In this document: in pieces, positions 1 to 64,000 of the stretch
Position numbering within the stretch: the stretch's first letter is position 1
Layout of the letters: the number at the start of each line of letters is the position of its first letter
Source of the DNA: Oligoflexia bacterium
GTDB lineage: Bacteria > Bdellovibrionota > UBA1018
DNA length: 64,000 nt
Direction of reading: 5' to 3'
Assembly: GCA_963758495.1 (NCBI GenBank)
Contig: CAVWVI010000004.1
Location: 256,001-320,000 of the forward strand
Position numbers and translations under genes: made by a program
The notes under the pieces: generated by a model
What the model was told of the DNA's origin: nothing
Seen by the model: only the letters and a program-made list of their open reading frames with translations
Database searches by the model: none

Positions 1-1274
1 GCGTTATCGACCAGAACGCCGACGGAGAGTGCAAGACCACCCAGCGTCATCACATTCATGGATTGACCCGTTGCCAAAAACACAATACATGCTGCTAGCA
101 TTGAAATGGGGAGCGATAGAGCCACTGCAAACATCGCTTTTCCGCTTCCCAAAAAGAGCAGACACATGAGTGCGGCAAGTCCTCCTCCAATGAGTGATTC
201 GTCAGTAATGGTTTCAATAGCCTTCCGGATAAAGACTGACTGATCGCCCACGACCTTCAATTTGAAACCAGAAAGTGTGCTCTCCAAAGTCGTCATGGCT
301 TTTTTGACACGGTCGACGACTTCAATCGAGTTTGCGCCAGGCTGTCTATAAACAGGCACATAAACCTGAGGCTTGCTATCAATAAGTACTGCATTGGTTT
401 GGATAGCACCGTCCATTTTTGCATCGCCGACATCACCCAATTTGACAGCAACTCCGTTTTGCGCGCGCAGGGGATATTTATTCAGATCAGCAATCTGGTC
501 CACCATTCCGTTGCTCACAATTTGGTAATCGAAATCACCCATTTTCACATCACCCGCAGGGATGAAAGTGTTCATCTTCTCAAGAGTTGAAATCACATGG
601 ACAGGTGAGAAATTAAAATCCGTTAGCTTTTTCTGGTCCAGATAGGCAATGGCTGATTGAAGCTTGCCACCCATAATCACAGGTGCCATAGCCCCAGGAA
701 CACTTTGGATCGAATTGGTGACCCAGTAACGGGCCAGGGTATTTAAGTCTGCTTCAGATTTTTCGTCGCCACCTACGGCAACAAGAGCCAAAGGAATAGC
801 TGCCATGGGATCAAAAGGGAGAATGAGAGGTGGTTGAGTGCCAGGAGGAAGCTTCCGCATCACCGACATACTCATCGCGATCGTCTGCGAAATAGCGCTA
901 CTGAGATCAATCGAGGGGTTAAAAAAATCCCGAACAATGCTGACTCCAAGAAGGGATCTCGATTCTTGTCGTTCGATTCCTACTGCCATGCCCGTGTAGC
1001 GTTCGAAAAGGTAGGTAAGATCTTGCTCAACATGCTCCACCGGCATCCCTGGATAGAATGTCACAACCTGCACAGCTGGCATATTTGCGGAAGGCAAGAG
1101 GTCTTTCGGTAGTTTAAAAAGGGAGACTACGCCCAGTAACGAGATTACGATAAAGATCACTAGGGTCATGTGCAGGTTATTGACTGCAAAAGCGCCCATT
1201 CCTTTTTCTTCAATAGGCTTTACATCTATTTCTGGTACTTTTGGTACTACTGACGGCGGATTATGTTGTTCCAT
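1..1274 (-). CDS. RND efflux permease, AcrB/CusA family (N-terminal part; runs off window start)
   Basis: Not in the ORF track. Manual translation from ATG at 1274 gives MEQHNPP...FAVNNLHMTLVIFIVISLLGVVSLFKLPKDLLPSANMPAVQVVTFYPGMPVEHVEQDLT. Near base 1 it reads NVMTLGGLALSVGVLVDNA (RND TM4 motif). Directly downstream of a TolC-family gene. Confidence 0.9.
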   Translation of the reverse strand, partial: MEQHNPPSVVPKVPEIDVKPIEEKGMGAFAVNNLHMTLVIFIVISLLGVVSLFKLPKDLLPSANMPAVQVVTFYPGMPVEHVEQDLTYLFERYTGMAVGIERQESRSLLGVSIVRDFFNPSIDLSSAISQTIAMSMSVMRKLPPGTQPPLILPFDPMAAIPLALVAVGGDEKSEADLNTLARYWVTNSIQSVPGAMAPVIMGGKLQSAIAYLDQKKLTDFNFSPVHVISTLEKMNTFIPAGDVKMGDFDYQIVSNGMVDQIADLNKYPLRAQNGVAVKLGDVGDAKMDGAIQTNAVLIDSKPQVYVPVYRQPGANSIEVVDRVKKAMTTLESTLSGFKLKVVGDQSVFIRKAIETITDESLIGGGLAALMCLLFLGSGKAMFAVALSLPISMLAACIVFLATGQSMNVMTLGGLALSVGVLVDN

Positions 1275-1281
1275 AAAGTCC

Positions 1282-2649
1282 TCATTGAAGGGGTCGATTT
1301 TGAGATAAGTTGATCGTTTGATTCCATCGCCCATTGAGAAGTGCTTTTGCAGTGCTCTGGGTTGCGAAATCATAGAGAGCAACTTTTAAATCTCCAGACG
1401 TTCGGGCTAGATTTCGAATCGCTTCTCTTAGATCCACTAAATTTCCCTGCAAATCAGAGTAGCGCTTTTTTGCTAGTCGAAAACCTTTCTCAGCAACTTG
1501 CACTTCTTCCTTGATATGGGTCATCCGAAGTCGAGCTGATTCGATCGCACGGTCGTAGTTTAAGTTCGCTTCATCGATACCAAAGCGAGTGGCATCGGTA
1601 TTCTTTTCATTTTGAATCGTCCTCAATTCGTATTTTCGTACCTGAGAGACAGTCTTAAACCCTTCAAAAAGAGGTAAAATGACCGCGATCGCTGCCGAGT
1701 AATTCTGCATTGGAATTCCAAGTTCAGTATCGTTCATCCAACCGACACTCGCAAGTCCCACAATTTTTGGATTGAAGTCCTTTTGCGCAAGGCTCTTTTG
1801 AGTTTGAGAGACAGCCGTCTGTGCCTCTGCGAGAGATAAAAGTGGACTAACTGAAGCCAAAGAGTTTGACGGAGAATTTGCCAAAGAACCTGAAGGAGAA
1901 GCCGGTTTCAATTCTTGGATAGCTTGCTCCTCTAAGAGTGGGCACAACGGCTCTGTTCCTTTTTGTCCAATCAGATAAGCTAACCTTTGATTGGCGAGTT
2001 CAAAACGTTTTTTGTAATCTTCTGCTAAAGTCCTCGCCTCTTCGGTTTGTGAGATAGATAAGTATTTATCTACGATGGATCGTTGTCCCACTCGAACGAA
2101 ATTCTCTACTTCTTTTTGGACAAGTCCTGACTCCGATGCAATTCGGCCATAGACATCTGCCAAGCTTCGATCCCGTGAACAAAGAAAATAGGCCTCTTGG
2201 GCAACATGTCCAACTTTCAATGCAGAAACCAGCGTATCTTTCCTAAATAAATCAGTTTCCTTCTCTGCCAATCGAATTGAGTCCGAAGTTCTGCCGAAAT
2301 CCCAAACATTTTGTTCCAATACCAGGCCAGCGGTAGGCCCCTTATGGAACGGTGAAACCATAAGTCCCGCGACTCCAGTAGCGCCAGCCGATCCAGGAAA
2401 TCCTGTAGACGCTAAAGCCATAGCGTTAATTGTGGGATAATAAGAAGACTGTGCTATTTTTTCGTTCTGTTGCTGGGTCATCTCTGCATACTGACCCGCT
2501 TGCACAGTGGGCTGATACTCGACTGCCCGCTTAATCACTTGCTCTAACCGCAGCTCAGCAAAGGCAGCATGAGCCCCAATACACCCACTGTAGATAAAAA
2601 AGAAAAAAATCACCTTGAAATTTATCTTTAAATCTCTATTGCAAAACAT
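1282..2649 (-). CDS. TolC-family outer membrane efflux protein
   Basis: Signal peptide; two OEP-like repeats (YYPTIN...QNVWDFGR; FNPKI...LPLFEGF; KKRYSDLQG); adjacent to an RND permease. Confidence 0.85.
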   Translation of the reverse strand: MFCNRDLKINFKVIFFFFIYSGCIGAHAAFAELRLEQVIKRAVEYQPTVQAGQYAEMTQQQNEKIAQSSYYPTINAMALASTGFPGSAGATGVAGLMVSPFHKGPTAGLVLEQNVWDFGRTSDSIRLAEKETDLFRKDTLVSALKVGHVAQEAYFLCSRDRSLADVYGRIASESGLVQKEVENFVRVGQRSIVDKYLSISQTEEARTLAEDYKKRFELANQRLAYLIGQKGTEPLCPLLEEQAIQELKPASPSGSLANSPSNSLASVSPLLSLAEAQTAVSQTQKSLAQKDFNPKIVGLASVGWMNDTELGIPMQNYSAAIAVILPLFEGFKTVSQVRKYELRTIQNEKNTDATRFGIDEANLNYDRAIESARLRMTHIKEEVQVAEKGFRLAKKRYSDLQGNLVDLREAIRNLARTSGDLKVALYDFATQSTAKALLNGRWNQTINLSQNRPLQ

Positions 2650-2810
2650 CCTACCCCCCTACTTCCTCTTCTTTGATCAGATCCTGGCCTTTGCACTCTC
2701 TTTTACTTTAACAGAGTATTCTAACATGAAGATGAACTGAAGATTACATTTTCGTCATCTTCAATAATGATACAGTCATGGGTCATACTGAAAACATCTC
2801 CTCCTAGAGC

Positions 2811-2826
2811 TGGTCTGCATATTGCT
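2811..2826 (+). promoter_or_regulatory. Putative sigma-54 (-24/-12) promoter for the hdeA-like gene
   Basis: TGGTCTGCATATTGCT: GG-N10-GC spacing with TTGCT, 70 bp upstream of the ATG. The -24 element is imperfect. Confidence 0.45.
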
Positions 2827-2896
2827 TTCTGAGTCCTGAAATCGCCTTATCTAACAGGGTTCGCGACGCGGGCCATTATTTCATAGAGGAGATGAC

Positions 2897-3220
2897 ATGA
2901 AAATTACAGCACCCATGCTTACGACCATCTTAACGTGCCTCATCGTATCCACGCCGAGCCTGGCAGCCGATAAAAGTACCACTGCCAGCACAAAACCCGC
3001 CAAAATGTCCTGCGAGGATTTCATTGCGTTAGATGACGTGGTCAAACCAAAAGTGGTCTACTGGGCGGCGGGTGTGAATCGTAAAGGCAAGCCAGAAGAC
3101 GCGGTCGTCGATATCGAAAAAACTGATCGTCTTGTTCCGGTGCTGATCGAAGAATGCACGAAAACTCCCAAGCAGTCTTTCTGGAGCAAGGTCAAAGTAG
3201 AATTTAAGAAACTAACCTAA
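2897..3220 (+). CDS. hdeA: HdeA-family acid-activated periplasmic chaperone
   Basis: Signal peptide; MSCEDFIALDD.VKPKVVYWA.G...KGKPEDAV.D...VP.LIEECTKTP..SF..KVK follows the HdeA pattern with both cysteines; strong RBS GAGGAG. Confidence 0.8.
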   Translation: MKITAPMLTTILTCLIVSTPSLAADKSTTASTKPAKMSCEDFIALDDVVKPKVVYWAAGVNRKGKPEDAVVDIEKTDRLVPVLIEECTKTPKQSFWSKVKVEFKKLT

Positions 3221-3287
3221 CAAGTCTACTGAAAAAACTGAAGGTCGCCTGAGGCGGCACTTCTCCCCTAATATCCATTGTCACCGG

Positions 3288-3977
3288 TTATCCCGCAAGA
3301 GCCTCAATTGCCGGATAAAGTAATAGCCCCTTCCAAAGTCGATAAGCAGTTTCCTGCGAGCAATTCACTAGCTTAGCAGCCTGATATGGGTTCCCAGCCA
3401 TCTTGCGCGCCATAACATATGCGATGTCTGCGCGAAAATTTGCCCCGATCAAGGCTCGAAATTTCAGCCACGAATTGTGAGCTAAGATATTTTCCAAAGC
3501 GAGAACCTTCTTCGGATCCGCTGGTCGAATTTCTTGCGTCTTGATCCCGAACTCAAGAAGCTCACGATCTACTCCATATTTTTCCATTAAAAATGGATCT
3601 GCGTGTTTAGCAAAATAACTACTCAATAATTGCTCTTTCAAAAGTTTATTCTTTGCCAGATCCACCAAAATAGAAAATCGCCGATCTCCTCTCTTCACCT
3701 GTTTGAGAGCTACAACCCCCAAAGCAATCAGTGTATCACCAGCCAGATCTCCCGCCAATACTCTGACTCGCTCCACGTGAATGAGGTCTCTTACTTTTTC
3801 CAGCCAAGTCAAAAGCATTTGGAACGCCTTTGGCTCTTCTTTTAATAAGCGAATGACGTCCAGAAGAGTGGCTTCTGGGTCTGCATCACTCACTGCATTG
3901 CCATAAAATGCGAATCCAAGTCCAACCAGCTTCGGCCTCAAGACATCGAATGTCAGTGTGTCTTTAGCCTTTCTCAT
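3288..3977 (-). CDS. Hypothetical protein with C-terminal HTH-like segment; partner of adjacent nucleotidyltransferase
   Basis: 229-aa ORF overlapping the upstream gene end; C-terminal NPYQAAKLVNCSQETAYRLW resembles a helix-turn-helix. Confidence 0.6.
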   Translation of the reverse strand: MRKAKDTLTFDVLRPKLVGLGFAFYGNAVSDADPEATLLDVIRLLKEEPKAFQMLLTWLEKVRDLIHVERVRVLAGDLAGDTLIALGVVALKQVKRGDRRFSILVDLAKNKLLKEQLLSSYFAKHADPFLMEKYGVDRELLEFGIKTQEIRPADPKKVLALENILAHNSWLKFRALIGANFRADIAYVMARKMAGNPYQAAKLVNCSQETAYRLWKGLLLYPAIEALAG

Positions 3978-4512
3978 GATTTAACCTCTCGATTAGTTTC
4001 TTGAAGCACTTTTCAACACGAGCAGGCCAATATTCAGACCCGTCACGTACTAAAACCCAAGCCCTCAATAACTCAACTTCGGCAATAGATGGACGCATTT
4101 TTAAAATATCAGAGAGATCGTCCTCGTCGCGATCACAGTATGCAAAGAGCTTGGAAGCGAGTAAGTCTCGATTTGAAAGTGCGTGCATCTTCAATCGACG
4201 ACCTTCGTAAATACACTGAACTCGGGTCTCCCAACCGACTTCAAGATCACGCGACAAGGAGGCTGGTCCATTATTTAACCACTCTGGCTCAAGTCCGAAC
4301 TCCTTCCCTACCTCTGCCGCTACTTCTTTAAGCACCAGATCCAGTTCAGGAGCAATTACGTCTATATCTCGAGTTTGTCGATCGATGATATCTAGAATGA
4401 GGAGCGCACCACCGCCGCAGACGATGAGCTCGCGAGATTCTCCCCTTGCGTGCAGCTTTGCATCCAGACTTTCTAAAATTGGCCGAAGAAGTTTAGGCCC
4501 TAGCTTTTCCAT
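3964..4512 (-). CDS. DUF6036/AbiEii-like nucleotidyltransferase
   Basis: LIVCGGGAL...RQTRDIDV...WLN...DLLASKLFA..DR..DDLSDI motifs. Start placed at ATG 4512 (MEKLG), just after a -10 box. Confidence 0.75.
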   Translation of the reverse strand: MEKLGPKLLRPILESLDAKLHARGESRELIVCGGGALLILDIIDRQTRDIDVIAPELDLVLKEVAAEVGKEFGLEPEWLNNGPASLSRDLEVGWETRVQCIYEGRRLKMHALSNRDLLASKLFAYCDRDEDDLSDILKMRPSIAEVELLRAWVLVRDGSEYWPARVEKCFKKLIERLNHEKG

Positions 4513-4519
4513 ACTACTA

Positions 4520-4548
4520 AGTATAATCCAGCACACTTGGATTATCCA
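4520..4548 (-). promoter_or_regulatory. Sigma-70-type promoter with overlapping inverted-repeat operator
   Basis: Minus strand reads TGGATA-17 nt-TATACT-7 nt-ATG. Inverted repeat ATAATCCA-N7-TGGATTAT at 4523-4545. Confidence 0.55.
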
Positions 4549-4576
4549 TAATAAAAGCGCGGCCCCAGAAGTCCAT

Positions 4577-4843
4577 CTAAGTTATTGATATTACATAACT
4601 GACGCTCGATCCTGCGTCTAATTCAGATTGACTAAACATGGACGCCACGTCCACTTTAAGATTGAAGATATCACTTAGACTCAAATCACCGATCTTTTCT
4701 TCTTCGCTGGACTGTTTTAAAACATGGTCCTCAACTTTACTGTCTGTTTTTTCTTCAGCAAAAAGATCATAGCTTTGAAAACCCAAACTCAATACACTTC
4801 CAATAAAATTTAGAACAAATAACCCAATAACTTTTTGTCGCAT
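4577..4843 (-). pseudogene. Truncated N-terminus of a TonB-dependent-receptor-like protein
   Basis: Signal peptide, then DLSLSDIFNLKVDVASMFSQSELDAGSSVSYVIS, typical of the start of a TonB receptor plug domain; stops at 88 aa. Confidence 0.55.
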
Positions 4844-5045
4844 AGCCGCACCCCATTTTGTAATTGTATTAGATTGAATTACAATTTTTTATATTTTAAA
4901 TAAAATATTCAAAATTTTATTTATTATTAAAGAATATAAAAGTACAGAGAACCATCTGAAGACTAGAATTCACTTGGATTGGAGGTGTTCTTTTTCCCAA
5001 ATTGCCGCTTTAAGTACTCTAGGTTAAGACATTTTTATTTATATC

Positions 5046-7040
5046 TTGATGTCCATGGTTTTCTTGCCTATGATCGGCGGCATTATGGAAATGCACCCTG
5101 CGTCAAAATTGAGCTATTTGATAATTTTCAATTTATTCTGCCTTTTTTCTCTTCAGGGTTCCTTTGCCTGGTCTAGCACCTACCCATTGGATGACCTTTC
5201 TCCCGAGGAAATTGCAAAGACCGTAAAAACCATCAAAGAATCACACAAATTTGCGGACGATCTTCGATTCCCTATCTTAAAAACAAAAGAGCCTTTGAAA
5301 GCTGAAATACTCTCTTACCTTCTGACTGGAAAAACACCTGTTAGAAAAGCATTTGCGTCTATCTTTGAAAAAGCTAAAAACCGACTCACTGAAGTCACGG
5401 TGGATTTGAATCAAAATAAGATTTCCGAAATTAAACTCATTCCAGGACAACAACCTCCTCTCCTTTTAGAGGAATACGACCGAATCAACGAGATCATTAA
5501 AACACATCCTCAGTGGAGGGCTGGATTAGAAAAACGTGGGATCGACCCAAAGGATGTCTGGCTAGATGGTTGGGCTCTCGGGCTAGAATCAGCAAAAGAA
5601 CAGAAATCAGGTAAAAGATTGATTCGTGGTGTCCCTTACTTGAAGAAGAATATCAAAAATTTTTACTCTCGCCCTATCGAAGGTTTGCTTGCCACAATCG
5701 ATATGAACACGGAAACCGTGTATGAAGTAATCGATCTAGGAAAAGCGCCCGTTGCCCGTGGCCAAGAACTCACTCAAAAGACTGAAAGTAAACGAGGGCT
5801 CCCCTTAAAAAAGTTAGTCGTGAGCCAACCTGATGGACCTAGCTTTAAAATCACAGGGCAACAAATTGAATGGAGTAATTGGATTTTTCATTACTCCATC
5901 TCTCCAATGGAAGGGCTAATGATTCATCAACTCACCTACCGAGATGATGACCGTGACCGCACAGTTCTTTACAAAGGGTCTCTCGCTGAAATGTTAGTGC
6001 CCTATGGAGAGCCAGGAAAGATCTGGTCATTTCGAAATGCTTTTGACGTAGGGCAATACGGGATTGGCAGAACGGCTCATAATTTAGTTCCCGGTGTGGA
6101 TGCTCCTGAAAATGCTGTTTTTTTAGACGCATATTTCGCTGACGATAAGGGCGAGGTGATGAGCGTACCCCGTGCCGTAGCTATTTATGAACGAGACAGT
6201 GGAATTCAATGGGAACACTTTGATCAATTTTTAAAAGAAACTGCCGCCATGAGAGGAAGGCAGCTTGTCACCACTTTTACTACCACAGTAGGAAATTATG
6301 ATTATGGTATCAATTGGATTCTTCACCAGGATGGGGTCATTGAAGTGGAAGTGCACCTGACAGGAATCATGCTTGCCAAGGGAACGGATCTTAAAACGAA
6401 TCCATGTCGACAGAAATGCGAGCACCTTGCAGAGCCTCTGATTATCACACCCAATCACCAGCACTTTTTTAGCTTTAGGCTCGACGTGGATATAGATGGG
6501 GTCAATAATTCTATTTACGAGCTGAACACAAAAGCCTTACCCGTCGGGCCCAAGAATCCTGATAGAAATGCCTTTGAAATGTTTCCTACTCTTATTGACA
6601 ATGAGGCCAATTCCTGTCGCGATTTAAATATGGCGACTTCAAGGAAGTGGAAAATATCCAATATGAGCTTTGAGAATAAGTTAAAACATCCTGTGTCCTA
6701 TGTTCTCATGGCTGGTGAAAATTCAATTCCTTATCTCTCGCCTCAATCTCCGATTCGAAAGCAGGCTTTCTTCATCAACCACCCCGTTTGGTTTACTCGT
6801 TATCATGACGATGAACAACACCCTGCAGGAGACTATCCCAATCAAAATCACGCTGGAGACGGCCTAAAAAAATTCCAAGCCAATCATGAAAATCTGAAAA
6901 ACCAAGATATAGTACTTTGGTATAATTTTGGAATTACGCATCATACTAGACCGGAAGAGTGGCCTGTCATGAATGCTCATCGGGCTGGTTTTAAGCTCAT
7001 GCCCATGAATTTCTTTTCGAGAAATCCGACTACTCAGTGA
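5046..7040 (+). CDS. tynA: Copper/TPQ-dependent primary amine oxidase, exported
   Basis: TVGNYDY TPQ consensus; HQH and later H copper ligands; FDVGQYG; RPEEWPVM; FF.RNP end; signal peptide. True start probably 5085 or 5091. Confidence 0.92.
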   Translation: MMSMVFLPMIGGIMEMHPASKLSYLIIFNLFCLFSLQGSFAWSSTYPLDDLSPEEIAKTVKTIKESHKFADDLRFPILKTKEPLKAEILSYLLTGKTPVRKAFASIFEKAKNRLTEVTVDLNQNKISEIKLIPGQQPPLLLEEYDRINEIIKTHPQWRAGLEKRGIDPKDVWLDGWALGLESAKEQKSGKRLIRGVPYLKKNIKNFYSRPIEGLLATIDMNTETVYEVIDLGKAPVARGQELTQKTESKRGLPLKKLVVSQPDGPSFKITGQQIEWSNWIFHYSISPMEGLMIHQLTYRDDDRDRTVLYKGSLAEMLVPYGEPGKIWSFRNAFDVGQYGIGRTAHNLVPGVDAPENAVFLDAYFADDKGEVMSVPRAVAIYERDSGIQWEHFDQFLKETAAMRGRQLVTTFTTTVGNYDYGINWILHQDGVIEVEVHLTGIMLAKGTDLKTNPCRQKCEHLAEPLIITPNHQHFFSFRLDVDIDGVNNSIYELNTKALPVGPKNPDRNAFEMFPTLIDNEANSCRDLNMATSRKWKISNMSFENKLKHPVSYVLMAGENSIPYLSPQSPIRKQAFFINHPVWFTRYHDDEQHPAGDYPNQNHAGDGLKKFQANHENLKNQDIVLWYNFGITHHTRPEEWPVMNAHRAGFKLMPMNFFSRNPTTQ

Positions 7041-7137
7041 TGAATCTCGGTATTTCGCATTTAGGCTTTTTTGCGCACAAATCAGATAAGTATGGAATGG
7101 AGGGCTTGCGTGGCGTCATTGTGTAGTATAGTGCACT

Positions 7138-7593
7138 CTATTTTATGTTGATTGTCTTATAACCGATGGGTTCTCTACCCTCAGAAAGAAAAGCACCAGA
7201 AACATATCCTATGGAATTGGGATTTTTGACAACATACCCGATCACTTCTTCATCATTTGTCAACTCGGGAGGTGGCACATCTCGTCCAGAAAAAATCAAC
7301 TGCTGCCAATAGTTTTTGACGCTCAAGACAGATCGCTTCAAAATTTCTTCAGAAAACTTCTGCCTCGCTAGAGAACTAGGGCCCTGATCGACTGGTCGGA
7401 CAAAACCATTTTCTGGCCAGTGTGTCACTTTTTTGAAGAAAATATCTGCCAAATATTTACGTTCCAAACTGGTAATTGGATTTTGCGCATTGACAATCAC
7501 TTGAAACAACAGCGGAGTAAATAACTGCTCTTCTCCATGGAGTGGAGAAGAATTTAGAACCAAAACTAGAAATAAAATTAATAATTTACGCAA
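7138..7593 (-). CDS. Small periplasmic binding-protein-like protein (PBP2/phosphate-ABC-SBP-like)
   Basis: Signal peptide; VIVN..NP...L.DIF.KK...W...YWQQLIFSG...PP...EEVI.YV..NP.SIGYV pattern. Confidence 0.7.
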   Translation of the reverse strand: MRKLLILFLVLVLNSSPLHGEEQLFTPLLFQVIVNAQNPITSLERKYLADIFFKKVTHWPENGFVRPVDQGPSSLARQKFSEEILKRSVLSVKNYWQQLIFSGRDVPPPELTNDEEVIGYVVKNPNSIGYVSGAFLSEGREPIGYKTINIK

Positions 7594-7605
7594 TGTCCAT
7601 CCCCT

Positions 7606-8793
7606 CTAAAAAAAAGCAGTCGTCTTAACTAAAAAAACGCCCCAGTTCTCTGCGAGTGCACTTAAGGGAGTATGATTATTCAGAGTTGTGCTCAAACCCG
7701 CAGTGCCATGCATATAGTGACCTTCCAATTTCACCAACCAGTAGGGATTAATATCAACACGTAGCGTAGCGGATAAATCATGCTGTTGTCCTTGAGGACT
7801 GACTCGATCATTCACATTGGGAAAAAATAAGGAATAATATAAGGCAGGCTGAAGCCTATTCGATAGATGGTACGCAGCCATGACATACTCTCTTTCACTC
7901 ACCGTGTAAGTGTTAGGAAACAAAGTTGGGTTACTACTTTTATCTACAGTGACATACCATCGGCTATATTCTGCCGCCAAAAGCAAATTAGATCGAGTAT
8001 ACTCCGCCGACCCTACCCACAAGATAGCTGGAATCTCAGTCGAAACAAGAGTGGAACTTGCAGTGTAATCCAGTGTTGCATCCAATTTAAGGGTTTGAAA
8101 AGAACCCCCCAGCCTTAAACCATCCACGGGTGTTTCCCACATCACTCGACTCCCCGCCACATACGGTACATTGATTTCTTGGATTTGAAAGGTAGTTGCG
8201 GGTAAATTCAAGATATCAATTTGAATAGTCCCAGCATAAAGGCGATAGGCCAATGCTCCTAGGGAACTACTCCCCGTGTATCCATAAATCTGCACACCGT
8301 CTTGTGCGAGAAGATAATTGCGATTTTGGGTCGGATAGATAGATTGAGGAAGTAAAACAGGAGCACGTGCCGAATCTACATCACTGCTCTCGTTATATAA
8401 ACCAAAGGGAATCTTCACCCGACCAAATTGAAATCCAAAAAGATCAGAGGGATGATAATCTAAATAAAACCAGTCCATTTTCGCGTCAAATCCGCCTGTA
8501 GGTCCCAGTTGACGAGCAAAGAGTTGAATCCCGGTCCGAAGGGTATCAGTCAATGACTTGGTAAAATTAATTCCGACTTCTGTAAACTCGAAACTGCCTC
8601 CTTTGGACATCGCCAGATAATTATTAGCTGTAGTATTGATATACCCTTGACTCAAGAATCCATGGTATTCAAGGCCCTGAAGTTCTTCCGCGTTCGCGCG
8701 TGGAATAACTACTAAAGCAACAGTAAAGAACATCGAGATAATAGCTACCTTATTGCGCCTTGAAATTGATAGTAGTTTCAAATCTATCTCCAA
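7606..8793 (-). CDS. Outer-membrane beta-barrel (porin-like) protein
   Basis: HGFLSQGY, DWFYLDY, GRVKIPFGLYNE motifs; amphipathic strands; terminal Phe; paired with the small PBP-like gene. Confidence 0.75.
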   Translation of the reverse strand: MEIDLKLLSISRRNKVAIISMFFTVALVVIPRANAEELQGLEYHGFLSQGYINTTANNYLAMSKGGSFEFTEVGINFTKSLTDTLRTGIQLFARQLGPTGGFDAKMDWFYLDYHPSDLFGFQFGRVKIPFGLYNESSDVDSARAPVLLPQSIYPTQNRNYLLAQDGVQIYGYTGSSSLGALAYRLYAGTIQIDILNLPATTFQIQEINVPYVAGSRVMWETPVDGLRLGGSFQTLKLDATLDYTASSTLVSTEIPAILWVGSAEYTRSNLLLAAEYSRWYVTVDKSSNPTLFPNTYTVSEREYVMAAYHLSNRLQPALYYSLFFPNVNDRVSPQGQQHDLSATLRVDINPYWLVKLEGHYMHGTAGLSTTLNNHTPLSALAENWGVFLVKTTAFF

Positions 8794-9013
8794 TAAATAT
8801 TACTATATGAATAGTAGGCTAACCCACATCAATGTAAATATAAATTTTTATATTCAACCCCACTAGACCCTACCAGTCTATGGTGCGGTGCTTATAGGTT
8901 TGTGATGAATTTTCGAGGCACACTTTCTAAAACAAAGTCGGAAAAGACTTCGTAAGTCAATAAATATCAATCGCAAGCACTAAATGGGCTACTTACTATC
9001 AAACTTATTTGTA

Positions 9014-10534
9014 TTATTTCCCTGTGTGCTTGGCACCTTGGCACTTAGGAAGTCGAATTATAAATCGAGTATAATTTGATTTTTGATCAAGCATGAGGGT
9101 ACCACCATGCGACTTAATGATACCGCTAGAGATACTGAGTCCAAGCCCAGTTCCTTTTCCCACTTCTTTAGTTGTAAAAAAGGGTTCCATAATTTTCGAA
9201 GCTATTTCTTCAGGAATTCCATTTCCTGAGTCCGTGACAACTATTTCAATCGTGTCACAATGATTGATAACGCCTATTTCAATGAATGCTCCACTCAGCT
9301 CACATACAGCATCATAAGCGTTATTTAACAAATTCAAAAGCACTTGAGAGATCTGGAGAGGTCGACACTCGACAGTTAGCTCGGCATCAAGCTGAGGAAG
9401 TCTAACCTCAACTTGACGATTCTCAAATCGGGCTAAGCAAAAGCCCAATGTTTCATCGAGTAACTGTTTAACCGAGATGGGGACAAATGGATCATTATCC
9501 CCATCTCGAGCAAAGGCTAGGAGTCCAACAATAATTTTTGCAATTCGATCAATCGTAAAAGAAATGTCTTTAGCAATTTGAGTTAGTTCCGGAATATCCA
9601 GCATATTTCGTTCGGCCAATGTACGGATGATGTCCGCTTTACCTTTTATGATGGCTAAAGGGTTATTTATTTCATGAGCCATACCGCCAGCCATTTCACC
9701 CAATGTTGTCATTTTAGCCGAATGCACAATCTTTAATTTTTGCTCTTCAATTAGCTTTTCATTTTGCTTCTTAAGCGTAATATCTTCAGATATACCAAGC
9801 AAAAATCGTGGCTCACCATTAGCATCTAAAATCGGCACTTTTCGGGTATGTAGAATCATCTCCCCTTTATACTTCGTTAAAATTACCTCTTCAGGAATAT
9901 CTACAAGATATCCTCCTTCTAATACTTCCACGTCCTTTTCCCTAAAAAACTTTGCCTGCTCTTTTGGAAAAAAATCTTCATCAGATTTTCCTAAAACCTC
10001 ATCTTGCGAAAATCCCCAGAGATCGGTAGCCGCTTTATTCCAGAGACTAATACGAAAGTCATTTTTGAAATCCTTACAAAACAAAGCTATTGGGATGTTA
10101 TCCAATACCGTTTGTAGAAATTTTTTACTTTCTTTAAATTCTTGTTCGGCAGTTTTTCTCTGAGTGATATCCTGTTGAACAGATATAGCGTGGCGTTTTC
10201 CTGAGAGGATTAAACTATGGATTCTGGAAGATACAGTAAAAACAGATCCATCTTTCTTAAGGCATTCATATTCACCCTCCCAATATCTCCCCTCATTCAT
10301 TTTATTTGTAATTTCTTCCAATAATAACCGCCTCTTATCGGATCCTGCTGCGTATAAGTTTTGACTTAATTGACCCAATAACTCTCCTTGACTGAAGCCA
10401 TGCATTGCCTCTTTAGCAGGATTAACATATACATACTTCCATTCCTCATCCATGAGCGCGACCCCTTCGGCCATAGATTCTAGAACAAACTTTGGCATCT
10501 TTAGAGCTTCTTCAATTTTTTTATGTTCAAGCAT
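9014..10534 (-). CDS. Cytoplasmic PAS-PAS sensor histidine kinase (NtrB-like)
   Basis: Two PAS/PAC domains; H-box AHEINNPL; N-box [31 protein letters not shown]. Confidence 0.9.
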
Positions 10535-10622
10535 ATCATCAAAAAGTGTACTTCAACCCCAGCTCTTATCAAACATCCTTATCGGGAAAAAATAAGTTAA
10601 CTCAAGTAAAAAGGGGGCGAAC

Positions 10623-11294
10623 CTATTTGACTTTTTTAATGACAAAAATATGATTATCTCCTCCTTGCACTCCGCGAACAAAGAGGGATAATAGCCTAGA
10701 CATCACTCTTACAAAGATTGAACTTGACCTCGCCTCGACTACATTAAAGGAATGAGCTATTTTATAAAACCCCGCGTCTGCCAACATCATATCTAGGAAC
10801 CGTGTATGAATTGGAGTGATATGAGTCAAGTCATTATATCTGGAATCAGGTCCAAACATTCGAAATTGGCCACTCCACAAAAAACGAAGTCGTCCCGCAA
10901 TACACTCTATATTGGGAGTGGTCATAAGAACAACTCCATCGTCTCTTAAAAGTCTACTAATTTGGCGAAAAAAATGTCTCGGATTCTCTAAATGTTCAAT
11001 CACTTCAAGGGCTGTAATAATCGAAAATTTTTCAGTAAGGCGCTCAGAAAAGTCTTTATTAAGGTCAGCAACTATAAACTCAATTTTTTCAGAATGACAA
11101 AATTCTTCACTAAGGTCGACTGCCACTACTTGAAAACCATGATCAAGCAGGCGATGTGCCCATGCCCCAGACCCGGCACCCAAATCAAGCACTCGCGTAC
11201 CCTTTTTGGCATATTTAAGCAGTTCAGAAAATACTGCATCATGAAGATCTGGGAGGGCTTTCTCTGCAAGCCCATTGCAATATCTATTTTCCAA
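10623..11294 (-). CDS. Class I SAM-dependent methyltransferase
   Basis: VLDLGAGSG; EVIEHLENP; MTTPN. Confidence 0.85.
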   Translation of the reverse strand: MENRYCNGLAEKALPDLHDAVFSELLKYAKKGTRVLDLGAGSGAWAHRLLDHGFQVVAVDLSEEFCHSEKIEFIVADLNKDFSERLTEKFSIITALEVIEHLENPRHFFRQISRLLRDDGVVLMTTPNIECIAGRLRFLWSGQFRMFGPDSRYNDLTHITPIHTRFLDMMLADAGFYKIAHSFNVVEARSSSIFVRVMSRLLSLFVRGVQGGDNHIFVIKKVK

Positions 11295-11357
11295 TTTATA
11301 CCCACCTTATTTATTAAAATAATCCCATAAACAATAAAAGTATAGCATACTCTCATT

Positions 11358-12167
11358 ATGGAAACAAAAGGACCACTCTTTGAAAAGATCATAAAAGGAA
11401 ATTTTTTCTCTAAACAATTACATTGCGGAATGTCTCTTATTGCTTGGAGTCACAGCACACGCTTCAAGCTTGCGCGCCTCCTTTTACTCCCTTTTTCAGG
11501 AAATCGCCTTTTGGATTATGGGTGTGGGGATGGGACTTTTTTAGCGCTCAATCAAGATCTTTACAAAACATCGATCGGTGTAGATATTAGTGCGGATCAA
11601 ATTAAAAACAACAGTGAGCGCTTTGCATCTCTCAATCCACAAATCCGCTTTCTCACCGTGGATGGTCTCGCCGAAGAAATTTCTCGCTCTGGGCTCTTTA
11701 ATCTGGTGACCTGTATGGAAACCTTAGAACATTGTCCAATGGACGTATGCCAAAACATCTTGTCGCTTCTTCGGTCTTCTTTAAAGCCGGACGGCACTGC
11801 CTTTATTACAGTACCGATCGAAATCGGACCTTCTTTGATCATCAAACAGATTTTTCGCCACATTGCCGGTTGGCGTAATTTAGGTGATTATAAATATATG
11901 GAAACCTATTCTTTTTTGGAGTTTTGGAAAATGGTCTTTGCCACCGAAGAAACTCAAATCACTCGCCCCCAATATACTTTTACCCATCCCACGACGGGGG
12001 TCACCTGGCTCTGGCATGGTCATAAAGGATTTAATTGGCGAATTCTGAAAAAGTGGATTCAACGTGAGTTTAAAATCGAACGTATCGTCTTTTCCCCCAT
12101 TCCTTTCACAAAGAGTGGGTTAAATAGCCAAGTCTTTTTTATATGTAAACCCATTCCAAAGAAATAG
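11358..12167 (+). CDS. Class I SAM-dependent methyltransferase
   Basis: LLDYGCGDG; GVDIS; CMETLEH; LKPDG..FITVP. Confidence 0.85.
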   Translation: METKGPLFEKIIKGNFFSKQLHCGMSLIAWSHSTRFKLARLLLLPFSGNRLLDYGCGDGTFLALNQDLYKTSIGVDISADQIKNNSERFASLNPQIRFLTVDGLAEEISRSGLFNLVTCMETLEHCPMDVCQNILSLLRSSLKPDGTAFITVPIEIGPSLIIKQIFRHIAGWRNLGDYKYMETYSFLEFWKMVFATEETQITRPQYTFTHPTTGVTWLWHGHKGFNWRILKKWIQREFKIERIVFSPIPFTKSGLNSQVFFICKPIPKK

Positions 12168-12179
12168 TGTATGAATGAG

Positions 12180-12944
12180 TTACCCCGATACGGTATTCTT
12201 AAAAACCGTCTCTATTTTTGTAACGAAGAATTTTCCATCTCGAAGTTGCCACTTCACATCAAAATCTAAAATACGAATTCCAAAATGAGCTCCCTCGTTT
12301 TCTGGATCTGCTACAGAAATTTTTCTCTTTTGAGAAGCAGGGCGAGGATCTAACTCAAGCATTTGAGTAATTAACTTCTTCAAATTAGGATAGTTCTCTT
12401 GATTGATTGTTTCCAAAGTAAGAAGGGCTACTTCAGAAAATTCAACCGGCGTTCGTAATATAGGTTCGTCTGCCCATCCTGATATGGAATTCGAAATAGA
12501 ATCAGCATAATAAAGATACGGTTTGATATCGAGAACTGGACTACCGTCTAAGATATCTACCCCTTTCAAGTAGAGCTCAACTCCGCCAGGCGCATCAAAA
12601 TCAATCTGTTCTAACTTTACAACCGATAATCCGATTGGATTAGGACGATGAGGAGATCGTGAAGCCAAAACCCCCACCTTCCGCGCCCCACCTAGACGAG
12701 GCGGACGAATTGAGGGTTTCCAATTCTTGGTATTCTGCTCATGAAAAACGAGCTGATGAAAAACGAAGATCACCCAAATATGACTGAAACCTTCTAATTC
12801 ATAGACAGCACTCTTCAACGACGGGTCATCATTCAGCTTAAGGATGCCACTGGCCTCAGCTACCAAGCCAGATTGGCGAGGAATCCCGAATTTTTCCTTA
12901 AAACAGGTACTCAAGCTCCCAATGGACTGAAAATGGAAGTCCAT
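12180..12944 (-). CDS. trmO: tRNA m6t6A37 methyltransferase TrmO (TsaA)
   Basis: KFGIPRQSGL; RPPRLGG; RSPHRPNPIGLS; DGSPVLDIKPY; DPRP. Confidence 0.92.
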   Translation of the reverse strand: MDFHFQSIGSLSTCFKEKFGIPRQSGLVAEASGILKLNDDPSLKSAVYELEGFSHIWVIFVFHQLVFHEQNTKNWKPSIRPPRLGGARKVGVLASRSPHRPNPIGLSVVKLEQIDFDAPGGVELYLKGVDILDGSPVLDIKPYLYYADSISNSISGWADEPILRTPVEFSEVALLTLETINQENYPNLKKLITQMLELDPRPASQKRKISVADPENEGAHFGIRILDFDVKWQLRDGKFFVTKIETVFKNTVSG

Positions 12945-12946
12945 CG

Positions 12947-15900
12947 CTATTTCCGGGCTAAAGCAGTTGCACCAATTTTTAAAATTTCACCGTCTATATC
13001 CACTTCTTCTGTATGACTTCCCTGCGGTGAATCGCTCAGAGAAAAGTGAGTCGCGAGAGTTTCTCGTTGAATCATTTCCCGAAAAGCCTCCACTGCTTGA
13101 CGTAAAGCCCCTGAACAGTGAAGCTCCAACTGAATCCGGTCGTCCAATATAAAGTCTGCTGTCTTACGAGCAGCTTGAATTTTTCGAATCACTTCCCGAG
13201 CCAAGCCTTCACGGATTTGCTCTTCCGAAACGGTTGGATCCATTTCCACAGATACAAGCTGATGAGTCGAAAGATTTGGATTTACACCCTTGGCAGCACG
13301 CCGAATCTCCATATCAGAGAGAGTGACGGCTTCACCCTCAATTTGAATAGACTCCCCTGTTTCCAATTTCAAAATTTCCTTCAAACTCAATTTTTGAATC
13401 CCTGCAGCTACAGCCTTCATCTTTGAACCCAATCGTGGACCGAGAGCTGGAAAGTTTGCCTTGGCAGAAATTTGAATGAAGTCATCCTCATGAGCACTAT
13501 AGCTGATACTTTGAATATTCAATTCATCTTTAAAGTAAGGTTCAAAAGTCTTAAGATTCTTAAGCACTGTTTCATTTCGATGAATAATTTTCATCGAACG
13601 AAGTGGGATCTTCGCTTTTACCCCTATCTTTTCTCGATAGTTCCTTCCAATCAAAACCAATGCTTCCATGACCCGGACTGCCTCTTCCAGCTCTGGGCGA
13701 ATCAAAGTCAAGTTAGCCTCAGGATACATCTCCAAATGAACACTTTCTTTTTTATGAGGACTGACTTGAACGAGGTTTTGATAGGTAGATTCTGCCAAAA
13801 AAGGAGCAAATGGAGCCATGATTCGACTCAAAGTCAATAAAACTTCATACAAAGTTTCATAAGCAGCATGCTTGTCTTCCGGCATCCCTTCTTGCCAAAA
13901 ATGGCGTCGATTGAAACGGATATAAGTATTTGTCAGATCTTCAATGAATTGAAGGAGTGCAGGCACAACGTTATAAAGACGATACGCTGACATTTCCTTC
14001 TGAGTATTTTCAATCAAAGCATGAAGTCGCGACAAAATCCATTGATCTAATCGATTCGGCGATGAGCTGACTTTGCCACGAGGAGAAAAATGATCGATAT
14101 TGGCATAGTTAATAAAAAATGAATAAGAATTCCACCATCTCAATAGAATCTTCCTGACCACATCCTTAACGCCTGCCTCGGCAAACTTGAGTTCTTGGGC
14201 TTTAACCACCGGAGAATCAATTAAATATAAACGGAGGGCATCTGCTCCGTGCTTTTCTAAAACTTCCATAGGGTCAGGATAGTTTTTTAAACTTTTACTC
14301 ATCTTCTTGCCATCTTCAGCAAGGATCAGTCCGTTGACCACCACATGCTTGAATGGTGCTTTGTCAAAAAGAGCAGTGCCTATGACCATCAAAGTATAAA
14401 ACCAGCCGCGAGTCTGATCAAGACCTTCAGCAATAAAGTCAGCTGGAAATCCTCGTTTAAACTCTTCTTGCCCATGATAAGGAAAGCCCCATTGTGCGTA
14501 AGGCATGGAACCACTCTCAAACCAACAATCTAAGACACCCGTGACTCGCTTTAAAGGGCTTTTCCCGGTAGGAGAAGGAATGAGGATTCGATCGATATGA
14601 TCCATATGAAGATCATTGACCTTTTCACCCGATAAACGCTCAAGCTCCTCTCGTGAGCCAATGCAAATGATTTCGCCTTCTGGATTGCGCCAGATCGGAA
14701 GAGGAGTTCCCCAAAATCGATTTCGCGAAATTGCCCAATCACGTGAATTTTCAAGCCATTTACCAAAACGGCCATCCCGTAAATGATCGGGTACCCACTC
14801 AGTAGATTGATTATTTTTAATCAAGCGTTCTTTAATTTTTTCCACCGCAACAAACCAACTTGAAACTGCACGATAGATCAGGGGAGTATCGGAACGATAA
14901 CAATAGGGATAACTGTGTTCAATCGTATCCTGGCGAAAAAGTTTCCCTGCTTTTTTTAAATCTGAAATAATATCTTTATCTGCATCCTTCACCCGCCGTC
15001 CTTGATAATCACGAACTTCCGCAGTGAACATTCCATCGTCATCCACGGGATTAACAATAGGCATTTTCTCCTGAGCGCAGACGAAATAATCCTCTTCACC
15101 AAAAGCTGGCGCCAGATGTACGATTCCCGTGCCACTTTCAATAGTTACATGATTCGAGTGAATAACACGAAATGCACCTAGGTCTCTTTTATCTATAAAG
15201 TAATCAAAGAGGGGTTCATATTTCAAACCCACTAACTCTTGCCCCTTAAGTGTGGTGATGAACTCCACATCGGTATCCGGATTTTTAAACGTATTCTTTA
15301 ATAATGCTTGAGCAAGGATATAAAAATGCCCTGATGCATGCTCTCGCACCTTAACATAATCAATGTCTTTTCCCACAGCTAACCCTAAATTACTCGGAAG
15401 GGTCCACGGCGTAGTCGTCCAAGCCAAAATAAAAGTCTGAACCTGTCCTAAAACAGAAAAAGCAACGGTGATCGCTGGATCTTGTACTTGTTTATAATTG
15501 AGGTTTGCTTCGAAATTTGAAAGAGGGGTAGAAATGCCCGTCGAATAAGGAACTACTTTATATCCTTCATAGATCAGTCCCTTCTTCCACAGCTCTTGAA
15601 AAACCCACCACACGCTCTGCATGAAATTGACATCCATAGTGAAATAGGAGTTTTCCATGTCAACCCAGCGCCCCACGCGCCTAACGGTCCTTTTCCACTC
15701 TTCGGAATAGCGCTTTACAATTGCTCTACAGGCAGCATTGTACTTATCGACTCCCATCTCGATAATTTGCTTACTGCTTTCTATTTTGTAAGATTTGTTA
15801 ATTTCGTATTCAACAGGCACTCCATGACAATCCCATCCAAATCTACGAGGAACAGAGTACCCCTTCATTGTCCAATATCGCGGTATAATATCTTTAAGCA

Positions 15901-16108
15901 CCCCAGCCATAATGTGACCATAATGCGGCAGCCCCGTGGCAAAGGGTGGGCCGTCATAAAAACTGTAAAACTTTGAAGTCTCTTCATTCTTTTGCTGAAG
16001 AGACTTCTCAAAGATCTTATTTGAGTCCCAGTATTGAAGAATTTCTTCTTCTTGCTTAGGAAGTTGAACATCTGACCTGACTGCTGTGAAAGGAGCTTTT
16101 TTCGTCAT
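12947..16108 (-). CDS. ileS: Isoleucyl-tRNA synthetase, type 2
   Basis: DGPPFATGLPHYGH; GWDCHG; WTTTPWTLPSN; EGLDQTRGWF; KMSKSLKNY; type-2 C-terminus (EGLAREVIRKIQ..RK) without the type-1 Zn finger. Confidence 0.97.
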   Translation of the reverse strand: MTKKAPFTAVRSDVQLPKQEEEILQYWDSNKIFEKSLQQKNEETSKFYSFYDGPPFATGLPHYGHIMAGVLKDIIPRYWTMKGYSVPRRFGWDCHGVPVEYEINKSYKIESSKQIIEMGVDKYNAACRAIVKRYSEEWKRTVRRVGRWVDMENSYFTMDVNFMQSVWWVFQELWKKGLIYEGYKVVPYSTGISTPLSNFEANLNYKQVQDPAITVAFSVLGQVQTFILAWTTTPWTLPSNLGLAVGKDIDYVKVREHASGHFYILAQALLKNTFKNPDTDVEFITTLKGQELVGLKYEPLFDYFIDKRDLGAFRVIHSNHVTIESGTGIVHLAPAFGEEDYFVCAQEKMPIVNPVDDDGMFTAEVRDYQGRRVKDADKDIISDLKKAGKLFRQDTIEHSYPYCYRSDTPLIYRAVSSWFVAVEKIKERLIKNNQSTEWVPDHLRDGRFGKWLENSRDWAISRNRFWGTPLPIWRNPEGEIICIGSREELERLSGEKVNDLHMDHIDRILIPSPTGKSPLKRVTGVLDCWFESGSMPYAQWGFPYHGQEEFKRGFPADFIAEGLDQTRGWFYTLMVIGTALFDKAPFKHVVVNGLILAEDGKKMSKSLKNYPDPMEVLEKHGADALRLYLIDSPVVKAQELKFAEAGVKDVVRKILLRWWNSYSFFINYANIDHFSPRGKVSSSPNRLDQWILSRLHALIENTQKEMSAYRLYNVVPALLQFIEDLTNTYIRFNRRHFWQEGMPEDKHAAYETLYEVLLTLSRIMAPFAPFLAESTYQNLVQVSPHKKESVHLEMYPEANLTLIRPELEEAVRVMEALVLIGRNYREKIGVKAKIPLRSMKIIHRNETVLKNLKTFEPYFKDELNIQSISYSAHEDDFIQISAKANFPALGPRLGSKMKAVAAGIQKLSLKEILKLETGESIQIEGEAVTLSDMEIRRAAKGVNPNLSTHQLVSVEMDPTVSEEQIREGLAREVIRKIQAARKTADFILDDRIQLELHCSGALRQAVEAFREMIQRETLATHFSLSDSPQGSHTEEVDIDGEILKIGATALARK

Positions 16109-16336
16109 AACTAGCTTAAGACTCTAACAAATTCCAAGCATGGCGCATAGTGTCTAATATCAAAAACCTCATTATCCTCCAAATTGCAACTTCTTCCCTT
16201 TTCTTATGATGCAGGATGCACCTTCCCTAGTCAGTCATACTCCCTACTTTCCCAAAAGAAGCTCACGTCTACTCATTTTTTGATATCCCCTTAGGCACAT
16301 AAATTGCTTTGGCCGCTCCACAGGGAGAAGTATTGC

Positions 16337-16738
16337 GTGGCTCAATCGCTCAAACATGTCCTATGGGTCGAAGATGATGATAATTTACGAGATCTCATCT
16401 CAGATATTTTAAAAATAGAAGGCTATCATGTAACCGCCACTAAAAATGGCATTGAGGCATTACTCTATCTCAAACAAATGACACATCCCGACCTCATACT
16501 GCTCGATATCATCATGCCTCTCATGGATGGAAATGAACTTCTTTCTTATTTAAAGAACTATCCCTATCTTCAAAATATTCCTGTTATTATTCTCTCTGCA
16601 TTAGATCGAAAGATGTATCAATTTAATTCAGAATATGAATTTCTAGAAAAACCCATTGAACTCGACTTACTCTTAGCAAGAATTGCAAACCATTTCATCT
16701 CCAATTCAACCCCCTCAACAATTATGTGCAGTTTATGA
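16337..16738 (+). CDS. Single-domain response regulator
   Basis: VEDD, DLILLDIIMP.MDG, SA and KP motifs. GTG start at 16337 chosen for the upstream GGAGA RBS. Confidence 0.85.
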   Translation: MAQSLKHVLWVEDDDNLRDLISDILKIEGYHVTATKNGIEALLYLKQMTHPDLILLDIIMPLMDGNELLSYLKNYPYLQNIPVIILSALDRKMYQFNSEYEFLEKPIELDLLLARIANHFISNSTPSTIMCSL

Positions 16739-17889
16739 CCGTATCCTCAGCTTTTCATACTAATGTAGAATTTTTGTTACATGAGACCCAAAAACTCCAT
16801 CAAATACTCGAAATTCAGACCATCATGAGAGCCTTGGTTCGTACGGCCATTCGGGTCACCTGTGCATCCTCAGGAACCTGGGGAAAAGTCAATGATGACA
16901 AGGTATCTTTTTCTGAATTGATCTCAACCCAAGAAGTAACCCCTATTCATTGGAACGACAGATTGAACCACCTCCAAAATATCTCCGGACTACTCCATGC
17001 TGTAAATATTCCTGTGGTCATGAGAGATCAATCCCTATTCGCATATTTTGAAATATACACAAATGAAAATCAGTTTAACTTTCACTCGGCCGACTTATTG
17101 ATACTCAACAGAATGGCATCCCATGCCTCGACTGCAATCGAAAATACACAATTACTTACCCAACTAAAAAGTACTGAAAATAGCGTGAAAGAAGCCGTTC
17201 TCATTCGAGATGAATTCTTGTCTATTACCGCTCATGAATTTAGGACCCCACTGACTACGATTACATTAGGAGTGCAAAGCCTCAAGCGAATCGCAAATGG
17301 CGATCAACTCTTCAAAGCCTCTGCTGAAAAACTTGAGTACTTAATTAATATTATTGGCGATCAAAACCAAAGACTTAATAATTTAGTCAATAATTTACTA
17401 GATATTTCTCAAATGAGCACCGGAAAATTTATAATTCATCCTAAAAAATTAAACCTTTCTCCATTGATTGAGAAGGTTATTTCGGAACTTTCTGAGTCCT
17501 TAACTTTGGCGGGCTGTCACGTGGAATCCAATTTAGATTCTGAGATCAACTGCAACTGTGATCCTTTTCGGATTGAACAAGTCATGATTAATCTACTCTC
17601 AAATGCCATCAAATATGCTCCTGGAAGTCCCATTGTAATCACGACAAAAAAAAATAAAGACTGGATTCAACTCAATGTGCAAGATTCTGGAATGGGCATT
17701 GATCAGGAGAATCAAAAAAAAATATTCACCCGCTTTGAAAGAGGCATGTCAAGCCGAAGTACAGAAAGTGGTGTAGGGCTGGGGCTTTATATTGTTCGCC
17801 AAATTGTAGAAGCTCATGGAGGCACCATCGACGTCCAAAGTGAGCTAGGAAAAGGATCTCTTTTCACCGTCAATCTCCCGCCTCAATAG
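16726..17889 (+). CDS. Sensor histidine kinase with degenerate GAF-like N-terminus
   Basis: AHEFRTPL; NLLSNAIKY; DSGMGI; GVGLGL; overlaps the response regulator gene. Confidence 0.88.
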   Translation: MQFMTVSSAFHTNVEFLLHETQKLHQILEIQTIMRALVRTAIRVTCASSGTWGKVNDDKVSFSELISTQEVTPIHWNDRLNHLQNISGLLHAVNIPVVMRDQSLFAYFEIYTNENQFNFHSADLLILNRMASHASTAIENTQLLTQLKSTENSVKEAVLIRDEFLSITAHEFRTPLTTITLGVQSLKRIANGDQLFKASAEKLEYLINIIGDQNQRLNNLVNNLLDISQMSTGKFIIHPKKLNLSPLIEKVISELSESLTLAGCHVESNLDSEINCNCDPFRIEQVMINLLSNAIKYAPGSPIVITTKKNKDWIQLNVQDSGMGIDQENQKKIFTRFERGMSSRSTESGVGLGLYIVRQIVEAHGGTIDVQSELGKGSLFTVNLPPQ

Positions 17890-17898
17890 TCCCACAAA

Positions 17899-18708
17899 TT
17901 AGGGTTCAGACCGCCCCTTTAATCCGCTCCGACGCACCCAGAAAGAAATGAATGCCGGACAATACCTCTGAATCAGTGCTGCTACCTTACCGTGCAAAGT
18001 AATAATTTGTTCAGCTCGTTTCGCTCGAACTGCCGAGACAATCTTTTGAGCGGCTTTCCGCGTTGGCATCTCTAACCACGAAGCCGGACCTTTCCCTGCT
18101 GTTGTATGGTACTTTCCTTGATTATCGACATGCCTGATTTCACTCTCGACAAATCCTGGCGCAATCAAAACTACTGAAACACCCAAGGGCCTGAGTTCCT
18201 GAGTGACAGAATGAGCGAGGGCATGAATCGCAAACTTACTCATGCTATAGGGAGAGTTTCCAGGTAACGAAATATAGCCCGCCACACTTCCTAAAAGAAC
18301 AAGGGTCCCATGAGTCTTTTTGAGCTCATCTAAAGTTGCGTAGAGGGTGCGCAATACTCCAAACACATTCGTTTCAAATTGACGTCGATAGTCTTCGAGT
18401 TTGAGTTTTTCCACATCTCCCACCACACCAAAACCCGCATTGGCAACGACTACGTCAATTCTACCCAGTTCTTGAATAGCGGTTTGTACCGCTCTTTCAA
18501 GATCTCCATCTCGGGTCACATCGCATTCTACGGGTATTGCCTTTTGACCTTTTTGAGTCAGCTCGCAAGCCAAAGCCTTTAATCGGTCTACTCGACGGGC
18601 CGTCAAGACCAAACTCGCACCCTTTTGGGAGAACTCCCGAGCTAATGCGAGGCCAATTCCAGCAGATGCACCTGTTATAAAAACAACTTTATTTTCAAAA
18701 GGCTTCAT
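17899..18708 (-). CDS. Short-chain dehydrogenase/reductase
   Basis: TGASAGIG; VANAG; YSMSK; PGFV; start overlaps the end of bioA. Confidence 0.9.
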   Translation of the reverse strand: MKPFENKVVFITGASAGIGLALAREFSQKGASLVLTARRVDRLKALACELTQKGQKAIPVECDVTRDGDLERAVQTAIQELGRIDVVVANAGFGVVGDVEKLKLEDYRRQFETNVFGVLRTLYATLDELKKTHGTLVLLGSVAGYISLPGNSPYSMSKFAIHALAHSVTQELRPLGVSVVLIAPGFVESEIRHVDNQGKYHTTAGKGPASWLEMPTRKAAQKIVSAVRAKRAEQIITLHGKVAALIQRYCPAFISFWVRRSGLKGRSEP

Positions 18709-19996
18709 CGATGACCCCCAACAATTCTCGGATCGTGTTATAAATGTAATCTAGCTCCTGCTCCATAATACAGTAAGGAGGTAAAGCATAAAGCACATTC
18801 CCTAAAGGTCGAAGTAAAACATTTTTCTCCAAAGCTAAATTCAAAAAACTACGTGGTTTGGAGGAAAAATAATTTAGGTCTTCATTGATTTCGACAGCAC
18901 CGATTGTACCTAAGCATCGTGCTGCTTTGATTCGGGGGTGGGACTTCAATTGATCTATGTGTTTTCGCGTGATCCTTTCAATCATTGAAATTTGCTCTCG
19001 ACATTCCACACTTTGCAGTAACCTCCAAGACTCCACCCCCGCTGCGCAAGCAATGGGATTGGCAGTATAGGAATGGCCATGAAGAAAAGCAGTTCGAATT
19101 TCCTTCGATAGGAACGCATTGTAAATACGATCGTGGGCTAATGTGACCGCCAACGGTAAAAAACCCCCAGTAATTCCCTTTGAAAGACACAGTAAATCCG
19201 GCTTGATATCCGTATGCTCAAATGCAAAACACTTTCCCGTTCTATAAAATCCGGTAAAAACCTCATCGCAAATCGCAACTACGCCTTGAGACTGACAGAG
19301 CTTGACTGCTTCTTGCAAATAATGTGCATCATACATTCTCATTCCTGCCGCACCTTGAACTAAAGGTTCAAAAATAAAGGCGGCATAAGAATCTGAATTC
19401 TGATTTAATATTTGTTGAAGTTGCTTGAAATCGCCCGGATTTACAAAATCCACTTGAGGCATCAGTCTTCTGAATTGAGTATGAAACCCTGAGGGCTCTC
19501 CCACAGCCATCGCACCCAAGGTGTCACCATGATAAGAATGGGATAATGCGAGAAACCGTTCTCGCGGTTTCCGACCTAAATTTAAATGATACTGGTAAGC
19601 CATCTTAAGAGCAACTTCGACCGCTGTAGACCCATTATCAGAATAAAAGACCCTACTGAGTCCGGCATTGCGAATAGGACCATATTGAGTCAAAAACTCT
19701 GCAAGTCGCACTGCTGGGTCATGAGTAAACCCAGCAAAAATCACGTGCTCTAATTGCGCGGCTTGGGCGGCAATAGCACTCACTATTTTGGGATGAGCGT
19801 GACCATGAAGGTTGACCCACCAAGACGAAATGCCATCCAAAATCTCTCGACCATCCGCTAATTTTAAATACGCCCCTCGAGCTGAAACCACAGGTAAAAC
19901 TGCTTGATTCAGACCGTGTTGAGAATAAGGATGCCAAATCACTTGTCGATCGCGTTCAGCCAAACTTAATGTTTCCATCGCTTTATTTGTCGCCAT
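18695..19996 (-). CDS. bioA: Adenosylmethionine-8-amino-7-oxononanoate transaminase
   Basis: IWHPYSQ; DGISSWWVNLHGH; SDNGSTAVEVALK; DEVFTGF; LSKGITGG; HGHSYTANP. Confidence 0.96.
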   Translation of the reverse strand: MATNKAMETLSLAERDRQVIWHPYSQHGLNQAVLPVVSARGAYLKLADGREILDGISSWWVNLHGHAHPKIVSAIAAQAAQLEHVIFAGFTHDPAVRLAEFLTQYGPIRNAGLSRVFYSDNGSTAVEVALKMAYQYHLNLGRKPRERFLALSHSYHGDTLGAMAVGEPSGFHTQFRRLMPQVDFVNPGDFKQLQQILNQNSDSYAAFIFEPLVQGAAGMRMYDAHYLQEAVKLCQSQGVVAICDEVFTGFYRTGKCFAFEHTDIKPDLLCLSKGITGGFLPLAVTLAHDRIYNAFLSKEIRTAFLHGHSYTANPIACAAGVESWRLLQSVECREQISMIERITRKHIDQLKSHPRIKAARCLGTIGAVEINEDLNYFSSKPRSFLNLALEKNVLLRPLGNVLYALPPYCIMEQELDYIYNTIRELLGVIDEAF

Positions 19997-20651
19997 AGAT
20001 CATCCTGAGAGTAGAGGTTGAAAAATAATGAGTGCATTGATCAGCAACGAGAGAAGGTGATAGATTCTCAAAAAAGGGGATCCGAGCTAACACAGGTACG
20101 CCACCTGAAAACTCCGTTAAAATAGAAGTAAGCCCGACATTTTCATCACCGATAAGTACAATACCTACAATTTCAATATTTGATTTTTTTGCCGCTTCGA
20201 TGGTCAATAAAGTATGATTGATCGTTCCCAGCCGGGTAGAAGATACAATTAATAGTTTTAAATGGAGGACCTGTATCAAATCACGGATGGTTTGTTTGGC
20301 ATTGAGCGGAACTAACAATCCACCCGCACCCTCTACCACCCAATTTCGGTGATCAAGACCTTTCCAAACTTTTACAATTCGATCCAGTTCAATTTGCGTA
20401 TTCTCTGCTTGTGCTGCCTGATAAGGCGCCGCTGGTAACGAAAGCTGATAGACAGGCTTTGGCCATTCGAAAGCAGGAATTCCAGATAAGTGTGAAACTG
20501 TCAGAGTATCCAAATCAGAACCTGTCTGAATTGGCTTAAAATACCCCGGCTGCAAATCAAAAGAACGAAGGGCAGATACCAGAAGACTACTGACCCCTGT
20601 CTTTCCAATTCCTGTATCTGTACCTGTAATAAAAAGACCTGATTTGTTCAT
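19983..20651 (-). CDS. bioD: Dethiobiotin synthase
   Basis: FITGTDTGIGKT; KPIQTG; VEGAGG; LGTINHTLL. Confidence 0.95.
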   Translation of the reverse strand: MNKSGLFITGTDTGIGKTGVSSLLVSALRSFDLQPGYFKPIQTGSDLDTLTVSHLSGIPAFEWPKPVYQLSLPAAPYQAAQAENTQIELDRIVKVWKGLDHRNWVVEGAGGLLVPLNAKQTIRDLIQVLHLKLLIVSSTRLGTINHTLLTIEAAKKSNIEIVGIVLIGDENVGLTSILTEFSGGVPVLARIPFFENLSPSLVADQCTHYFSTSTLRMIYGDK

Positions 20652-20686
20652 GAACTTTTTTCCAATGATCTAGTTATGCGCTTTAG

Positions 20687-21844
20687 CTAGGTTCTTATAC
20701 AATGTTCCATTGCAATCGCTAAATCTTCAATCTCCTGAGATGAATGACTCCAGTTCGTCGTAACTCTCAACCGCGCACTTCCCTCGGAAACTGTAGGAGG
20801 TCGAATAGCGCGAATATCATAACCGCCCCTTTGCAATCTCTGAGATAGCTCAAAAGTCCGGAGGTTGTCTCCAACTATGACTGGAATAATGGGTCCATTT
20901 ACATTGGGAATTAAATACTTCCCTTTTAGGAGGCAAGTTAACCTCTTCTGTAAATATTTGGAGTTTTCAAACACAGCCTCAGCTCTTTGAATTCCTACTT
21001 TTCTCCAATAAGAAAGAACTGTTTTCAACAAAATAGCCATAAAGGGTACAGGTGCAGTGGAAAATATAAAAGGCCGCGAAAAATTAACTAAGTAGTCTTT
21101 GAGAATTGCGTCGCCACATACCCACGCTCCGGCTGCTCCAAACGCTTTCCCAGCGGGATGAACTGTGGCGAATACTCTTGAGCTGAGATTCAAGGATTGA
21201 ATTAATCCTCCGCCTAAATTCTGTTTAAAATCTCCCCAAAGACCGGTAGCATGGGCTTCATCAACCACAAGCAGAGCAGAAAACTCCTCAGCCAAATCGG
21301 CAAGTTCTTGTAATGGAGCAATATCTCCGTCCATACTAAAAAGACTTTCAGTTACAATGACCTTCAGGGATTTTTCCTGAGCTGCAGATACTTTTAATAA
21401 ACCTCTGAGTGCCGATGTATTACCATGTGGATAGATGACTTTATGTGCACCACTTAATCGTACTCCATCAATAATCGATGCATGATTGAATTGATCTGAA
21501 AATACAATATCCTCTGGCCCTAAAAGTGCCGAGAGGAGTCCTATATTAGCCTGATACCCTGATGGAAAAATGAGTGCGGATTCACGGCCACAGAAATCAG
21601 CTAAATGCTCTTCGGCCTCCTCGAATACTTTTAATTGTCCTCTTAATAATCGTGATCCGGATGACCCCAGGGGAATTTCCTTTAACCACTCGGAGAGCAT
21701 TGACTTCAAATTTTCATCTTGGCTAAAGCCTAAATAATCATTTGAAGAAAAATCAACTCCGTTCCTAGACGATAAAATCCGTCGACAAGAAGCTTGATCG
21801 AGCTTTTCAAGACGACTTTTTAGTAGCCTAGAGGAATCGCTCAT
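20687..21844 (-). CDS. bioF: 8-amino-7-oxononanoate synthase
   Basis: DFSSNDYLG; GSSGSRLL; SGYQAN; NHASIIDG; FSMDGD; DEAHA; IRPPTV. ATGA overlap with the bioB stop. Confidence 0.95.
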   Translation of the reverse strand: MSDSSRLLKSRLEKLDQASCRRILSSRNGVDFSSNDYLGFSQDENLKSMLSEWLKEIPLGSSGSRLLRGQLKVFEEAEEHLADFCGRESALIFPSGYQANIGLLSALLGPEDIVFSDQFNHASIIDGVRLSGAHKVIYPHGNTSALRGLLKVSAAQEKSLKVIVTESLFSMDGDIAPLQELADLAEEFSALLVVDEAHATGLWGDFKQNLGGGLIQSLNLSSRVFATVHPAGKAFGAAGAWVCGDAILKDYLVNFSRPFIFSTAPVPFMAILLKTVLSYWRKVGIQRAEAVFENSKYLQKRLTCLLKGKYLIPNVNGPIIPVIVGDNLRTFELSQRLQRGGYDIRAIRPPTVSEGSARLRVTTNWSHSSQEIEDLAIAMEHCIRT

Positions 21845-22803
21845 TGCACCCATGAGTTTGCCAAATCGGACTCGAAGGAAGTGGCCTTCAAGCTCGAAAG
21901 CAAAACTTGATCCTCATCCATTGTAGGATTAGGCCGAGTCAAAAGCTTTTCCCCCAAAAAGATCGAGTTCGCTCCTGCAAAAAATGCAAGAATCTGAGCT
22001 TCTTTACTTAGGGAGAGCCGACCGGCAGACAAACGAACTCTCGATTTTGGCATCAAAATTCGAGCAACTGCTACTGTTCTCACCAACTCTACCGGATCAA
22101 CGGGTGTCGAATCTTGAAGAGGCGTGCCTTCTACAGGGATCAATAAATTAATTGGGACTGACTCAGGCTGAGGATCTAGGCTTGCCAACTCCGAAAGCAT
22201 GGCACAACGATCCTGAGGAGTCTCACCCATTCCGATAATTCCACCACTACAAATGGTGAGTCCGGCCTGGCGAACTGACTTGAGGGTATTGAGTCGATCA
22301 TCATAAGTGCGAGTCTGAATAATTTTCTCATAATACTCTCGGCTGGTATCCAAATTATGATTATAGGCATCTAATCCAGCTTCTTTAAGACGCTGAGCTT
22401 GTGAAGGATTTAACATGCCGAGGGTTACGCAAGCTTCAAGGTTTTCCGCTTTAATAATACGGACCATTTCCAAAACTCGGTCAAACTCAGGACCATCCTT
22501 CACATTTCTCCATGCAGCGCCCATACAAAACCGTTGAGCACCACCCGCTTTAGCTTCTTTAACCGCAGTTCGAACCTGCTCCAAACCCAGAAGACCTTCT
22601 TTTTCTAAGCCCGTATTGTAATGAGCAGACTGTGGACAATAGGAACAATTCTCTGGACATCCCCCTGTTTTAATCGACAGGAGAGTACACTTCTGAATGT
22701 CCGCAGGATCATGATTTGCACGATGAACACTGTGTGCTTCATAAAGAAGATCCATAAGGGGCTTGTGATATAAAACCTGGGCTTGAGCTAAGAAGTCGTT
22801 CAT
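21841..22803 (-). CDS. bioB: Biotin synthase
   Basis: SIKTGGCPENCSYCPQS radical-SAM motif; YNHNLDT; ESVPIN; AGANSIF. Confidence 0.97.
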   Translation of the reverse strand: MNDFLAQAQVLYHKPLMDLLYEAHSVHRANHDPADIQKCTLLSIKTGGCPENCSYCPQSAHYNTGLEKEGLLGLEQVRTAVKEAKAGGAQRFCMGAAWRNVKDGPEFDRVLEMVRIIKAENLEACVTLGMLNPSQAQRLKEAGLDAYNHNLDTSREYYEKIIQTRTYDDRLNTLKSVRQAGLTICSGGIIGMGETPQDRCAMLSELASLDPQPESVPINLLIPVEGTPLQDSTPVDPVELVRTVAVARILMPKSRVRLSAGRLSLSKEAQILAFFAGANSIFLGEKLLTRPNPTMDEDQVLLSSLKATSFESDLANSWVQ

Positions 22804-22940
22804 AAGGATACCTTTTTTTCGATTAGCCCCATAAATGCCAGGAGTTCACAGAGAATGCAACCGTTCTTGACCTGATAGATAACACCCTGTGCCACATTTT
22901 AAGATACAAAAACCGGATCAAAACTGTTAAGCATACCCTC

Positions 22941-23342
22941 ATGGGCGGCACTAATCCTTATATGAAATCTACTGAGGTCAAACGACCTCAGCAAAAGTTT
23001 ACAATTACTTATCTCCCTGAAGGCAAAACCATTGAAGTAGACCCTCAGGATATGCCTTCAAGTGCCACTGGCTTGCCAGGCAGCGTTTTAGATATCGCAT
23101 TGGCCTCTGGAATTGATATCGATCACGCCTGTGGAGGCGTCTGTGCTTGTTCTACTTGCCATATCGTCGTTCAAAAAGGCCTCGAGTCTTGTAATGAAAG
23201 CACGGAAGAAGAAGAAGATCAGCTTGAAAAAGCGCCTGGCTTGACACCCCAATCACGCCTCTCCTGCCAGTGCGTGCCGGATGGAACCCATGATTTAGTG
23301 GTTTTAGTTCCGAATTGGAATCGCAATTTAGTCCGAGAATAA
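22941..23342 (+). CDS. fdx: 2Fe-2S ferredoxin, ISC/adrenodoxin type
   Basis: HACGGVCACSTCH...SRLSCQ. Confidence 0.88.
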   Translation: MGGTNPYMKSTEVKRPQQKFTITYLPEGKTIEVDPQDMPSSATGLPGSVLDIALASGIDIDHACGGVCACSTCHIVVQKGLESCNESTEEEEDQLEKAPGLTPQSRLSCQCVPDGTHDLVVLVPNWNRNLVRE

Positions 23343-23387
23343 TGCATCTTATTGATCTATAAAATTTTGAAGGCTTTTGGATGAGTT

Positions 23388-24095
23388 ATGTATTTTAGAA
23401 TTCTTTACCAAGATCCATACCTAGTCGCCATTGAAAAACCTGCTGGATACCACGTTCACCCACCAGAAGATTCAACTCATCGAATTTCCCCTCTCACAAA
23501 TTGCCTTCACCTTCTAGGAAAGCAGCTCAATACCTATCTCTATCCGGTTCATCGTCTAGACCGTGCCACTTCGGGAGTTCTTCTCTTTGCGCTCCAGAGC
23601 GAAACGGCTCGGGAACTTTGTCAATTATTTCAGAATCAAAAAATAAAAAAAACTTACATCACTGTAGTCAGGGGTTGGACACCTGAAGCAGCTACAATTG
23701 AACATCCCCTTCGGTCAGAAAATGATCCTGACCAAAGACTTGAATCGGTCACGGCTTATGAAAGAATTGCAAAAATGGAAATCCCATTTCCCAACGGACG
23801 CTTTTCTTCTTCACGTTATTCTCTCCTTCATATAGAGCCTCACACAGGAAGAAGACATCAAATTAGGCGGCACTGTCAACACATCTCCCATCCACTCATT
23901 GGAGATACGATTTACGGAAATGGAGAACACAATCGTCTTTTTCGTGAAAAACTAGAAATCAATGGCCTCCTCTTAAAAGCTTATTCTGTAGAAATGATTC
24001 ATCCTCAAACGGGAACGCCACTGAGAATAACCTCACGCTGGAATGGCATGTGGCATCAGTTATTTGATCTTTTTGGAGTTTGTCCCTATGTCTAA
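23388..24095 (+). CDS. truC: RluA-family pseudouridine synthase, TruC-like
   Basis: KPAG..VH; VHRLDRATSG; TGRRHQIRRH; HPLIGD..YG.GEHNR.FR. Confidence 0.8.
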   Translation: MYFRILYQDPYLVAIEKPAGYHVHPPEDSTHRISPLTNCLHLLGKQLNTYLYPVHRLDRATSGVLLFALQSETARELCQLFQNQKIKKTYITVVRGWTPEAATIEHPLRSENDPDQRLESVTAYERIAKMEIPFPNGRFSSSRYSLLHIEPHTGRRHQIRRHCQHISHPLIGDTIYGNGEHNRLFREKLEINGLLLKAYSVEMIHPQTGTPLRITSRWNGMWHQLFDLFGVCPYV

Positions 24096-24146
24096 GGTAA
24101 GTAGTTCCTTTAGGGTTGTTGACAAGCACTGCAAGGAGTTTTAAAA

Positions 24147-24845
24147 ATGGCGTTAAAAAAACAATCTCTTGTGGTTCACTCTGGCGGAATGGATTCAAGT
24201 CTCTGTTTAGCGCAAGCTATCCATGAATTCGGCAAGGAAAATGTATTGAGCGTTTCTTTCTCTTACGGACAAAGGCACTCAGTTGAATTGGAACGCGCAG
24301 CATTGATCTGTAAAGTATGGAACGTTGATCATACAGTATTAGATATTACCTGTCTCAATCAGATTACCGAAAACTCACTCACCCACCATTCTCTTCCCAT
24401 TATTACCAAACAGGGTGAAGCTCCAAATAGTTTAGTGGTTGGACGTAACGGCTTAATGGCTCGAATTGCAGCCATTCATGCTCATCATCTAGGAGCCCAT
24501 TCGATCTATATGGGAATTATTGAAGTCGAATCTGCCAACTCAGGCTACCGAGATTGCTCACGAGACTATATGAATAAAATGGAAGAAATCCTCAGAATAG
24601 ATTTGGATGACCCTTCTTTTGAAATTAGAACTTCCCTCGTAAAAATGACCAAACGTGAAACCATGGAATTCGGTTTTCAACAGGGCGTATTGAAACTCTT
24701 ATTAGAAACTACCATTACCTGTTACAACGGTTTAGAGAAAATCGGCTGTAAACAGTGCCCTGCTTGTAAATTGAGAAATGAAGGGATACTGCAGTTTTTA
24801 GGCGACCACCCTGATTTCGAATTTTCATATCGAGATGAGTTCTAA
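24147..24845 (+). CDS. queC: 7-cyano-7-deazaguanine synthase
   Basis: SGGMDS; YGQRH..E; GRN; GYRDC; TCYNG....CKQCPAC.LR. Confidence 0.93.
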   Translation: MALKKQSLVVHSGGMDSSLCLAQAIHEFGKENVLSVSFSYGQRHSVELERAALICKVWNVDHTVLDITCLNQITENSLTHHSLPIITKQGEAPNSLVVGRNGLMARIAAIHAHHLGAHSIYMGIIEVESANSGYRDCSRDYMNKMEEILRIDLDDPSFEIRTSLVKMTKRETMEFGFQQGVLKLLLETTITCYNGLEKIGCKQCPACKLRNEGILQFLGDHPDFEFSYRDEF

Positions 24846-24850
24846 AACCA

Positions 24851-26368
24851 TCACGAGAGGGGGTCACGATCGGGGAGAGCTGCAGGCAAGGTAAACCAGA
24901 AAGTGCTGCCCGCCCCGAACCGACTTTCAACACCGATTTGTCCGCCATGCGCCTCGACGATGGCCTTGGAAATACTCAGGCCGAGGCCGGCCGAACCCTT
25001 ACCTTTCCGGCCAGTTTTAGTATAGCGCTCGAAAATGTGTGGCAAATACTCTGGCAAAATGCCTGGACCCGTATCGGTGATCCAGAATCGAATCATGTCT
25101 TCACATCCCTCCACGGATACTGTGATACAGCCCTCGCTAGGGGTAAAACGAATCGCATTCCCCAGTAAATTGAAAAAGACCTGAAGGATTCGATCGTGAT
25201 CACCGAGGGCACGGAGCCTCTGACCTCCGGCTGTCTTGAAATCGAGGCGAATCGACTTTTGCTCGGCTATAGGGCGCATCGTGCTTGATACGGCATCGAA
25301 CAATGACACGATGTCCTCAGGTCTTTTATCAAGACGAAAACTGCCTGCCTCGAAACTTGCCAAGTCCAGAAGATCACGGACCAGGCGTTCCATACGATCT
25401 ATTGAGCCAGAAAGGAGTTCGACCAGCTTCTGCAGCATGCTATCTTTTTCAACCATCTTCGCCAGGGCGGAAACACTGAGCTTGGCTGCCCCAAGAGGAT
25501 TCTTAAGATCATGCGAAACGACCGCAAGCACGTGCTCACGCCCCTTCACGGCCTGCTCCAGCTCAGTAAGCAGTCGGATGCGCTCCTGCTCTCTTTGCTT
25601 CTTTTCAGTGATGTCTTCAGAAATCCCCAGAAGAAACTCAGGATTGCCCTGATGATCGAGAATTGGGATCTTTTTGGTGTGAAGAATACGGGTGCTCCCG
25701 AAACGCGTCTGGAGCGATTCTTCAGGGATATCCAATAGCTTCCCCGATGAGAGAACTTCGCGATCCATTTTTTGGAAGAAATCAGCTTCGGCCTTAGGAA
25801 AGAAGTCATAGTCTGTCTTCCCGATCATTTCCTCCCGCGACCACTCTGTCATTTTTTCAATCGCACGGTTGAAGAGAACGAATCGCAAACTGTTTGCGTC
25901 TTTAACGAAAATCGGGTCGGGAAGATTTTCGACAATAGAGTCAACCAGACGCTCTGTTGTTGCCAACTGAGCCCGCTCCACCTCCGCGTATTTGAGGGCC
26001 GAGCGAAAAGAAGCACTCAAAAAAACGATGGGTAGCCCCACTCCGTCGAAGAGCACCCAGGGAGCCATGCTGCCTGTCTTAAACAGATAAAAACCGGAAG
26101 CGGTGGCAAGAAACAAACTGAAAACACCAGGTCCAAATCCAGCCAGGAGAGCACTGAGGACCCCTGCTGCCAAGAGGATCGTCTGAGTCGAATTTCCGCT
26201 CCAAGATTTGAGCAACCAGGAGAATTCTAGGGCTAGTGCGGTGATCGACACAACAGCGCCATATCGGACAAAAAAAGATAAGTCAATCCGTCGGACCCAC
26301 TGAGATAGAAACATATTTACGCGGTCAATCGTGCATACCCTGTTCCTTAACTCTACCAGCCATAACAT
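24851..26368 (-). CDS. Membrane PAS sensor histidine kinase
   Basis: N-terminal TM helices; PAS/PAC; SHDLKNPL; NLLGNAIRF; DTGPGI; GLGLSI. Exact start uncertain. Confidence 0.88.
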   Translation of the reverse strand: MLWLVELRNRVCTIDRVNMFLSQWVRRIDLSFFVRYGAVVSITALALEFSWLLKSWSGNSTQTILLAAGVLSALLAGFGPGVFSLFLATASGFYLFKTGSMAPWVLFDGVGLPIVFLSASFRSALKYAEVERAQLATTERLVDSIVENLPDPIFVKDANSLRFVLFNRAIEKMTEWSREEMIGKTDYDFFPKAEADFFQKMDREVLSSGKLLDIPEESLQTRFGSTRILHTKKIPILDHQGNPEFLLGISEDITEKKQREQERIRLLTELEQAVKGREHVLAVVSHDLKNPLGAAKLSVSALAKMVEKDSMLQKLVELLSGSIDRMERLVRDLLDLASFEAGSFRLDKRPEDIVSLFDAVSSTMRPIAEQKSIRLDFKTAGGQRLRALGDHDRILQVFFNLLGNAIRFTPSEGCITVSVEGCEDMIRFWITDTGPGILPEYLPHIFERYTKTGRKGKGSAGLGLSISKAIVEAHGGQIGVESRFGAGSTFWFTLPAALPDRDPLS

Positions 26369-26563
26369 AGGACTAACCTAAGCTTTTATCGTCACCGCAA
26401 GTAGCGGTGACTTAAGACAACTTTCACCCATTTCTATTTCTATTTCTATTTCCTTTAGAAATTTAAGCTCCAATTATGGTATTAATCATTTACTGTGCTG
26501 AACAGTAAATGAAACGCCTAAGAAACGACCTGAACTACATGCAACGAGAAGAACCGAATTTTT

Positions 26564-26586
26564 TTGGTGGTTCCGGAAAGAATCGA
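26564..26586 (-). repeat. Degenerate copy of the tRNA-Leu 3' end (att-like scar, outermost)
   Basis: TTGGTGGTTCCGGAAAGAATCGA vs TTGGTGGCTCCGGAGAGAATCGA at 31686-31708: 21/23 identical, same orientation. Confidence 0.75.
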
Positions 26587-26646
26587 GGAATTTTCCAAAC
26601 TGTTTCCAAATTTTGAAGTTCTAAAAATCTCATTTTGGAACAGCGA

Positions 26647-27024
26647 CTAAATATGAAATATTTCTGAGTCAGAAAGCACGCTCATTAATTTTTTGTCGAG
26701 CGTCCAAATCTTGAAACCGGCTCTTCTCGCCGCTGAAACTATCGCTAAATCAATCAGCCCTACACCATTCGAGTGCCACTTTCCACGCGACGACAGTAGA
26801 CCAGCCTCGATCCAAGTTCCTTTGTGGTCTATTTTAGGCAAATTACCCCAATACTCTGAAATGACCTGAATCTCCCTTTGCGTACGAACACCTTGCAATA
26901 GCTCTCCAAAAATACACTCCAGGGCAAAAACCTTCCCATCCTCAATGAGTGGTCCCATGAAATCGCGATAACTTATCTTTCCACGAAAAAACTCAATCCA
27001 TACAGATGTATCTGAAATAATCAT
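26647..27024 (-). CDS. vapC: PIN-domain toxin VapC
   Basis: IISDTSVWIEFF; GELLQG; LIDLAI; IWTLDK acidic PIN residues. Confidence 0.88.
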   Translation of the reverse strand: MIISDTSVWIEFFRGKISYRDFMGPLIEDGKVFALECIFGELLQGVRTQREIQVISEYWGNLPKIDHKGTWIEAGLLSSRGKWHSNGVGLIDLAIVSAARRAGFKIWTLDKKLMSVLSDSEIFHI

Positions 27025-27236
27025 TTTTTTCGATTTACCCTGCGAACTCGTGCGGCACTATAACCTGACTCAAATTTCAGAGGGGATTTTCTCAGTTCTT
27101 GATTCAGACTTTTAAGGTGCTTGGATGCTATCCATTCCTGCATCACAATAATTAGAGACTCTGTAATATTTTTTCCTTTAGACAAAATCTTAATTTCCGA
27201 AATCAGGTCGTCAGGAATGAGCGCTGTAACTTTCAT
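27021..27236 (-). CDS. vapB: VapB-like antitoxin (RHH type)
   Basis: MKVTALIPDDLISEI...NITESL; ATGA overlap with vapC; start placed at ATG 27236. Confidence 0.78.
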   Translation of the reverse strand: MKVTALIPDDLISEIKILSKGKNITESLIIVMQEWIASKHLKSLNQELRKSPLKFESGYSAARVRRVNRKK

Positions 27237-27243
27237 ACGATAG

Positions 27244-27271
27244 ATTATACGATATTTTATCGTATTAACAA
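27244..27271 (-). promoter_or_regulatory. vapBC promoter and palindromic operator
   Basis: Minus strand reads TTGTTA-16 nt-TATAAT-7 nt-ATG. Inverted repeat ATACGATA-ttt-TATCGTAT at 27247-27265, with a third half-site at 27235-27242. Confidence 0.65.
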
Positions 27272-27464
27272 GGCCCATTTTTTAGAACTCGGATTCCCCG
27301 AGAAAAACTGAAACGACTGATTGAAATTTATTCAAGCATGCCCTAACATAATTCAAAACCTTCTATTCCGTTCGTGATAGAAATAGAATATCGGGTTTTC
27401 TTAATTTTACAACTCAACTCCCAAAATTAAATCGTTAAGGTAGGGAGATTTAAAAAAGGCTTAT

Positions 27465-28739
27465 ATGAATAAAAAAAAATTCCACTTAGCAGTCCTGTCC
27501 TCTACAATTATTTCTGTGAGTCTACTTTCGGGTGGTTGCAGCTCCTCAAACACGACCGCCAGCGGGACGACCACCACCATCCCCCTGATTACACCTCTAA
27601 TCGAAAAGGCAATTCCTACGGGATTAGGGGGAAAGGAGACCGCTGCATTTGAGAGCAGAATTCAGCGGAGTTCTCCTGTCAGTATCCTTACACTGAATTC
27701 GAGTGACATTCAGACCCGGTTTTTTTCCTCTGGCCCAACTGACATCTTTCAGTTACTCACGGTCGTAGATGGCTTAATCTCCAACGTGAATACTGCCATG
27801 AGTGGTTCGAGCGCAGGAGCCTGCGGTACCCTCACCGCAATAACAACTTCCAATTTCTCTATCTACCCGCCCGAGGCCCCAACGGCGGGAATAGCTTTTT
27901 ACGGACAATGCTACTTAACTCAAGGAACCGGCTTCATTACTTATGGAACGGATGGAACAAAAGTATATATCTATAGCTTTGGTTTAGTTGAGTCAGCGGC
28001 GGCAATCATCACGCCACTCGACTCAAATAGCAACCCACTTAAAGTCTCTGCTCTTGCGTCGGCATCCTATTATAATATTGAGGCATGGCTAACCGTTGGC
28101 TATAATAACACTCCTTGGGACTCTGGTTCTCATGGAGTGGTGCATCTCCTCGCATCGAACACTCCGGCATCAACTGCCACATCTACCACTTCTCCTAAAT
28201 TTGAACTCACCGCTGCAGGCGTTGGGTTTGGCTACTGTGGCATTCAACTCAAGTCCGACGGCACCAACGTCTACGCCAATGGTTCGACGGATATGGGGCA
28301 AACTTGCGCAGCCCTTGATACGCTTTGCGTAAGCGCTGCTAACTTTACTACAGCGGGGACATGCACGGGTTCCATGTCATACAATATTGCTACCTCTACA
28401 AATCCCGCAACTTCTACTGTCACCCAATTTAATCTGATTCCATATGGCCGCGAGGGTGGCGCGTATGAGAGCCCAAGCCAGACAAACACTTATAATCAAG
28501 GTTACACTTTTGGAGCGAGCACATACCCCGGCGGCACTACTTATTCCAATAATGTCATAGGCACAGCTGGATTAGGCACCTGTTCCACATCAGGGGATTG
28601 CACAAATGGAAGCGCTCTGCCTACCGGAATTACCTGGGTCAACCCTATCGGCACCGGCGACTCCCTTTACACTTTCGGACCCCTTACCGTCAGTAGTCTT
28701 CCAACTACTATTTCGGCACTCACAGCTACTTCTCATTAA
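27465..28739 (+). CDS. Ser/Thr/Gly-rich lipoprotein of unknown function
   Basis: Basic N-terminus, hydrophobic stretch, lipobox-like LSGGC; several Cys; no recognisable catalytic motif. Confidence 0.7.
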   Translation: MNKKKFHLAVLSSTIISVSLLSGGCSSSNTTASGTTTTIPLITPLIEKAIPTGLGGKETAAFESRIQRSSPVSILTLNSSDIQTRFFSSGPTDIFQLLTVVDGLISNVNTAMSGSSAGACGTLTAITTSNFSIYPPEAPTAGIAFYGQCYLTQGTGFITYGTDGTKVYIYSFGLVESAAAIITPLDSNSNPLKVSALASASYYNIEAWLTVGYNNTPWDSGSHGVVHLLASNTPASTATSTTSPKFELTAAGVGFGYCGIQLKSDGTNVYANGSTDMGQTCAALDTLCVSAANFTTAGTCTGSMSYNIATSTNPATSTVTQFNLIPYGREGGAYESPSQTNTYNQGYTFGASTYPGGTTYSNNVIGTAGLGTCSTSGDCTNGSALPTGITWVNPIGTGDSLYTFGPLTVSSLPTTISALTATSH

Positions 28740-28758
28740 CTCACAAGACTTTCAAATC

Positions 28759-28798
28759 CGCAAAAAGAGGCCTCACGAAAGTCAGGCCTCTTTTTGCG
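28759..28798. terminator. Bidirectional intrinsic terminator hairpin, homologous to the tRNA-Leu terminator
   Basis: CGCAAAAAGAGGCCTCAC-GAAA-GTCAGGCCTCTTTTTGCG. Confidence 0.8.
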
Positions 28799-28820
28799 TG
28801 GGTGGCTTCGGAGGAGTCGA
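28781..28820 (-). repeat. Degenerate copy of tRNA-Leu 3' end plus terminator arm (att-like scar, middle)
   Basis: GTCAGGCCTCTTTTTGCGTGGGTGGCTTCGGAG-GAGTCGA vs GTCAGGCCTCTTTTTGCGTTGGTGGCTCCGGAGAGAATCGA at 31668-31708. Confidence 0.8.
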
Positions 28821-28908
28821 GCCGGATGCGATACCAAAACCCTGATCGTTCTCTTCCTATCCGAACCCCTATACCGAATTCTAATAAGTATGATATGCTG
28901 CATTAATA

Positions 28909-29358
28909 ATGACCAATAACGACGTCCTCCGAAGCATTCGATATATCCTCAACATAAATGAAACAATGCTCATTGAAATCATCAGCCTAGCTGACTTCAA
29001 AGTAAGTAAAGATGACATCATTGCCTTTCTCAAACAAGAAGACGAAGAAGGCTACAAAACTTGCGGGAATAAGGTGTTGGCCCATTTCCTAGACGGGTTG
29101 ATTATCTTTAAACGAGGGAAGAATGAAAGCCAGGCACCTCAACCCATTGAATTATCAATGACAAATAATATTATTCTGAAGAAACTGCGTGTCGCTTTTG
29201 AACTCAAAGACAGCGACATCATCAATTTGATAGAAAAATCGGGGCTTAAAGTGTCAAAAACAGAATTGAGCGCTTTTTTTCGTAAAGAAGATCATAGAAA
29301 TTACCGCGACTGTGGAAATCAATTCCTTAGAAACCTATTAAGAGGCATGGCTAAATGA
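28909..29358 (+). CDS. DUF1456 (YehS-like) protein
   Basis: MTNNDVLRSIRY; FLDGLI..KRG; NNIILKKLRVAF; ELSAFFR..DHRNYR.CG.QFLRN. Confidence 0.88.
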   Translation: MTNNDVLRSIRYILNINETMLIEIISLADFKVSKDDIIAFLKQEDEEGYKTCGNKVLAHFLDGLIIFKRGKNESQAPQPIELSMTNNIILKKLRVAFELKDSDIINLIEKSGLKVSKTELSAFFRKEDHRNYRDCGNQFLRNLLRGMAK

Positions 29359-30491
29359 GCTTATTTACTGATTTCGATTTACTCCCCTCCCTTCAATCAA
29401 CACTCGATGAGAAAAAACTTGTAACGCCTACTGAAATTCAGAATCGTGCGATTCCTGCCCTACTCGAAGAACGTTCAGTGGTTGGTGTCTCCGAAACAGG
29501 GAGTGGCAAGACCCTGGCGTATGCTTTGCCTATTTTACACATGCTGAAAAGCCTGGAAAATAGAGGCCTCCGAATTAATTTAGAGAGCACGCCTCACGCT
29601 TGCGTAGTCGTCCCAACTCGGGAACTGGGCGAGCAGGTAACTCGGGTGTTTAAGCCCTTTACCCACACCACTCGCCTTCGTGTACGCAGCATCCTGGGCG
29701 GCACGACTCTGGAGATCGCAAAGAGAAATATACAAGGACCCTTTGAAATCCTCGTTGCAACTCCTGGGCGCCTCGTTAAGCTGTTAGACAGACGTCTGAT
29801 AAATCTGAGTGGTATTCGCATCTTAGTATTCGACGAAGCCGACCAGATGCTCGATCAAGGCTTCCTACCCGACGCAAACCGTATTGTGAGTGCTTGCCCT
29901 CCTGGTCGTCAATTGGCGCTATTCTCTGCAACAGTGAGTCCTGCAGTACAGGAGCTTATAAACAAACTCTTCACTGGCGCAGAAATCATCCGCAGCGAAG
30001 GCAGTCATCACGTAGTACCAACGCTGACCACTCAGAATCTCACGGTCATGAACGGAAAACGGTTCCCACTCCTGGAAACTTTACTCACCGAAACTATCAC
30101 AGGCGGAACTCTCATTTTCACCAACACTCGTGAACAATGCGACAAGCTCGCCCAAGAACTTCTGAAGAAGGGGCATGGCTGCGCGATCTATCGAGGAGAG
30201 ATGGATAAAGTAGAGCGTCGCGCGAATCTCAAAGCCTTTCGCGATGGCAAAGTGAATCTTTTAATTTCGACAGACCTAGCCTCAAGGGGCCTCGATGTCG
30301 AGCATGTAGGACGAGTCATCAACTATCACCTGCCTCAGCACATGGAAAACTACATCCATCGCGTCGGGCGAACTGCAAGGGCCGGACGCGAAGGCTTAGT
30401 GCTTAACTTCGTGACAGAGCGAGATCAACCCTTGGTCGATCAATTACACAGTATTCGGGGAGCGCCAAAAGGTGGGCGTTCACGAAGATGA
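29355..30491 (+). CDS. DEAD-box RNA helicase
   Basis: Q motif; TGSGKT; PTREL; TPGR; DEAD; SAT; SRGLD; HRVGRTAR. Confidence 0.93.
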   Translation: MSLFTDFDLLPSLQSTLDEKKLVTPTEIQNRAIPALLEERSVVGVSETGSGKTLAYALPILHMLKSLENRGLRINLESTPHACVVVPTRELGEQVTRVFKPFTHTTRLRVRSILGGTTLEIAKRNIQGPFEILVATPGRLVKLLDRRLINLSGIRILVFDEADQMLDQGFLPDANRIVSACPPGRQLALFSATVSPAVQELINKLFTGAEIIRSEGSHHVVPTLTTQNLTVMNGKRFPLLETLLTETITGGTLIFTNTREQCDKLAQELLKKGHGCAIYRGEMDKVERRANLKAFRDGKVNLLISTDLASRGLDVEHVGRVINYHLPQHMENYIHRVGRTARAGREGLVLNFVTERDQPLVDQLHSIRGAPKGGRSRR

Positions 30492-31465
30492 AGAAGAAAT
30501 CCAGTCTTCACCCACGTAATCGGCATCAAGGGCATTATGATTTTGATGTTTTGAAAGCAAGCTATCCTGAACTCGCTCATTTTGTGGCTAAAAATAAATA
30601 CGGAAATGACTCCATTGATTTCGCTCATCCCGAAGCTATCAAGGCGCTGAATCGAGCACTGCTGAAGAGCTATTACGGAATTTCAGAATGGAATATTCCA
30701 AAAGATTATCTCTGTCCACCCATCCCAGGAAGAGCGGATTATATTCATCAACTGGCGGACTTGCTGGCTTCCTCAAACGAAGGCCTCATTCCGCGAGGAA
30801 GAACGATTCGCGTCCTCGATATCGGAGTGGGGGCGAATTGTATTTACCCGATCATCGGTCATCACGAGTATGAGTGGAGTTTCCTCGGTTCAGACTCCAA
30901 CCCGGCTTCAATTCAATCCGCGCAAACGATTGCCCAATCTAACCCCAGTTTTGGAAATGCCGTTGATTTTAAACTGCAAGAATCGTCTTCTCATATTTTT
31001 GAAGGAATCATCGGGGCAGAAGATCGCTTTGACGCATCTTTATGTAATCCGCCTTTTCATGCTTCTCTGGAGGAAGCTCAGGCCGGAACTCGTCGCAAAT
31101 GGAATCATTTAGGCAAGAAAGAATTGTCACAGCCAAAACACAAAAAACAACTCATCAATTTCGGCGGAAAAGGGCTTGAACTTTGGTGTGATGGAGGAGA
31201 GGTGGCATTTATACGCCAAATGATTCAAGAAAGCGCTCGCTTTGCCTATCAGTGCTTTTGGTTCTCGACTCTCGTTTCAAAGGAAGACAATCTTCCTAAA
31301 ATCTATAAATTATTGAAAACCGCAAAGGTGAAGGAACTGCGCACGTTGAATATGACGCAAGGACAAAAGAAAAGTAGAATCGTGGCGTGGACTTTTTTAA
31401 ATCCACTCCTTCAAAAAGAATGGCGAAATTCCCGGTGGGGGCTGAAATGGGGAACAGCCATTTAG
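30488..31465 (+). CDS. rlmF: 23S rRNA m6A1618 methyltransferase
   Basis: LHPRNRH; LCPPIPGRADY; LDIGVGANCIYP; CNPPFH; NFGG...ELWC.GGE; QGQKKSR.VAW. Confidence 0.95.
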   Translation: MKKKSSLHPRNRHQGHYDFDVLKASYPELAHFVAKNKYGNDSIDFAHPEAIKALNRALLKSYYGISEWNIPKDYLCPPIPGRADYIHQLADLLASSNEGLIPRGRTIRVLDIGVGANCIYPIIGHHEYEWSFLGSDSNPASIQSAQTIAQSNPSFGNAVDFKLQESSSHIFEGIIGAEDRFDASLCNPPFHASLEEAQAGTRRKWNHLGKKELSQPKHKKQLINFGGKGLELWCDGGEVAFIRQMIQESARFAYQCFWFSTLVSKEDNLPKIYKLLKTAKVKELRTLNMTQGQKKSRIVAWTFLNPLLQKEWRNSRWGLKWGTAI

Positions 31466-31478
31466 AATGTAATATTTA

Positions 31479-31502
31479 CGTTGGTGGCTCCGGAGAGAAT
31501 CG
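31479..31502 (-). repeat. Exact 24-bp copy of tRNA-Leu 3' end (att-like, innermost)
   Basis: CGTTGGTGGCTCCGGAGAGAATCG, identical to 31684-31707. Confidence 0.88.
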
Positions 31503-31648
31503 GCTTCCGGTATTTGCACTGTCGTGCAAATCCTGCAGCCCGGGCTCAGATGCCGCCCAGCACAGCTGGGCACCCGCATCTTCCGCCATTCGCTTCTCTC
31601 CGTAGGGTACAAAACGCGTTCGCGTTTTTTCTTTTCAAAGCCACCAAA

Positions 31649-31685
31649 CGCAAAAGGCCTGACTTTCGTCAGGCCTCTTTTTGCG
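31649..31685 (-). terminator. Intrinsic terminator of tRNA-Leu
   Basis: GGCCTGAC-TTTC-GTCAGGCC stem flanked by A/T tracts, immediately 3' of the CCA end. Confidence 0.8.
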
Positions 31686-31686
31686 T

Positions 31687-31773
31687 TGGTGGCTCCGGAG
31701 AGAATCGAACTCTCACACCCGTAAGGATACACGATTTTGAGTCGTGCGCGTCTACCAATTCCGCCACAGAGCC
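31687..31773 (-). tRNA. tRNA-Leu (anticodon CAA)
   Basis: Reverse complement GGCTCTGTGGCGGAATTGGTAGACGCGCACGACTCAAAATCGTGTATCCTTACGGGTGTGAGAGTTCGATTCTCTCCGGAGCCACCA: cloverleaf, long variable arm, encoded CCA. Confidence 0.97.
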
Positions 31774-31797
31774 AATGAAATAGATCGGGTTAGATCA

Positions 31798-32829
31798 TTA
31801 ACCCAAATCCTTAACTGTGTCCACATTCTTCAGCCAATCCCAACGAATCAGTTCAAAATTTCCTTGAGGAGAGAGGCGATACTCCGCTCCGAGAGGAAGC
31901 GGCGAGACTTCAGGGCCATGCCCTACCGGCAATCCAAATGCCACCGGAATATTCAAACGATCCCCAAGCTCTTTAAAAAGTGCACGAAGGGTATCTTGAC
32001 TCTTCAGTACTTTTCTCAAAGGCCGAAGCTCAGTTGAGTTTGGAGACTGGAGGACTCTTTTTTGAGTTTTCGAAGTCGGAGTGGTTTTTAAAACAAGAGG
32101 GGCATAATCTCTACAATTCAAAAAATTACCTAAAACAATCGCTTTAACACCCTTTAGACTCCCCGAATGGACCAGTTGTTGAAGCATCCGATCAATTCGA
32201 TAGAGGTTTTCATCTACGTCTTCAAAGAATAGGATACAATTCTTGGGCTTTCCCTGAAAAGGGGTCGCAAGGAGGCAGCTCCAAAGAGTCAAATTCCCCC
32301 CCACTAATGGGGCCTGAATAGAGGACTTTGGACGCCCGGTCCAAAATGTAAGTTTATTCTTACCCCAAGGAGACGCAACACTCTCCCCACGAATCCATTG
32401 AGACATCGCATGCCAATCATTTTTACCCAGTAAACTAAACTTCCTCATGCTAGGCATCGGGGCATGAAGAGTTGCCCAGCCCCAATTTCGACGGACAAAC
32501 TCCATCAAAGCTGTACTATCAGAATATCCTATTAATAATTTTTTCGACGGGAATCCTTGACGGAGAGCCATTCGCTCGAGAAGAGGAAGAATACGAACTG
32601 CACCATACCCCCCTCTCGCACACCAAATCACGGAGTGTTGTGGACTCTTTGCGTACTCAAAGAATGCATGAGCACGATCTTCATCCGTGCCTGCAAAAAA
32701 AAGATAACTTTTCTTACACTGTTCATGAACGTCGACAGAAAAGCCTTCTTGTCTAATTCTCTGAACTCCCAGTTTGAGTTCAATACGAGGAACTTTGGCT
32801 GAAGGTGCTACAATTCCAATTTTAAACAA
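31798..32829 (-). CDS. ldcA: LD-carboxypeptidase (peptidase S66)
   Basis: IVAPS; ARGGYG; IGYSD; GGNL; FFEDVDE..YRIDRML; GLPVGHG. Confidence 0.9.
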   Translation of the reverse strand: MFKIGIVAPSAKVPRIELKLGVQRIRQEGFSVDVHEQCKKSYLFFAGTDEDRAHAFFEYAKSPQHSVIWCARGGYGAVRILPLLERMALRQGFPSKKLLIGYSDSTALMEFVRRNWGWATLHAPMPSMRKFSLLGKNDWHAMSQWIRGESVASPWGKNKLTFWTGRPKSSIQAPLVGGNLTLWSCLLATPFQGKPKNCILFFEDVDENLYRIDRMLQQLVHSGSLKGVKAIVLGNFLNCRDYAPLVLKTTPTSKTQKRVLQSPNSTELRPLRKVLKSQDTLRALFKELGDRLNIPVAFGLPVGHGPEVSPLPLGAEYRLSPQGNFELIRWDWLKNVDTVKDLG

Positions 32830-32866
32830 TGAGTACCTCTTTCAATTCGTGAGGCTTTGAAAACGA

Positions 32867-33085
32867 TTAAATTTTTAAAGACAACCCATTCAGACTCAGA
32901 ATAATACCCACAATGACAGACCAACAGAAGGTCAAACAAAGTAATAACATCCCACTCCACCTAACAACAGTACGAATCTTTTGAGATGCTAAACGAAAAA
33001 GAACATCTGGCTGAACCAGAAAAAATGCTGTCATAAAAACCAACACTGATTCAATACCTAGTACAATTAAAACCGAATGAGGCAT
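32867..33085 (-). CDS. Small membrane protein (2 TM), hypothetical
   Basis: 72-aa hydrophobic ORF between engB and ldcA, same strand, with an AAGGA RBS. Confidence 0.55.
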   Translation of the reverse strand: MPHSVLIVLGIESVLVFMTAFFLVQPDVLFRLASQKIRTVVRWSGMLLLCLTFCWSVIVGIILSLNGLSLKI

Positions 33086-33105
33086 TATTGTATCCTTCTC
33101 TCACT

Positions 33106-33714
33106 TCACTCTTTTGACCTGAGTGTTTGAATGAGCTGTTTCATACCTACTTTGCTTTGGCTGGAAACCCACAATACCGAATCAGCCTCAACTCCTAGTT
33201 TTTCAAGCTCGTGGCCAGCTTCTTTCTGACGCGAAGCTCTCAATGCTTGAGTCTTTAATGTATCTACCTTTGAAAATACTAAGGTAACTGGAATATGGTT
33301 TAAACTCAAGAACTCGATAGCTTTTAGATCTGTATCAGTTGGGCCATGCCGAGAATCCAGTAAAACCACAGCTCTTTCCAAATGACCATCGTTCTCAAAA
33401 TACATTCGAATAAACTCTTCCCAACGGTTTCGTTCTGTCTTAGCTGCTTTTGCGTAGCCATAACCTGGCAAATCGGCAATAATTTTGCCAGCCTCTTTCC
33501 AAAGATAAAAATGCAATGCTCGTGTCTTCCCCGGCTGATTGCTCGTTCGAGCCAGAGTTTGTCCTAAAAGAGCATTAATCATCGAACTCTTTCCCACATT
33601 GGACCGTCCTACCATAGCAATTCTAGGCTCCCGATGACCTTTCAGAAAATCGCCGTTAAAGAGATCTGAAAATTGAGATGGATCTGCTACTGTTATTAAA
33701 AATTTTGATGTCAT
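33106..33714 (-). CDS. engB: Ribosome biogenesis GTPase EngB/YihA/YsxC
   Basis: GRSNVGKSS; PGKT; DLPGYGYA; SKVD. Confidence 0.93.
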   Translation of the reverse strand: MTSKFLITVADPSQFSDLFNGDFLKGHREPRIAMVGRSNVGKSSMINALLGQTLARTSNQPGKTRALHFYLWKEAGKIIADLPGYGYAKAAKTERNRWEEFIRMYFENDGHLERAVVLLDSRHGPTDTDLKAIEFLSLNHIPVTLVFSKVDTLKTQALRASRQKEAGHELEKLGVEADSVLWVSSQSKVGMKQLIQTLRSKE

Positions 33715-33898
33715 GGTTTAAATAAGTTCCTCGGCCTTCCAAGTCCATACGTAGCTAATCTGGAGCAAAAATGAACCAAAAAAGAGAAAAATAGAATTCT
33801 CTCAATGAGTGATTCAAACCTTTCATAATTGAATTTACCCTAAAATTTCAACTACATCAGGAATATTTGAATCTCTCCCTACCCTTCACTTTTTTCAT

Positions 33899-33914
33899 TG
33901 GTACAGCCATTGCT
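33899..33914 (+). promoter_or_regulatory. Putative sigma-54 promoter
   Basis: TGGTACAGCCATTGCT (GG-N10-GC), 31 bp upstream of the ATG; AAGGAG RBS follows. Confidence 0.65.
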
Positions 33915-33945
33915 TTACAGGCCAGTTCAGAAGGAGAAATACTGA

Positions 33946-35235
33946 ATGTCTTGGCAACTTAAAATTCAAGAACCCTCAGGCGAAACCAGAATCGCTCACT
34001 TACAAAGCTCTCAGACCCTCGGAAGAAGTGAGACGTCCAATATCATCTTAAGGGATCCTACGGTAGCCAAAGAAGCTGCACTTCTTTGGTCTGCTGAACC
34101 TCACAAGTCTTCTTCCCCCTTCTGGATCAGGATACTCCCCCTCTCTCCGCCAGGCTTACTCGGTGATTGGTCCGTGCGTGAGGCTTACTTACCCATAGGG
34201 ATTCCTTTTCAAATCGGAGAGACTCGACTCACGCTGGAATCTGTGGCAAGCACCCTTCCTTACCCCACCTTTCCTTCCGGAGTGAGACCTTGGTTAACTT
34301 GTTCCGAATCAGGTCGAAAAATCCTCTGGATGGCCAAAAAAGCAGCAGTCACGCCTCTTGCTCTCTATTTAGAAGGCGAAACCGGCACAGGAAAAGAGGT
34401 TCTCGCTCAATTACTTCACTCATGGAGCGATCGAAAGTCGGGCCCGTTCGTTCCTTTGCATTGCGGCGCACTCCCTCTTTCCCTGGCTGAAAGTGAACTT
34501 TTTGGGCATGTGAAAGGATCTTTTACTGGAGCGGTTAACCATCGAGCCGGAGCCTTAATGCAAGCTCATAGTGGCACTCTATTTTTAGATGAAATCGGTG
34601 ATTTACCCTTAGATATTCAAGTAAAACTTTTACGATTCCTAGAAAATGGAGAAATTCGTCCCGTAGGCGCTGACCGCCCCTCTAAAGCGGACGTTCGCCT
34701 CGTTTGCGCAACTCATCATCCTCTTCAAAAATTAGTAGAAGAAGGAAAATTTAGAAGGGACCTTTATTATAGACTTGCCTCTGTCACTCTCCAGATACCC
34801 ACCCTGCGATCGCGTCTTGAAGACATTGAAATGTTAGCTCGAAAATTTTCGTCTGAACTCAATCATTCGCTTTCTGAGCGAGCGCTTCTTCGACTCAAAG
34901 CCCACGCGTGGCGAGGAAATGTTCGTGAACTTCGTCACGCAATTGAACGTGCTAGCGGCCTTGCGGGAGCATTTACTCCTATTTTACACGAAGAGGCATT
35001 CGAGTTCTTATTGACCTCAGAAAATATAAGACAAACTCCCAGCTTAGAACTAGGCGCTTCCGTATTGAGCTTAAATGAAATGGAAAGAGTCGTTTTATTG
35101 AAGGCACTCAAACTAACACACGGAAATCGCGCTAAAGCTGCTAAAATCCTAGGGGTTGCGAGAAGCACTCTCTTTGAAATGCTGAAACGTCATAAAATTC
35201 TTGGACCTCGAACTCATTGCTTAGAGGTAGCCTAG
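33946..35235 (+). CDS. Sigma-54-dependent transcriptional activator with N-terminal FHA-like domain
   Basis: GETGTGKE; ESELFGH.KGSFTGA; LFLDEIG; FRRDLYYRL; WRGNVREL; Fis-type HTH; N-terminal LGRS...IILRDP.V. Confidence 0.92.
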   Translation: MSWQLKIQEPSGETRIAHLQSSQTLGRSETSNIILRDPTVAKEAALLWSAEPHKSSSPFWIRILPLSPPGLLGDWSVREAYLPIGIPFQIGETRLTLESVASTLPYPTFPSGVRPWLTCSESGRKILWMAKKAAVTPLALYLEGETGTGKEVLAQLLHSWSDRKSGPFVPLHCGALPLSLAESELFGHVKGSFTGAVNHRAGALMQAHSGTLFLDEIGDLPLDIQVKLLRFLENGEIRPVGADRPSKADVRLVCATHHPLQKLVEEGKFRRDLYYRLASVTLQIPTLRSRLEDIEMLARKFSSELNHSLSERALLRLKAHAWRGNVRELRHAIERASGLAGAFTPILHEEAFEFLLTSENIRQTPSLELGASVLSLNEMERVVLLKALKLTHGNRAKAAKILGVARSTLFEMLKRHKILGPRTHCLEVA

Positions 35236-35248
35236 AAGTAAGCACTGT

Positions 35249-35980
35249 TTAGTTGATAATGAGTTTTGAAATATAAAGATCACTCACCTTCCCATGAGGC
35301 ATCCATGCATTGAGAATTTTCAAGATCGTTTTTTTAATTCTTTTCTTACCTTCCCTCGACATTAAATCGTCTTTTGATAAGCCTATAAAAGCATGGCTTA
35401 TTTGATCGCGCACTTCAATCAGATGCGATTGAATAAAATTCCGAGTTTCTCGACCGTCACAATAAATGATAATCTCAAGTTCTGCCATATTCGCTATGCC
35501 AGTCCCCATCACCTGCGTAGTGTCTTCTTTTAAGTCTAAAGTAAAGCTTCCAACAGACATCACGCTGGCTCGACGCTCTGCTTCCTCTGAGCGCTTTCGA
35601 ACTAATTCTTCAAAGCGATTTCCAAGTTCCTTAGATTGATGCCGTAACTCACCCCTTTTTGACATCCAATATCGATCTAACGCCAAATAAAATACTGATA
35701 AAATACCAATTAAACTGAAAATAAAAACCGTAGACATTTTTCGAGTGGGTGCATCTATTGAAAAAAGACCGGATAAAATATCCAATAACTTCGATAGATT
35801 AACACTCTTATTTCCAACATATTTTCTAATTTGGGCAATTATTTTCTTAGGATGAAACGAAGAGACTTCACCTGCTTCCTGTTCAGGAGAGGAAGTATCC
35901 AGAGGTGGGGTCTTGGGAGGTGAAGTGATTTGAATTTCAGCCATTTCGTATAGAATAACTGGATAAGCTAAAGGCCTCAA
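35249..35980 (-). CDS. FliL-like single-pass membrane protein
   Basis: TM helix, then FTLDL...EVRDQI......DLMSREGK.RIK..I...LN......KVSDLYISKLII. Confidence 0.65.
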   Translation of the reverse strand: MRPLAYPVILYEMAEIQITSPPKTPPLDTSSPEQEAGEVSSFHPKKIIAQIRKYVGNKSVNLSKLLDILSGLFSIDAPTRKMSTVFIFSLIGILSVFYLALDRYWMSKRGELRHQSKELGNRFEELVRKRSEEAERRASVMSVGSFTLDLKEDTTQVMGTGIANMAELEIIIYCDGRETRNFIQSHLIEVRDQISHAFIGLSKDDLMSREGKKRIKKTILKILNAWMPHGKVSDLYISKLIIN

Positions 35981-36043
35981 GTTCCGAGAGGCTTCTTTCC
36001 GATAAATAACTGATCAACAGGAAAAAATAAGGAGGCTTAAAAA

Positions 36044-36448
36044 GTGAAATTACAAATTCTTTTGGTCATTTTTTTGACCCTTTTAAGTGGTTGTGCTCTT
36101 TTACCCATTGACTCAAACCCTCCTGAGGATCCTATCGTATCCGCAGTCCTCTCTGAACGAGGAATCCTTCCTCAGGAAAAGGACGTGGGTTATTCAACGT
36201 TTCAGCTTCATAAAGAACTTGAAATCCAAAAAGCCCTTGAATCAGGTGAAGTTGTACTTGGTATGAAAATGCAAGATGTCATTTCCGTTTGGGGTGAACC
36301 CAACGATATAGAAATGGCAGGAGATCCTCTCTTAAAGAATCAGAAATGGATCTATAGCGAAAGTCCTTCAAGACAAACGCAACTCAGTTCGGCTCGCATC
36401 GTCTACTTCGAGGAAGGGCAAGTTGCAGGATGGGAAAATGCCCCTTAA
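36044..36448 (+). CDS. Lipoprotein, BamE/SmpA-like fold
   Basis: Lipobox LSGC; LGM...DV...WGEP; W.Y; VYFEEGQV. Confidence 0.65.
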   Translation: MKLQILLVIFLTLLSGCALLPIDSNPPEDPIVSAVLSERGILPQEKDVGYSTFQLHKELEIQKALESGEVVLGMKMQDVISVWGEPNDIEMAGDPLLKNQKWIYSESPSRQTQLSSARIVYFEEGQVAGWENAP

Positions 36449-36456
36449 GGCCTCGC

Positions 36457-37464
36457 CTAAAAAGACTCTGTAAATACAACTGAGTTTTTATGGCTCTCAA
36501 AACCTTTCGAATATTCAGTCACTCTCTTTTCAAAAAAGTTAGTTAAAGGCTGAACATCTTGAAGAACCATAAATGAAAATGGGTTGCTTTTAAAATAGTG
36601 CTTTCGGTACCCCATTTGCACCAATCTCTGATCAGCAACATATTCCAAATAGTCTCTCATCAACTTGGGGGATAAGCCTGTTACCCCAAAAGAAAGAGCA
36701 TCTTCACAGAACTCCATCTCAACAGTCACAGCCTCTTCCATCATGTTAAGGACTTTTGCCTCTAGTTCTGCATCAAATAAATGAGGATACTCGCTGCGGA
36801 TCTTCTCAATTGCCAGCATCGCACCTTCGATATGTAAGCTCTCGTCGCGAAAAACCCAATTAGTGGCTGTTGCAAGTCCTGGCAAGAGCCCTTTATTTCT
36901 CAGAAAATACACATAAGCAAAAGAACCAAAGAAAAATAATCCTTCTACACACCCTGCAAAACAGATCAAATTCTCAATAAATTGTTTCCGCTTGCTATCA
37001 GAGTCAAGCTTATCTAGATGATGAATCGAGTCCATATACTTAAAGCAAAAATCGGCTTTTCTCTTCACTGAAGGAATGGTTTGATAAGCACCAAACGCTT
37101 CCTTACGCTCATCCATCTCTGGAATATAATTATCGACCAAAAGTAAATAGGTTTCAACGTGAAGCATCTCATCAAAAAGTTGCTTCCCTAAAAACATTCG
37201 ATACTCGGGCGCATTCAAATGTTTATAAAAATTAAGAACCAGATTGTGTGCCACTAAATTATCGGCGGTTGCAAAAAAAGCAACCAACCGCTTAATTAAA
37301 TGCGATTCTTGAGGAGTGAGACGATCTCTCAAATGCTCATAATCTACTGAAAAATCAATTTCATCAGTCGTCCATATATTCTTAATAGAATTTTTATAGA
37401 GCTGAAAAAACTGTGGGTACTTCATGGGACGTAACGTCAGATCAAGTTCGTTATCTAGCAACAT
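36457..37464 (-). CDS. nrdB: Ribonucleotide reductase class Ia beta subunit
   Basis: FFATAD; DEMLHVETY (metal ligands plus radical Tyr); VEGLFF; RDESLH; NFFEKRV.EY. Confidence 0.93.
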   Translation of the reverse strand: MLLDNELDLTLRPMKYPQFFQLYKNSIKNIWTTDEIDFSVDYEHLRDRLTPQESHLIKRLVAFFATADNLVAHNLVLNFYKHLNAPEYRMFLGKQLFDEMLHVETYLLLVDNYIPEMDERKEAFGAYQTIPSVKRKADFCFKYMDSIHHLDKLDSDSKRKQFIENLICFAGCVEGLFFFGSFAYVYFLRNKGLLPGLATATNWVFRDESLHIEGAMLAIEKIRSEYPHLFDAELEAKVLNMMEEAVTVEMEFCEDALSFGVTGLSPKLMRDYLEYVADQRLVQMGYRKHYFKSNPFSFMVLQDVQPLTNFFEKRVTEYSKGFESHKNSVVFTESF

Positions 37465-37654
37465 TCGAATATCTCCCCACCTAAGTTTTGGTGATGAAAT
37501 GAATCATTAACTCACCTCTCCCGCTGAGAAGGGAGGTAAGCAAATCGTTAAAATATCTTCTTCCTTACCGTCTAAGAATCTCCTGTGTTTATGCAGGAGT
37601 TCTTTAATCATGATTTCCAATCATTCTAAATGATTCTGAACCTGGATCGTTTTA

Positions 37655-40012
37655 CTACTGACAAGATTCGCAAGTCTCCGGATTTTCCAGAGAACAAGTC
37701 ACTGCGGCGGCAACACTTTCTGGAATCACAGCAGCTACTTTTTCTTTTGAACTCTGTTCAACTGTAGTCTTCTTGATTCCCGTTTTTGCTCGGGATCTCA
37801 GATAATAAGTTGTTTTTACACCTTGTTTCCAAGCATACATATACATAGAAGAAAGCTTCCCTACGCTTGGCTCTTCCATAAATAAATTAAGCGATTGTGA
37901 CTGACAGATAAACGCTGATCGCGCAACAGCCATATCAATGAGATCTTTTTGAGAAATTTCCCAAACAGTTTTATAAAGATCTCTAATCTCAATCGGTATC
38001 TCATTTAAGTGTTGAATAGAGCCATCTGCTTCAATGATTCTAGACCTTAATTCTGCATTCCAAAGCCCCGCTCGCTTGAGATCATGAATCAAATACCGAT
38101 TTACTTGGAGGAACTCTCCACTGAGTGTTTCACGCTTAAAAAAATTGGAAATCTGAGGCTCAATACTCTCATAACTTCCAACAATGGAAGCAATTGTTGC
38201 GGTCGGTGCAATTGCAATCAACAAACTATTACGGATACCCGCTTGCCTCACTTGGGTTGCAAGTCGATCCCAATCATAGTGGGTTTCCGGCATCTGTTGC
38301 TGATACTTTCTAGCAAGTTGCACTTGAAGCTCTGCATCTGCATAACGGGATTCCTTAAACTTAGGAAAAGACCCACTTTCTTCTGCCAATTTCATACTCG
38401 TCTGAATAGCATGATAATAAATAGTCTCTGATATCCTTGAAGAAAGTGACTTTGCTTCATTGCTTGTGAATGGAATTCGTAATTTAAACAATGCATCCTG
38501 AAGACCCATAATACCCAGACCTACAGGGCGCCACTTTTGATTGGAAATCTGAGCTTCTGGAGTAGGATAAAAATTCAAATCGACTACACGGTCTAAAAAC
38601 TTCAACGCTGTTGGAACTACTTTTTCTAACCGATCAAAATCAAATTTCTGATCGGCATTAATCATAGCCGCAAGATTAATACTTCCTAAATTGCAGACTG
38701 CAGTTTCGGATTTAGAAGTAACTTCGAGAATTTCAGTACATAGATTAGAACTATGAATGACATTTTCTGGAGCTGCTGTTTGAGCAGATCTTAAATTAGC
38801 CTTATCTTTAAAGCAGATCCAACCATTCCCAGTTTCAGCTAATGATTGTAGCATTTTTGCATACAACGTTCTCGCTGGAATTTGTTTAATCGCTATTTTC
38901 TCTCTCTCATAATGTTCATAATGCTTTTCAAACGCTTCACCAAAAGAATTTTGAAGCTCTACCGCATCGCTCGGAGAAAACAAAGACCACTGTTCATCTT
39001 GGTCCACACGCTTCATGAAAAGATCGGGGATCCACAAGGCCAAATTCAAATTATGAGTTCGACGCTCTTCTGCACCCGTGTTATTTCGGAGATCTAAAAA
39101 TGCTTCAATATCAGCATGCCAAGGCTCAAGATAGACAGCTGCGGCTCCCTTTCGTTTGCCACCCTGATTCACCGCATGAACGGATGAATCAAATACTTTA
39201 AGAAAGGGTATAATACCATTACTCAACCCATTGGTTCCACGGATCAATGCCCCTGAAGAACGAACGGCTGTCCAATCAATTCCAATTCCACCAGAAAATT
39301 TGGATAATTTAGCACAATCCGTAATTGATTTATAAATTCCTTCAAGACTGTCTTCGGGTAAAGTGAGCAAATAACAAGAGCTCATCTGAGGGTGACGAGT
39401 GCCGGAATTAAAAAGAGTAGGAGTTGCCGGCATGTAATAAAATTGACTAATAATATCATAAAAAGCAATTGCTTCCGAAATCGTTTTTGAAAGTCCCATT
39501 GCTACTCTCATAAACAACCATTGTGGACGCTCAATTCTATTACGAGTTTTCGGGTGACGCAGCAGATACCTATCTGAGACTGTCTTTAAGCCAAAATATT
39601 CAAAAAAATCATCCCGCTCATGATGAATCGCATACTCAATCGTTTGAATATCCTCATTGGCCAATTCAGCGACCTGACTACTCAATAAACCTAATTCGAA
39701 AGCATTTTTAATATAGTCTCGAAATGCAGCATCCCGCCCAACCTCTTTGCGAATACTCTCTGACAACATGCGAGCCGCTACTTTGGAGTAATTAGGCTCA
39801 TCCGCCATTAACATGACTGCATTTGAAATGGAAAGATCGTCAAGTTCCTGCGTTGTACTCCCGTCATGAAGCCCATTAATAGTACGCTTCGCGACTTCAA
39901 TACCTTCAACTCTATCCAGTCCCCGACATGCGCGGTTCACTGCATGTAAAATCTTCTCGATTTTTACTTCTTCTTTTGTTCCATCTCTTTTAGTCACGAA
40001 CATGCAAATCAA
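37655..40012 (-). CDS. nrdA: Ribonucleotide reductase class I alpha subunit with ATP-cone
   Basis: VTKRDG; TPTLFN; SSCY; NLCTE; VCNL; APTA; KTTYY; C-terminal CESCQ. No intein seen. Confidence 0.96.
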   Translation of the reverse strand: MICMFVTKRDGTKEEVKIEKILHAVNRACRGLDRVEGIEVAKRTINGLHDGSTTQELDDLSISNAVMLMADEPNYSKVAARMLSESIRKEVGRDAAFRDYIKNAFELGLLSSQVAELANEDIQTIEYAIHHERDDFFEYFGLKTVSDRYLLRHPKTRNRIERPQWLFMRVAMGLSKTISEAIAFYDIISQFYYMPATPTLFNSGTRHPQMSSCYLLTLPEDSLEGIYKSITDCAKLSKFSGGIGIDWTAVRSSGALIRGTNGLSNGIIPFLKVFDSSVHAVNQGGKRKGAAAVYLEPWHADIEAFLDLRNNTGAEERRTHNLNLALWIPDLFMKRVDQDEQWSLFSPSDAVELQNSFGEAFEKHYEHYEREKIAIKQIPARTLYAKMLQSLAETGNGWICFKDKANLRSAQTAAPENVIHSSNLCTEILEVTSKSETAVCNLGSINLAAMINADQKFDFDRLEKVVPTALKFLDRVVDLNFYPTPEAQISNQKWRPVGLGIMGLQDALFKLRIPFTSNEAKSLSSRISETIYYHAIQTSMKLAEESGSFPKFKESRYADAELQVQLARKYQQQMPETHYDWDRLATQVRQAGIRNSLLIAIAPTATIASIVGSYESIEPQISNFFKRETLSGEFLQVNRYLIHDLKRAGLWNAELRSRIIEADGSIQHLNEIPIEIRDLYKTVWEISQKDLIDMAVARSAFICQSQSLNLFMEEPSVGKLSSMYMYAWKQGVKTTYYLRSRAKTGIKKTTVEQSSKEKVAAVIPESVAAAVTCSLENPETCESCQ

Positions 40013-40449
40013 ATCCTCCTTGGATGAGACTGTGTTTTAATTTCCTGAGGGTAGTAGGATGTTTAGTTGGATTTTCACCGAACTTCAGCTCACCACTCAA
40101 ACATTAGCGTCAGTTAAAAGGAAAATACGGTAAGCGAGGCAAGGAAGTCAACCCTTTTGAAAAAGACGTATGAATAGAATTTCAAAAATCCATTACCAGA
40201 GATTTTGGATGCAGTAATGCTGATATTAAAAATAAGTGAGAAGAAAATTTTAGAAATAAAAATACAAAAAACTCTATCTTATTAAAAGATAAAGAAATTA
40301 TTTTTTAGCATAAAGTTTTATTAACGGACTTTCAACAGTATGTTATAGCAGCAAGCGTCACAAGTTAAATCATCAATTCAACTAGTTCACTACCGAACTG
40401 CTTGAATCACGTACGCAATCTGTACGAGTCGTGTTAAGTTGCAAATTAT

Positions 40450-41487
40450 ATGGAAGCCTTCTTTGACTTTGAAAAACCTATCGTTAACCTTGAAAAAAAG
40501 CTCCAAGGCTTAAAAGATCTTGCAACCCAAGAGGGGGTAGACTTTACAAATGAAATCAATATTTTAGAAACTAAAGTTCAAACCCTTATTGATGAAACTT
40601 ATGCAAAACTCAGTCCTTGGCAACGTGTGCAATTATCCAGACACCCCAACCGGCCCTACACTCGAGACTATATTAGTCTCTTATTTCCTGACTTCCTTGA
40701 ACTCCGAGGAGACCGAACTTTTGGTGATGACCAAGCGCTACTGGGTGGAATAGCCACCTGGCCACCTACGCAACCCGGTGGAAGTGAAGAGTCTAAAATA
40801 GCAGCTCACTCTCGCATTCCGATTTTAATTTTAGGACACCAAAAGGGACGTACTACCAAACATAAAATGGAAAGAAACTTCGGCATGGCTAAACCTGAAG
40901 GATATCGCAAAGCGATAAGACTGATGAACTTAGCGCGAAGATCCAAAATGCCAGTTCTCACGTTTATTGATACCCCGGGTGCTTATCCAGGCCTTGAGGC
41001 AGAACAAAGAGGTCAATCTCAGGCAATTGCTGAGAGTATCCACTCTATGTTTGAGCTCACTGCTCCAGTGATGTCAGTAGTCATTGGCGAAGGCGGCTCA
41101 GGAGGTGCTCTGGCTATTGGAGTAGCAAATAAAGTCTTAATGCAAGAATACAGTACTTACTCAGTCATTTCTCCCGAAAGCTGTGCATCCATTTTATGGA
41201 GTGACTCAAGCTTAGCAGAAAGAGCAAGCGAAAAGCTTAAAATGAACCCAACAGAACTGCTCAAATTAGGAATCATTGATGGGATTATTCGAGAAGCCAA
41301 GGGCGGAGCCCATCGTGACTGGGCAGAGTCAGCAAGGCTTTTACGCGTGGCCCTCATGGAGAACGGGGAACCGTTAATGAAACTTTGGAAACAGGACCCT
41401 AAAAAGCTCATATCGAATCGAATTAAAAAATTTAGAACGATGGGCCAAAATGCATTGGCTCATGCTCCAATTACTGCGGGAAGCTAA
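40450..41487 (+). CDS. accA: Acetyl-CoA carboxylase carboxyltransferase alpha
   Basis: DFEKPI; RHPNRP; NFGM..PEGYRKA; DTPGAYPG; GEGGSGGAL; VISPE. Confidence 0.96.
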   Translation: MEAFFDFEKPIVNLEKKLQGLKDLATQEGVDFTNEINILETKVQTLIDETYAKLSPWQRVQLSRHPNRPYTRDYISLLFPDFLELRGDRTFGDDQALLGGIATWPPTQPGGSEESKIAAHSRIPILILGHQKGRTTKHKMERNFGMAKPEGYRKAIRLMNLARRSKMPVLTFIDTPGAYPGLEAEQRGQSQAIAESIHSMFELTAPVMSVVIGEGGSGGALAIGVANKVLMQEYSTYSVISPESCASILWSDSSLAERASEKLKMNPTELLKLGIIDGIIREAKGGAHRDWAESARLLRVALMENGEPLMKLWKQDPKKLISNRIKKFRTMGQNALAHAPITAGS

Positions 41488-41497
41488 GAGAAAAACT

Positions 41498-42094
41498 GTG
41501 AATCAGAAACCACCCTACCTCATCGTCATATCAGCCCCTTCTGGGACTGGAAAAACAACTCTTTGTCAGAAATTACTTCAGGACTTTCCTTCACTTACCC
41601 TGTCTATCTCTTCCACAACACGGCCGGCTCGAGGCACTGAAAAGCATGCGGTCGAATATTTATTTCTCGAAAAGAAGGAATTTGAGAAACTGATTCAACA
41701 GAATCGATTCGCAGAATGGGCTTATGTCCATGGAAATTACTATGGAACCTCAAAAGAGACTATAGAAACTGCCTTTGCAGTAGGTAAATCCGTCCTGTTA
41801 GACATTGATGTTCAAGGGGCAGAAAATCTTCATCGATGCTATCCGGATCAATGTTTTAGGATTTTTATTACTCCTCCCAACCTTCAAGAATTAGAAGCTC
41901 GTTTAAAAGCACGAGCAACTGATTCAAACGAAACCATTCAAAAACGCTTAATTAATGCAACGCGCGAAATGAAGGAAGGAGAAAAATTTGATTCAATTAT
42001 TGTAAATGACTCACTGGAAAGGGCATATTCAGAGCTAAAAGCTTTAATTGAAACTCAACTTCACCTTCCATCGAATCAGGAGAAGAATGCCTAA
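41498..42094 (+). CDS. gmk: Guanylate kinase
   Basis: SAPSGTGKTT; STTRPAR; EWA.VHGNYYGT; LDIDVQGA; GTG start at 41498. Confidence 0.95.
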   Translation: MNQKPPYLIVISAPSGTGKTTLCQKLLQDFPSLTLSISSTTRPARGTEKHAVEYLFLEKKEFEKLIQQNRFAEWAYVHGNYYGTSKETIETAFAVGKSVLLDIDVQGAENLHRCYPDQCFRIFITPPNLQELEARLKARATDSNETIQKRLINATREMKEGEKFDSIIVNDSLERAYSELKALIETQLHLPSNQEKNA

Positions 42095-44273
42095 AGTTCC
42101 AATCTCTACATTAGCTACCATTTGCAGCAGGGTATCTAGCTACTATCCAGATGCTAAACTCGATCTCTTAAAAAAAGCTTATGCTTTTGCAGACGAAGCT
42201 CACAGGGGTCAACTCAGATCGAGCGGCGAACCTTACATGATTCATCCCATCGCTGTTGCACAAACGCTTGCAGACTTACATCTGGATATTCTGAGCGTTG
42301 CCACAGGACTTCTCCATGATACCGTTGAAGATACACACGCTACTTTACCACAGATAGAAAAGGAATTTGGAAAAGACATTGCGGAACTCGTAGATGGAGT
42401 GACCAAACTTTCTCAAATCACATTTAAAACTTCGGAAGAAAAACAGGCAGAGAATTTTAGAAAAATGATCTTAGCCATGGCGAAAGACATTCGAGTGATT
42501 CTCGTTAAACTGGCCGATCGCTTAAACAATATGCGAACGTTGGAGCACCTGGCTCCTCTAAAACAGAAAATCATTGCGCAGGAAACTCTAGACATTTACG
42601 CCCCGATCGCTAACCGACTGGGCATTAGCTGGATTAAACTAGAATTAGAAGATCTTTGCCTCAGATACTTACATCCGGACGTTTATTATAAACTTGCACA
42701 AAAAGTAGCTAAAACTAAACGTGATCGAGAAAAATACATTGAAGAAGTAACCACGATTATCGAAGAAAAGCTTAAAGACTATGACATTAAAGGTCAAGTC
42801 ACAGGGAGAGCTAAACATTTTTATTCAATTTTTAAAAAAATGGAACGTCGAAAAGTGGATTATGAAGAAGTCTTCGACGTCATCGCCTTCAGAATTGTCG
42901 TAGATAACATTACTGAATGCTATAAGTCCTTAGGCGTTATTCATGCTACCTACAAGCCCGTTCCAGGCCGATTCAAAGATTACATTGCCATGCCAAAAGC
43001 AAATGCCTATCAGTCTCTCCACACTACGGTGATCGGGCCCCATGGAGAAAGAGTGGAAATACAAATTCGCACTCAAGACATGCATCAGGTAGCTGAAGCA
43101 GGAATCGCAGCTTATTGGAAATATAAAGAAGGAAAATTTGATAGTCGATCCAGAGAAAATGTAGAATGGGTCAATAGACTTCTTGAATGGCACAAAGATT
43201 TATCGGATCCGAATGAATTTCTAGAAACTGTCAAGATAGACCTCTTTGCAGAAGATGTTTTTGTTTTCACCCCAAAAGGTGGGGTCAAACAACTGAGCTA
43301 TGGCGCTTCACCCTTAGATTTTGCTTATGCAGTCCATACTGACATTGGTAATAAGTGCGTTGGCGCCAAGGTAAACGGTAAAATCGTACCACTCAAGCAT
43401 CGACTCAAATCCGGTGATACAGTCGATATTATTACATCCAACTCCCAAACTCCCTCTAAAGACTGGTTAAAGATTGTTAAAAGTTCTCGGGCAAAAGCAA
43501 AAATTCGCAGCTACATTAAAGAGCAAGAAAGAGATCGAGCATTAGAACTAGGGAAAGAAATTTTAGAAAAAGCGCTTCGACCTTATAGCCATACTCTCTC
43601 GAAACTTGAAAAATCAGGAGAGTTACTCAAAGCAGGGACCGAAATGGGTACCCGAACTGCGGAAGAACTCTACATCGCGATCGGTTATGGTCGCGTGACC
43701 ACCCAAGACTTGATTCCTAAATTAATTCCGAAAGAGGCACTCGAGAAGCGAATTGAAGCTGCAAAAGCTGGAGACCAGAGTTTTCTAAAACGTGTCTTCA
43801 ACGCCGCTAAAAAAAGAAGTGAGGCTCGGAATGCAATCAAAGTTGCTAATTTAGATGATGTCCTCATCCGATTTGGTCGATGCTGTAATCCTCTACCCGG
43901 TGATAGCATTATGGGATTCATTACTCGTGGCAGAGGAGTGACTGTTCATACAAGCACTTGCACAAAAGCTCTGGATAATGATCAAGAACGCAGAGTGGAT
44001 GTACAATGGAATATTTTAGGAAAAGGCAACATTAAGAGGCATGTCCGAATTCGCGTTGTCACTTTAGATGAACCGGGCTTACTTGCAATTATGTCTCAAA
44101 CAATTACTTCTTGTGGAATTAATATTGCTTCTGCCAATATCCGAACCACTAAAGATAAAAAAGCAATTGCTCTTTTCGACGTAGAAGTCGGGGATCTGGT
44201 TCAATTACAAAAAGTTACCAGTGCACTAGAGAGTAAACAAGGGGTCATTAGTGTAGAACGGCTCCGATCTTAG
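42087..44273 (+). CDS. rel: Bifunctional (p)ppGpp synthetase/hydrolase (long RSH)
   Basis: R.SGEPY..HP; intact HD (LHDTVED); RFKDY; YQSLHT; TGS, CC and ACT domains. ATG at 42087 after AGGAG. Confidence 0.95.
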   Translation: MPKVPISTLATICSRVSSYYPDAKLDLLKKAYAFADEAHRGQLRSSGEPYMIHPIAVAQTLADLHLDILSVATGLLHDTVEDTHATLPQIEKEFGKDIAELVDGVTKLSQITFKTSEEKQAENFRKMILAMAKDIRVILVKLADRLNNMRTLEHLAPLKQKIIAQETLDIYAPIANRLGISWIKLELEDLCLRYLHPDVYYKLAQKVAKTKRDREKYIEEVTTIIEEKLKDYDIKGQVTGRAKHFYSIFKKMERRKVDYEEVFDVIAFRIVVDNITECYKSLGVIHATYKPVPGRFKDYIAMPKANAYQSLHTTVIGPHGERVEIQIRTQDMHQVAEAGIAAYWKYKEGKFDSRSRENVEWVNRLLEWHKDLSDPNEFLETVKIDLFAEDVFVFTPKGGVKQLSYGASPLDFAYAVHTDIGNKCVGAKVNGKIVPLKHRLKSGDTVDIITSNSQTPSKDWLKIVKSSRAKAKIRSYIKEQERDRALELGKEILEKALRPYSHTLSKLEKSGELLKAGTEMGTRTAEELYIAIGYGRVTTQDLIPKLIPKEALEKRIEAAKAGDQSFLKRVFNAAKKRSEARNAIKVANLDDVLIRFGRCCNPLPGDSIMGFITRGRGVTVHTSTCTKALDNDQERRVDVQWNILGKGNIKRHVRIRVVTLDEPGLLAIMSQTITSCGINIASANIRTTKDKKAIALFDVEVGDLVQLQKVTSALESKQGVISVERLRS

Positions 44274-44310
44274 CACAACGCACCGCAACTATAGTAAGCA
44301 TCTGGATTCA

Positions 44311-45537
44311 TTGTTATTTTCAAAAAATGAGTCAAAAAAAAGCAAATTCGTATTGACTGCCATCAATTTTGAGGGAAAAATGATGGCCATATATACAAGA
44401 TCGCTCAAGCCACCTAGTAAGAGTTTCTTTTTATTTGGCCCAAGGGGAACCGGAAAAAGTACGTGGGTAAAACGGCACTTCCCAAAAGCCGCCTATTTTG
44501 ATCTCTTGAGAGCGAATGTTTTTCTTCGCTTTCAGCAAGATCCCACCCTCTTTAGAAAGGAAGTTGAAGTTTTTTCCTCTGGAAGTTGGGTAGTAATTGA
44601 TGAAGTTCAAAAACTTCCTATTCTATTAGACGAAGTGCATTCCCTCATTGAGGATAATGGCCTTAAGTTTGTGCTGACTGGCTCAAGCGCGAGGAAAATA
44701 AAACGACAAGGAGCAAATCTCCTTGCTGGCCGAGCAATTACTAAATATTTTTTTCCACTGACGCATGAAGAGTTACAAGCTGACTTTGTACTTGAAGAAA
44801 TTTTAAAATTTGGTTCTCTTCCGTCAGTTCTAGCCGAAAAAACTGTGGAGGGAAAAATTGAGTTCTTGGAATCTTACACTACAACTTATCTGAAAGAAGA
44901 AATTCAGCAAGAGGCTGCTGTAAAAAATCTTTCATCTTTCACTCGATTTTTAACAATTGCGGCTATTTCGAATGGTCAAAAAATTAATCTTTCAAATTTA
45001 GCACGAGATGCGGGCGTTGCTCGTCCGACTGCGCAAGGATATTTTCAAGTGCTTATTGATACATTGGTAGGAAGCATACTTCCTGCGTGGTCCATAAAAT
45101 TACGTATCAAGGAAGTTGATCACCCGAAATTCTATTTCTTCGATTCCGGAACGGTTCGATCTCTTTTGGATCGACTGCGAGATCCCTTAGATTTAATCGA
45201 AAAAGAAATATTATTTGAAACTTATATTCTTCATGAATTAAGAGCACATATTTCTACTCGATCTTTGGGTGGAGAGTTCTACTATTGGGGAACCCACGGT
45301 GGTCTTGAGGCTGATTTTATTTGGGCCAGGGGTAAAAGTGCAATGGGTTTTGAAATTAAATCTAGCCAGCGTTGGAAGTCTGAATATTCTAGTGCCTTAA
45401 GAATTTTACTGGATGAAAAAAAAATTCAGAAAGCCTTTGGAGTTTATCTGGGGTCAGAAATTCTTTCAGATCGAGGAATTCTTATTTTACCCCTAAAAGA
45501 ATTTTTTAAACGACTCCAGAATAATGAAATATTTTAA
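44311..45537 (+). CDS. AAA_14/DUF4143 ATPase
   Basis: GPRGTGKST; IDEVQ; LTGSS; LAGR; PKFYFFDSG; EADF; EIK. True start probably near 44380. Confidence 0.88.
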   Translation: MLFSKNESKKSKFVLTAINFEGKMMAIYTRSLKPPSKSFFLFGPRGTGKSTWVKRHFPKAAYFDLLRANVFLRFQQDPTLFRKEVEVFSSGSWVVIDEVQKLPILLDEVHSLIEDNGLKFVLTGSSARKIKRQGANLLAGRAITKYFFPLTHEELQADFVLEEILKFGSLPSVLAEKTVEGKIEFLESYTTTYLKEEIQQEAAVKNLSSFTRFLTIAAISNGQKINLSNLARDAGVARPTAQGYFQVLIDTLVGSILPAWSIKLRIKEVDHPKFYFFDSGTVRSLLDRLRDPLDLIEKEILFETYILHELRAHISTRSLGGEFYYWGTHGGLEADFIWARGKSAMGFEIKSSQRWKSEYSSALRILLDEKKIQKAFGVYLGSEILSDRGILILPLKEFFKRLQNNEIF

Positions 45538-45729
45538 CGCTCAAGTATCTTACTAATGATAATCTATGCAGTACTTGTCAACAACCCCTAAAGGAACTGC
45601 TTACATACATTCGTATTACACTTTTTTGATGGAGACCCCAAAAAGTGTACAAGCATTAGTGAAGTGTTGATCAAACTATAAAAAGTAGTTTTGTGCAAAT
45701 TTTAAGTCCTTGAATTTAAAAGGTAAAAT

Positions 45730-45746
45730 CTGGCACATCAGTTGCT
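45730..45746 (+). promoter_or_regulatory. Sigma-54 (-24/-12) promoter of the toxin operon
   Basis: CTGGCACATCAGTTGCT, near-perfect TGGCAC-N5-TTGC(A/T), about 40 bp upstream of the ORF. Confidence 0.8.
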
Positions 45747-45784
45747 TTATATTAAATAACTAATATTTATATTTATTTAATATT

Positions 45785-47755
45785 ATGATCGGAAAAATTA
45801 TGTTTATGAAGTTGATTAAGCACCTAACTATCTCTTTAGACACGATAAAAGTAGGAATCTTGTGTACATCGTTTGCTCTAATCTCTGTACCTCAAGCTCA
45901 AGCAATATCAAATTCGGCAAATGATCGCGGTCTATCTAGAATTTTTCAGTCAGTGCCTTCACAACCCTCACAGCAGAGGTCGACGCCTGGTCCGGTTTAT
46001 AACCAACCTGGGCCATCAAATAATGTTCGAGTTCGCCCGCAATTTAATGTCCCTGGGCCACAGCAGTCTTCGAACATGTATGGATTTTTTGGGATGCAAC
46101 AAGTTCAAATGTTTAATGCCCAACTTCAACAGCAACAATTTAATTACCAGCTCCAACAACAACAATTTGATGTGATGCTTCGGCAACAGGAAAATGAGTA
46201 TCAAAAATTACTTACACTCGCAAGGCAACTAGGAGGACTTGAGGATCAGGTCGAGCTGTTAACATGGGCAATGAAAAATTTTAGAGATTTTGTGAAACAA
46301 CATCGACATAGACGTCAGACTACATCTGATGTGGCAGAGTTTTCACAAGTTCTACAAAATTTTAATAATCCTCAACGACGAATTGAAGGAGAACAACAAC
46401 GGCGTAGTGACACCGAGAATCAACGAAGAATTGAAGCTGAAAGACAGCGTCGACTTCAAATTGAAAGGCAACAGGAGATTGAAGCTGAAAATCAACGTAA
46501 TCGGGAGTTAGAAAGAAAACAAAGATATGAAGCTGAAGAACGTCGACTTGAAGAGTTAAATCAAAAAAGAATTGAAGAAGAGCGAAGACAACTTATTGCT
46601 AAAGCTGAGCGGGCAGCAATTGCTGAACAGAAAAAAATAGACAGCGAATATATGCAAAAAATGAATAAATTTAATAGACTCGAAGCCCTCGTTGACACGC
46701 CTCCATTAGAAAGTGAACAACGACCAAGAATCGGTGAAGATTCTAGTCCATGGCAGAAAAAGCGTCTTGCAATGCTTGAAACTATGGATAAGCCACTTAT
46801 TCCTAATCCTGAGGATGGTTTATTTCTTGGGAGTGCTGTTGGACTTGGGAAGTTTGCACTAAAAGGTATAGCTAAAGCAGCAATCTCTGGTGCAGGCAAA
46901 GTATTTTGCTTTCCTGGTGAAACCCCGATTTGTATAAAAGATGATAGCGTGATGGGTTACCATTCGGAACCGATTGCATCGATACAAGTGGGTGACACTG
47001 TTGCAAGCTGTAATCTAGAATTAGGTGAAGAGGCTTGTGAATGCCGTCAAGTACAACAGGTATTTAAAAATACCGCTGACCACTTGATTCAGCTTTCTTT
47101 TGATGGAAAAATATTAAAAACTACAGATGAACACCCATTCTATGTTGTAAATAAAAAGGATTGGGTTGAAGCTCGATATCTTCGAATTGGGGATCAACTT
47201 CAGAGCATCTCAGGAGAGATTGTTCTTTTAGATGATATCAGTGAAGAGTATGGTCAATTTGATGTTTATAATTTAGATGTCCAAGGGAATCATAATTATT
47301 ATGCGGCTGATGTTTTAGTTCACAATTGTAATGAAGGTTCTAAAGTTGCAGCTGAACTTGTGGCTAGTAATGCACTACGACGAGCTGAGATATTTGCTGC
47401 TATAGAGAGTAGAGCAGCGAGAAAGGATTGGCCTAAGGTTGTCAAAACGGTGGAGGGGAGGAATGTTCTTCAAGATCTTTTCCATCTAAAAAGCCAGAAA
47501 GGTTTGACAGATATTTCCGATGGAACTAGAAAACAAGCCGAGGTGATTGGTGAAGCTTGGGTTAATGGAAAGTACGTTAGACGATTTGATTTAGGTAATG
47601 GCGGATATGGCATAACTGATGGAACTAGAACGTTTCGTCTGCAATTTAAACCTAAGGCTGGAGCTTGGAAAAGTAATTTTCAAGAAAATGTAGTCAGTGA
47701 TAAAGGTATTATTACTGAAATAAAGAACGTCCACATGTCAATTACAGACATGTAA
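45785..47755 (+). CDS. Polymorphic toxin: signal peptide, Gln-rich region, coiled coil, Hint domain, C-terminal toxin tip
   Basis: Signal peptide ending AQA; Hint from CFPGET (46907) through TTDEHPFY to VLVHN/C (47326); ~140-aa variable tip; small downstream gene. Start may be slightly later. Confidence 0.88.
   Translation: MIGKIMFMKLIKHLTISLDTIKVGILCTSFALISVPQAQAISNSANDRGLSRIFQSVPSQPSQQRSTPGPVYNQPGPSNNVRVRPQFNVPGPQQSSNMYGFFGMQQVQMFNAQLQQQQFNYQLQQQQFDVMLRQQENEYQKLLTLARQLGGLEDQVELLTWAMKNFRDFVKQHRHRRQTTSDVAEFSQVLQNFNNPQRRIEGEQQRRSDTENQRRIEAERQRRLQIERQQEIEAENQRNRELERKQRYEAEERRLEELNQKRIEEERRQLIAKAERAAIAEQKKIDSEYMQKMNKFNRLEALVDTPPLESEQRPRIGEDSSPWQKKRLAMLETMDKPLIPNPEDGLFLGSAVGLGKFALKGIAKAAISGAGKVFCFPGETPICIKDDSVMGYHSEPIASIQVGDTVASCNLELGEEACECRQVQQVFKNTADHLIQLSFDGKILKTTDEHPFYVVNKKDWVEARYLRIGDQLQSISGEIVLLDDISEEYGQFDVYNLDVQGNHNYYAADVLVHNCNEGSKVAAELVASNALRRAEIFAAIESRAARKDWPKVVKTVEGRNVLQDLFHLKSQKGLTDISDGTRKQAEVIGEAWVNGKYVRRFDLGNGGYGITDGTRTFRLQFKPKAGAWKSNFQENVVSDKGIITEIKNVHMSITDM
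46956..47346 (+). repeat. ~390-bp direct repeat, copy 1 (Hint-coding DNA)
   Basis: Matches 48142-48532 (offset 1186); about 7 substitutions counted by eye. Confidence 0.95.
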
Positions 47756-47763
47756 GGTGAATT

Positions 47764-48090
47764 ATGAGTTATTTTAAAGTTAAAGACATAAATATTATTA
47801 CTGAAATACACGACGAAGAATATAAAAATTTTTATATTCAGGCGCACTGTGAAATTATCGAGGCAACGAATCCTATAGGAGGCGAAGCTATTATAGTCAA
47901 CATCGTTAGTCCACTCTATTTGGAGAACAATCTTGAAAATTCTATTAAATTCGGTCGTGGATTAATTCTGTGTAATGATTATGATAAACTCAAAATAATG
48001 AATCAGCTTCAATCTTTAATCGAAAAAAGTAAATCAAATACTTGGCAAGAACTTTCAATATATATTGAAAAATATTTTAATTGGGTCTGA
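47764..48090 (+). CDS. Immunity protein, Imm8-like
   Basis: Directly after the toxin; G.E...V.IVSP..L...GRGL.L...YD...I...L...I....TW.EL...I..YF.W resembles Imm8. Confidence 0.7.
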   Translation: MSYFKVKDINIITEIHDEEYKNFYIQAHCEIIEATNPIGGEAIIVNIVSPLYLENNLENSIKFGRGLILCNDYDKLKIMNQLQSLIEKSKSNTWQELSIYIEKYFNWV

Positions 48091-48141
48091 TATAGTAATT
48101 AATATTAAATAACTATTATATAAAACGTAATAACTCGGAGA

Positions 48142-48532
48142 GTTACCATTCTGAACCGATTGCATCGATACAAGTGGGTGACACTGTTGCAAGCTGTAAT
48201 CTAGAATTAGGTGAAGAGGCTTGTGAATGCCGTCAAGTACAACAGGTATTTAAAAACACTGCTGACCATTTGATTCAGCTTTCTTTTGATGGAAAAATAT
48301 TAAAAACTACAGATGAACACCCATTCTATGTTGTAAATAAAAAGGATTGGGTTGAAGCTCGATATCTTCGAATTGGGGATCAACTTCAGAGCATCTCAGG
48401 AGATATTGTTCTTTTAGATGATATTAGTGAAGAGTATGGTCAATTTGATGTTTATAATTTAGATGTCCAAGGGAATCATAATTATTATGCGGCTGATGTT
48501 TTAGTTCACAATTGTAATGAAGGTGCTAAAGT
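48142..48532 (+). repeat. ~390-bp direct repeat, copy 2 (5'-truncated Hint)
   Basis: Near-identical to 46956-47346; divergence starts a few codons after HNC. Confidence 0.95.
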
Positions 48533-48854
48533 AGCCGCTAGAGCTGCCTTAGCCGAAAGCACTAGTGCAGTACAAGCATTAAATCTAAGTAAATCACTTG
48601 CTAGTGAAGCACAAATAGCTGAGGTAGGAACCAGAATCGCAGGTGAAGGTGCAAAAGAAATATTTCGAGATGCGTTAAAAGCGGCTGAGAGATACGGTGG
48701 CTCAGCAAGTGATTACGTGAAAATGAGTAGTTCTGCTTTTGCAGCTAAGGACGGAATGAAGATGTCAACTCATTGGATTCAAAATATCGTAACAGGAAGT
48801 CAACACGAAGTGAAAACGATTGTAAATGAATTTGTAAGATCTAGAAAAAATTGA
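48142..48854 (+). CDS. Orphan toxin cassette: truncated Hint plus alternative toxin tip
   Basis: Frame open from an in-frame TAA at 48096-48098, with no ATG before the Hint fragment (ORF track uses GTG 48174). Lacks Hint Cys1. Tip IAGEG...FRDA...YGG....VKMSS...THWIQN..TG..HEVK. Confidence 0.8.
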
Positions 48855-49216
48855 GGTTTAGAATGGAACATCTATCACATAATGAATTCGTATCAAAAAA
48901 AAGATGTGAATTAAGAGAATTGGCCAATAAATTAATTAATAATGACATAGACGTTATTGATGGCTGTAGACACATTGTTGACATATTTAACCAAATTGAC
49001 TTTCCTGAGTCAGACACTTATTTCTACTTTGTAGGCATTGTCTCGCAGACTGATGATATACCAAGAGGCACTTATCGAGACTTATGCGCTCCTTTATTCT
49101 TAAAGAAAAAAGATGAAGAAGCAACCGACTTCATTCGACAAATAAAATCTAATCTTATTAAAAATTGCTATGAGCTAATTACCGCTCTAAAGAATCAAGA
49201 TAATGAATGCCCATAA
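48851..49216 (+). CDS. Putative immunity protein for the orphan tip (DUF2489-like)
   Basis: Abuts the orphan tip; A..LI...ID..DGCR.I...F.GI.SQTDD.P.G..R pattern. ATG start probably 48863. Confidence 0.65.
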   Translation: MRFRMEHLSHNEFVSKKRCELRELANKLINNDIDVIDGCRHIVDIFNQIDFPESDTYFYFVGIVSQTDDIPRGTYRDLCAPLFLKKKDEEATDFIRQIKSNLIKNCYELITALKNQDNECP

Positions 49217-49448
49217 AATGCATTTTATACCTAGGGACACTTTTCCACATAAAAATCCGCACGGTCATGTAGAGGAACTAAATAGTGAATTATATCTTTA
49301 ATGAAATCGAAATTAATACTTTTAAATTAATCCTAACTTACGCCGAATATGAATCATTATTTTCAAAACTTGTGAATAAGGGTGCCGTTAGCGGAATTGC
49401 TTTCAATGAGGTCCTAGCTCAAGTAAAATAAAAGAAGGTCTAAATAAG

Positions 49449-49772
49449 TTGGGAAATCTTGTTAATCAATTATCATATCAGAGCTCAGATCAAAATAAAA
49501 TTAGAATGCAATTAGAAGGTGTACATGAGATTTTACAAGACTACAGGGACCATTTAGATGATATAAATGGTCCTCTCGGTGTAGAACATTTAAATATTAT
49601 CGAAAAAAGTTTAAATGTGGCGGATCAAAATTTAAACAAAGCTGCTGAAAATGTTTCTCGCGCGGATACTCAGAATGTATCCTATTATTTAAAAAATAAT
49701 ATTAAAGAGTTAAAAAACAAAATAAATGAGTATAGGTTAAATCGGTTGAAAGCAGAGCACATGCCGAATTGA
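49449..49772 (+). CDS. Hypothetical helical protein, possibly a gene fragment
   Basis: 107-aa ORF in AT-rich DNA, TTG start, no recognisable motif. Confidence 0.4.
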   Translation: MGNLVNQLSYQSSDQNKIRMQLEGVHEILQDYRDHLDDINGPLGVEHLNIIEKSLNVADQNLNKAAENVSRADTQNVSYYLKNNIKELKNKINEYRLNRLKAEHMPN

Positions 49773-49903
49773 CACTCATGTTACTACCCGTGTTTGTATT
49801 TCCTTCATTACAAACAGAATCGCTATTCCCATTTGTAGTGGTTGTGTAAGTCCCCTCTGCAATTGTCCATACAATATTATTTTTAACTACTAAGACCATG
49901 CAG

Positions 49904-50725
49904 TTAACCGGCCATGAGGGTCACCATTTCAAGCAATCCACCCACAGTGAGTGACGGCTCCAAACCTACTGGATAACTATTTATAGAATCCTCATTTTTG
50001 ATTAAAACACTTGGCATTCCAGCATTTTTAGCAAATAAAATATCAGACTCGAGCCTATCACCCACCATCACACAATCTTCAACTTTCCAATTAAGTTTAT
50101 TTAATATAATTTCTAACATCAAAAGATTGGGCTTTCCAACTACAACTGTAGGTTGCCTTTGAGAAGCTCCAATAAAAGCACCTACCACTGCACCACATCC
50201 AGGCAAAAGAACTCCATTGTCTGTTGGAAAATAAGCATCTTGATTACAAACAATAAAGGGAACGCCACGAATTAATGCCCTTAGACCTTGTGAAATTTTC
50301 TCATAATTAAAATCTGGATCAAGCCCAACCACAAAAGCGTTACATTTCTCTGGTGAAACAAGTCTGATCCCTTCGCTTTGCAAGAGACTCTTCAGATTGT
50401 CTGTTCCAATAGCATAAACTCCTTTTTCTAATAGGCTGGATTGGCTCTTTAAATAAAATACCAGGCCATTAACAGAAGTCAGTACGTCTTCGAGATGACA
50501 AGAGATACCCAAAGTGAGTAACTTTTTATGAATATCAACGTTGGATCGGCTAGAGTTATTGGTAACAAATGCTATTTTTTTCTTGAGTTGTTTGAGCCGA
50601 TGGATTGCTTCTATTGCGCCAGGGATAGCTTTCCTCCCACGATAGATCACTCCATCCAAATCAATAATAAAACAAGATCTAGATAGAATTTTCTCTAACG
50701 AAGAAATCATATAATCATGATCCAT
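49904..50725 (-). CDS. HAD-IIA (NagD-like) phosphatase
   Basis: DLDGVIY; VTNNS; PGCG; GKP; MVGDRLESDI. Confidence 0.9.
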   Translation of the reverse strand: MDHDYMISSLEKILSRSCFIIDLDGVIYRGRKAIPGAIEAIHRLKQLKKKIAFVTNNSSRSNVDIHKKLLTLGISCHLEDVLTSVNGLVFYLKSQSSLLEKGVYAIGTDNLKSLLQSEGIRLVSPEKCNAFVVGLDPDFNYEKISQGLRALIRGVPFIVCNQDAYFPTDNGVLLPGCGAVVGAFIGASQRQPTVVVGKPNLLMLEIILNKLNWKVEDCVMVGDRLESDILFAKNAGMPSVLIKNEDSINSYPVGLEPSLTVGGLLEMVTLMAG

Positions 50726-50855
50726 TGATTCAATTATACCATCTTCTCATTTTCTATTGATGAAAATTATGGCGCAAACTATTATTTCAAGTCAAGAATA
50801 ATCCTACTAGGCATTCGGATTCAAGGAGAACTGACTGACTGAAAAAATGTATTTT

Positions 50856-51785
50856 TTAAAATACCTTACTCAAATTAATCGCATTATAATTTACGAAATG
50901 AAATAAATCTTCTAATTCATCATTCGAGCTTTTATCCATTACAAATAATTTCTCTTCGAATTTTGAATATTTACTACAATCATTGTCCCATAACCACGTA
51001 AGAAAACCAGAAAGTTTTTCTGCTTCATACTGATCTTGAGCGTATTTTTTAAAATCTTCAATAATCAGATTAAATTCATTAAAGGATTTAATATCTTGTA
51101 TTTTTGAAAGAGGAAAGTCTCTCAATTTAGCTATACTTTCTATGTAGTTTTCAAATTTTGGTACAAATACAGGCGTATAACCATGAGATTCATACCACCC
51201 CTTTCCATTTTGCATGATTTTTAAAAACTTGAGATGAACGCTTTGATTATTTTTATGGCATTTCACTTTAGAAGCATCCACAAGACTCACACGAGAGAGC
51301 GATAAGCTCTTACTGATCGCGTCCACTAAGTCTAAAATAAAACTACCTTTACGTTCATCAGGAAGGGGACAGTGAATTCGACGATCAGTTTTAAGAGTAA
51401 GTAAATCACCAAATCCTTCAGAAAGATCAATCTTAAACAAAAGACACGATAACAGTACAATATCATAGGAACTGTCCCCACCTTGAGCGCCAGATAATAT
51501 GAGATCAACCGTATTGCCATCAAAAGTATAATGTAGCTGAGTAGAGATACCTTGAAATTTTATGTCGATCAACGGGTATTGGGGATCTTTTTGACCTTCA
51601 AAATCCTTTACTAAACTAGAAATAATTTGCTCTAACGTAAGGGCCGTCGGCGAACTACGTCCATAACTCTCTGAACTCGAATTTAAATCATCTGTATAAA
51701 AACGGAAGGAAGAATCTCCACCTGCAAAAACAGAAAAAGGAATCGCAATAAAAGCCGCAAATAGACATACTTTAATAAAATTCAT
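50856..51785 (-). CDS. Secreted hypothetical protein, possible GNAT-like core
   Basis: Signal peptide MNFIKVCLFAAFIAIPFSVFA from ATG 51785; KGSFILDLV...VSLVDAS...GKGWYESHGY. Confidence 0.6.
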   Translation of the reverse strand: MNFIKVCLFAAFIAIPFSVFAGGDSSFRFYTDDLNSSSESYGRSSPTALTLEQIISSLVKDFEGQKDPQYPLIDIKFQGISTQLHYTFDGNTVDLILSGAQGGDSSYDIVLLSCLLFKIDLSEGFGDLLTLKTDRRIHCPLPDERKGSFILDLVDAISKSLSLSRVSLVDASKVKCHKNNQSVHLKFLKIMQNGKGWYESHGYTPVFVPKFENYIESIAKLRDFPLSKIQDIKSFNEFNLIIEDFKKYAQDQYEAEKLSGFLTWLWDNDCSKYSKFEEKLFVMDKSSNDELEDLFHFVNYNAINLSKVF

Positions 51786-51802
51786 AAAAAGATCTCGATC
51801 CA

Positions 51803-52696
51803 TCACAAAAAAGTCAAACTCAGCCAAAGAGAAGCCCATGTGTTTTGCAATGTAGGAGCGGTCAATAAATAATTATTGATAAACACAGAAGCCCAGACAG
51901 TTTCAGAAACATTCATACTGATTCCATTTTGAGTATAGGGCATCCCTGGATCATCCCAAATAAAAGTGGTCCAAGGAGCATTTCTCATGTTTTGGAATGG
52001 CATCGTAACGTAATGTTGAGTTGAAAATTTTGAATTGATCTCATAACTCACCCAGGGCATGAACCACCCATAAGCCCGCATATTTCCTTGAGCATTGGGC
52101 GTGAGATAGCTCGTCGTATATTCTTGAATCATGCCTAAACTCCAATGAGATTGAGGAAAGGCGTAACTCGTATTTGTTCTTATGCCGACTTCAAAAGAAT
52201 TATGAGTTGAGTAGTAGTTATCTACGTCATATTGGACAAATAGATCATAGGTTGTGGATAATTGAGGTACATCGAAAACCTCAGTTCTCCGAATGGCAAA
52301 GCGAGGATGACGAGGAAGAAACTGTATTCCTTGAAAATCAATGTTTGAATTTAAAAATAGAAGCATCCTTTGCCAGTAGACAACTCGATAATGAGGGGCG
52401 ATTTCATAATCTGTCCAAAAAATATGAAAGATGCTGGTTGGAGAAAATGATCTTCCGTTGAACCTGGGAACAGAGCCAGACTCACCGTTTAAGGAAGGCG
52501 TCATGAATTCAGAAAAAGTCCTTACCCTGAGCTTTTTCTTGATGAGTTGCCAGGTGCTTTCGTTTTCAGATGTTTGAGTCAGGGAAATCGGATCTGCATA
52601 GACAGCAGGACTGTAGACATTCGCCAACGTAAAAAAAACCGAGGAAAGGCAAATCAAATGAAATTTTAATTTTTTGATTTGATCCAAGTCCCACAT
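51803..52696 (-). CDS. Hypothetical outer-membrane beta-barrel-like protein
   Basis: Signal peptide; aromatic-rich alternating strands; C-terminal WLSLTFL. Confidence 0.6.
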   Translation of the reverse strand: MWDLDQIKKLKFHLICLSSVFFTLANVYSPAVYADPISLTQTSENESTWQLIKKKLRVRTFSEFMTPSLNGESGSVPRFNGRSFSPTSIFHIFWTDYEIAPHYRVVYWQRMLLFLNSNIDFQGIQFLPRHPRFAIRRTEVFDVPQLSTTYDLFVQYDVDNYYSTHNSFEVGIRTNTSYAFPQSHWSLGMIQEYTTSYLTPNAQGNMRAYGWFMPWVSYEINSKFSTQHYVTMPFQNMRNAPWTTFIWDDPGMPYTQNGISMNVSETVWASVFINNYLLTAPTLQNTWASLWLSLTFL

Positions 52697-52873
52697 GGCT
52701 CTACACCTGCCTCCCTAGGTAAAAGTAAATCGGAAAAAGAATGTTCCCGTATTTTACTGCAATCTATCTTTTACGCGGTTAGTCGCAGAAAATCAAGAAT
52801 ATTTGAGTGTTTTCGTTTTAATTTAAGAAATGATGATCTAAATAGCCATAAGTATATGATATAACTAATGAAA

Positions 52874-53398
52874 CTACTCTCCTGACGCAGGCCAAAGACC
52901 GACTGCAGGATGCTCACCTTTTTCAAGGGAATTTCTAAACGCATTAAACTTCAAGCTTTGATCAGATCGAATCTGATTGATATGAACTTCCTGCTCTTTC
53001 ATTCGTCGAACTCTTTCTTCCACTAGCAACTTATGAAAGGCATCCCTTCTTCGTATAAAGTCATGCATATAAGTTCGACGTTCAGTTCCTTTTGTGTGCT
53101 CTTCAAAAAACTTATGTCGTGCATCATTCTCTAACTGCCGCCACTCTTTTTGACGAATATCTTGAGATGCCTTGAGTTCGTCTAATTCAGACTTGTAACG
53201 ATGCTTCAGTGCCTGCACTTGAGTTTTTTGAGCCCGTACAAATTCCTTTAAGGAAATTGAAAACTCAGTTTGAGTCAAACTAGGGGTCGGTGATGCAGCA
53301 CATAACAGAAGCATTGCAAATGCAAAAAAATATTTTGAATACATTCGAATCCTAATTGAAACCGACCTCATCCTATGTTTTGACAAGCTACGCTCCAA
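52874..53398 (-). CDS. Hypothetical exported coiled-coil protein
   Basis: Hydrophobic leader then charged helices; follows recJ on the same strand. Start uncertain. Confidence 0.6.
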   Translation of the reverse strand: MERSLSKHRMRSVSIRIRMYSKYFFAFAMLLLCAASPTPSLTQTEFSISLKEFVRAQKTQVQALKHRYKSELDELKASQDIRQKEWRQLENDARHKFFEEHTKGTERRTYMHDFIRRRDAFHKLLVEERVRRMKEQEVHINQIRSDQSLKFNAFRNSLEKGEHPAVGLWPASGE

Positions 53399-55181
53399 TC
53401 TTCCGCCAATCTCTCACTCTTAAGGTTGGGGTCATCTGCCCTCGAAAGCGATTCAGTTCTGGGACACCAGCCCATTCCCGCATTTCTTCAAAATTTTCGC
53501 TAGTCGAAATATCCTTTCTTTCAGCCCCATGAAACCAAATGGCTTCAATGGCTGACGAATTCAAGAAAGAAGATCTGGAAGACGTTAAATTGAGTTTTAA
53601 ATGCCGCCCTTTTAAAACGCGATGAGTTCTAACAGACGCCTGAATAGTAAAAACGGGCTCTGGATTGCCCGGACCAAATGGACCTAATCTTTCTAATTCT
53701 TGAAGACTCCTGATATTTAAGTCCTCTATGGTGCAGGCTCCTTCAATCATCAAAGATCCAGAATTTCCCTCAGCCTGTAGCTTTTCTACTGCATGATCAA
53801 AAGCATCTGCGAAATCGTCCATTTGATTTAATCCGACAGATAAACCTGCGGCATACTTATGCCCCCCAAAACCTAATAGATGAGAAGAACATTCTCGAAG
53901 GGCTGCTAAAACATCTTTTCCCCCAAAGGACCTCACACTCCCTTTCCCAAAATCTTCTCGTAATGCAATGACAGCAGCAGGCTTTCGAAAAGTCTCAGTC
54001 ACTCGAGATGCAACAATACCGACTACTCCTTCATGCCATTTGGAATCTGCTATGGCGATACCAAAGCGATATTTTCCTTCAGCAATCCCCTTCTCCACTC
54101 TGACACGCACCTCATCCCAAATTTGATTTTGAAGATTGGCTCTTTCCTGATTTAATCTTTCCAATTCTTGAGCCAACTCAGTCGCACGCTCTGAATCGGT
54201 GGTCGTTAGAAGCTCAAGGGCTAAACTAGCAGAATGCATTCTCCCTGAAGCATTGATTCGAGGGCCTAAAACAAACCCCAAATGAGAAGGACTCAAATCT
54301 TTAGATGCTATGCCAGCCACGTCCATCAGAGCTTTGACTCCTGGCTTTTTGGAATATTTAAGAACATCCATTCCGAATCTTACGAGAATATGATTATCTC
54401 CAGTCAATGGAACCATATCAGCTGCTGTCGCCATGACCACCAAATCTAAATGCTGCTTGAGATTGGGCTCTCTGCCATTTCCAAACCAACCCTCTTGTCG
54501 GCCTCGTATTCTTAAAGCAATTGCTAAATAAAATGCCAAACCACAGCCACAAAGCTGCTTGAGTCCACTTTCACAATCTTTACGTTGTGGATTGATGATA
54601 GCATGGGCTGTAGGTAAACCCTTCGCGGCATCAACTTGATGGTGATCAATAATGATTAACGAAAGACCTAATTCTCGAGCTCGATTTGCGGCATCAAAAC
54701 TAGTGATCCCGCAATCTACTGTAACTAAAACTTGGATGCCTTCTTGAACGGCATCCTCAACAGCACGGATATTTAGACCATACCCATCTTTAAATCGATC
54801 CGGTTGCCTAGCATCAAATAATAAAAAACCAAAATCTCTCAATATCCATGACAGAAGAGCTGCGCCTGTCGTTCCGTCGACATCATAATCCCCAAAGATT
54901 CGAATCCGTTCACCTTGAGCTTTGGCTTGAGAAAGTCTTTCAATTGCCAAATTCATGTCTCGAATCAAATAGGGATTACACAAATTTTCAAATCGAGGCG
55001 ATAAATACTCCTGAATAGTTTCAGGCGTATCAAACCCTCTCAAAATACAAACTCTTAATGTCAGAGGAGAAAGTCCTGTCTCCTTTTGAAGAGAGGCAGC
55101 TAATTCATTCAACTCTCTTTCGCTCTTATCCGACTGATTCCTCAACTTCCATTGCCGATCATCTGACGCCAAATCCATCAT
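53388..55181 (-). CDS. recJ: ssDNA exonuclease RecJ
   Basis: GDYDVDG; TVDCG; DHH; ADMVPL; PRINASGR; GSVRS; GGH..AAG; PFGPGNPEP. Confidence 0.96.
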   Translation of the reverse strand: MMDLASDDRQWKLRNQSDKSERELNELAASLQKETGLSPLTLRVCILRGFDTPETIQEYLSPRFENLCNPYLIRDMNLAIERLSQAKAQGERIRIFGDYDVDGTTGAALLSWILRDFGFLLFDARQPDRFKDGYGLNIRAVEDAVQEGIQVLVTVDCGITSFDAANRARELGLSLIIIDHHQVDAAKGLPTAHAIINPQRKDCESGLKQLCGCGLAFYLAIALRIRGRQEGWFGNGREPNLKQHLDLVVMATAADMVPLTGDNHILVRFGMDVLKYSKKPGVKALMDVAGIASKDLSPSHLGFVLGPRINASGRMHSASLALELLTTTDSERATELAQELERLNQERANLQNQIWDEVRVRVEKGIAEGKYRFGIAIADSKWHEGVVGIVASRVTETFRKPAAVIALREDFGKGSVRSFGGKDVLAALRECSSHLLGFGGHKYAAGLSVGLNQMDDFADAFDHAVEKLQAEGNSGSLMIEGACTIEDLNIRSLQELERLGPFGPGNPEPVFTIQASVRTHRVLKGRHLKLNLTSSRSSFLNSSAIEAIWFHGAERKDISTSENFEEMREWAGVPELNRFRGQMTPTLRVRDWRKIGA

Positions 55182-55200
55182 GTCGACCTTTCTAAAGAAG

Positions 55201-56184
55201 TTATGGGTACTTAGGTTCTGGTCTCACTAAAATCGCCCGTTTTTTCTGAAGAGTGGCTCCTTTTGTTTTCAACTTAAGGGCCCGTTTGTCATGATAATGA
55301 GTAATCACAATAACAAGTGAGCTTGCGATAAAAATAGAAGAATAAGTTCCCACTACAATTCCTACCATCAAGGTAAAAGCAAAATCCTCGATCACTTTTC
55401 CACCGAAAAGCCAAAGTGCAGAGACGGTAAAAAAAGTACAAAGAGAGGTTAAGATCGTTCGTCCTAAAGTCTCATTGACCGCCCGATTGACAACCTTTTC
55501 AATGGAAAGCTCAGGATGTTGAAGAAAAGTTTCACGAACCCGGTCATAAACAATAATGGTATCGTTATTAGAATACCCAATCAAAGCTAAGAGAGCGGCT
55601 AAAATCTGAAGATCAAACTCCTTTTGGGTGAGAATAAAAATACCGAGCGTGAGCATTGTATCATGAAACAGCGCCAGCACTGCACCTGGAGAATACCGAT
55701 AATCAAACCGTATCGTCACATAAATCAAAATACAGAGGAGAGCGTAGAACATAGACAAAAAGCCACTCATGCGAAGTGAGCTACCTGCCGCTGGACCCAC
55801 CACATCTACACTCTGAATTTCAAACTCTCCGGGCTTCAAAGATTTTCCCAAGATGTCGGAAACATTCTTGGCAACCAAATTCAAGGACTTCTCTTCTCCT
55901 TGCGCTTTGATTAAATACTGACTGGCTTCAGGAAGACCAATTTGCTGAACTTTCAGCCCCTTGACTCCCCCACTCTCCAATTCATCTCGGACTTTTCCAA
56001 TATCCCAGCTCGTAGGAACATGGATCTGAACTTCTGCGCCTCCTGTGAAATCAATCCCGTAATTGAGCCCTTTGGTAAAGAGCAACAAAAAGGTTCCGAG
56101 AATAGCGATAACAGAAACACCCATCCATATATTTCGCTTACCTACAAAATCAATTTGGGTTCCTGGCCGAATTAATTCCAACAT
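55201..56184 (-). CDS. secF: Protein translocase subunit SecF
   Basis: GIDFTGG; VGP; HD; IGYS.NDTIIVYDRVRE; GTYSSIF. Confidence 0.95.
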   Translation of the reverse strand: MLELIRPGTQIDFVGKRNIWMGVSVIAILGTFLLLFTKGLNYGIDFTGGAEVQIHVPTSWDIGKVRDELESGGVKGLKVQQIGLPEASQYLIKAQGEEKSLNLVAKNVSDILGKSLKPGEFEIQSVDVVGPAAGSSLRMSGFLSMFYALLCILIYVTIRFDYRYSPGAVLALFHDTMLTLGIFILTQKEFDLQILAALLALIGYSNNDTIIVYDRVRETFLQHPELSIEKVVNRAVNETLGRTILTSLCTFFTVSALWLFGGKVIEDFAFTLMVGIVVGTYSSIFIASSLVIVITHYHDKRALKLKTKGATLQKKRAILVRPEPKYP

Positions 56185-56214
56185 GTCCTAATTCCTTTCA
56201 TCCCAAAAAGCCCA

Positions 56215-57939
56215 CTAAATACTTAAAGTCTTTTGACCCCGATTTTCTAAATACCTCAGATAAACATCAAAGGCCAATCGGCAGACAAACACTGCAGTAA
56301 ACAACGTAGTAATAATACCGATCAATAACGTCACGGCAAACCCTTTAATGGCTCCAGTTCCATACATAAGAAGTACAATCGCTGCAGCAGCATTAGTCAC
56401 GTTTGCATCTAGAATCGTTCGAAAGGCTTTTTGAAAGCCCGAGTTTACAGCTGCACCAGGCCCTTTACCATGTCTCAGCTCCTCACGAATTCGCTCATAA
56501 ATAACAACATTGGAATCGACAGCAATCCCAACCGTTAATGCTATCCCGGCAATACCAGGCAAAGTCAACGTCGCTTCCAAACCTACGAGCACAGCCAACA
56601 CAAAAAGAACATTCAATAAAAGAGAGAAGACCGCAATTAAACCACTGACTTGATAGTAGATCGCAACAAAGATAAAAACGACCAAACTTCCAATCAAGCT
56701 GGCTAAAGCTCCTTTATGAATGGAATCTTGCCCTAGCGAAGGACCCACCACTCTTTGCTCTAGAAAATCGAGCTGAGCTGGTAATGCGCCTGCGCGTAAG
56801 ACAATTGCAAGATCCTTAGCTTCTTTCATGAGCCCTTCGCTATCACCTCGACCCAAAGTAATCTGACCATGTCCACCACCAATTCGACTTTGTATCACAG
56901 GTGCCGAATGGACAATTCCATCCAGAACAATAGCAAGGCGATGACCGATATTATCAGCAGTTAACTTATCGAAAAGAGAAGCTCCACGAGGATTCAATGT
57001 GAAACTTACATTAGGACGACGATTTTCTGAATCAATTTGAACGGACGCATCTTGTAAATCATCCCCCGTTACTCCTACTTTTGAATGGAGTAAATAAGGT
57101 AATCGAGTCCCTTCAGATTGCTCATTCACCCCTTTAGATCGTTCAAATGCGATTTCATCGTCTTCAGGAATTTTTCCTTTAGCTTGCTCATTGATCTGAC
57201 GCACATATTCAGAAAACTTCTGACCTTCTTTATAAGTAATGTTGTGTTGCTTCTCGATATCAGCTACTAAAGCAGCCACCTGCCCCTGATTCATCGTCTT
57301 ATCGTCAACCATTTTAAATTCAAGTTTAGCAGTCCGACCAATCAGGTCTTTTGCCCGATCCACTTCCCGAACACCCGGAAGCTCAACAACAACACGATCA
57401 CTCCCCTGACTGGTAATAGAAGGCTCGGAAACACCGAATTCATCAATTCGATTACGAATGACTTCAATACTTTGATTGAGGGTTCGTTCTCGAACTTCAT
57501 TGCGATAGTCATGAGACAAGCCTAATTCAAACTGTCCAGCGTTCTCCCCTGCTAACCGAAGAGTCCAAAATTCCTTTTTCAAAATTTGGTAAAAGTCCTG
57601 TCGTTTGGCAGAATCAAATTCAACAACCATCCGAGGATCATCCGCAACAGCACCTTCACGAACGGCTTTCAAACTAGTAACATTGATGCCCTTCTCTTTC
57701 AGGCGATCTTTCATACTAGAAGACTGACGATCGATCACGTCTTTGTAGACTTTATTAAAATCCACACCTAAAACAAGATACAGTCCACCCTGTAAATCTA
57801 AGCCTAAATTGATTTTTTGTTTGAACGGAAATCTTGTTGTCTGGAGGTCTAAATTAGCAAGCGTCGGATAGACATAAACACCTGAAAGAGCAACAATGAA
57901 CCCTAGCAGAAAGCATTTTCCCCACCACGAACGTGACAT
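56215..57939 (-). CDS. secD: Protein translocase subunit SecD
   Basis: LGLDLQGG; RIDEFGVSEP; LRAGALPA; VGPSLG; TLPGIAG; AVDSNV.IYERIRE. Confidence 0.96.
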   Translation of the reverse strand: MSRSWWGKCFLLGFIVALSGVYVYPTLANLDLQTTRFPFKQKINLGLDLQGGLYLVLGVDFNKVYKDVIDRQSSSMKDRLKEKGINVTSLKAVREGAVADDPRMVVEFDSAKRQDFYQILKKEFWTLRLAGENAGQFELGLSHDYRNEVRERTLNQSIEVIRNRIDEFGVSEPSITSQGSDRVVVELPGVREVDRAKDLIGRTAKLEFKMVDDKTMNQGQVAALVADIEKQHNITYKEGQKFSEYVRQINEQAKGKIPEDDEIAFERSKGVNEQSEGTRLPYLLHSKVGVTGDDLQDASVQIDSENRRPNVSFTLNPRGASLFDKLTADNIGHRLAIVLDGIVHSAPVIQSRIGGGHGQITLGRGDSEGLMKEAKDLAIVLRAGALPAQLDFLEQRVVGPSLGQDSIHKGALASLIGSLVVFIFVAIYYQVSGLIAVFSLLLNVLFVLAVLVGLEATLTLPGIAGIALTVGIAVDSNVVIYERIREELRHGKGPGAAVNSGFQKAFRTILDANVTNAAAAIVLLMYGTGAIKGFAVTLLIGIITTLFTAVFVCRLAFDVYLRYLENRGQKTLSI

Positions 57940-57968
57940 ATGAGAATCCCTCGATAGGTAAGAAGAAG

Positions 57969-60237
<2,269 letters not shown>

Positions 60238-60356
60238 AATGACGGGTATAGCACCTAAAAGTAGATATTTCTTACCAGATTCTTTTGAATTTTATTCTTC
60301 GTCTGCTATGGTCCCTGCCAAGTATTTTTAAAGACATTTTCAAGGGGGAAAATTCA

Positions 60357-62927
60357 ATGAAAATCGATAAGTTAGCAGCGTTAGGCCTGATCGCCATCCT
60401 TGTTTTTTCGAGATGTTCGCAGAAAGAATCTGTAAATTCTCAAAACCACTCTCAAACGTCCCATCAACCTTCCATTGTTCAATCTACAAAAATGAACGTT
60501 CTAGACTCGAATAGACCCTCCGTTACTCCCGGAGTCAATTCGAGTGAATCCATCCAAGTCGTTATCACAGCCAATAAAGATTCTCTTTTGAGTCAAGAGT
60601 TCCTCTATGGCGCAGATCTCCAGTATTCATCAATTTATGATCCACAAATGAATCTCTACAATCAAAGTATGGCCATTGGGCATATCCCCGCACGATTTCG
60701 AATCGTAGGTGATGAACTTCAGTTAGTTGCAGACAATAAGCGACTCTTTCCAAGCGACGTCAATCACCCTGAACAAATCGTGAGTCGTTATAAGATTCTC
60801 AGTCAAACTACCGACACACTCACTCTTTCCGGTGCAAACTCCACCTGGATGCTTTCTGAACTCCTCGCAGGCACCGTAGGAACTACCACGGGTGCATTAA
60901 CAGAACCCAAAGCGAAGCCTCCGCGTGACTCTTGGATTCGCTCTTTTGATTACGTGGAAAAAGGAAATTATTTTCTTCAACAAACCAGTCTCGTCCTAGA
61001 CGATGGAACTATTGCCGAATTCATGGAATCCGTTTTCCCTCGAAAAACCCTCACTTTGAGTCAAAATTTTGAGAAATTTGCTATGGATCCAGAGAGCTCT
61101 GTGGGTGCGACCTCTGGACCTATTGCAAGGTTTAGAATGCTACCAGGAGAAAAAAATTTCGAGGGCGAAACCGCCGTATCTTATGCACAGCATTTTGATA
61201 TTAGCCAAAACCCCGAAGGTACGCCTACAAGTACAATTGACTTCTATGTCACCCCCAATATTCCGGACGAAGATATTCTACCCGTTCAATTAGCGGTAGA
61301 AGGCTGGAATCGATATTTTACTCAATTTAAAGGAATTCAAAGGAAAATAGTGCAATTTAAAGGTCGACTACCTGAAGGAATCCATTTAGGTGATCCAAGG
61401 TTTAATGTCATTAATTGGGATAACCGACACACCGCAGGGGCTGCCTACGAAAGTCAAGCCAGTGATCCCGCAACAGGACGGCAAAGCCATTGCTTAATCT
61501 ATCTTCCTGCAGCTTGGTTACAAATAGGTGCTGATTACTGGACCTCTGGAAAATATAGCGATCCAAGTGCAGAAAGTGTGAGCCCCGTCGCCCTCGAAAA
61601 ACGAGGAGGAGTTTTTAAATCATCTCGTCTTTCTTGCTTCAGGGACATAAAAGATAGCTCAGAGGTTTTGACCTCGGGCAGATTGAATCCAGATGAAATT
61701 AAATCATTTGCAATGCAAACCCTGAAGAATACTCTTTTTCATGAAGTGGGGCATGCTTTGGGCTTAGCTCACAACTTCAAAGGCTCACTCACTTATGACC
61801 ATTCAAATCCCAACAGCCTCTTTTCCTCTTCGATTATGGATTATAATGACTATGAGATTGAGCGTCAGGCTTTCACTTCTGTAGATAGCTCGGAGGGGCC
61901 TCTTCTTGAATATGATCGACAAGCCCTAAGTACTCTTTACAATCACGGAAACGATATTCAGTCTAATGATCCTATCCTTCCGGCATGTAATGATGCAGAG
62001 GCTGATCAAGAAGAGGGGGGCGTTGACCCACTCTGTATTCGATATGACATCGGAAAGGATCCAACCCTTTCCATCGTCACTGCGACTCAAAGAATTAAAG
62101 AAAAAACTCTTGAAGGAGATATTTCATTAACTCAGGCTCTTGAACGAATCAGACCATTTACGTTAGACAATGGAACCTTAGAAAGAATAAAAACCAGGGA
62201 AGACCTTGAAACCCTCGTCCAAAAGCTTGCCAACTCGATTCAAGGTTCGCTCAAATTTTACATTCTCTCAGGAAAAACCTCATTGTCCAAAACGGTCACT
62301 ACGAATGTTAAAGCACTTCTCCAATTTGCTGAGGATATTCTTCCTGACGGGCCTGAAGGTTATAGCGAAAGGGAAATGCGTGAACGCGTGTTTTCTGGAA
62401 TAAATCTCGCCGTAAATTTAAATGAGCTTCCAACGACTGTCGTAGAAGCCATTGACACTGTCGCTCGTGAAGCCCTTCGCGATCTTAAGAAAACCCCCTA
62501 TGTAATCAATCTAAAAAAAGAAGATCGCCCTCTTCTCTTAGATATGATCACAGCAACACTTGCCTCTACAGTAGAGAAATTTCAAACGAATGAAGACCAC
62601 GGCCTTCCCTTATTGAGAGCGTCTGTTTTTAAATCTCTGAGACGGCATGAGAACACGCCCTTTTACTTAGGAGACTCGGACTATTTCCACCACACAGACT
62701 ATGAAACTGCGATTCTTACTCTCCTTAAAGAAGCTACAGTGGACACACAGAGAACTCAGATAGAGCGTGTCGCTGCTGCGGCTTCACTGGCAAGCTATCT
62801 CGGCCGCCTCAGCGCAGGTGACAAAATCATTAAAACCGCAAAGAAAGAAGTCAAAGATGAAAGAGAAGAAGCTAGAGATAATCATACACGAGAAATCGCA
62901 GCAGCGGTGTTATCAGCGCTAGGCTAA
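60357..62927 (+). CDS. Zinc-dependent metalloprotease lipoprotein (metzincin, DUF4953/EcxA-like)
   Basis: HEVGHALGLAHNFKGS; Met-turn SSSIMDY; GDPRFNVINW; lipoprotein-like leader ending FSRC; ATG 60357 after GGGGG. Confidence 0.85.
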   Translation: MKIDKLAALGLIAILVFSRCSQKESVNSQNHSQTSHQPSIVQSTKMNVLDSNRPSVTPGVNSSESIQVVITANKDSLLSQEFLYGADLQYSSIYDPQMNLYNQSMAIGHIPARFRIVGDELQLVADNKRLFPSDVNHPEQIVSRYKILSQTTDTLTLSGANSTWMLSELLAGTVGTTTGALTEPKAKPPRDSWIRSFDYVEKGNYFLQQTSLVLDDGTIAEFMESVFPRKTLTLSQNFEKFAMDPESSVGATSGPIARFRMLPGEKNFEGETAVSYAQHFDISQNPEGTPTSTIDFYVTPNIPDEDILPVQLAVEGWNRYFTQFKGIQRKIVQFKGRLPEGIHLGDPRFNVINWDNRHTAGAAYESQASDPATGRQSHCLIYLPAAWLQIGADYWTSGKYSDPSAESVSPVALEKRGGVFKSSRLSCFRDIKDSSEVLTSGRLNPDEIKSFAMQTLKNTLFHEVGHALGLAHNFKGSLTYDHSNPNSLFSSSIMDYNDYEIERQAFTSVDSSEGPLLEYDRQALSTLYNHGNDIQSNDPILPACNDAEADQEEGGVDPLCIRYDIGKDPTLSIVTATQRIKEKTLEGDISLTQALERIRPFTLDNGTLERIKTREDLETLVQKLANSIQGSLKFYILSGKTSLSKTVTTNVKALLQFAEDILPDGPEGYSEREMRERVFSGINLAVNLNELPTTVVEAIDTVAREALRDLKKTPYVINLKKEDRPLLLDMITATLASTVEKFQTNEDHGLPLLRASVFKSLRRHENTPFYLGDSDYFHHTDYETAILTLLKEATVDTQRTQIERVAAAASLASYLGRLSAGDKIIKTAKKEVKDEREEARDNHTREIAAAVLSALG

Positions 62928-62980
62928 ACTTATTCTTGCAGCTTATTCTTTAGGTTTGATTCTTGCTAAATATTAAGCAA

Positions 62981-63406
62981 ATGAAAGGCTTCAAACAGTT
63001 CCTATTACGAGGCAACGTTATTGATTTAGCGATTGCTGTCGTAATAGGAGCCGCATTTGGTTCAGTAGTATCAGCGTTCGTAAAGGATCTGATGACCCCT
63101 TTGATTGCAGCAATTGGGGGAACGCCTAATTTTTCTTCTTTGTATTTCACTATCAATGGAAGCCGATTTGCCTATGGTGATTTTATCAATGTCATGCTTT
63201 CGTTTCTTGTTATTGCAGCTATCGTTTATTTCTTTGTAGTATTACCCGTAAATGCGTTAATCGCTCGCTCCAAGCGGGAGCCTCCTGCTGATCCTACCAC
63301 TCGGAAATGCCCCGAGTGTTTGAGTGAGGTCCCGATGCAAGCCAGAAGATGTTCACATTGCACTTCTCAATTGATTCCTATTTCAACGCTCAAAACTGGA
63401 ACTTGA
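62981..63406 (+). CDS. mscL: Large-conductance mechanosensitive channel with C-terminal Cys4 motif
   Basis: FKQFLLRGNVIDLAIAVVIGAAF; YGDFIN; CPEC-X10-CSHC. Confidence 0.93.
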   Translation: MKGFKQFLLRGNVIDLAIAVVIGAAFGSVVSAFVKDLMTPLIAAIGGTPNFSSLYFTINGSRFAYGDFINVMLSFLVIAAIVYFFVVLPVNALIARSKREPPADPTTRKCPECLSEVPMQARRCSHCTSQLIPISTLKTGT

Positions 63407-63428
63407 TTACCGTAGTGTAATTTCACCC

Positions 63429-64000
63429 TCAAGGGAGTTGAAGAAGAAGTTTTGCTGCAGGCAAAAAGCGCACTCTTCCCCCTTTTAGAGCAGGTCCAAA
63501 GTAATCTAATTTTCCATTGAGGCTGATTTGAAACGCATTTGGAATTTTCATTCTCTCTAATAAATACTTGATTCCAGCGTCCAATGGGCGATCATCCACC
63601 TTAACTTCTATAGCGATAAAAGGTTTTCCGTCTTTGAGGACAATAAAATCCACTTCGTGACCAACAGTAGTTCTAAAATATCGTAATTCATACTTTTGAC
63701 CCAAGACGTCCTGCATCCAGTGAACCCATCTTAGAAGATGAACTGCAACAAGATTTTCAAATTGAGCACTTTCTGTTGAGGCTTGTCCCCAATCCCAAAA
63801 ATAGAGTTTCGCTTCCTTTTTTACAGCCTTTATTTTATGAGGTCCAAAAGGATAAATACGAAAAACACCGTAAAGTCGTTCAAAAATTTCAATCCAATTT
63901 TTAACTGTGCTAAAACTTACTTCTAAATCTTCCCTTAAACTGTTCATCGACAATACCGAACCGACAGTTTTAGAAAGATACTCATAAAGCAATTCCATTC
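63429..64000 (-). CDS. AAA/DUF4143 ATPase (C-terminal part; start outside window)
   Basis: K.AKLYFWD.G; FENLVA.HL; YFRT..G.EVDF; IEVK. Confidence 0.82.
   Translation of the reverse strand, partial: MELLYEYLSKTVGSVLSMNSLREDLEVSFSTVKNWIEIFERLYGVFRIYPFGPHKIKAVKKEAKLYFWDWGQASTESAQFENLVAVHLLRWVHWMQDVLGQKYELRYFRTTVGHEVDFIVLKDGKPFIAIEVKVDDRPLDAGIKYLLERMKIPNAFQISLNGKLDYFGPALKGGRVRFLPAAKLLLQLP

Follow-up and report, generated by a model that had tools for sequence, protein, structure and literature searches.

A probable Hint-domain toxin-immunity locus with an orphan tip cassette in an Oligoflexia bacterium, and a Hint that may cut or splice

The genes between 45785 and 49216 of the window (the whole 64,000-nucleotide stretch of Oligoflexia DNA analysed here) very probably form a toxin-immunity system. 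The preferred reading of the whole, held at a probability of about 0.5, is that the locus encodes a Sec-exported, MafB-like toxin whose tips are swapped through Hint DNA and whose tip is released by Hint cleavage. Judged from sequence, the conserved unit of the family is the Hint, not the carrier. A sequence-only reading of this DNA had already identified the locus as a polymorphic toxin-immunity system accompanied by an orphan cassette, in the order Hint-tip 1, immunity 1, truncated Hint-tip 2 and immunity 2. The identification was borne out by PT-HINT and Imm8 matches over their cut-offs and by a Hint repeat, and the order was confirmed from the open reading frames, Pfam and that repeat of 424 nt. 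The features are:

45785..47755, + strand, full-length toxin gene, 656 aa from the first ATG; likely start at 45800, giving 651 aa
45785..45904, + strand, predicted Sec signal peptide (by inspection), cleavage after A-Q-A at residue 40
45905..46384, + strand, S/P/Q/N-rich and Gln-rich stretch, then a predicted helical segment (from composition), common only to the paralogue on contig C3
46385..46684, + strand, E/R/Q-rich predicted coiled-coil or single-helix stalk (helix inferred from composition)
46817..46906, + strand, Gly/Ala/Lys amphipathic pre-Hint segment, 19-residue Kyte-Doolittle (KD19) maximum 1.28
46907..47329, + strand, Hint (PT-HINT): Cys1 C375, Cys pair C409/C418, T447-x-x-H450, H513-N514, +1 Cys C515
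47330..47755, + strand, Ala-rich linker followed by tip 1, in which D612-G-T-R-T-F-R618 and N631 match the Ntox7 motif
47764..48090, + strand, immunity 1, Imm8 family (PF15586, 43 bits against a cut-off of 27)
48116..48854, + strand, orphan cassette: 5'-truncated Hint copy and tip 2, no carrier, no ATG
48863..49216, + strand, likely immunity 2, 117 aa, no Pfam family

M6 of the toxin gene is a likelier start than M1, because the database protein has 651 aa and the paralogue lacks M1. In the orphan cassette, 48116-48539 repeats 46930-47353 at 95.5% identity over its length; this copy has lost the first strand and Cys1 of the Hint and continues into a different C-terminal region of 113 aa. An immunity-type gene lies directly 3' of each tip, and the GC contents of these two genes (0.28 and 0.32, against 0.42) are compatible with imported cassettes. 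Upstream is an AAA_14/DUF4143 ATPase gene, and downstream are a 107-aa piece of a different gene and a HAD hydrolase (Pfam), so the earlier observation that no secretion partner gene flanks the locus holds. A dispersed repeat also flanks it, and Rfam gave no match within 44000-53000 of the window.

Tip 1 was predicted to be an Ntox7-type RNase of the BECR fold. It has the Ntox7 motif (DGx+xhR and N), also kept in a 68%-identical homologue (P0019), and the neighbouring gene is of the Imm8 family, which the available part of PMC3482391 gives as the main predicted immunity partner of Ntox7, with the motif listed in its Table 2. The Imm8 protein at the locus ends in W-V instead of the WEa motif. 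Tip 1 itself had no Pfam match, nothing under E 0.1 in a PDB profile search and no match among plasmids, and was found in 1 of 401 genomes of the phylum. Its structural model, a helix followed by strands, was of low quality (pLDDT 45.9) and a fold search with it returned nothing at Z>=5; its Atlas neighbours were toxin clusters at 0.89 or below, which we take as a lead only. Tip 2 resembles, at 41-46%, the C-terminal ends of Rhs and DUF637 proteins (9 plasmid records). Of the two records inspected, one had a related downstream gene: tip 2 and its neighbour recur as a pair behind a Paraburkholderia DUF637 protein, and immunity 2 scored 80 against the gene there, with a maximum of 59 in 300 shuffles. 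No match was found to the gene behind the Leptospira homologue of tip 2 (score 28). The locus would add tip-immunity pairs that have no Pfam families.

The C3 paralogue in the same genome is 71% identical over 300 aa while its tip and downstream gene differ, which is the pattern of constant carrier and varying tip that the earlier note had proposed looking for. Similarity begins 170 nt ahead of the gene, and the S/P/Q/N-rich and Gln-rich region is 83-85% identical; the paralogue's stalk is about 145 aa longer, and the pre-Hint segment is kept nonetheless. Between codons 6 and 200 the two genes show 30 amino-acid-changing and 17 silent differences, compared with 9 and 11 in the Hint. Cassettes linked to a long haemagglutinin-type carrier contain counterparts of the paralogue's tip (75%) and of its downstream gene (41%). 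The genome also has a third Hint locus, which is broken.

The carrier, residues 1-374, begins with a basic n-region, a hydrophobic core (best 12-residue hydropathy 2.1) and an A-Q-A site, a predicted signal peptide judged by eye and by hydropathy; a lipoprotein signal was rejected, as no lipobox was seen on inspection. Composition counts agree with the P/Q/N-rich, E/R/Q coiled-coil-like and Gly/Ala stretches described earlier: residues 41-100 are S/P/Q/N-rich, Gln makes up 42% of residues 100-135, and residues 200-300 are 23% E, 19% R and 13% Q. The last stretch had been called a Gly/Ala hydrophobic segment. Residues 345-374 are indeed Gly/Ala-rich (43%), but they include four Lys and their hydrophobicity is only moderate, and a canonical transmembrane helix was rejected. 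No receptor-binding part is evident in the carrier.

The same reading had suggested an undescribed delivery class, and searching residues 1-374 against profiles did find no known delivery domain: Pfam gave no family at E<=1, and NCBIfam one family at E 0.67, well short of its cut-off. PDB sequences returned only the ATP synthase b coiled coil (E 0.6-0.9), and the ESM Atlas had no usable match, which implies neither absence nor novelty. Residues 20-215 were searched against 5.8 billion proteins of 360-1148 aa, and 2 of 625 candidates were confirmed, both from the genome itself. Among 127 genomes of the class, only its own contained the carrier; none of 68 pattern matches in metagenome contigs was confirmed, and it was not found in phage records. 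Since the only relative found is one paralogue in the same genome, a conserved delivery domain is not established. The suggestion of a new class was not supported: the carrier was found in no other genome searched, toxins that combine a signal peptide, a lineage-specific N-terminus and a Hint have already been described (PMC3482391; class 1 MafB, PMC4287609), and the genome has a type II secretion system.

That T2SS (gsp) operon lies about 55 kb from the locus, with GspD at 493 bits against 351. The genome had no VipB/TssC or VirB4-type match while controls did match; a TpsB search gave no match in the genome, but none in the controls either. The locus would fit the T2SS/Sec class: it has a predicted signal peptide and no T5SS, T6SS, T7SS or PVC leader domain or neighbour, and a T2SS is present. 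MafB could be exported without the one Neisseria secretin that has been characterised, so passage through the T2SS is assumed here.

The Hint scored 55.5 bits against a cut-off of 27.7 and has the complete class 1 intein residue set: Cys1, the block B Thr and His, the terminal His-Asn and the nucleophile C515. The best match among PDB sequences was 2lwy; the second, 8w20, was similar in the Hint region only. The domain belongs to a distinct clade of 49 Hints whose named members come from Oligoflexia and Bdellovibrionia MAGs, and whose 35 carrier sequences fall into 28 mostly unrelated blastp clusters. Clade tips include Ntox24, Ntox33, Ntox8, colicin E3-like and WHH, and 19 of the 35 carriers combine a hydrophobic N-terminus with a charged helical stretch. 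Cys1 is present in 44 of 46 domains, T-x-x-H-P/L-F in 41 of 49 and the internal Cys pair in 37 of 47. The residue following the Hint, scored with a profile without terminal columns, is Cys in 49 of 49 clade members and in 13 of 212 other Hints, a control set in which 129 have Lys at this position and which is not dominated by Rhs, CdiA or MafB toxin Hints. Cys+1 is common in Rhs toxins. The Hint tree is mostly unresolved (4 of 23 branches starred) and supports no order of events. In some relatives an RCC1 or Cys-rich gene that has a stalk and Hint of its own lies upstream; no such gene is present at the locus, and the partner-type stalks had no tblastn match in the genome.

Under the preferred reading, the precursor would use its signal peptide to cross the inner membrane and then leave through the unlinked T2SS, while Imm8 would protect the producer's cytoplasm. 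The low-complexity, charged helical carrier would act as a stalk or anchor that is specific to the lineage and varies in length, and not as a conserved delivery domain. The Hint would process itself, with cyclisation of Asn514 freeing the linker and tip with an N-terminal Cys. Processing may occur only after reduction, as a disulfide between Cys1 and Cys+1 could lock a secreted Hint while it is outside the cell. The tip is predicted, from its motif and immunity partner, to act as an RNase in the cytoplasm of a competitor bacterium. A crossover between the two near-identical Hint copies, whose layout is visible in the DNA, would link the carrier to tip 2 and immunity 2, and tips may also move among the unrelated carriers of the clade.

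Cleavage alone does not explain three things: the invariant Cys+1, the Cys at the junction of a Hint-less allele, and a Gly/Ala segment that can stand on either side of the Hint. The Hint keeps every residue that an intein requires, so it may splice rather than just cut the tip free. A serious alternative, though less probable than release by cleavage, is that the Hint works as a class 1 mini-intein with cis splicing as the main outcome. The mature toxin would then be a single chain of stalk, Gly/Ala helix and tip, and the Hint DNA would be a recombination handle. Type A BILs mostly cleave and are described as having no +1 nucleophile, and one spliced only once its Tyr+1 was changed to Cys, as far as the available text of PMC4031507 goes. 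Two clade stalks align without gaps to the Hint-less gene L047:3113-4906 in a register that pairs Cys1 with its Cys414. With the junction residues left out of the scoring, this register ranks first among 533 diagonals for 2 of the 30 carriers, and second and third for two others. Among 28 tip-bearing members, 22 have a hydrophobic segment beside the Hint; the Gly/Ala kind stands before it in 5, after it in 17 and on both sides in none. The empty allele is, however, a single gene and concerns the stalks of relatives; the carrier of the present locus ranks 401 of 533 against it. Two members without Cys1 retain Cys+1, one member from the genome itself has Asp in place of the terminal Asn, two actinobacterial Hints also carry Cys+1, and the prevalence of Lys+1 in the controls weakens the comparison. 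A disulfide lock would likewise conserve both cysteines, and since clade members share descent, the 49 cases are not 49 independent events. In a trans variant, perhaps a quarter as probable as cis splicing and placed at loci where an adhesin gene comes before the toxin gene, Cys-ended tips would attack the thioester of adhesin partners and be ligated to them, the partners being made of an RCC1 or Cys-rich head, a stalk, a Hint and a short tail.

An unlikely alternative keeps the core of the earlier proposal: the carrier would be a dedicated new delivery device whose pre-Hint segment inserts in a target membrane and carries Hint and tip through it before release. It draws on the conservation between the paralogues from upstream of the gene, the survival of the segment through the change in stalk length, and the frequency of hydrophobic segments beside clade Hints. 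Yet the carrier was found in only one of the searched genomes of its class, its amino-acid-changing differences outnumber silent ones over codons 6-200, and the segment is amphipathic, only moderately hydrophobic and has four lysines. In the 17 relatives named above the hydrophobic segment follows the Hint instead, and unrelated carriers, haemagglutinin-type ones included, have a similar Pro-acidic and then Gly/Ala stretch ahead of the Hint. Least probable is a decaying or chimeric relic, in which haemagglutinin- or Rhs-type cassettes became joined to a secreted low-complexity protein specific to the lineage, with no delivery ever taking place: the broken third locus, the flanking gene fragment and repeat and the weakly constrained carrier fit it, but two intact paralogues with different tip-immunity pairs, the recurring architecture of the clade carriers and fully intact catalytic residues argue against it.

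To our knowledge, whether toxin-associated Hints cut or splice has rarely been tested. With its invariant Cys+1, natural Hint-less allele and membrane-like segment on either side, the clade suits such a test. As released-tip toxins or otherwise, these proteins seem to have the Hint as the conserved hub of an uncultured Bdellovibrionota toxin family in which tips pass among short signal-peptide stalks and haemagglutinin-type carriers. If splicing were true, protein splicing would gain a physiological role in toxin maturation and the clade would be a set of compact, secretion-tolerant inteins; with splicing or trans ligation, targeting and payload would be shuffled at the protein level besides recombination of Hint DNA.

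Several carriers of known systems were considered and rejected. Rhs, CdiA, LXG/WXG, PAAR and MuF were set aside because no signature repeat or leader domain was found with Pfam or, above the weak match already given, NCBIfam. The available parts of the papers on the systems below support the following comparisons. Like the type A BILs and class 1 inteins of PMC4031507 (2lwy), the Hint has Cys1, block B T-x-x-H and a terminal His-Asn; it differs in the clade's invariant Cys+1, which BILs are described as lacking, in a conserved internal Cys pair, in having no endonuclease domain and in its predicted secreted-toxin host. Streptomyces UmbC (PMC11062931; PDB 8w20) resembles the predicted product as an exported protein with a coiled-coil stalk, a HINT and a variable tip, whereas the locus lacks ALF repeats, an evident TAT motif and UmbA/UmbB genes; umbrella toxin membership was rejected, as there is no ALF Pfam match and the 8w20 similarity is to the Hint only. 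Class 1 MafB/MafI (PMC4287609) shares the signal peptide predicted here, a lineage-restricted repeat-free N-terminus, a BIL/Hint, a variable tip, an immunity gene and downstream tip cassettes that start in the BIL region. The locus has neither DUF1020 (no Pfam match in 1-374) nor an upstream mafA-like lipoprotein gene, and its N-terminus is low-complexity, charged-helical and different among family members; MafB membership was rejected, with DUF1020/MAFB-N absent and the ATPase as the upstream gene. Sec/T2SS polymorphic toxins with lineage-specific N-termini are a described class (Zhang 2012, PMC3482391 Table 1, section 37). Its Microscilla-N and APD1/APD2 toxins share the signal peptide and HINT processing predicted for the locus, no neighbouring secretion genes, an N-terminus constant across paralogues with variable tips, and Ntox7 with Imm8. 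Their N-termini are described as conserved, mostly globular and lineage-wide, whereas the element shared here is a Hint clade carried on 28 carrier clusters.

The sequence-only reading of this locus had proposed the gene order toxin, first immunity gene, truncated second Hint with its tip, second immunity gene, and that order was found in the sequence, in the 45785-49216 region. The main features, with a second toxin gene from the same genome that has the same carrier (residues 1-374 of the toxin, the stalk before the Hint), are:

45785-47755, toxin gene, ORF of 656 aa with M6 as likely start
48116-48539, Hint DNA repeat, 95.5% identity over 424 nt, followed by tip 2 and a 117-aa gene
contig C3, ~954,231-956,684, minus strand, C3 paralogue, carrier 71% identical over 300 aa

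The toxin runs from a signal-like N-terminus through S/P/Q/N- and Gln-rich stretches, an E/R/Q-rich stretch and a Gly/Ala/Lys segment to a PT-HINT domain (Pfam search, 55.5 bits against a cut-off of 27.7) and a 142-aa C-terminal region. An Imm8 gene follows directly (Pfam search, 43 bits against 27), and the Hint copy behind it lacks the first strand, the initial cysteine (Cys1) and an ATG. No secretion gene was found among the flanking genes, as had been noted earlier.

Upstream, an AAA_14/DUF4143 ATPase (44311-45537) has about 10 paralogous matches across the genome, and a similar gene stands beside an unrelated Hint protein (L008). A dispersed repeat of ~40 nt (45567-45604), with 20 other matches in the genome, lies just before 45615, the position from which the DNA resembles that of the C3 paralogue. 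This repeat is possibly a MITE or an insertion-sequence end, and may be akin to IS200/IS605-family ends. Downstream, a 107-aa ORF (49449-49772) matches, at 42% identity, an internal stretch of a signal-bearing protein of 856 aa (L001:4848-7418) encoded ~3 kb from the C3 paralogue, and looks like a remnant carried along with the toxin locus. Three minus-strand genes at 50856-53398 encode proteins of 327, 297 and 174 aa whose N-termini are hydrophobic; none of them has a significant match in Pfam or NCBIfam.

Tip 1 has no Pfam match. It contains D-G-T-R-T-F-R and a downstream Asn, the published Ntox7 motif, and Tables 2-3 of Zhang et al. (PMC3482391) list Imm8 as the main predicted immunity partner of Ntox7. 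The motif is kept in a homologue 68% identical to tip 1, and, of the four other Imm8 loci in the phylum sample, one is preceded by a protein weakly similar at its end (24%). The predicted structure of tip 1 was poor in quality, and a fold search with it gave no firm match. For tip 2, matches at 41-46% identity were found in 9 plasmid records, among them the C-terminal ends of a Leptospira Rhs protein and of a DUF637 protein from Paraburkholderia. The 117-aa gene, the likely second immunity gene, can be aligned to the one behind the Paraburkholderia protein (score 80, shuffle maximum 59) and gave no matching alignment with the gene behind the Leptospira protein. Both small immunity-position genes are low in GC (0.28 and 0.32 against 0.42).

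The C3 paralogue has a stalk ~145 aa longer and a Hint 94% identical, but its tip and the gene downstream are not those of the window locus. The carrier thus stays the same and the tips vary, as the first reading would have it; carrier homologues were found only in this genome. A protein search over lengths of 360-1148 aa confirmed 2 of 625 candidates, both its own, the class genomes gave 1 of 127, again its own, and metagenome contigs and phages gave none. A codon comparison of the two paralogues counts 30 amino-acid-changing and 17 silent differences in the carrier, and 9 and 11 in the Hint. To judge from these comparisons, the carrier acts like a lineage-specific stalk under loose constraint.

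A Hint profile built from 11 close Hints was run over 1.84 billion representatives, and proteins from the best 150 of 159 matches at E<=1e-30 were rescored with the profile minus its first and last four columns. Among these, 49 Hint domains, including the 11 seeds and four from this genome, scored at least 113 bits; the next scored 91. Of 116 genomes from the order to which the window belongs, 8 have a match at E<=1e-25; all 8 are from the window's own family, and one match is marginal, with Lys+1. Among named genomes, the five best matches are Oligoflexia or Bdellovibrionia MAGs, so the hosts likely belong to this lineage; most of the 49 carry no taxonomy.

The 35 carriers of at least 80 aa, some of them fragments, fall into 28 blastp clusters. 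A hydrophobic N-terminus is seen in 26 of them, a charged helical stretch in 26 and the two together in 19, and a few contain RCC1, ricin-B or haemagglutinin repeats. Clade tips include Ntox24, Ntox33, Ntox8, colicin E3-like and WHH nucleases. The C3 paralogue's tip and immunity gene recur at 75% and 41% in other cassettes. In these, the Hint and the linker resemble those of a long haemagglutinin-type carrier, so tips likely move between carrier types through the Hint. By sequence, the Hint is the conserved element, and its clade, rather than the carrier, defines the toxin family. One member has two tandem Hints and a tip (L049:5593-8250), behind a 569-aa secreted protein with no Pfam match. 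Two minimal members (L131:203-1063, L137:1333-2319) place a signal peptide nearly directly on a Hint that lacks Cys1; Cys+1 and a tip follow, and one of the two tips is Ntox8.

The proposed chain of steps as a whole, with the tip released by Hint cleavage, we put at roughly an even chance (about 0.5). That the Hint instead splices seems less likely, though several features point that way. Among the best 150 of 159 matches, the residue after the Hint is Cys in all 49 clade Hints, against 13 of 212 other Hints. Against splicing, the clade Hints are kin and so not independent of one another, and the other Hints are mostly Lys+1 Hints and not Rhs, CdiA or MafB toxins; Cys+1 is common among Rhs, CdiA and MafB toxin Hints, and it occurs in two actinobacterial loci. 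Cys1 is present in 44 of 46 clade Hints and the block B motif in 41 of 49; the two members without Cys1 count against splicing. In a review (PMC4031507), bacterial intein-like domains (BILs) are described as lacking a +1 nucleophile, type A BILs mostly cleave, and one BIL spliced only after Tyr+1 was changed to Cys. The same source notes that active-site disulfides can gate splicing; that Cys1 and Cys+1 would equally be kept by a redox lock counts against the splicing reading. An internal Cys pair occurs in 37 of 47 clade Hints. A Hint-less gene (L047:3113-4906) has the look of an empty allele: two clade stalks match it without a gap, Cys1 falling on its Cys414. With junction residues left out and 533 diagonals ranked, this alignment was first for 2 of 30 carriers and second and third for two more, but the empty allele is one gene, unrelated to the window carrier (rank 401). 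Splicing would also make equivalent the two positions of the hydrophobic Gly/Ala segment, which lies before the Hint in 5 of 28 tip-bearing members, after it in 17, at both places in none and at neither in 6.

Several clade proteins consist of a head, which is RCC1, ricin-B, Cys-rich or of unknown type, in most of them an Ala-rich stalk, then a Hint and a tail of only 12-29 aa. Such a short-tail gene stands directly before a second signal-bearing gene at three loci, where the second gene is an intact toxin (L019) or broken or truncated (L002, L018), and the Hint-less L047 gene stands likewise. No such partner gene lies beside the window locus or the C3 paralogue, and we regard the arrangement as a lead. 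The genome's third Hint locus (L002:9703-12506; contig C4 ~710,700-713,500) encodes a Cys-rich secreted protein whose Hint ends in His-Asp-Cys and whose tail is 29 aa long. Behind it come a signal-peptide gene that is broken, the remnant of a Hint together with a tip, a gene of 66 aa and a fragment of an IS110-type transposase. Elsewhere on C4 (L151:2390-7672, ~780,400-785,700), a 1760-aa Rhs-repeat protein without a Hint follows a 782-aa gene of unknown kind. Beside the C3 paralogue lies a secreted-looking ankyrin, Sel1 and RING protein (L001:7636-9699); ankyrin/Sel1 has dozens of tblastn matches across the genome, whose abundance may reflect a eukaryote-associated life.

At 92% completeness, the genome contains a gsp operon ~55 kb from the toxin locus with C, D, E, F, G and further pseudopilins (GspD 493 bits against a cut-off of 351), encodes further secretins and PilB/Tad-type ATPases, and gave no VipB or VirB4-type match. 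We infer that the toxin leaves via the T2SS. Among the papers searched, judging by titles and abstract openings, no study was found of Hint toxins of Oligoflexia or Bdellovibrionota, of this family, or of protein splicing in a polymorphic toxin. The suggestion of an undescribed delivery class is not supported for this carrier. Zhang et al. (PMC3482391) define a Sec/T2SS class by a signal peptide, a HINT and no neighbouring genes, with lineage-specific N-termini (MAFB-N, Microscilla-N, APD1/2) and more expected. Class 1 MafB (PMC4287609) has the same layout as the window toxin, with cassettes starting in the BIL region. The delivery class is thus already known and, on its gene content, the locus is a real polymorphic toxin locus of this Sec/T2SS, MafB-like kind.
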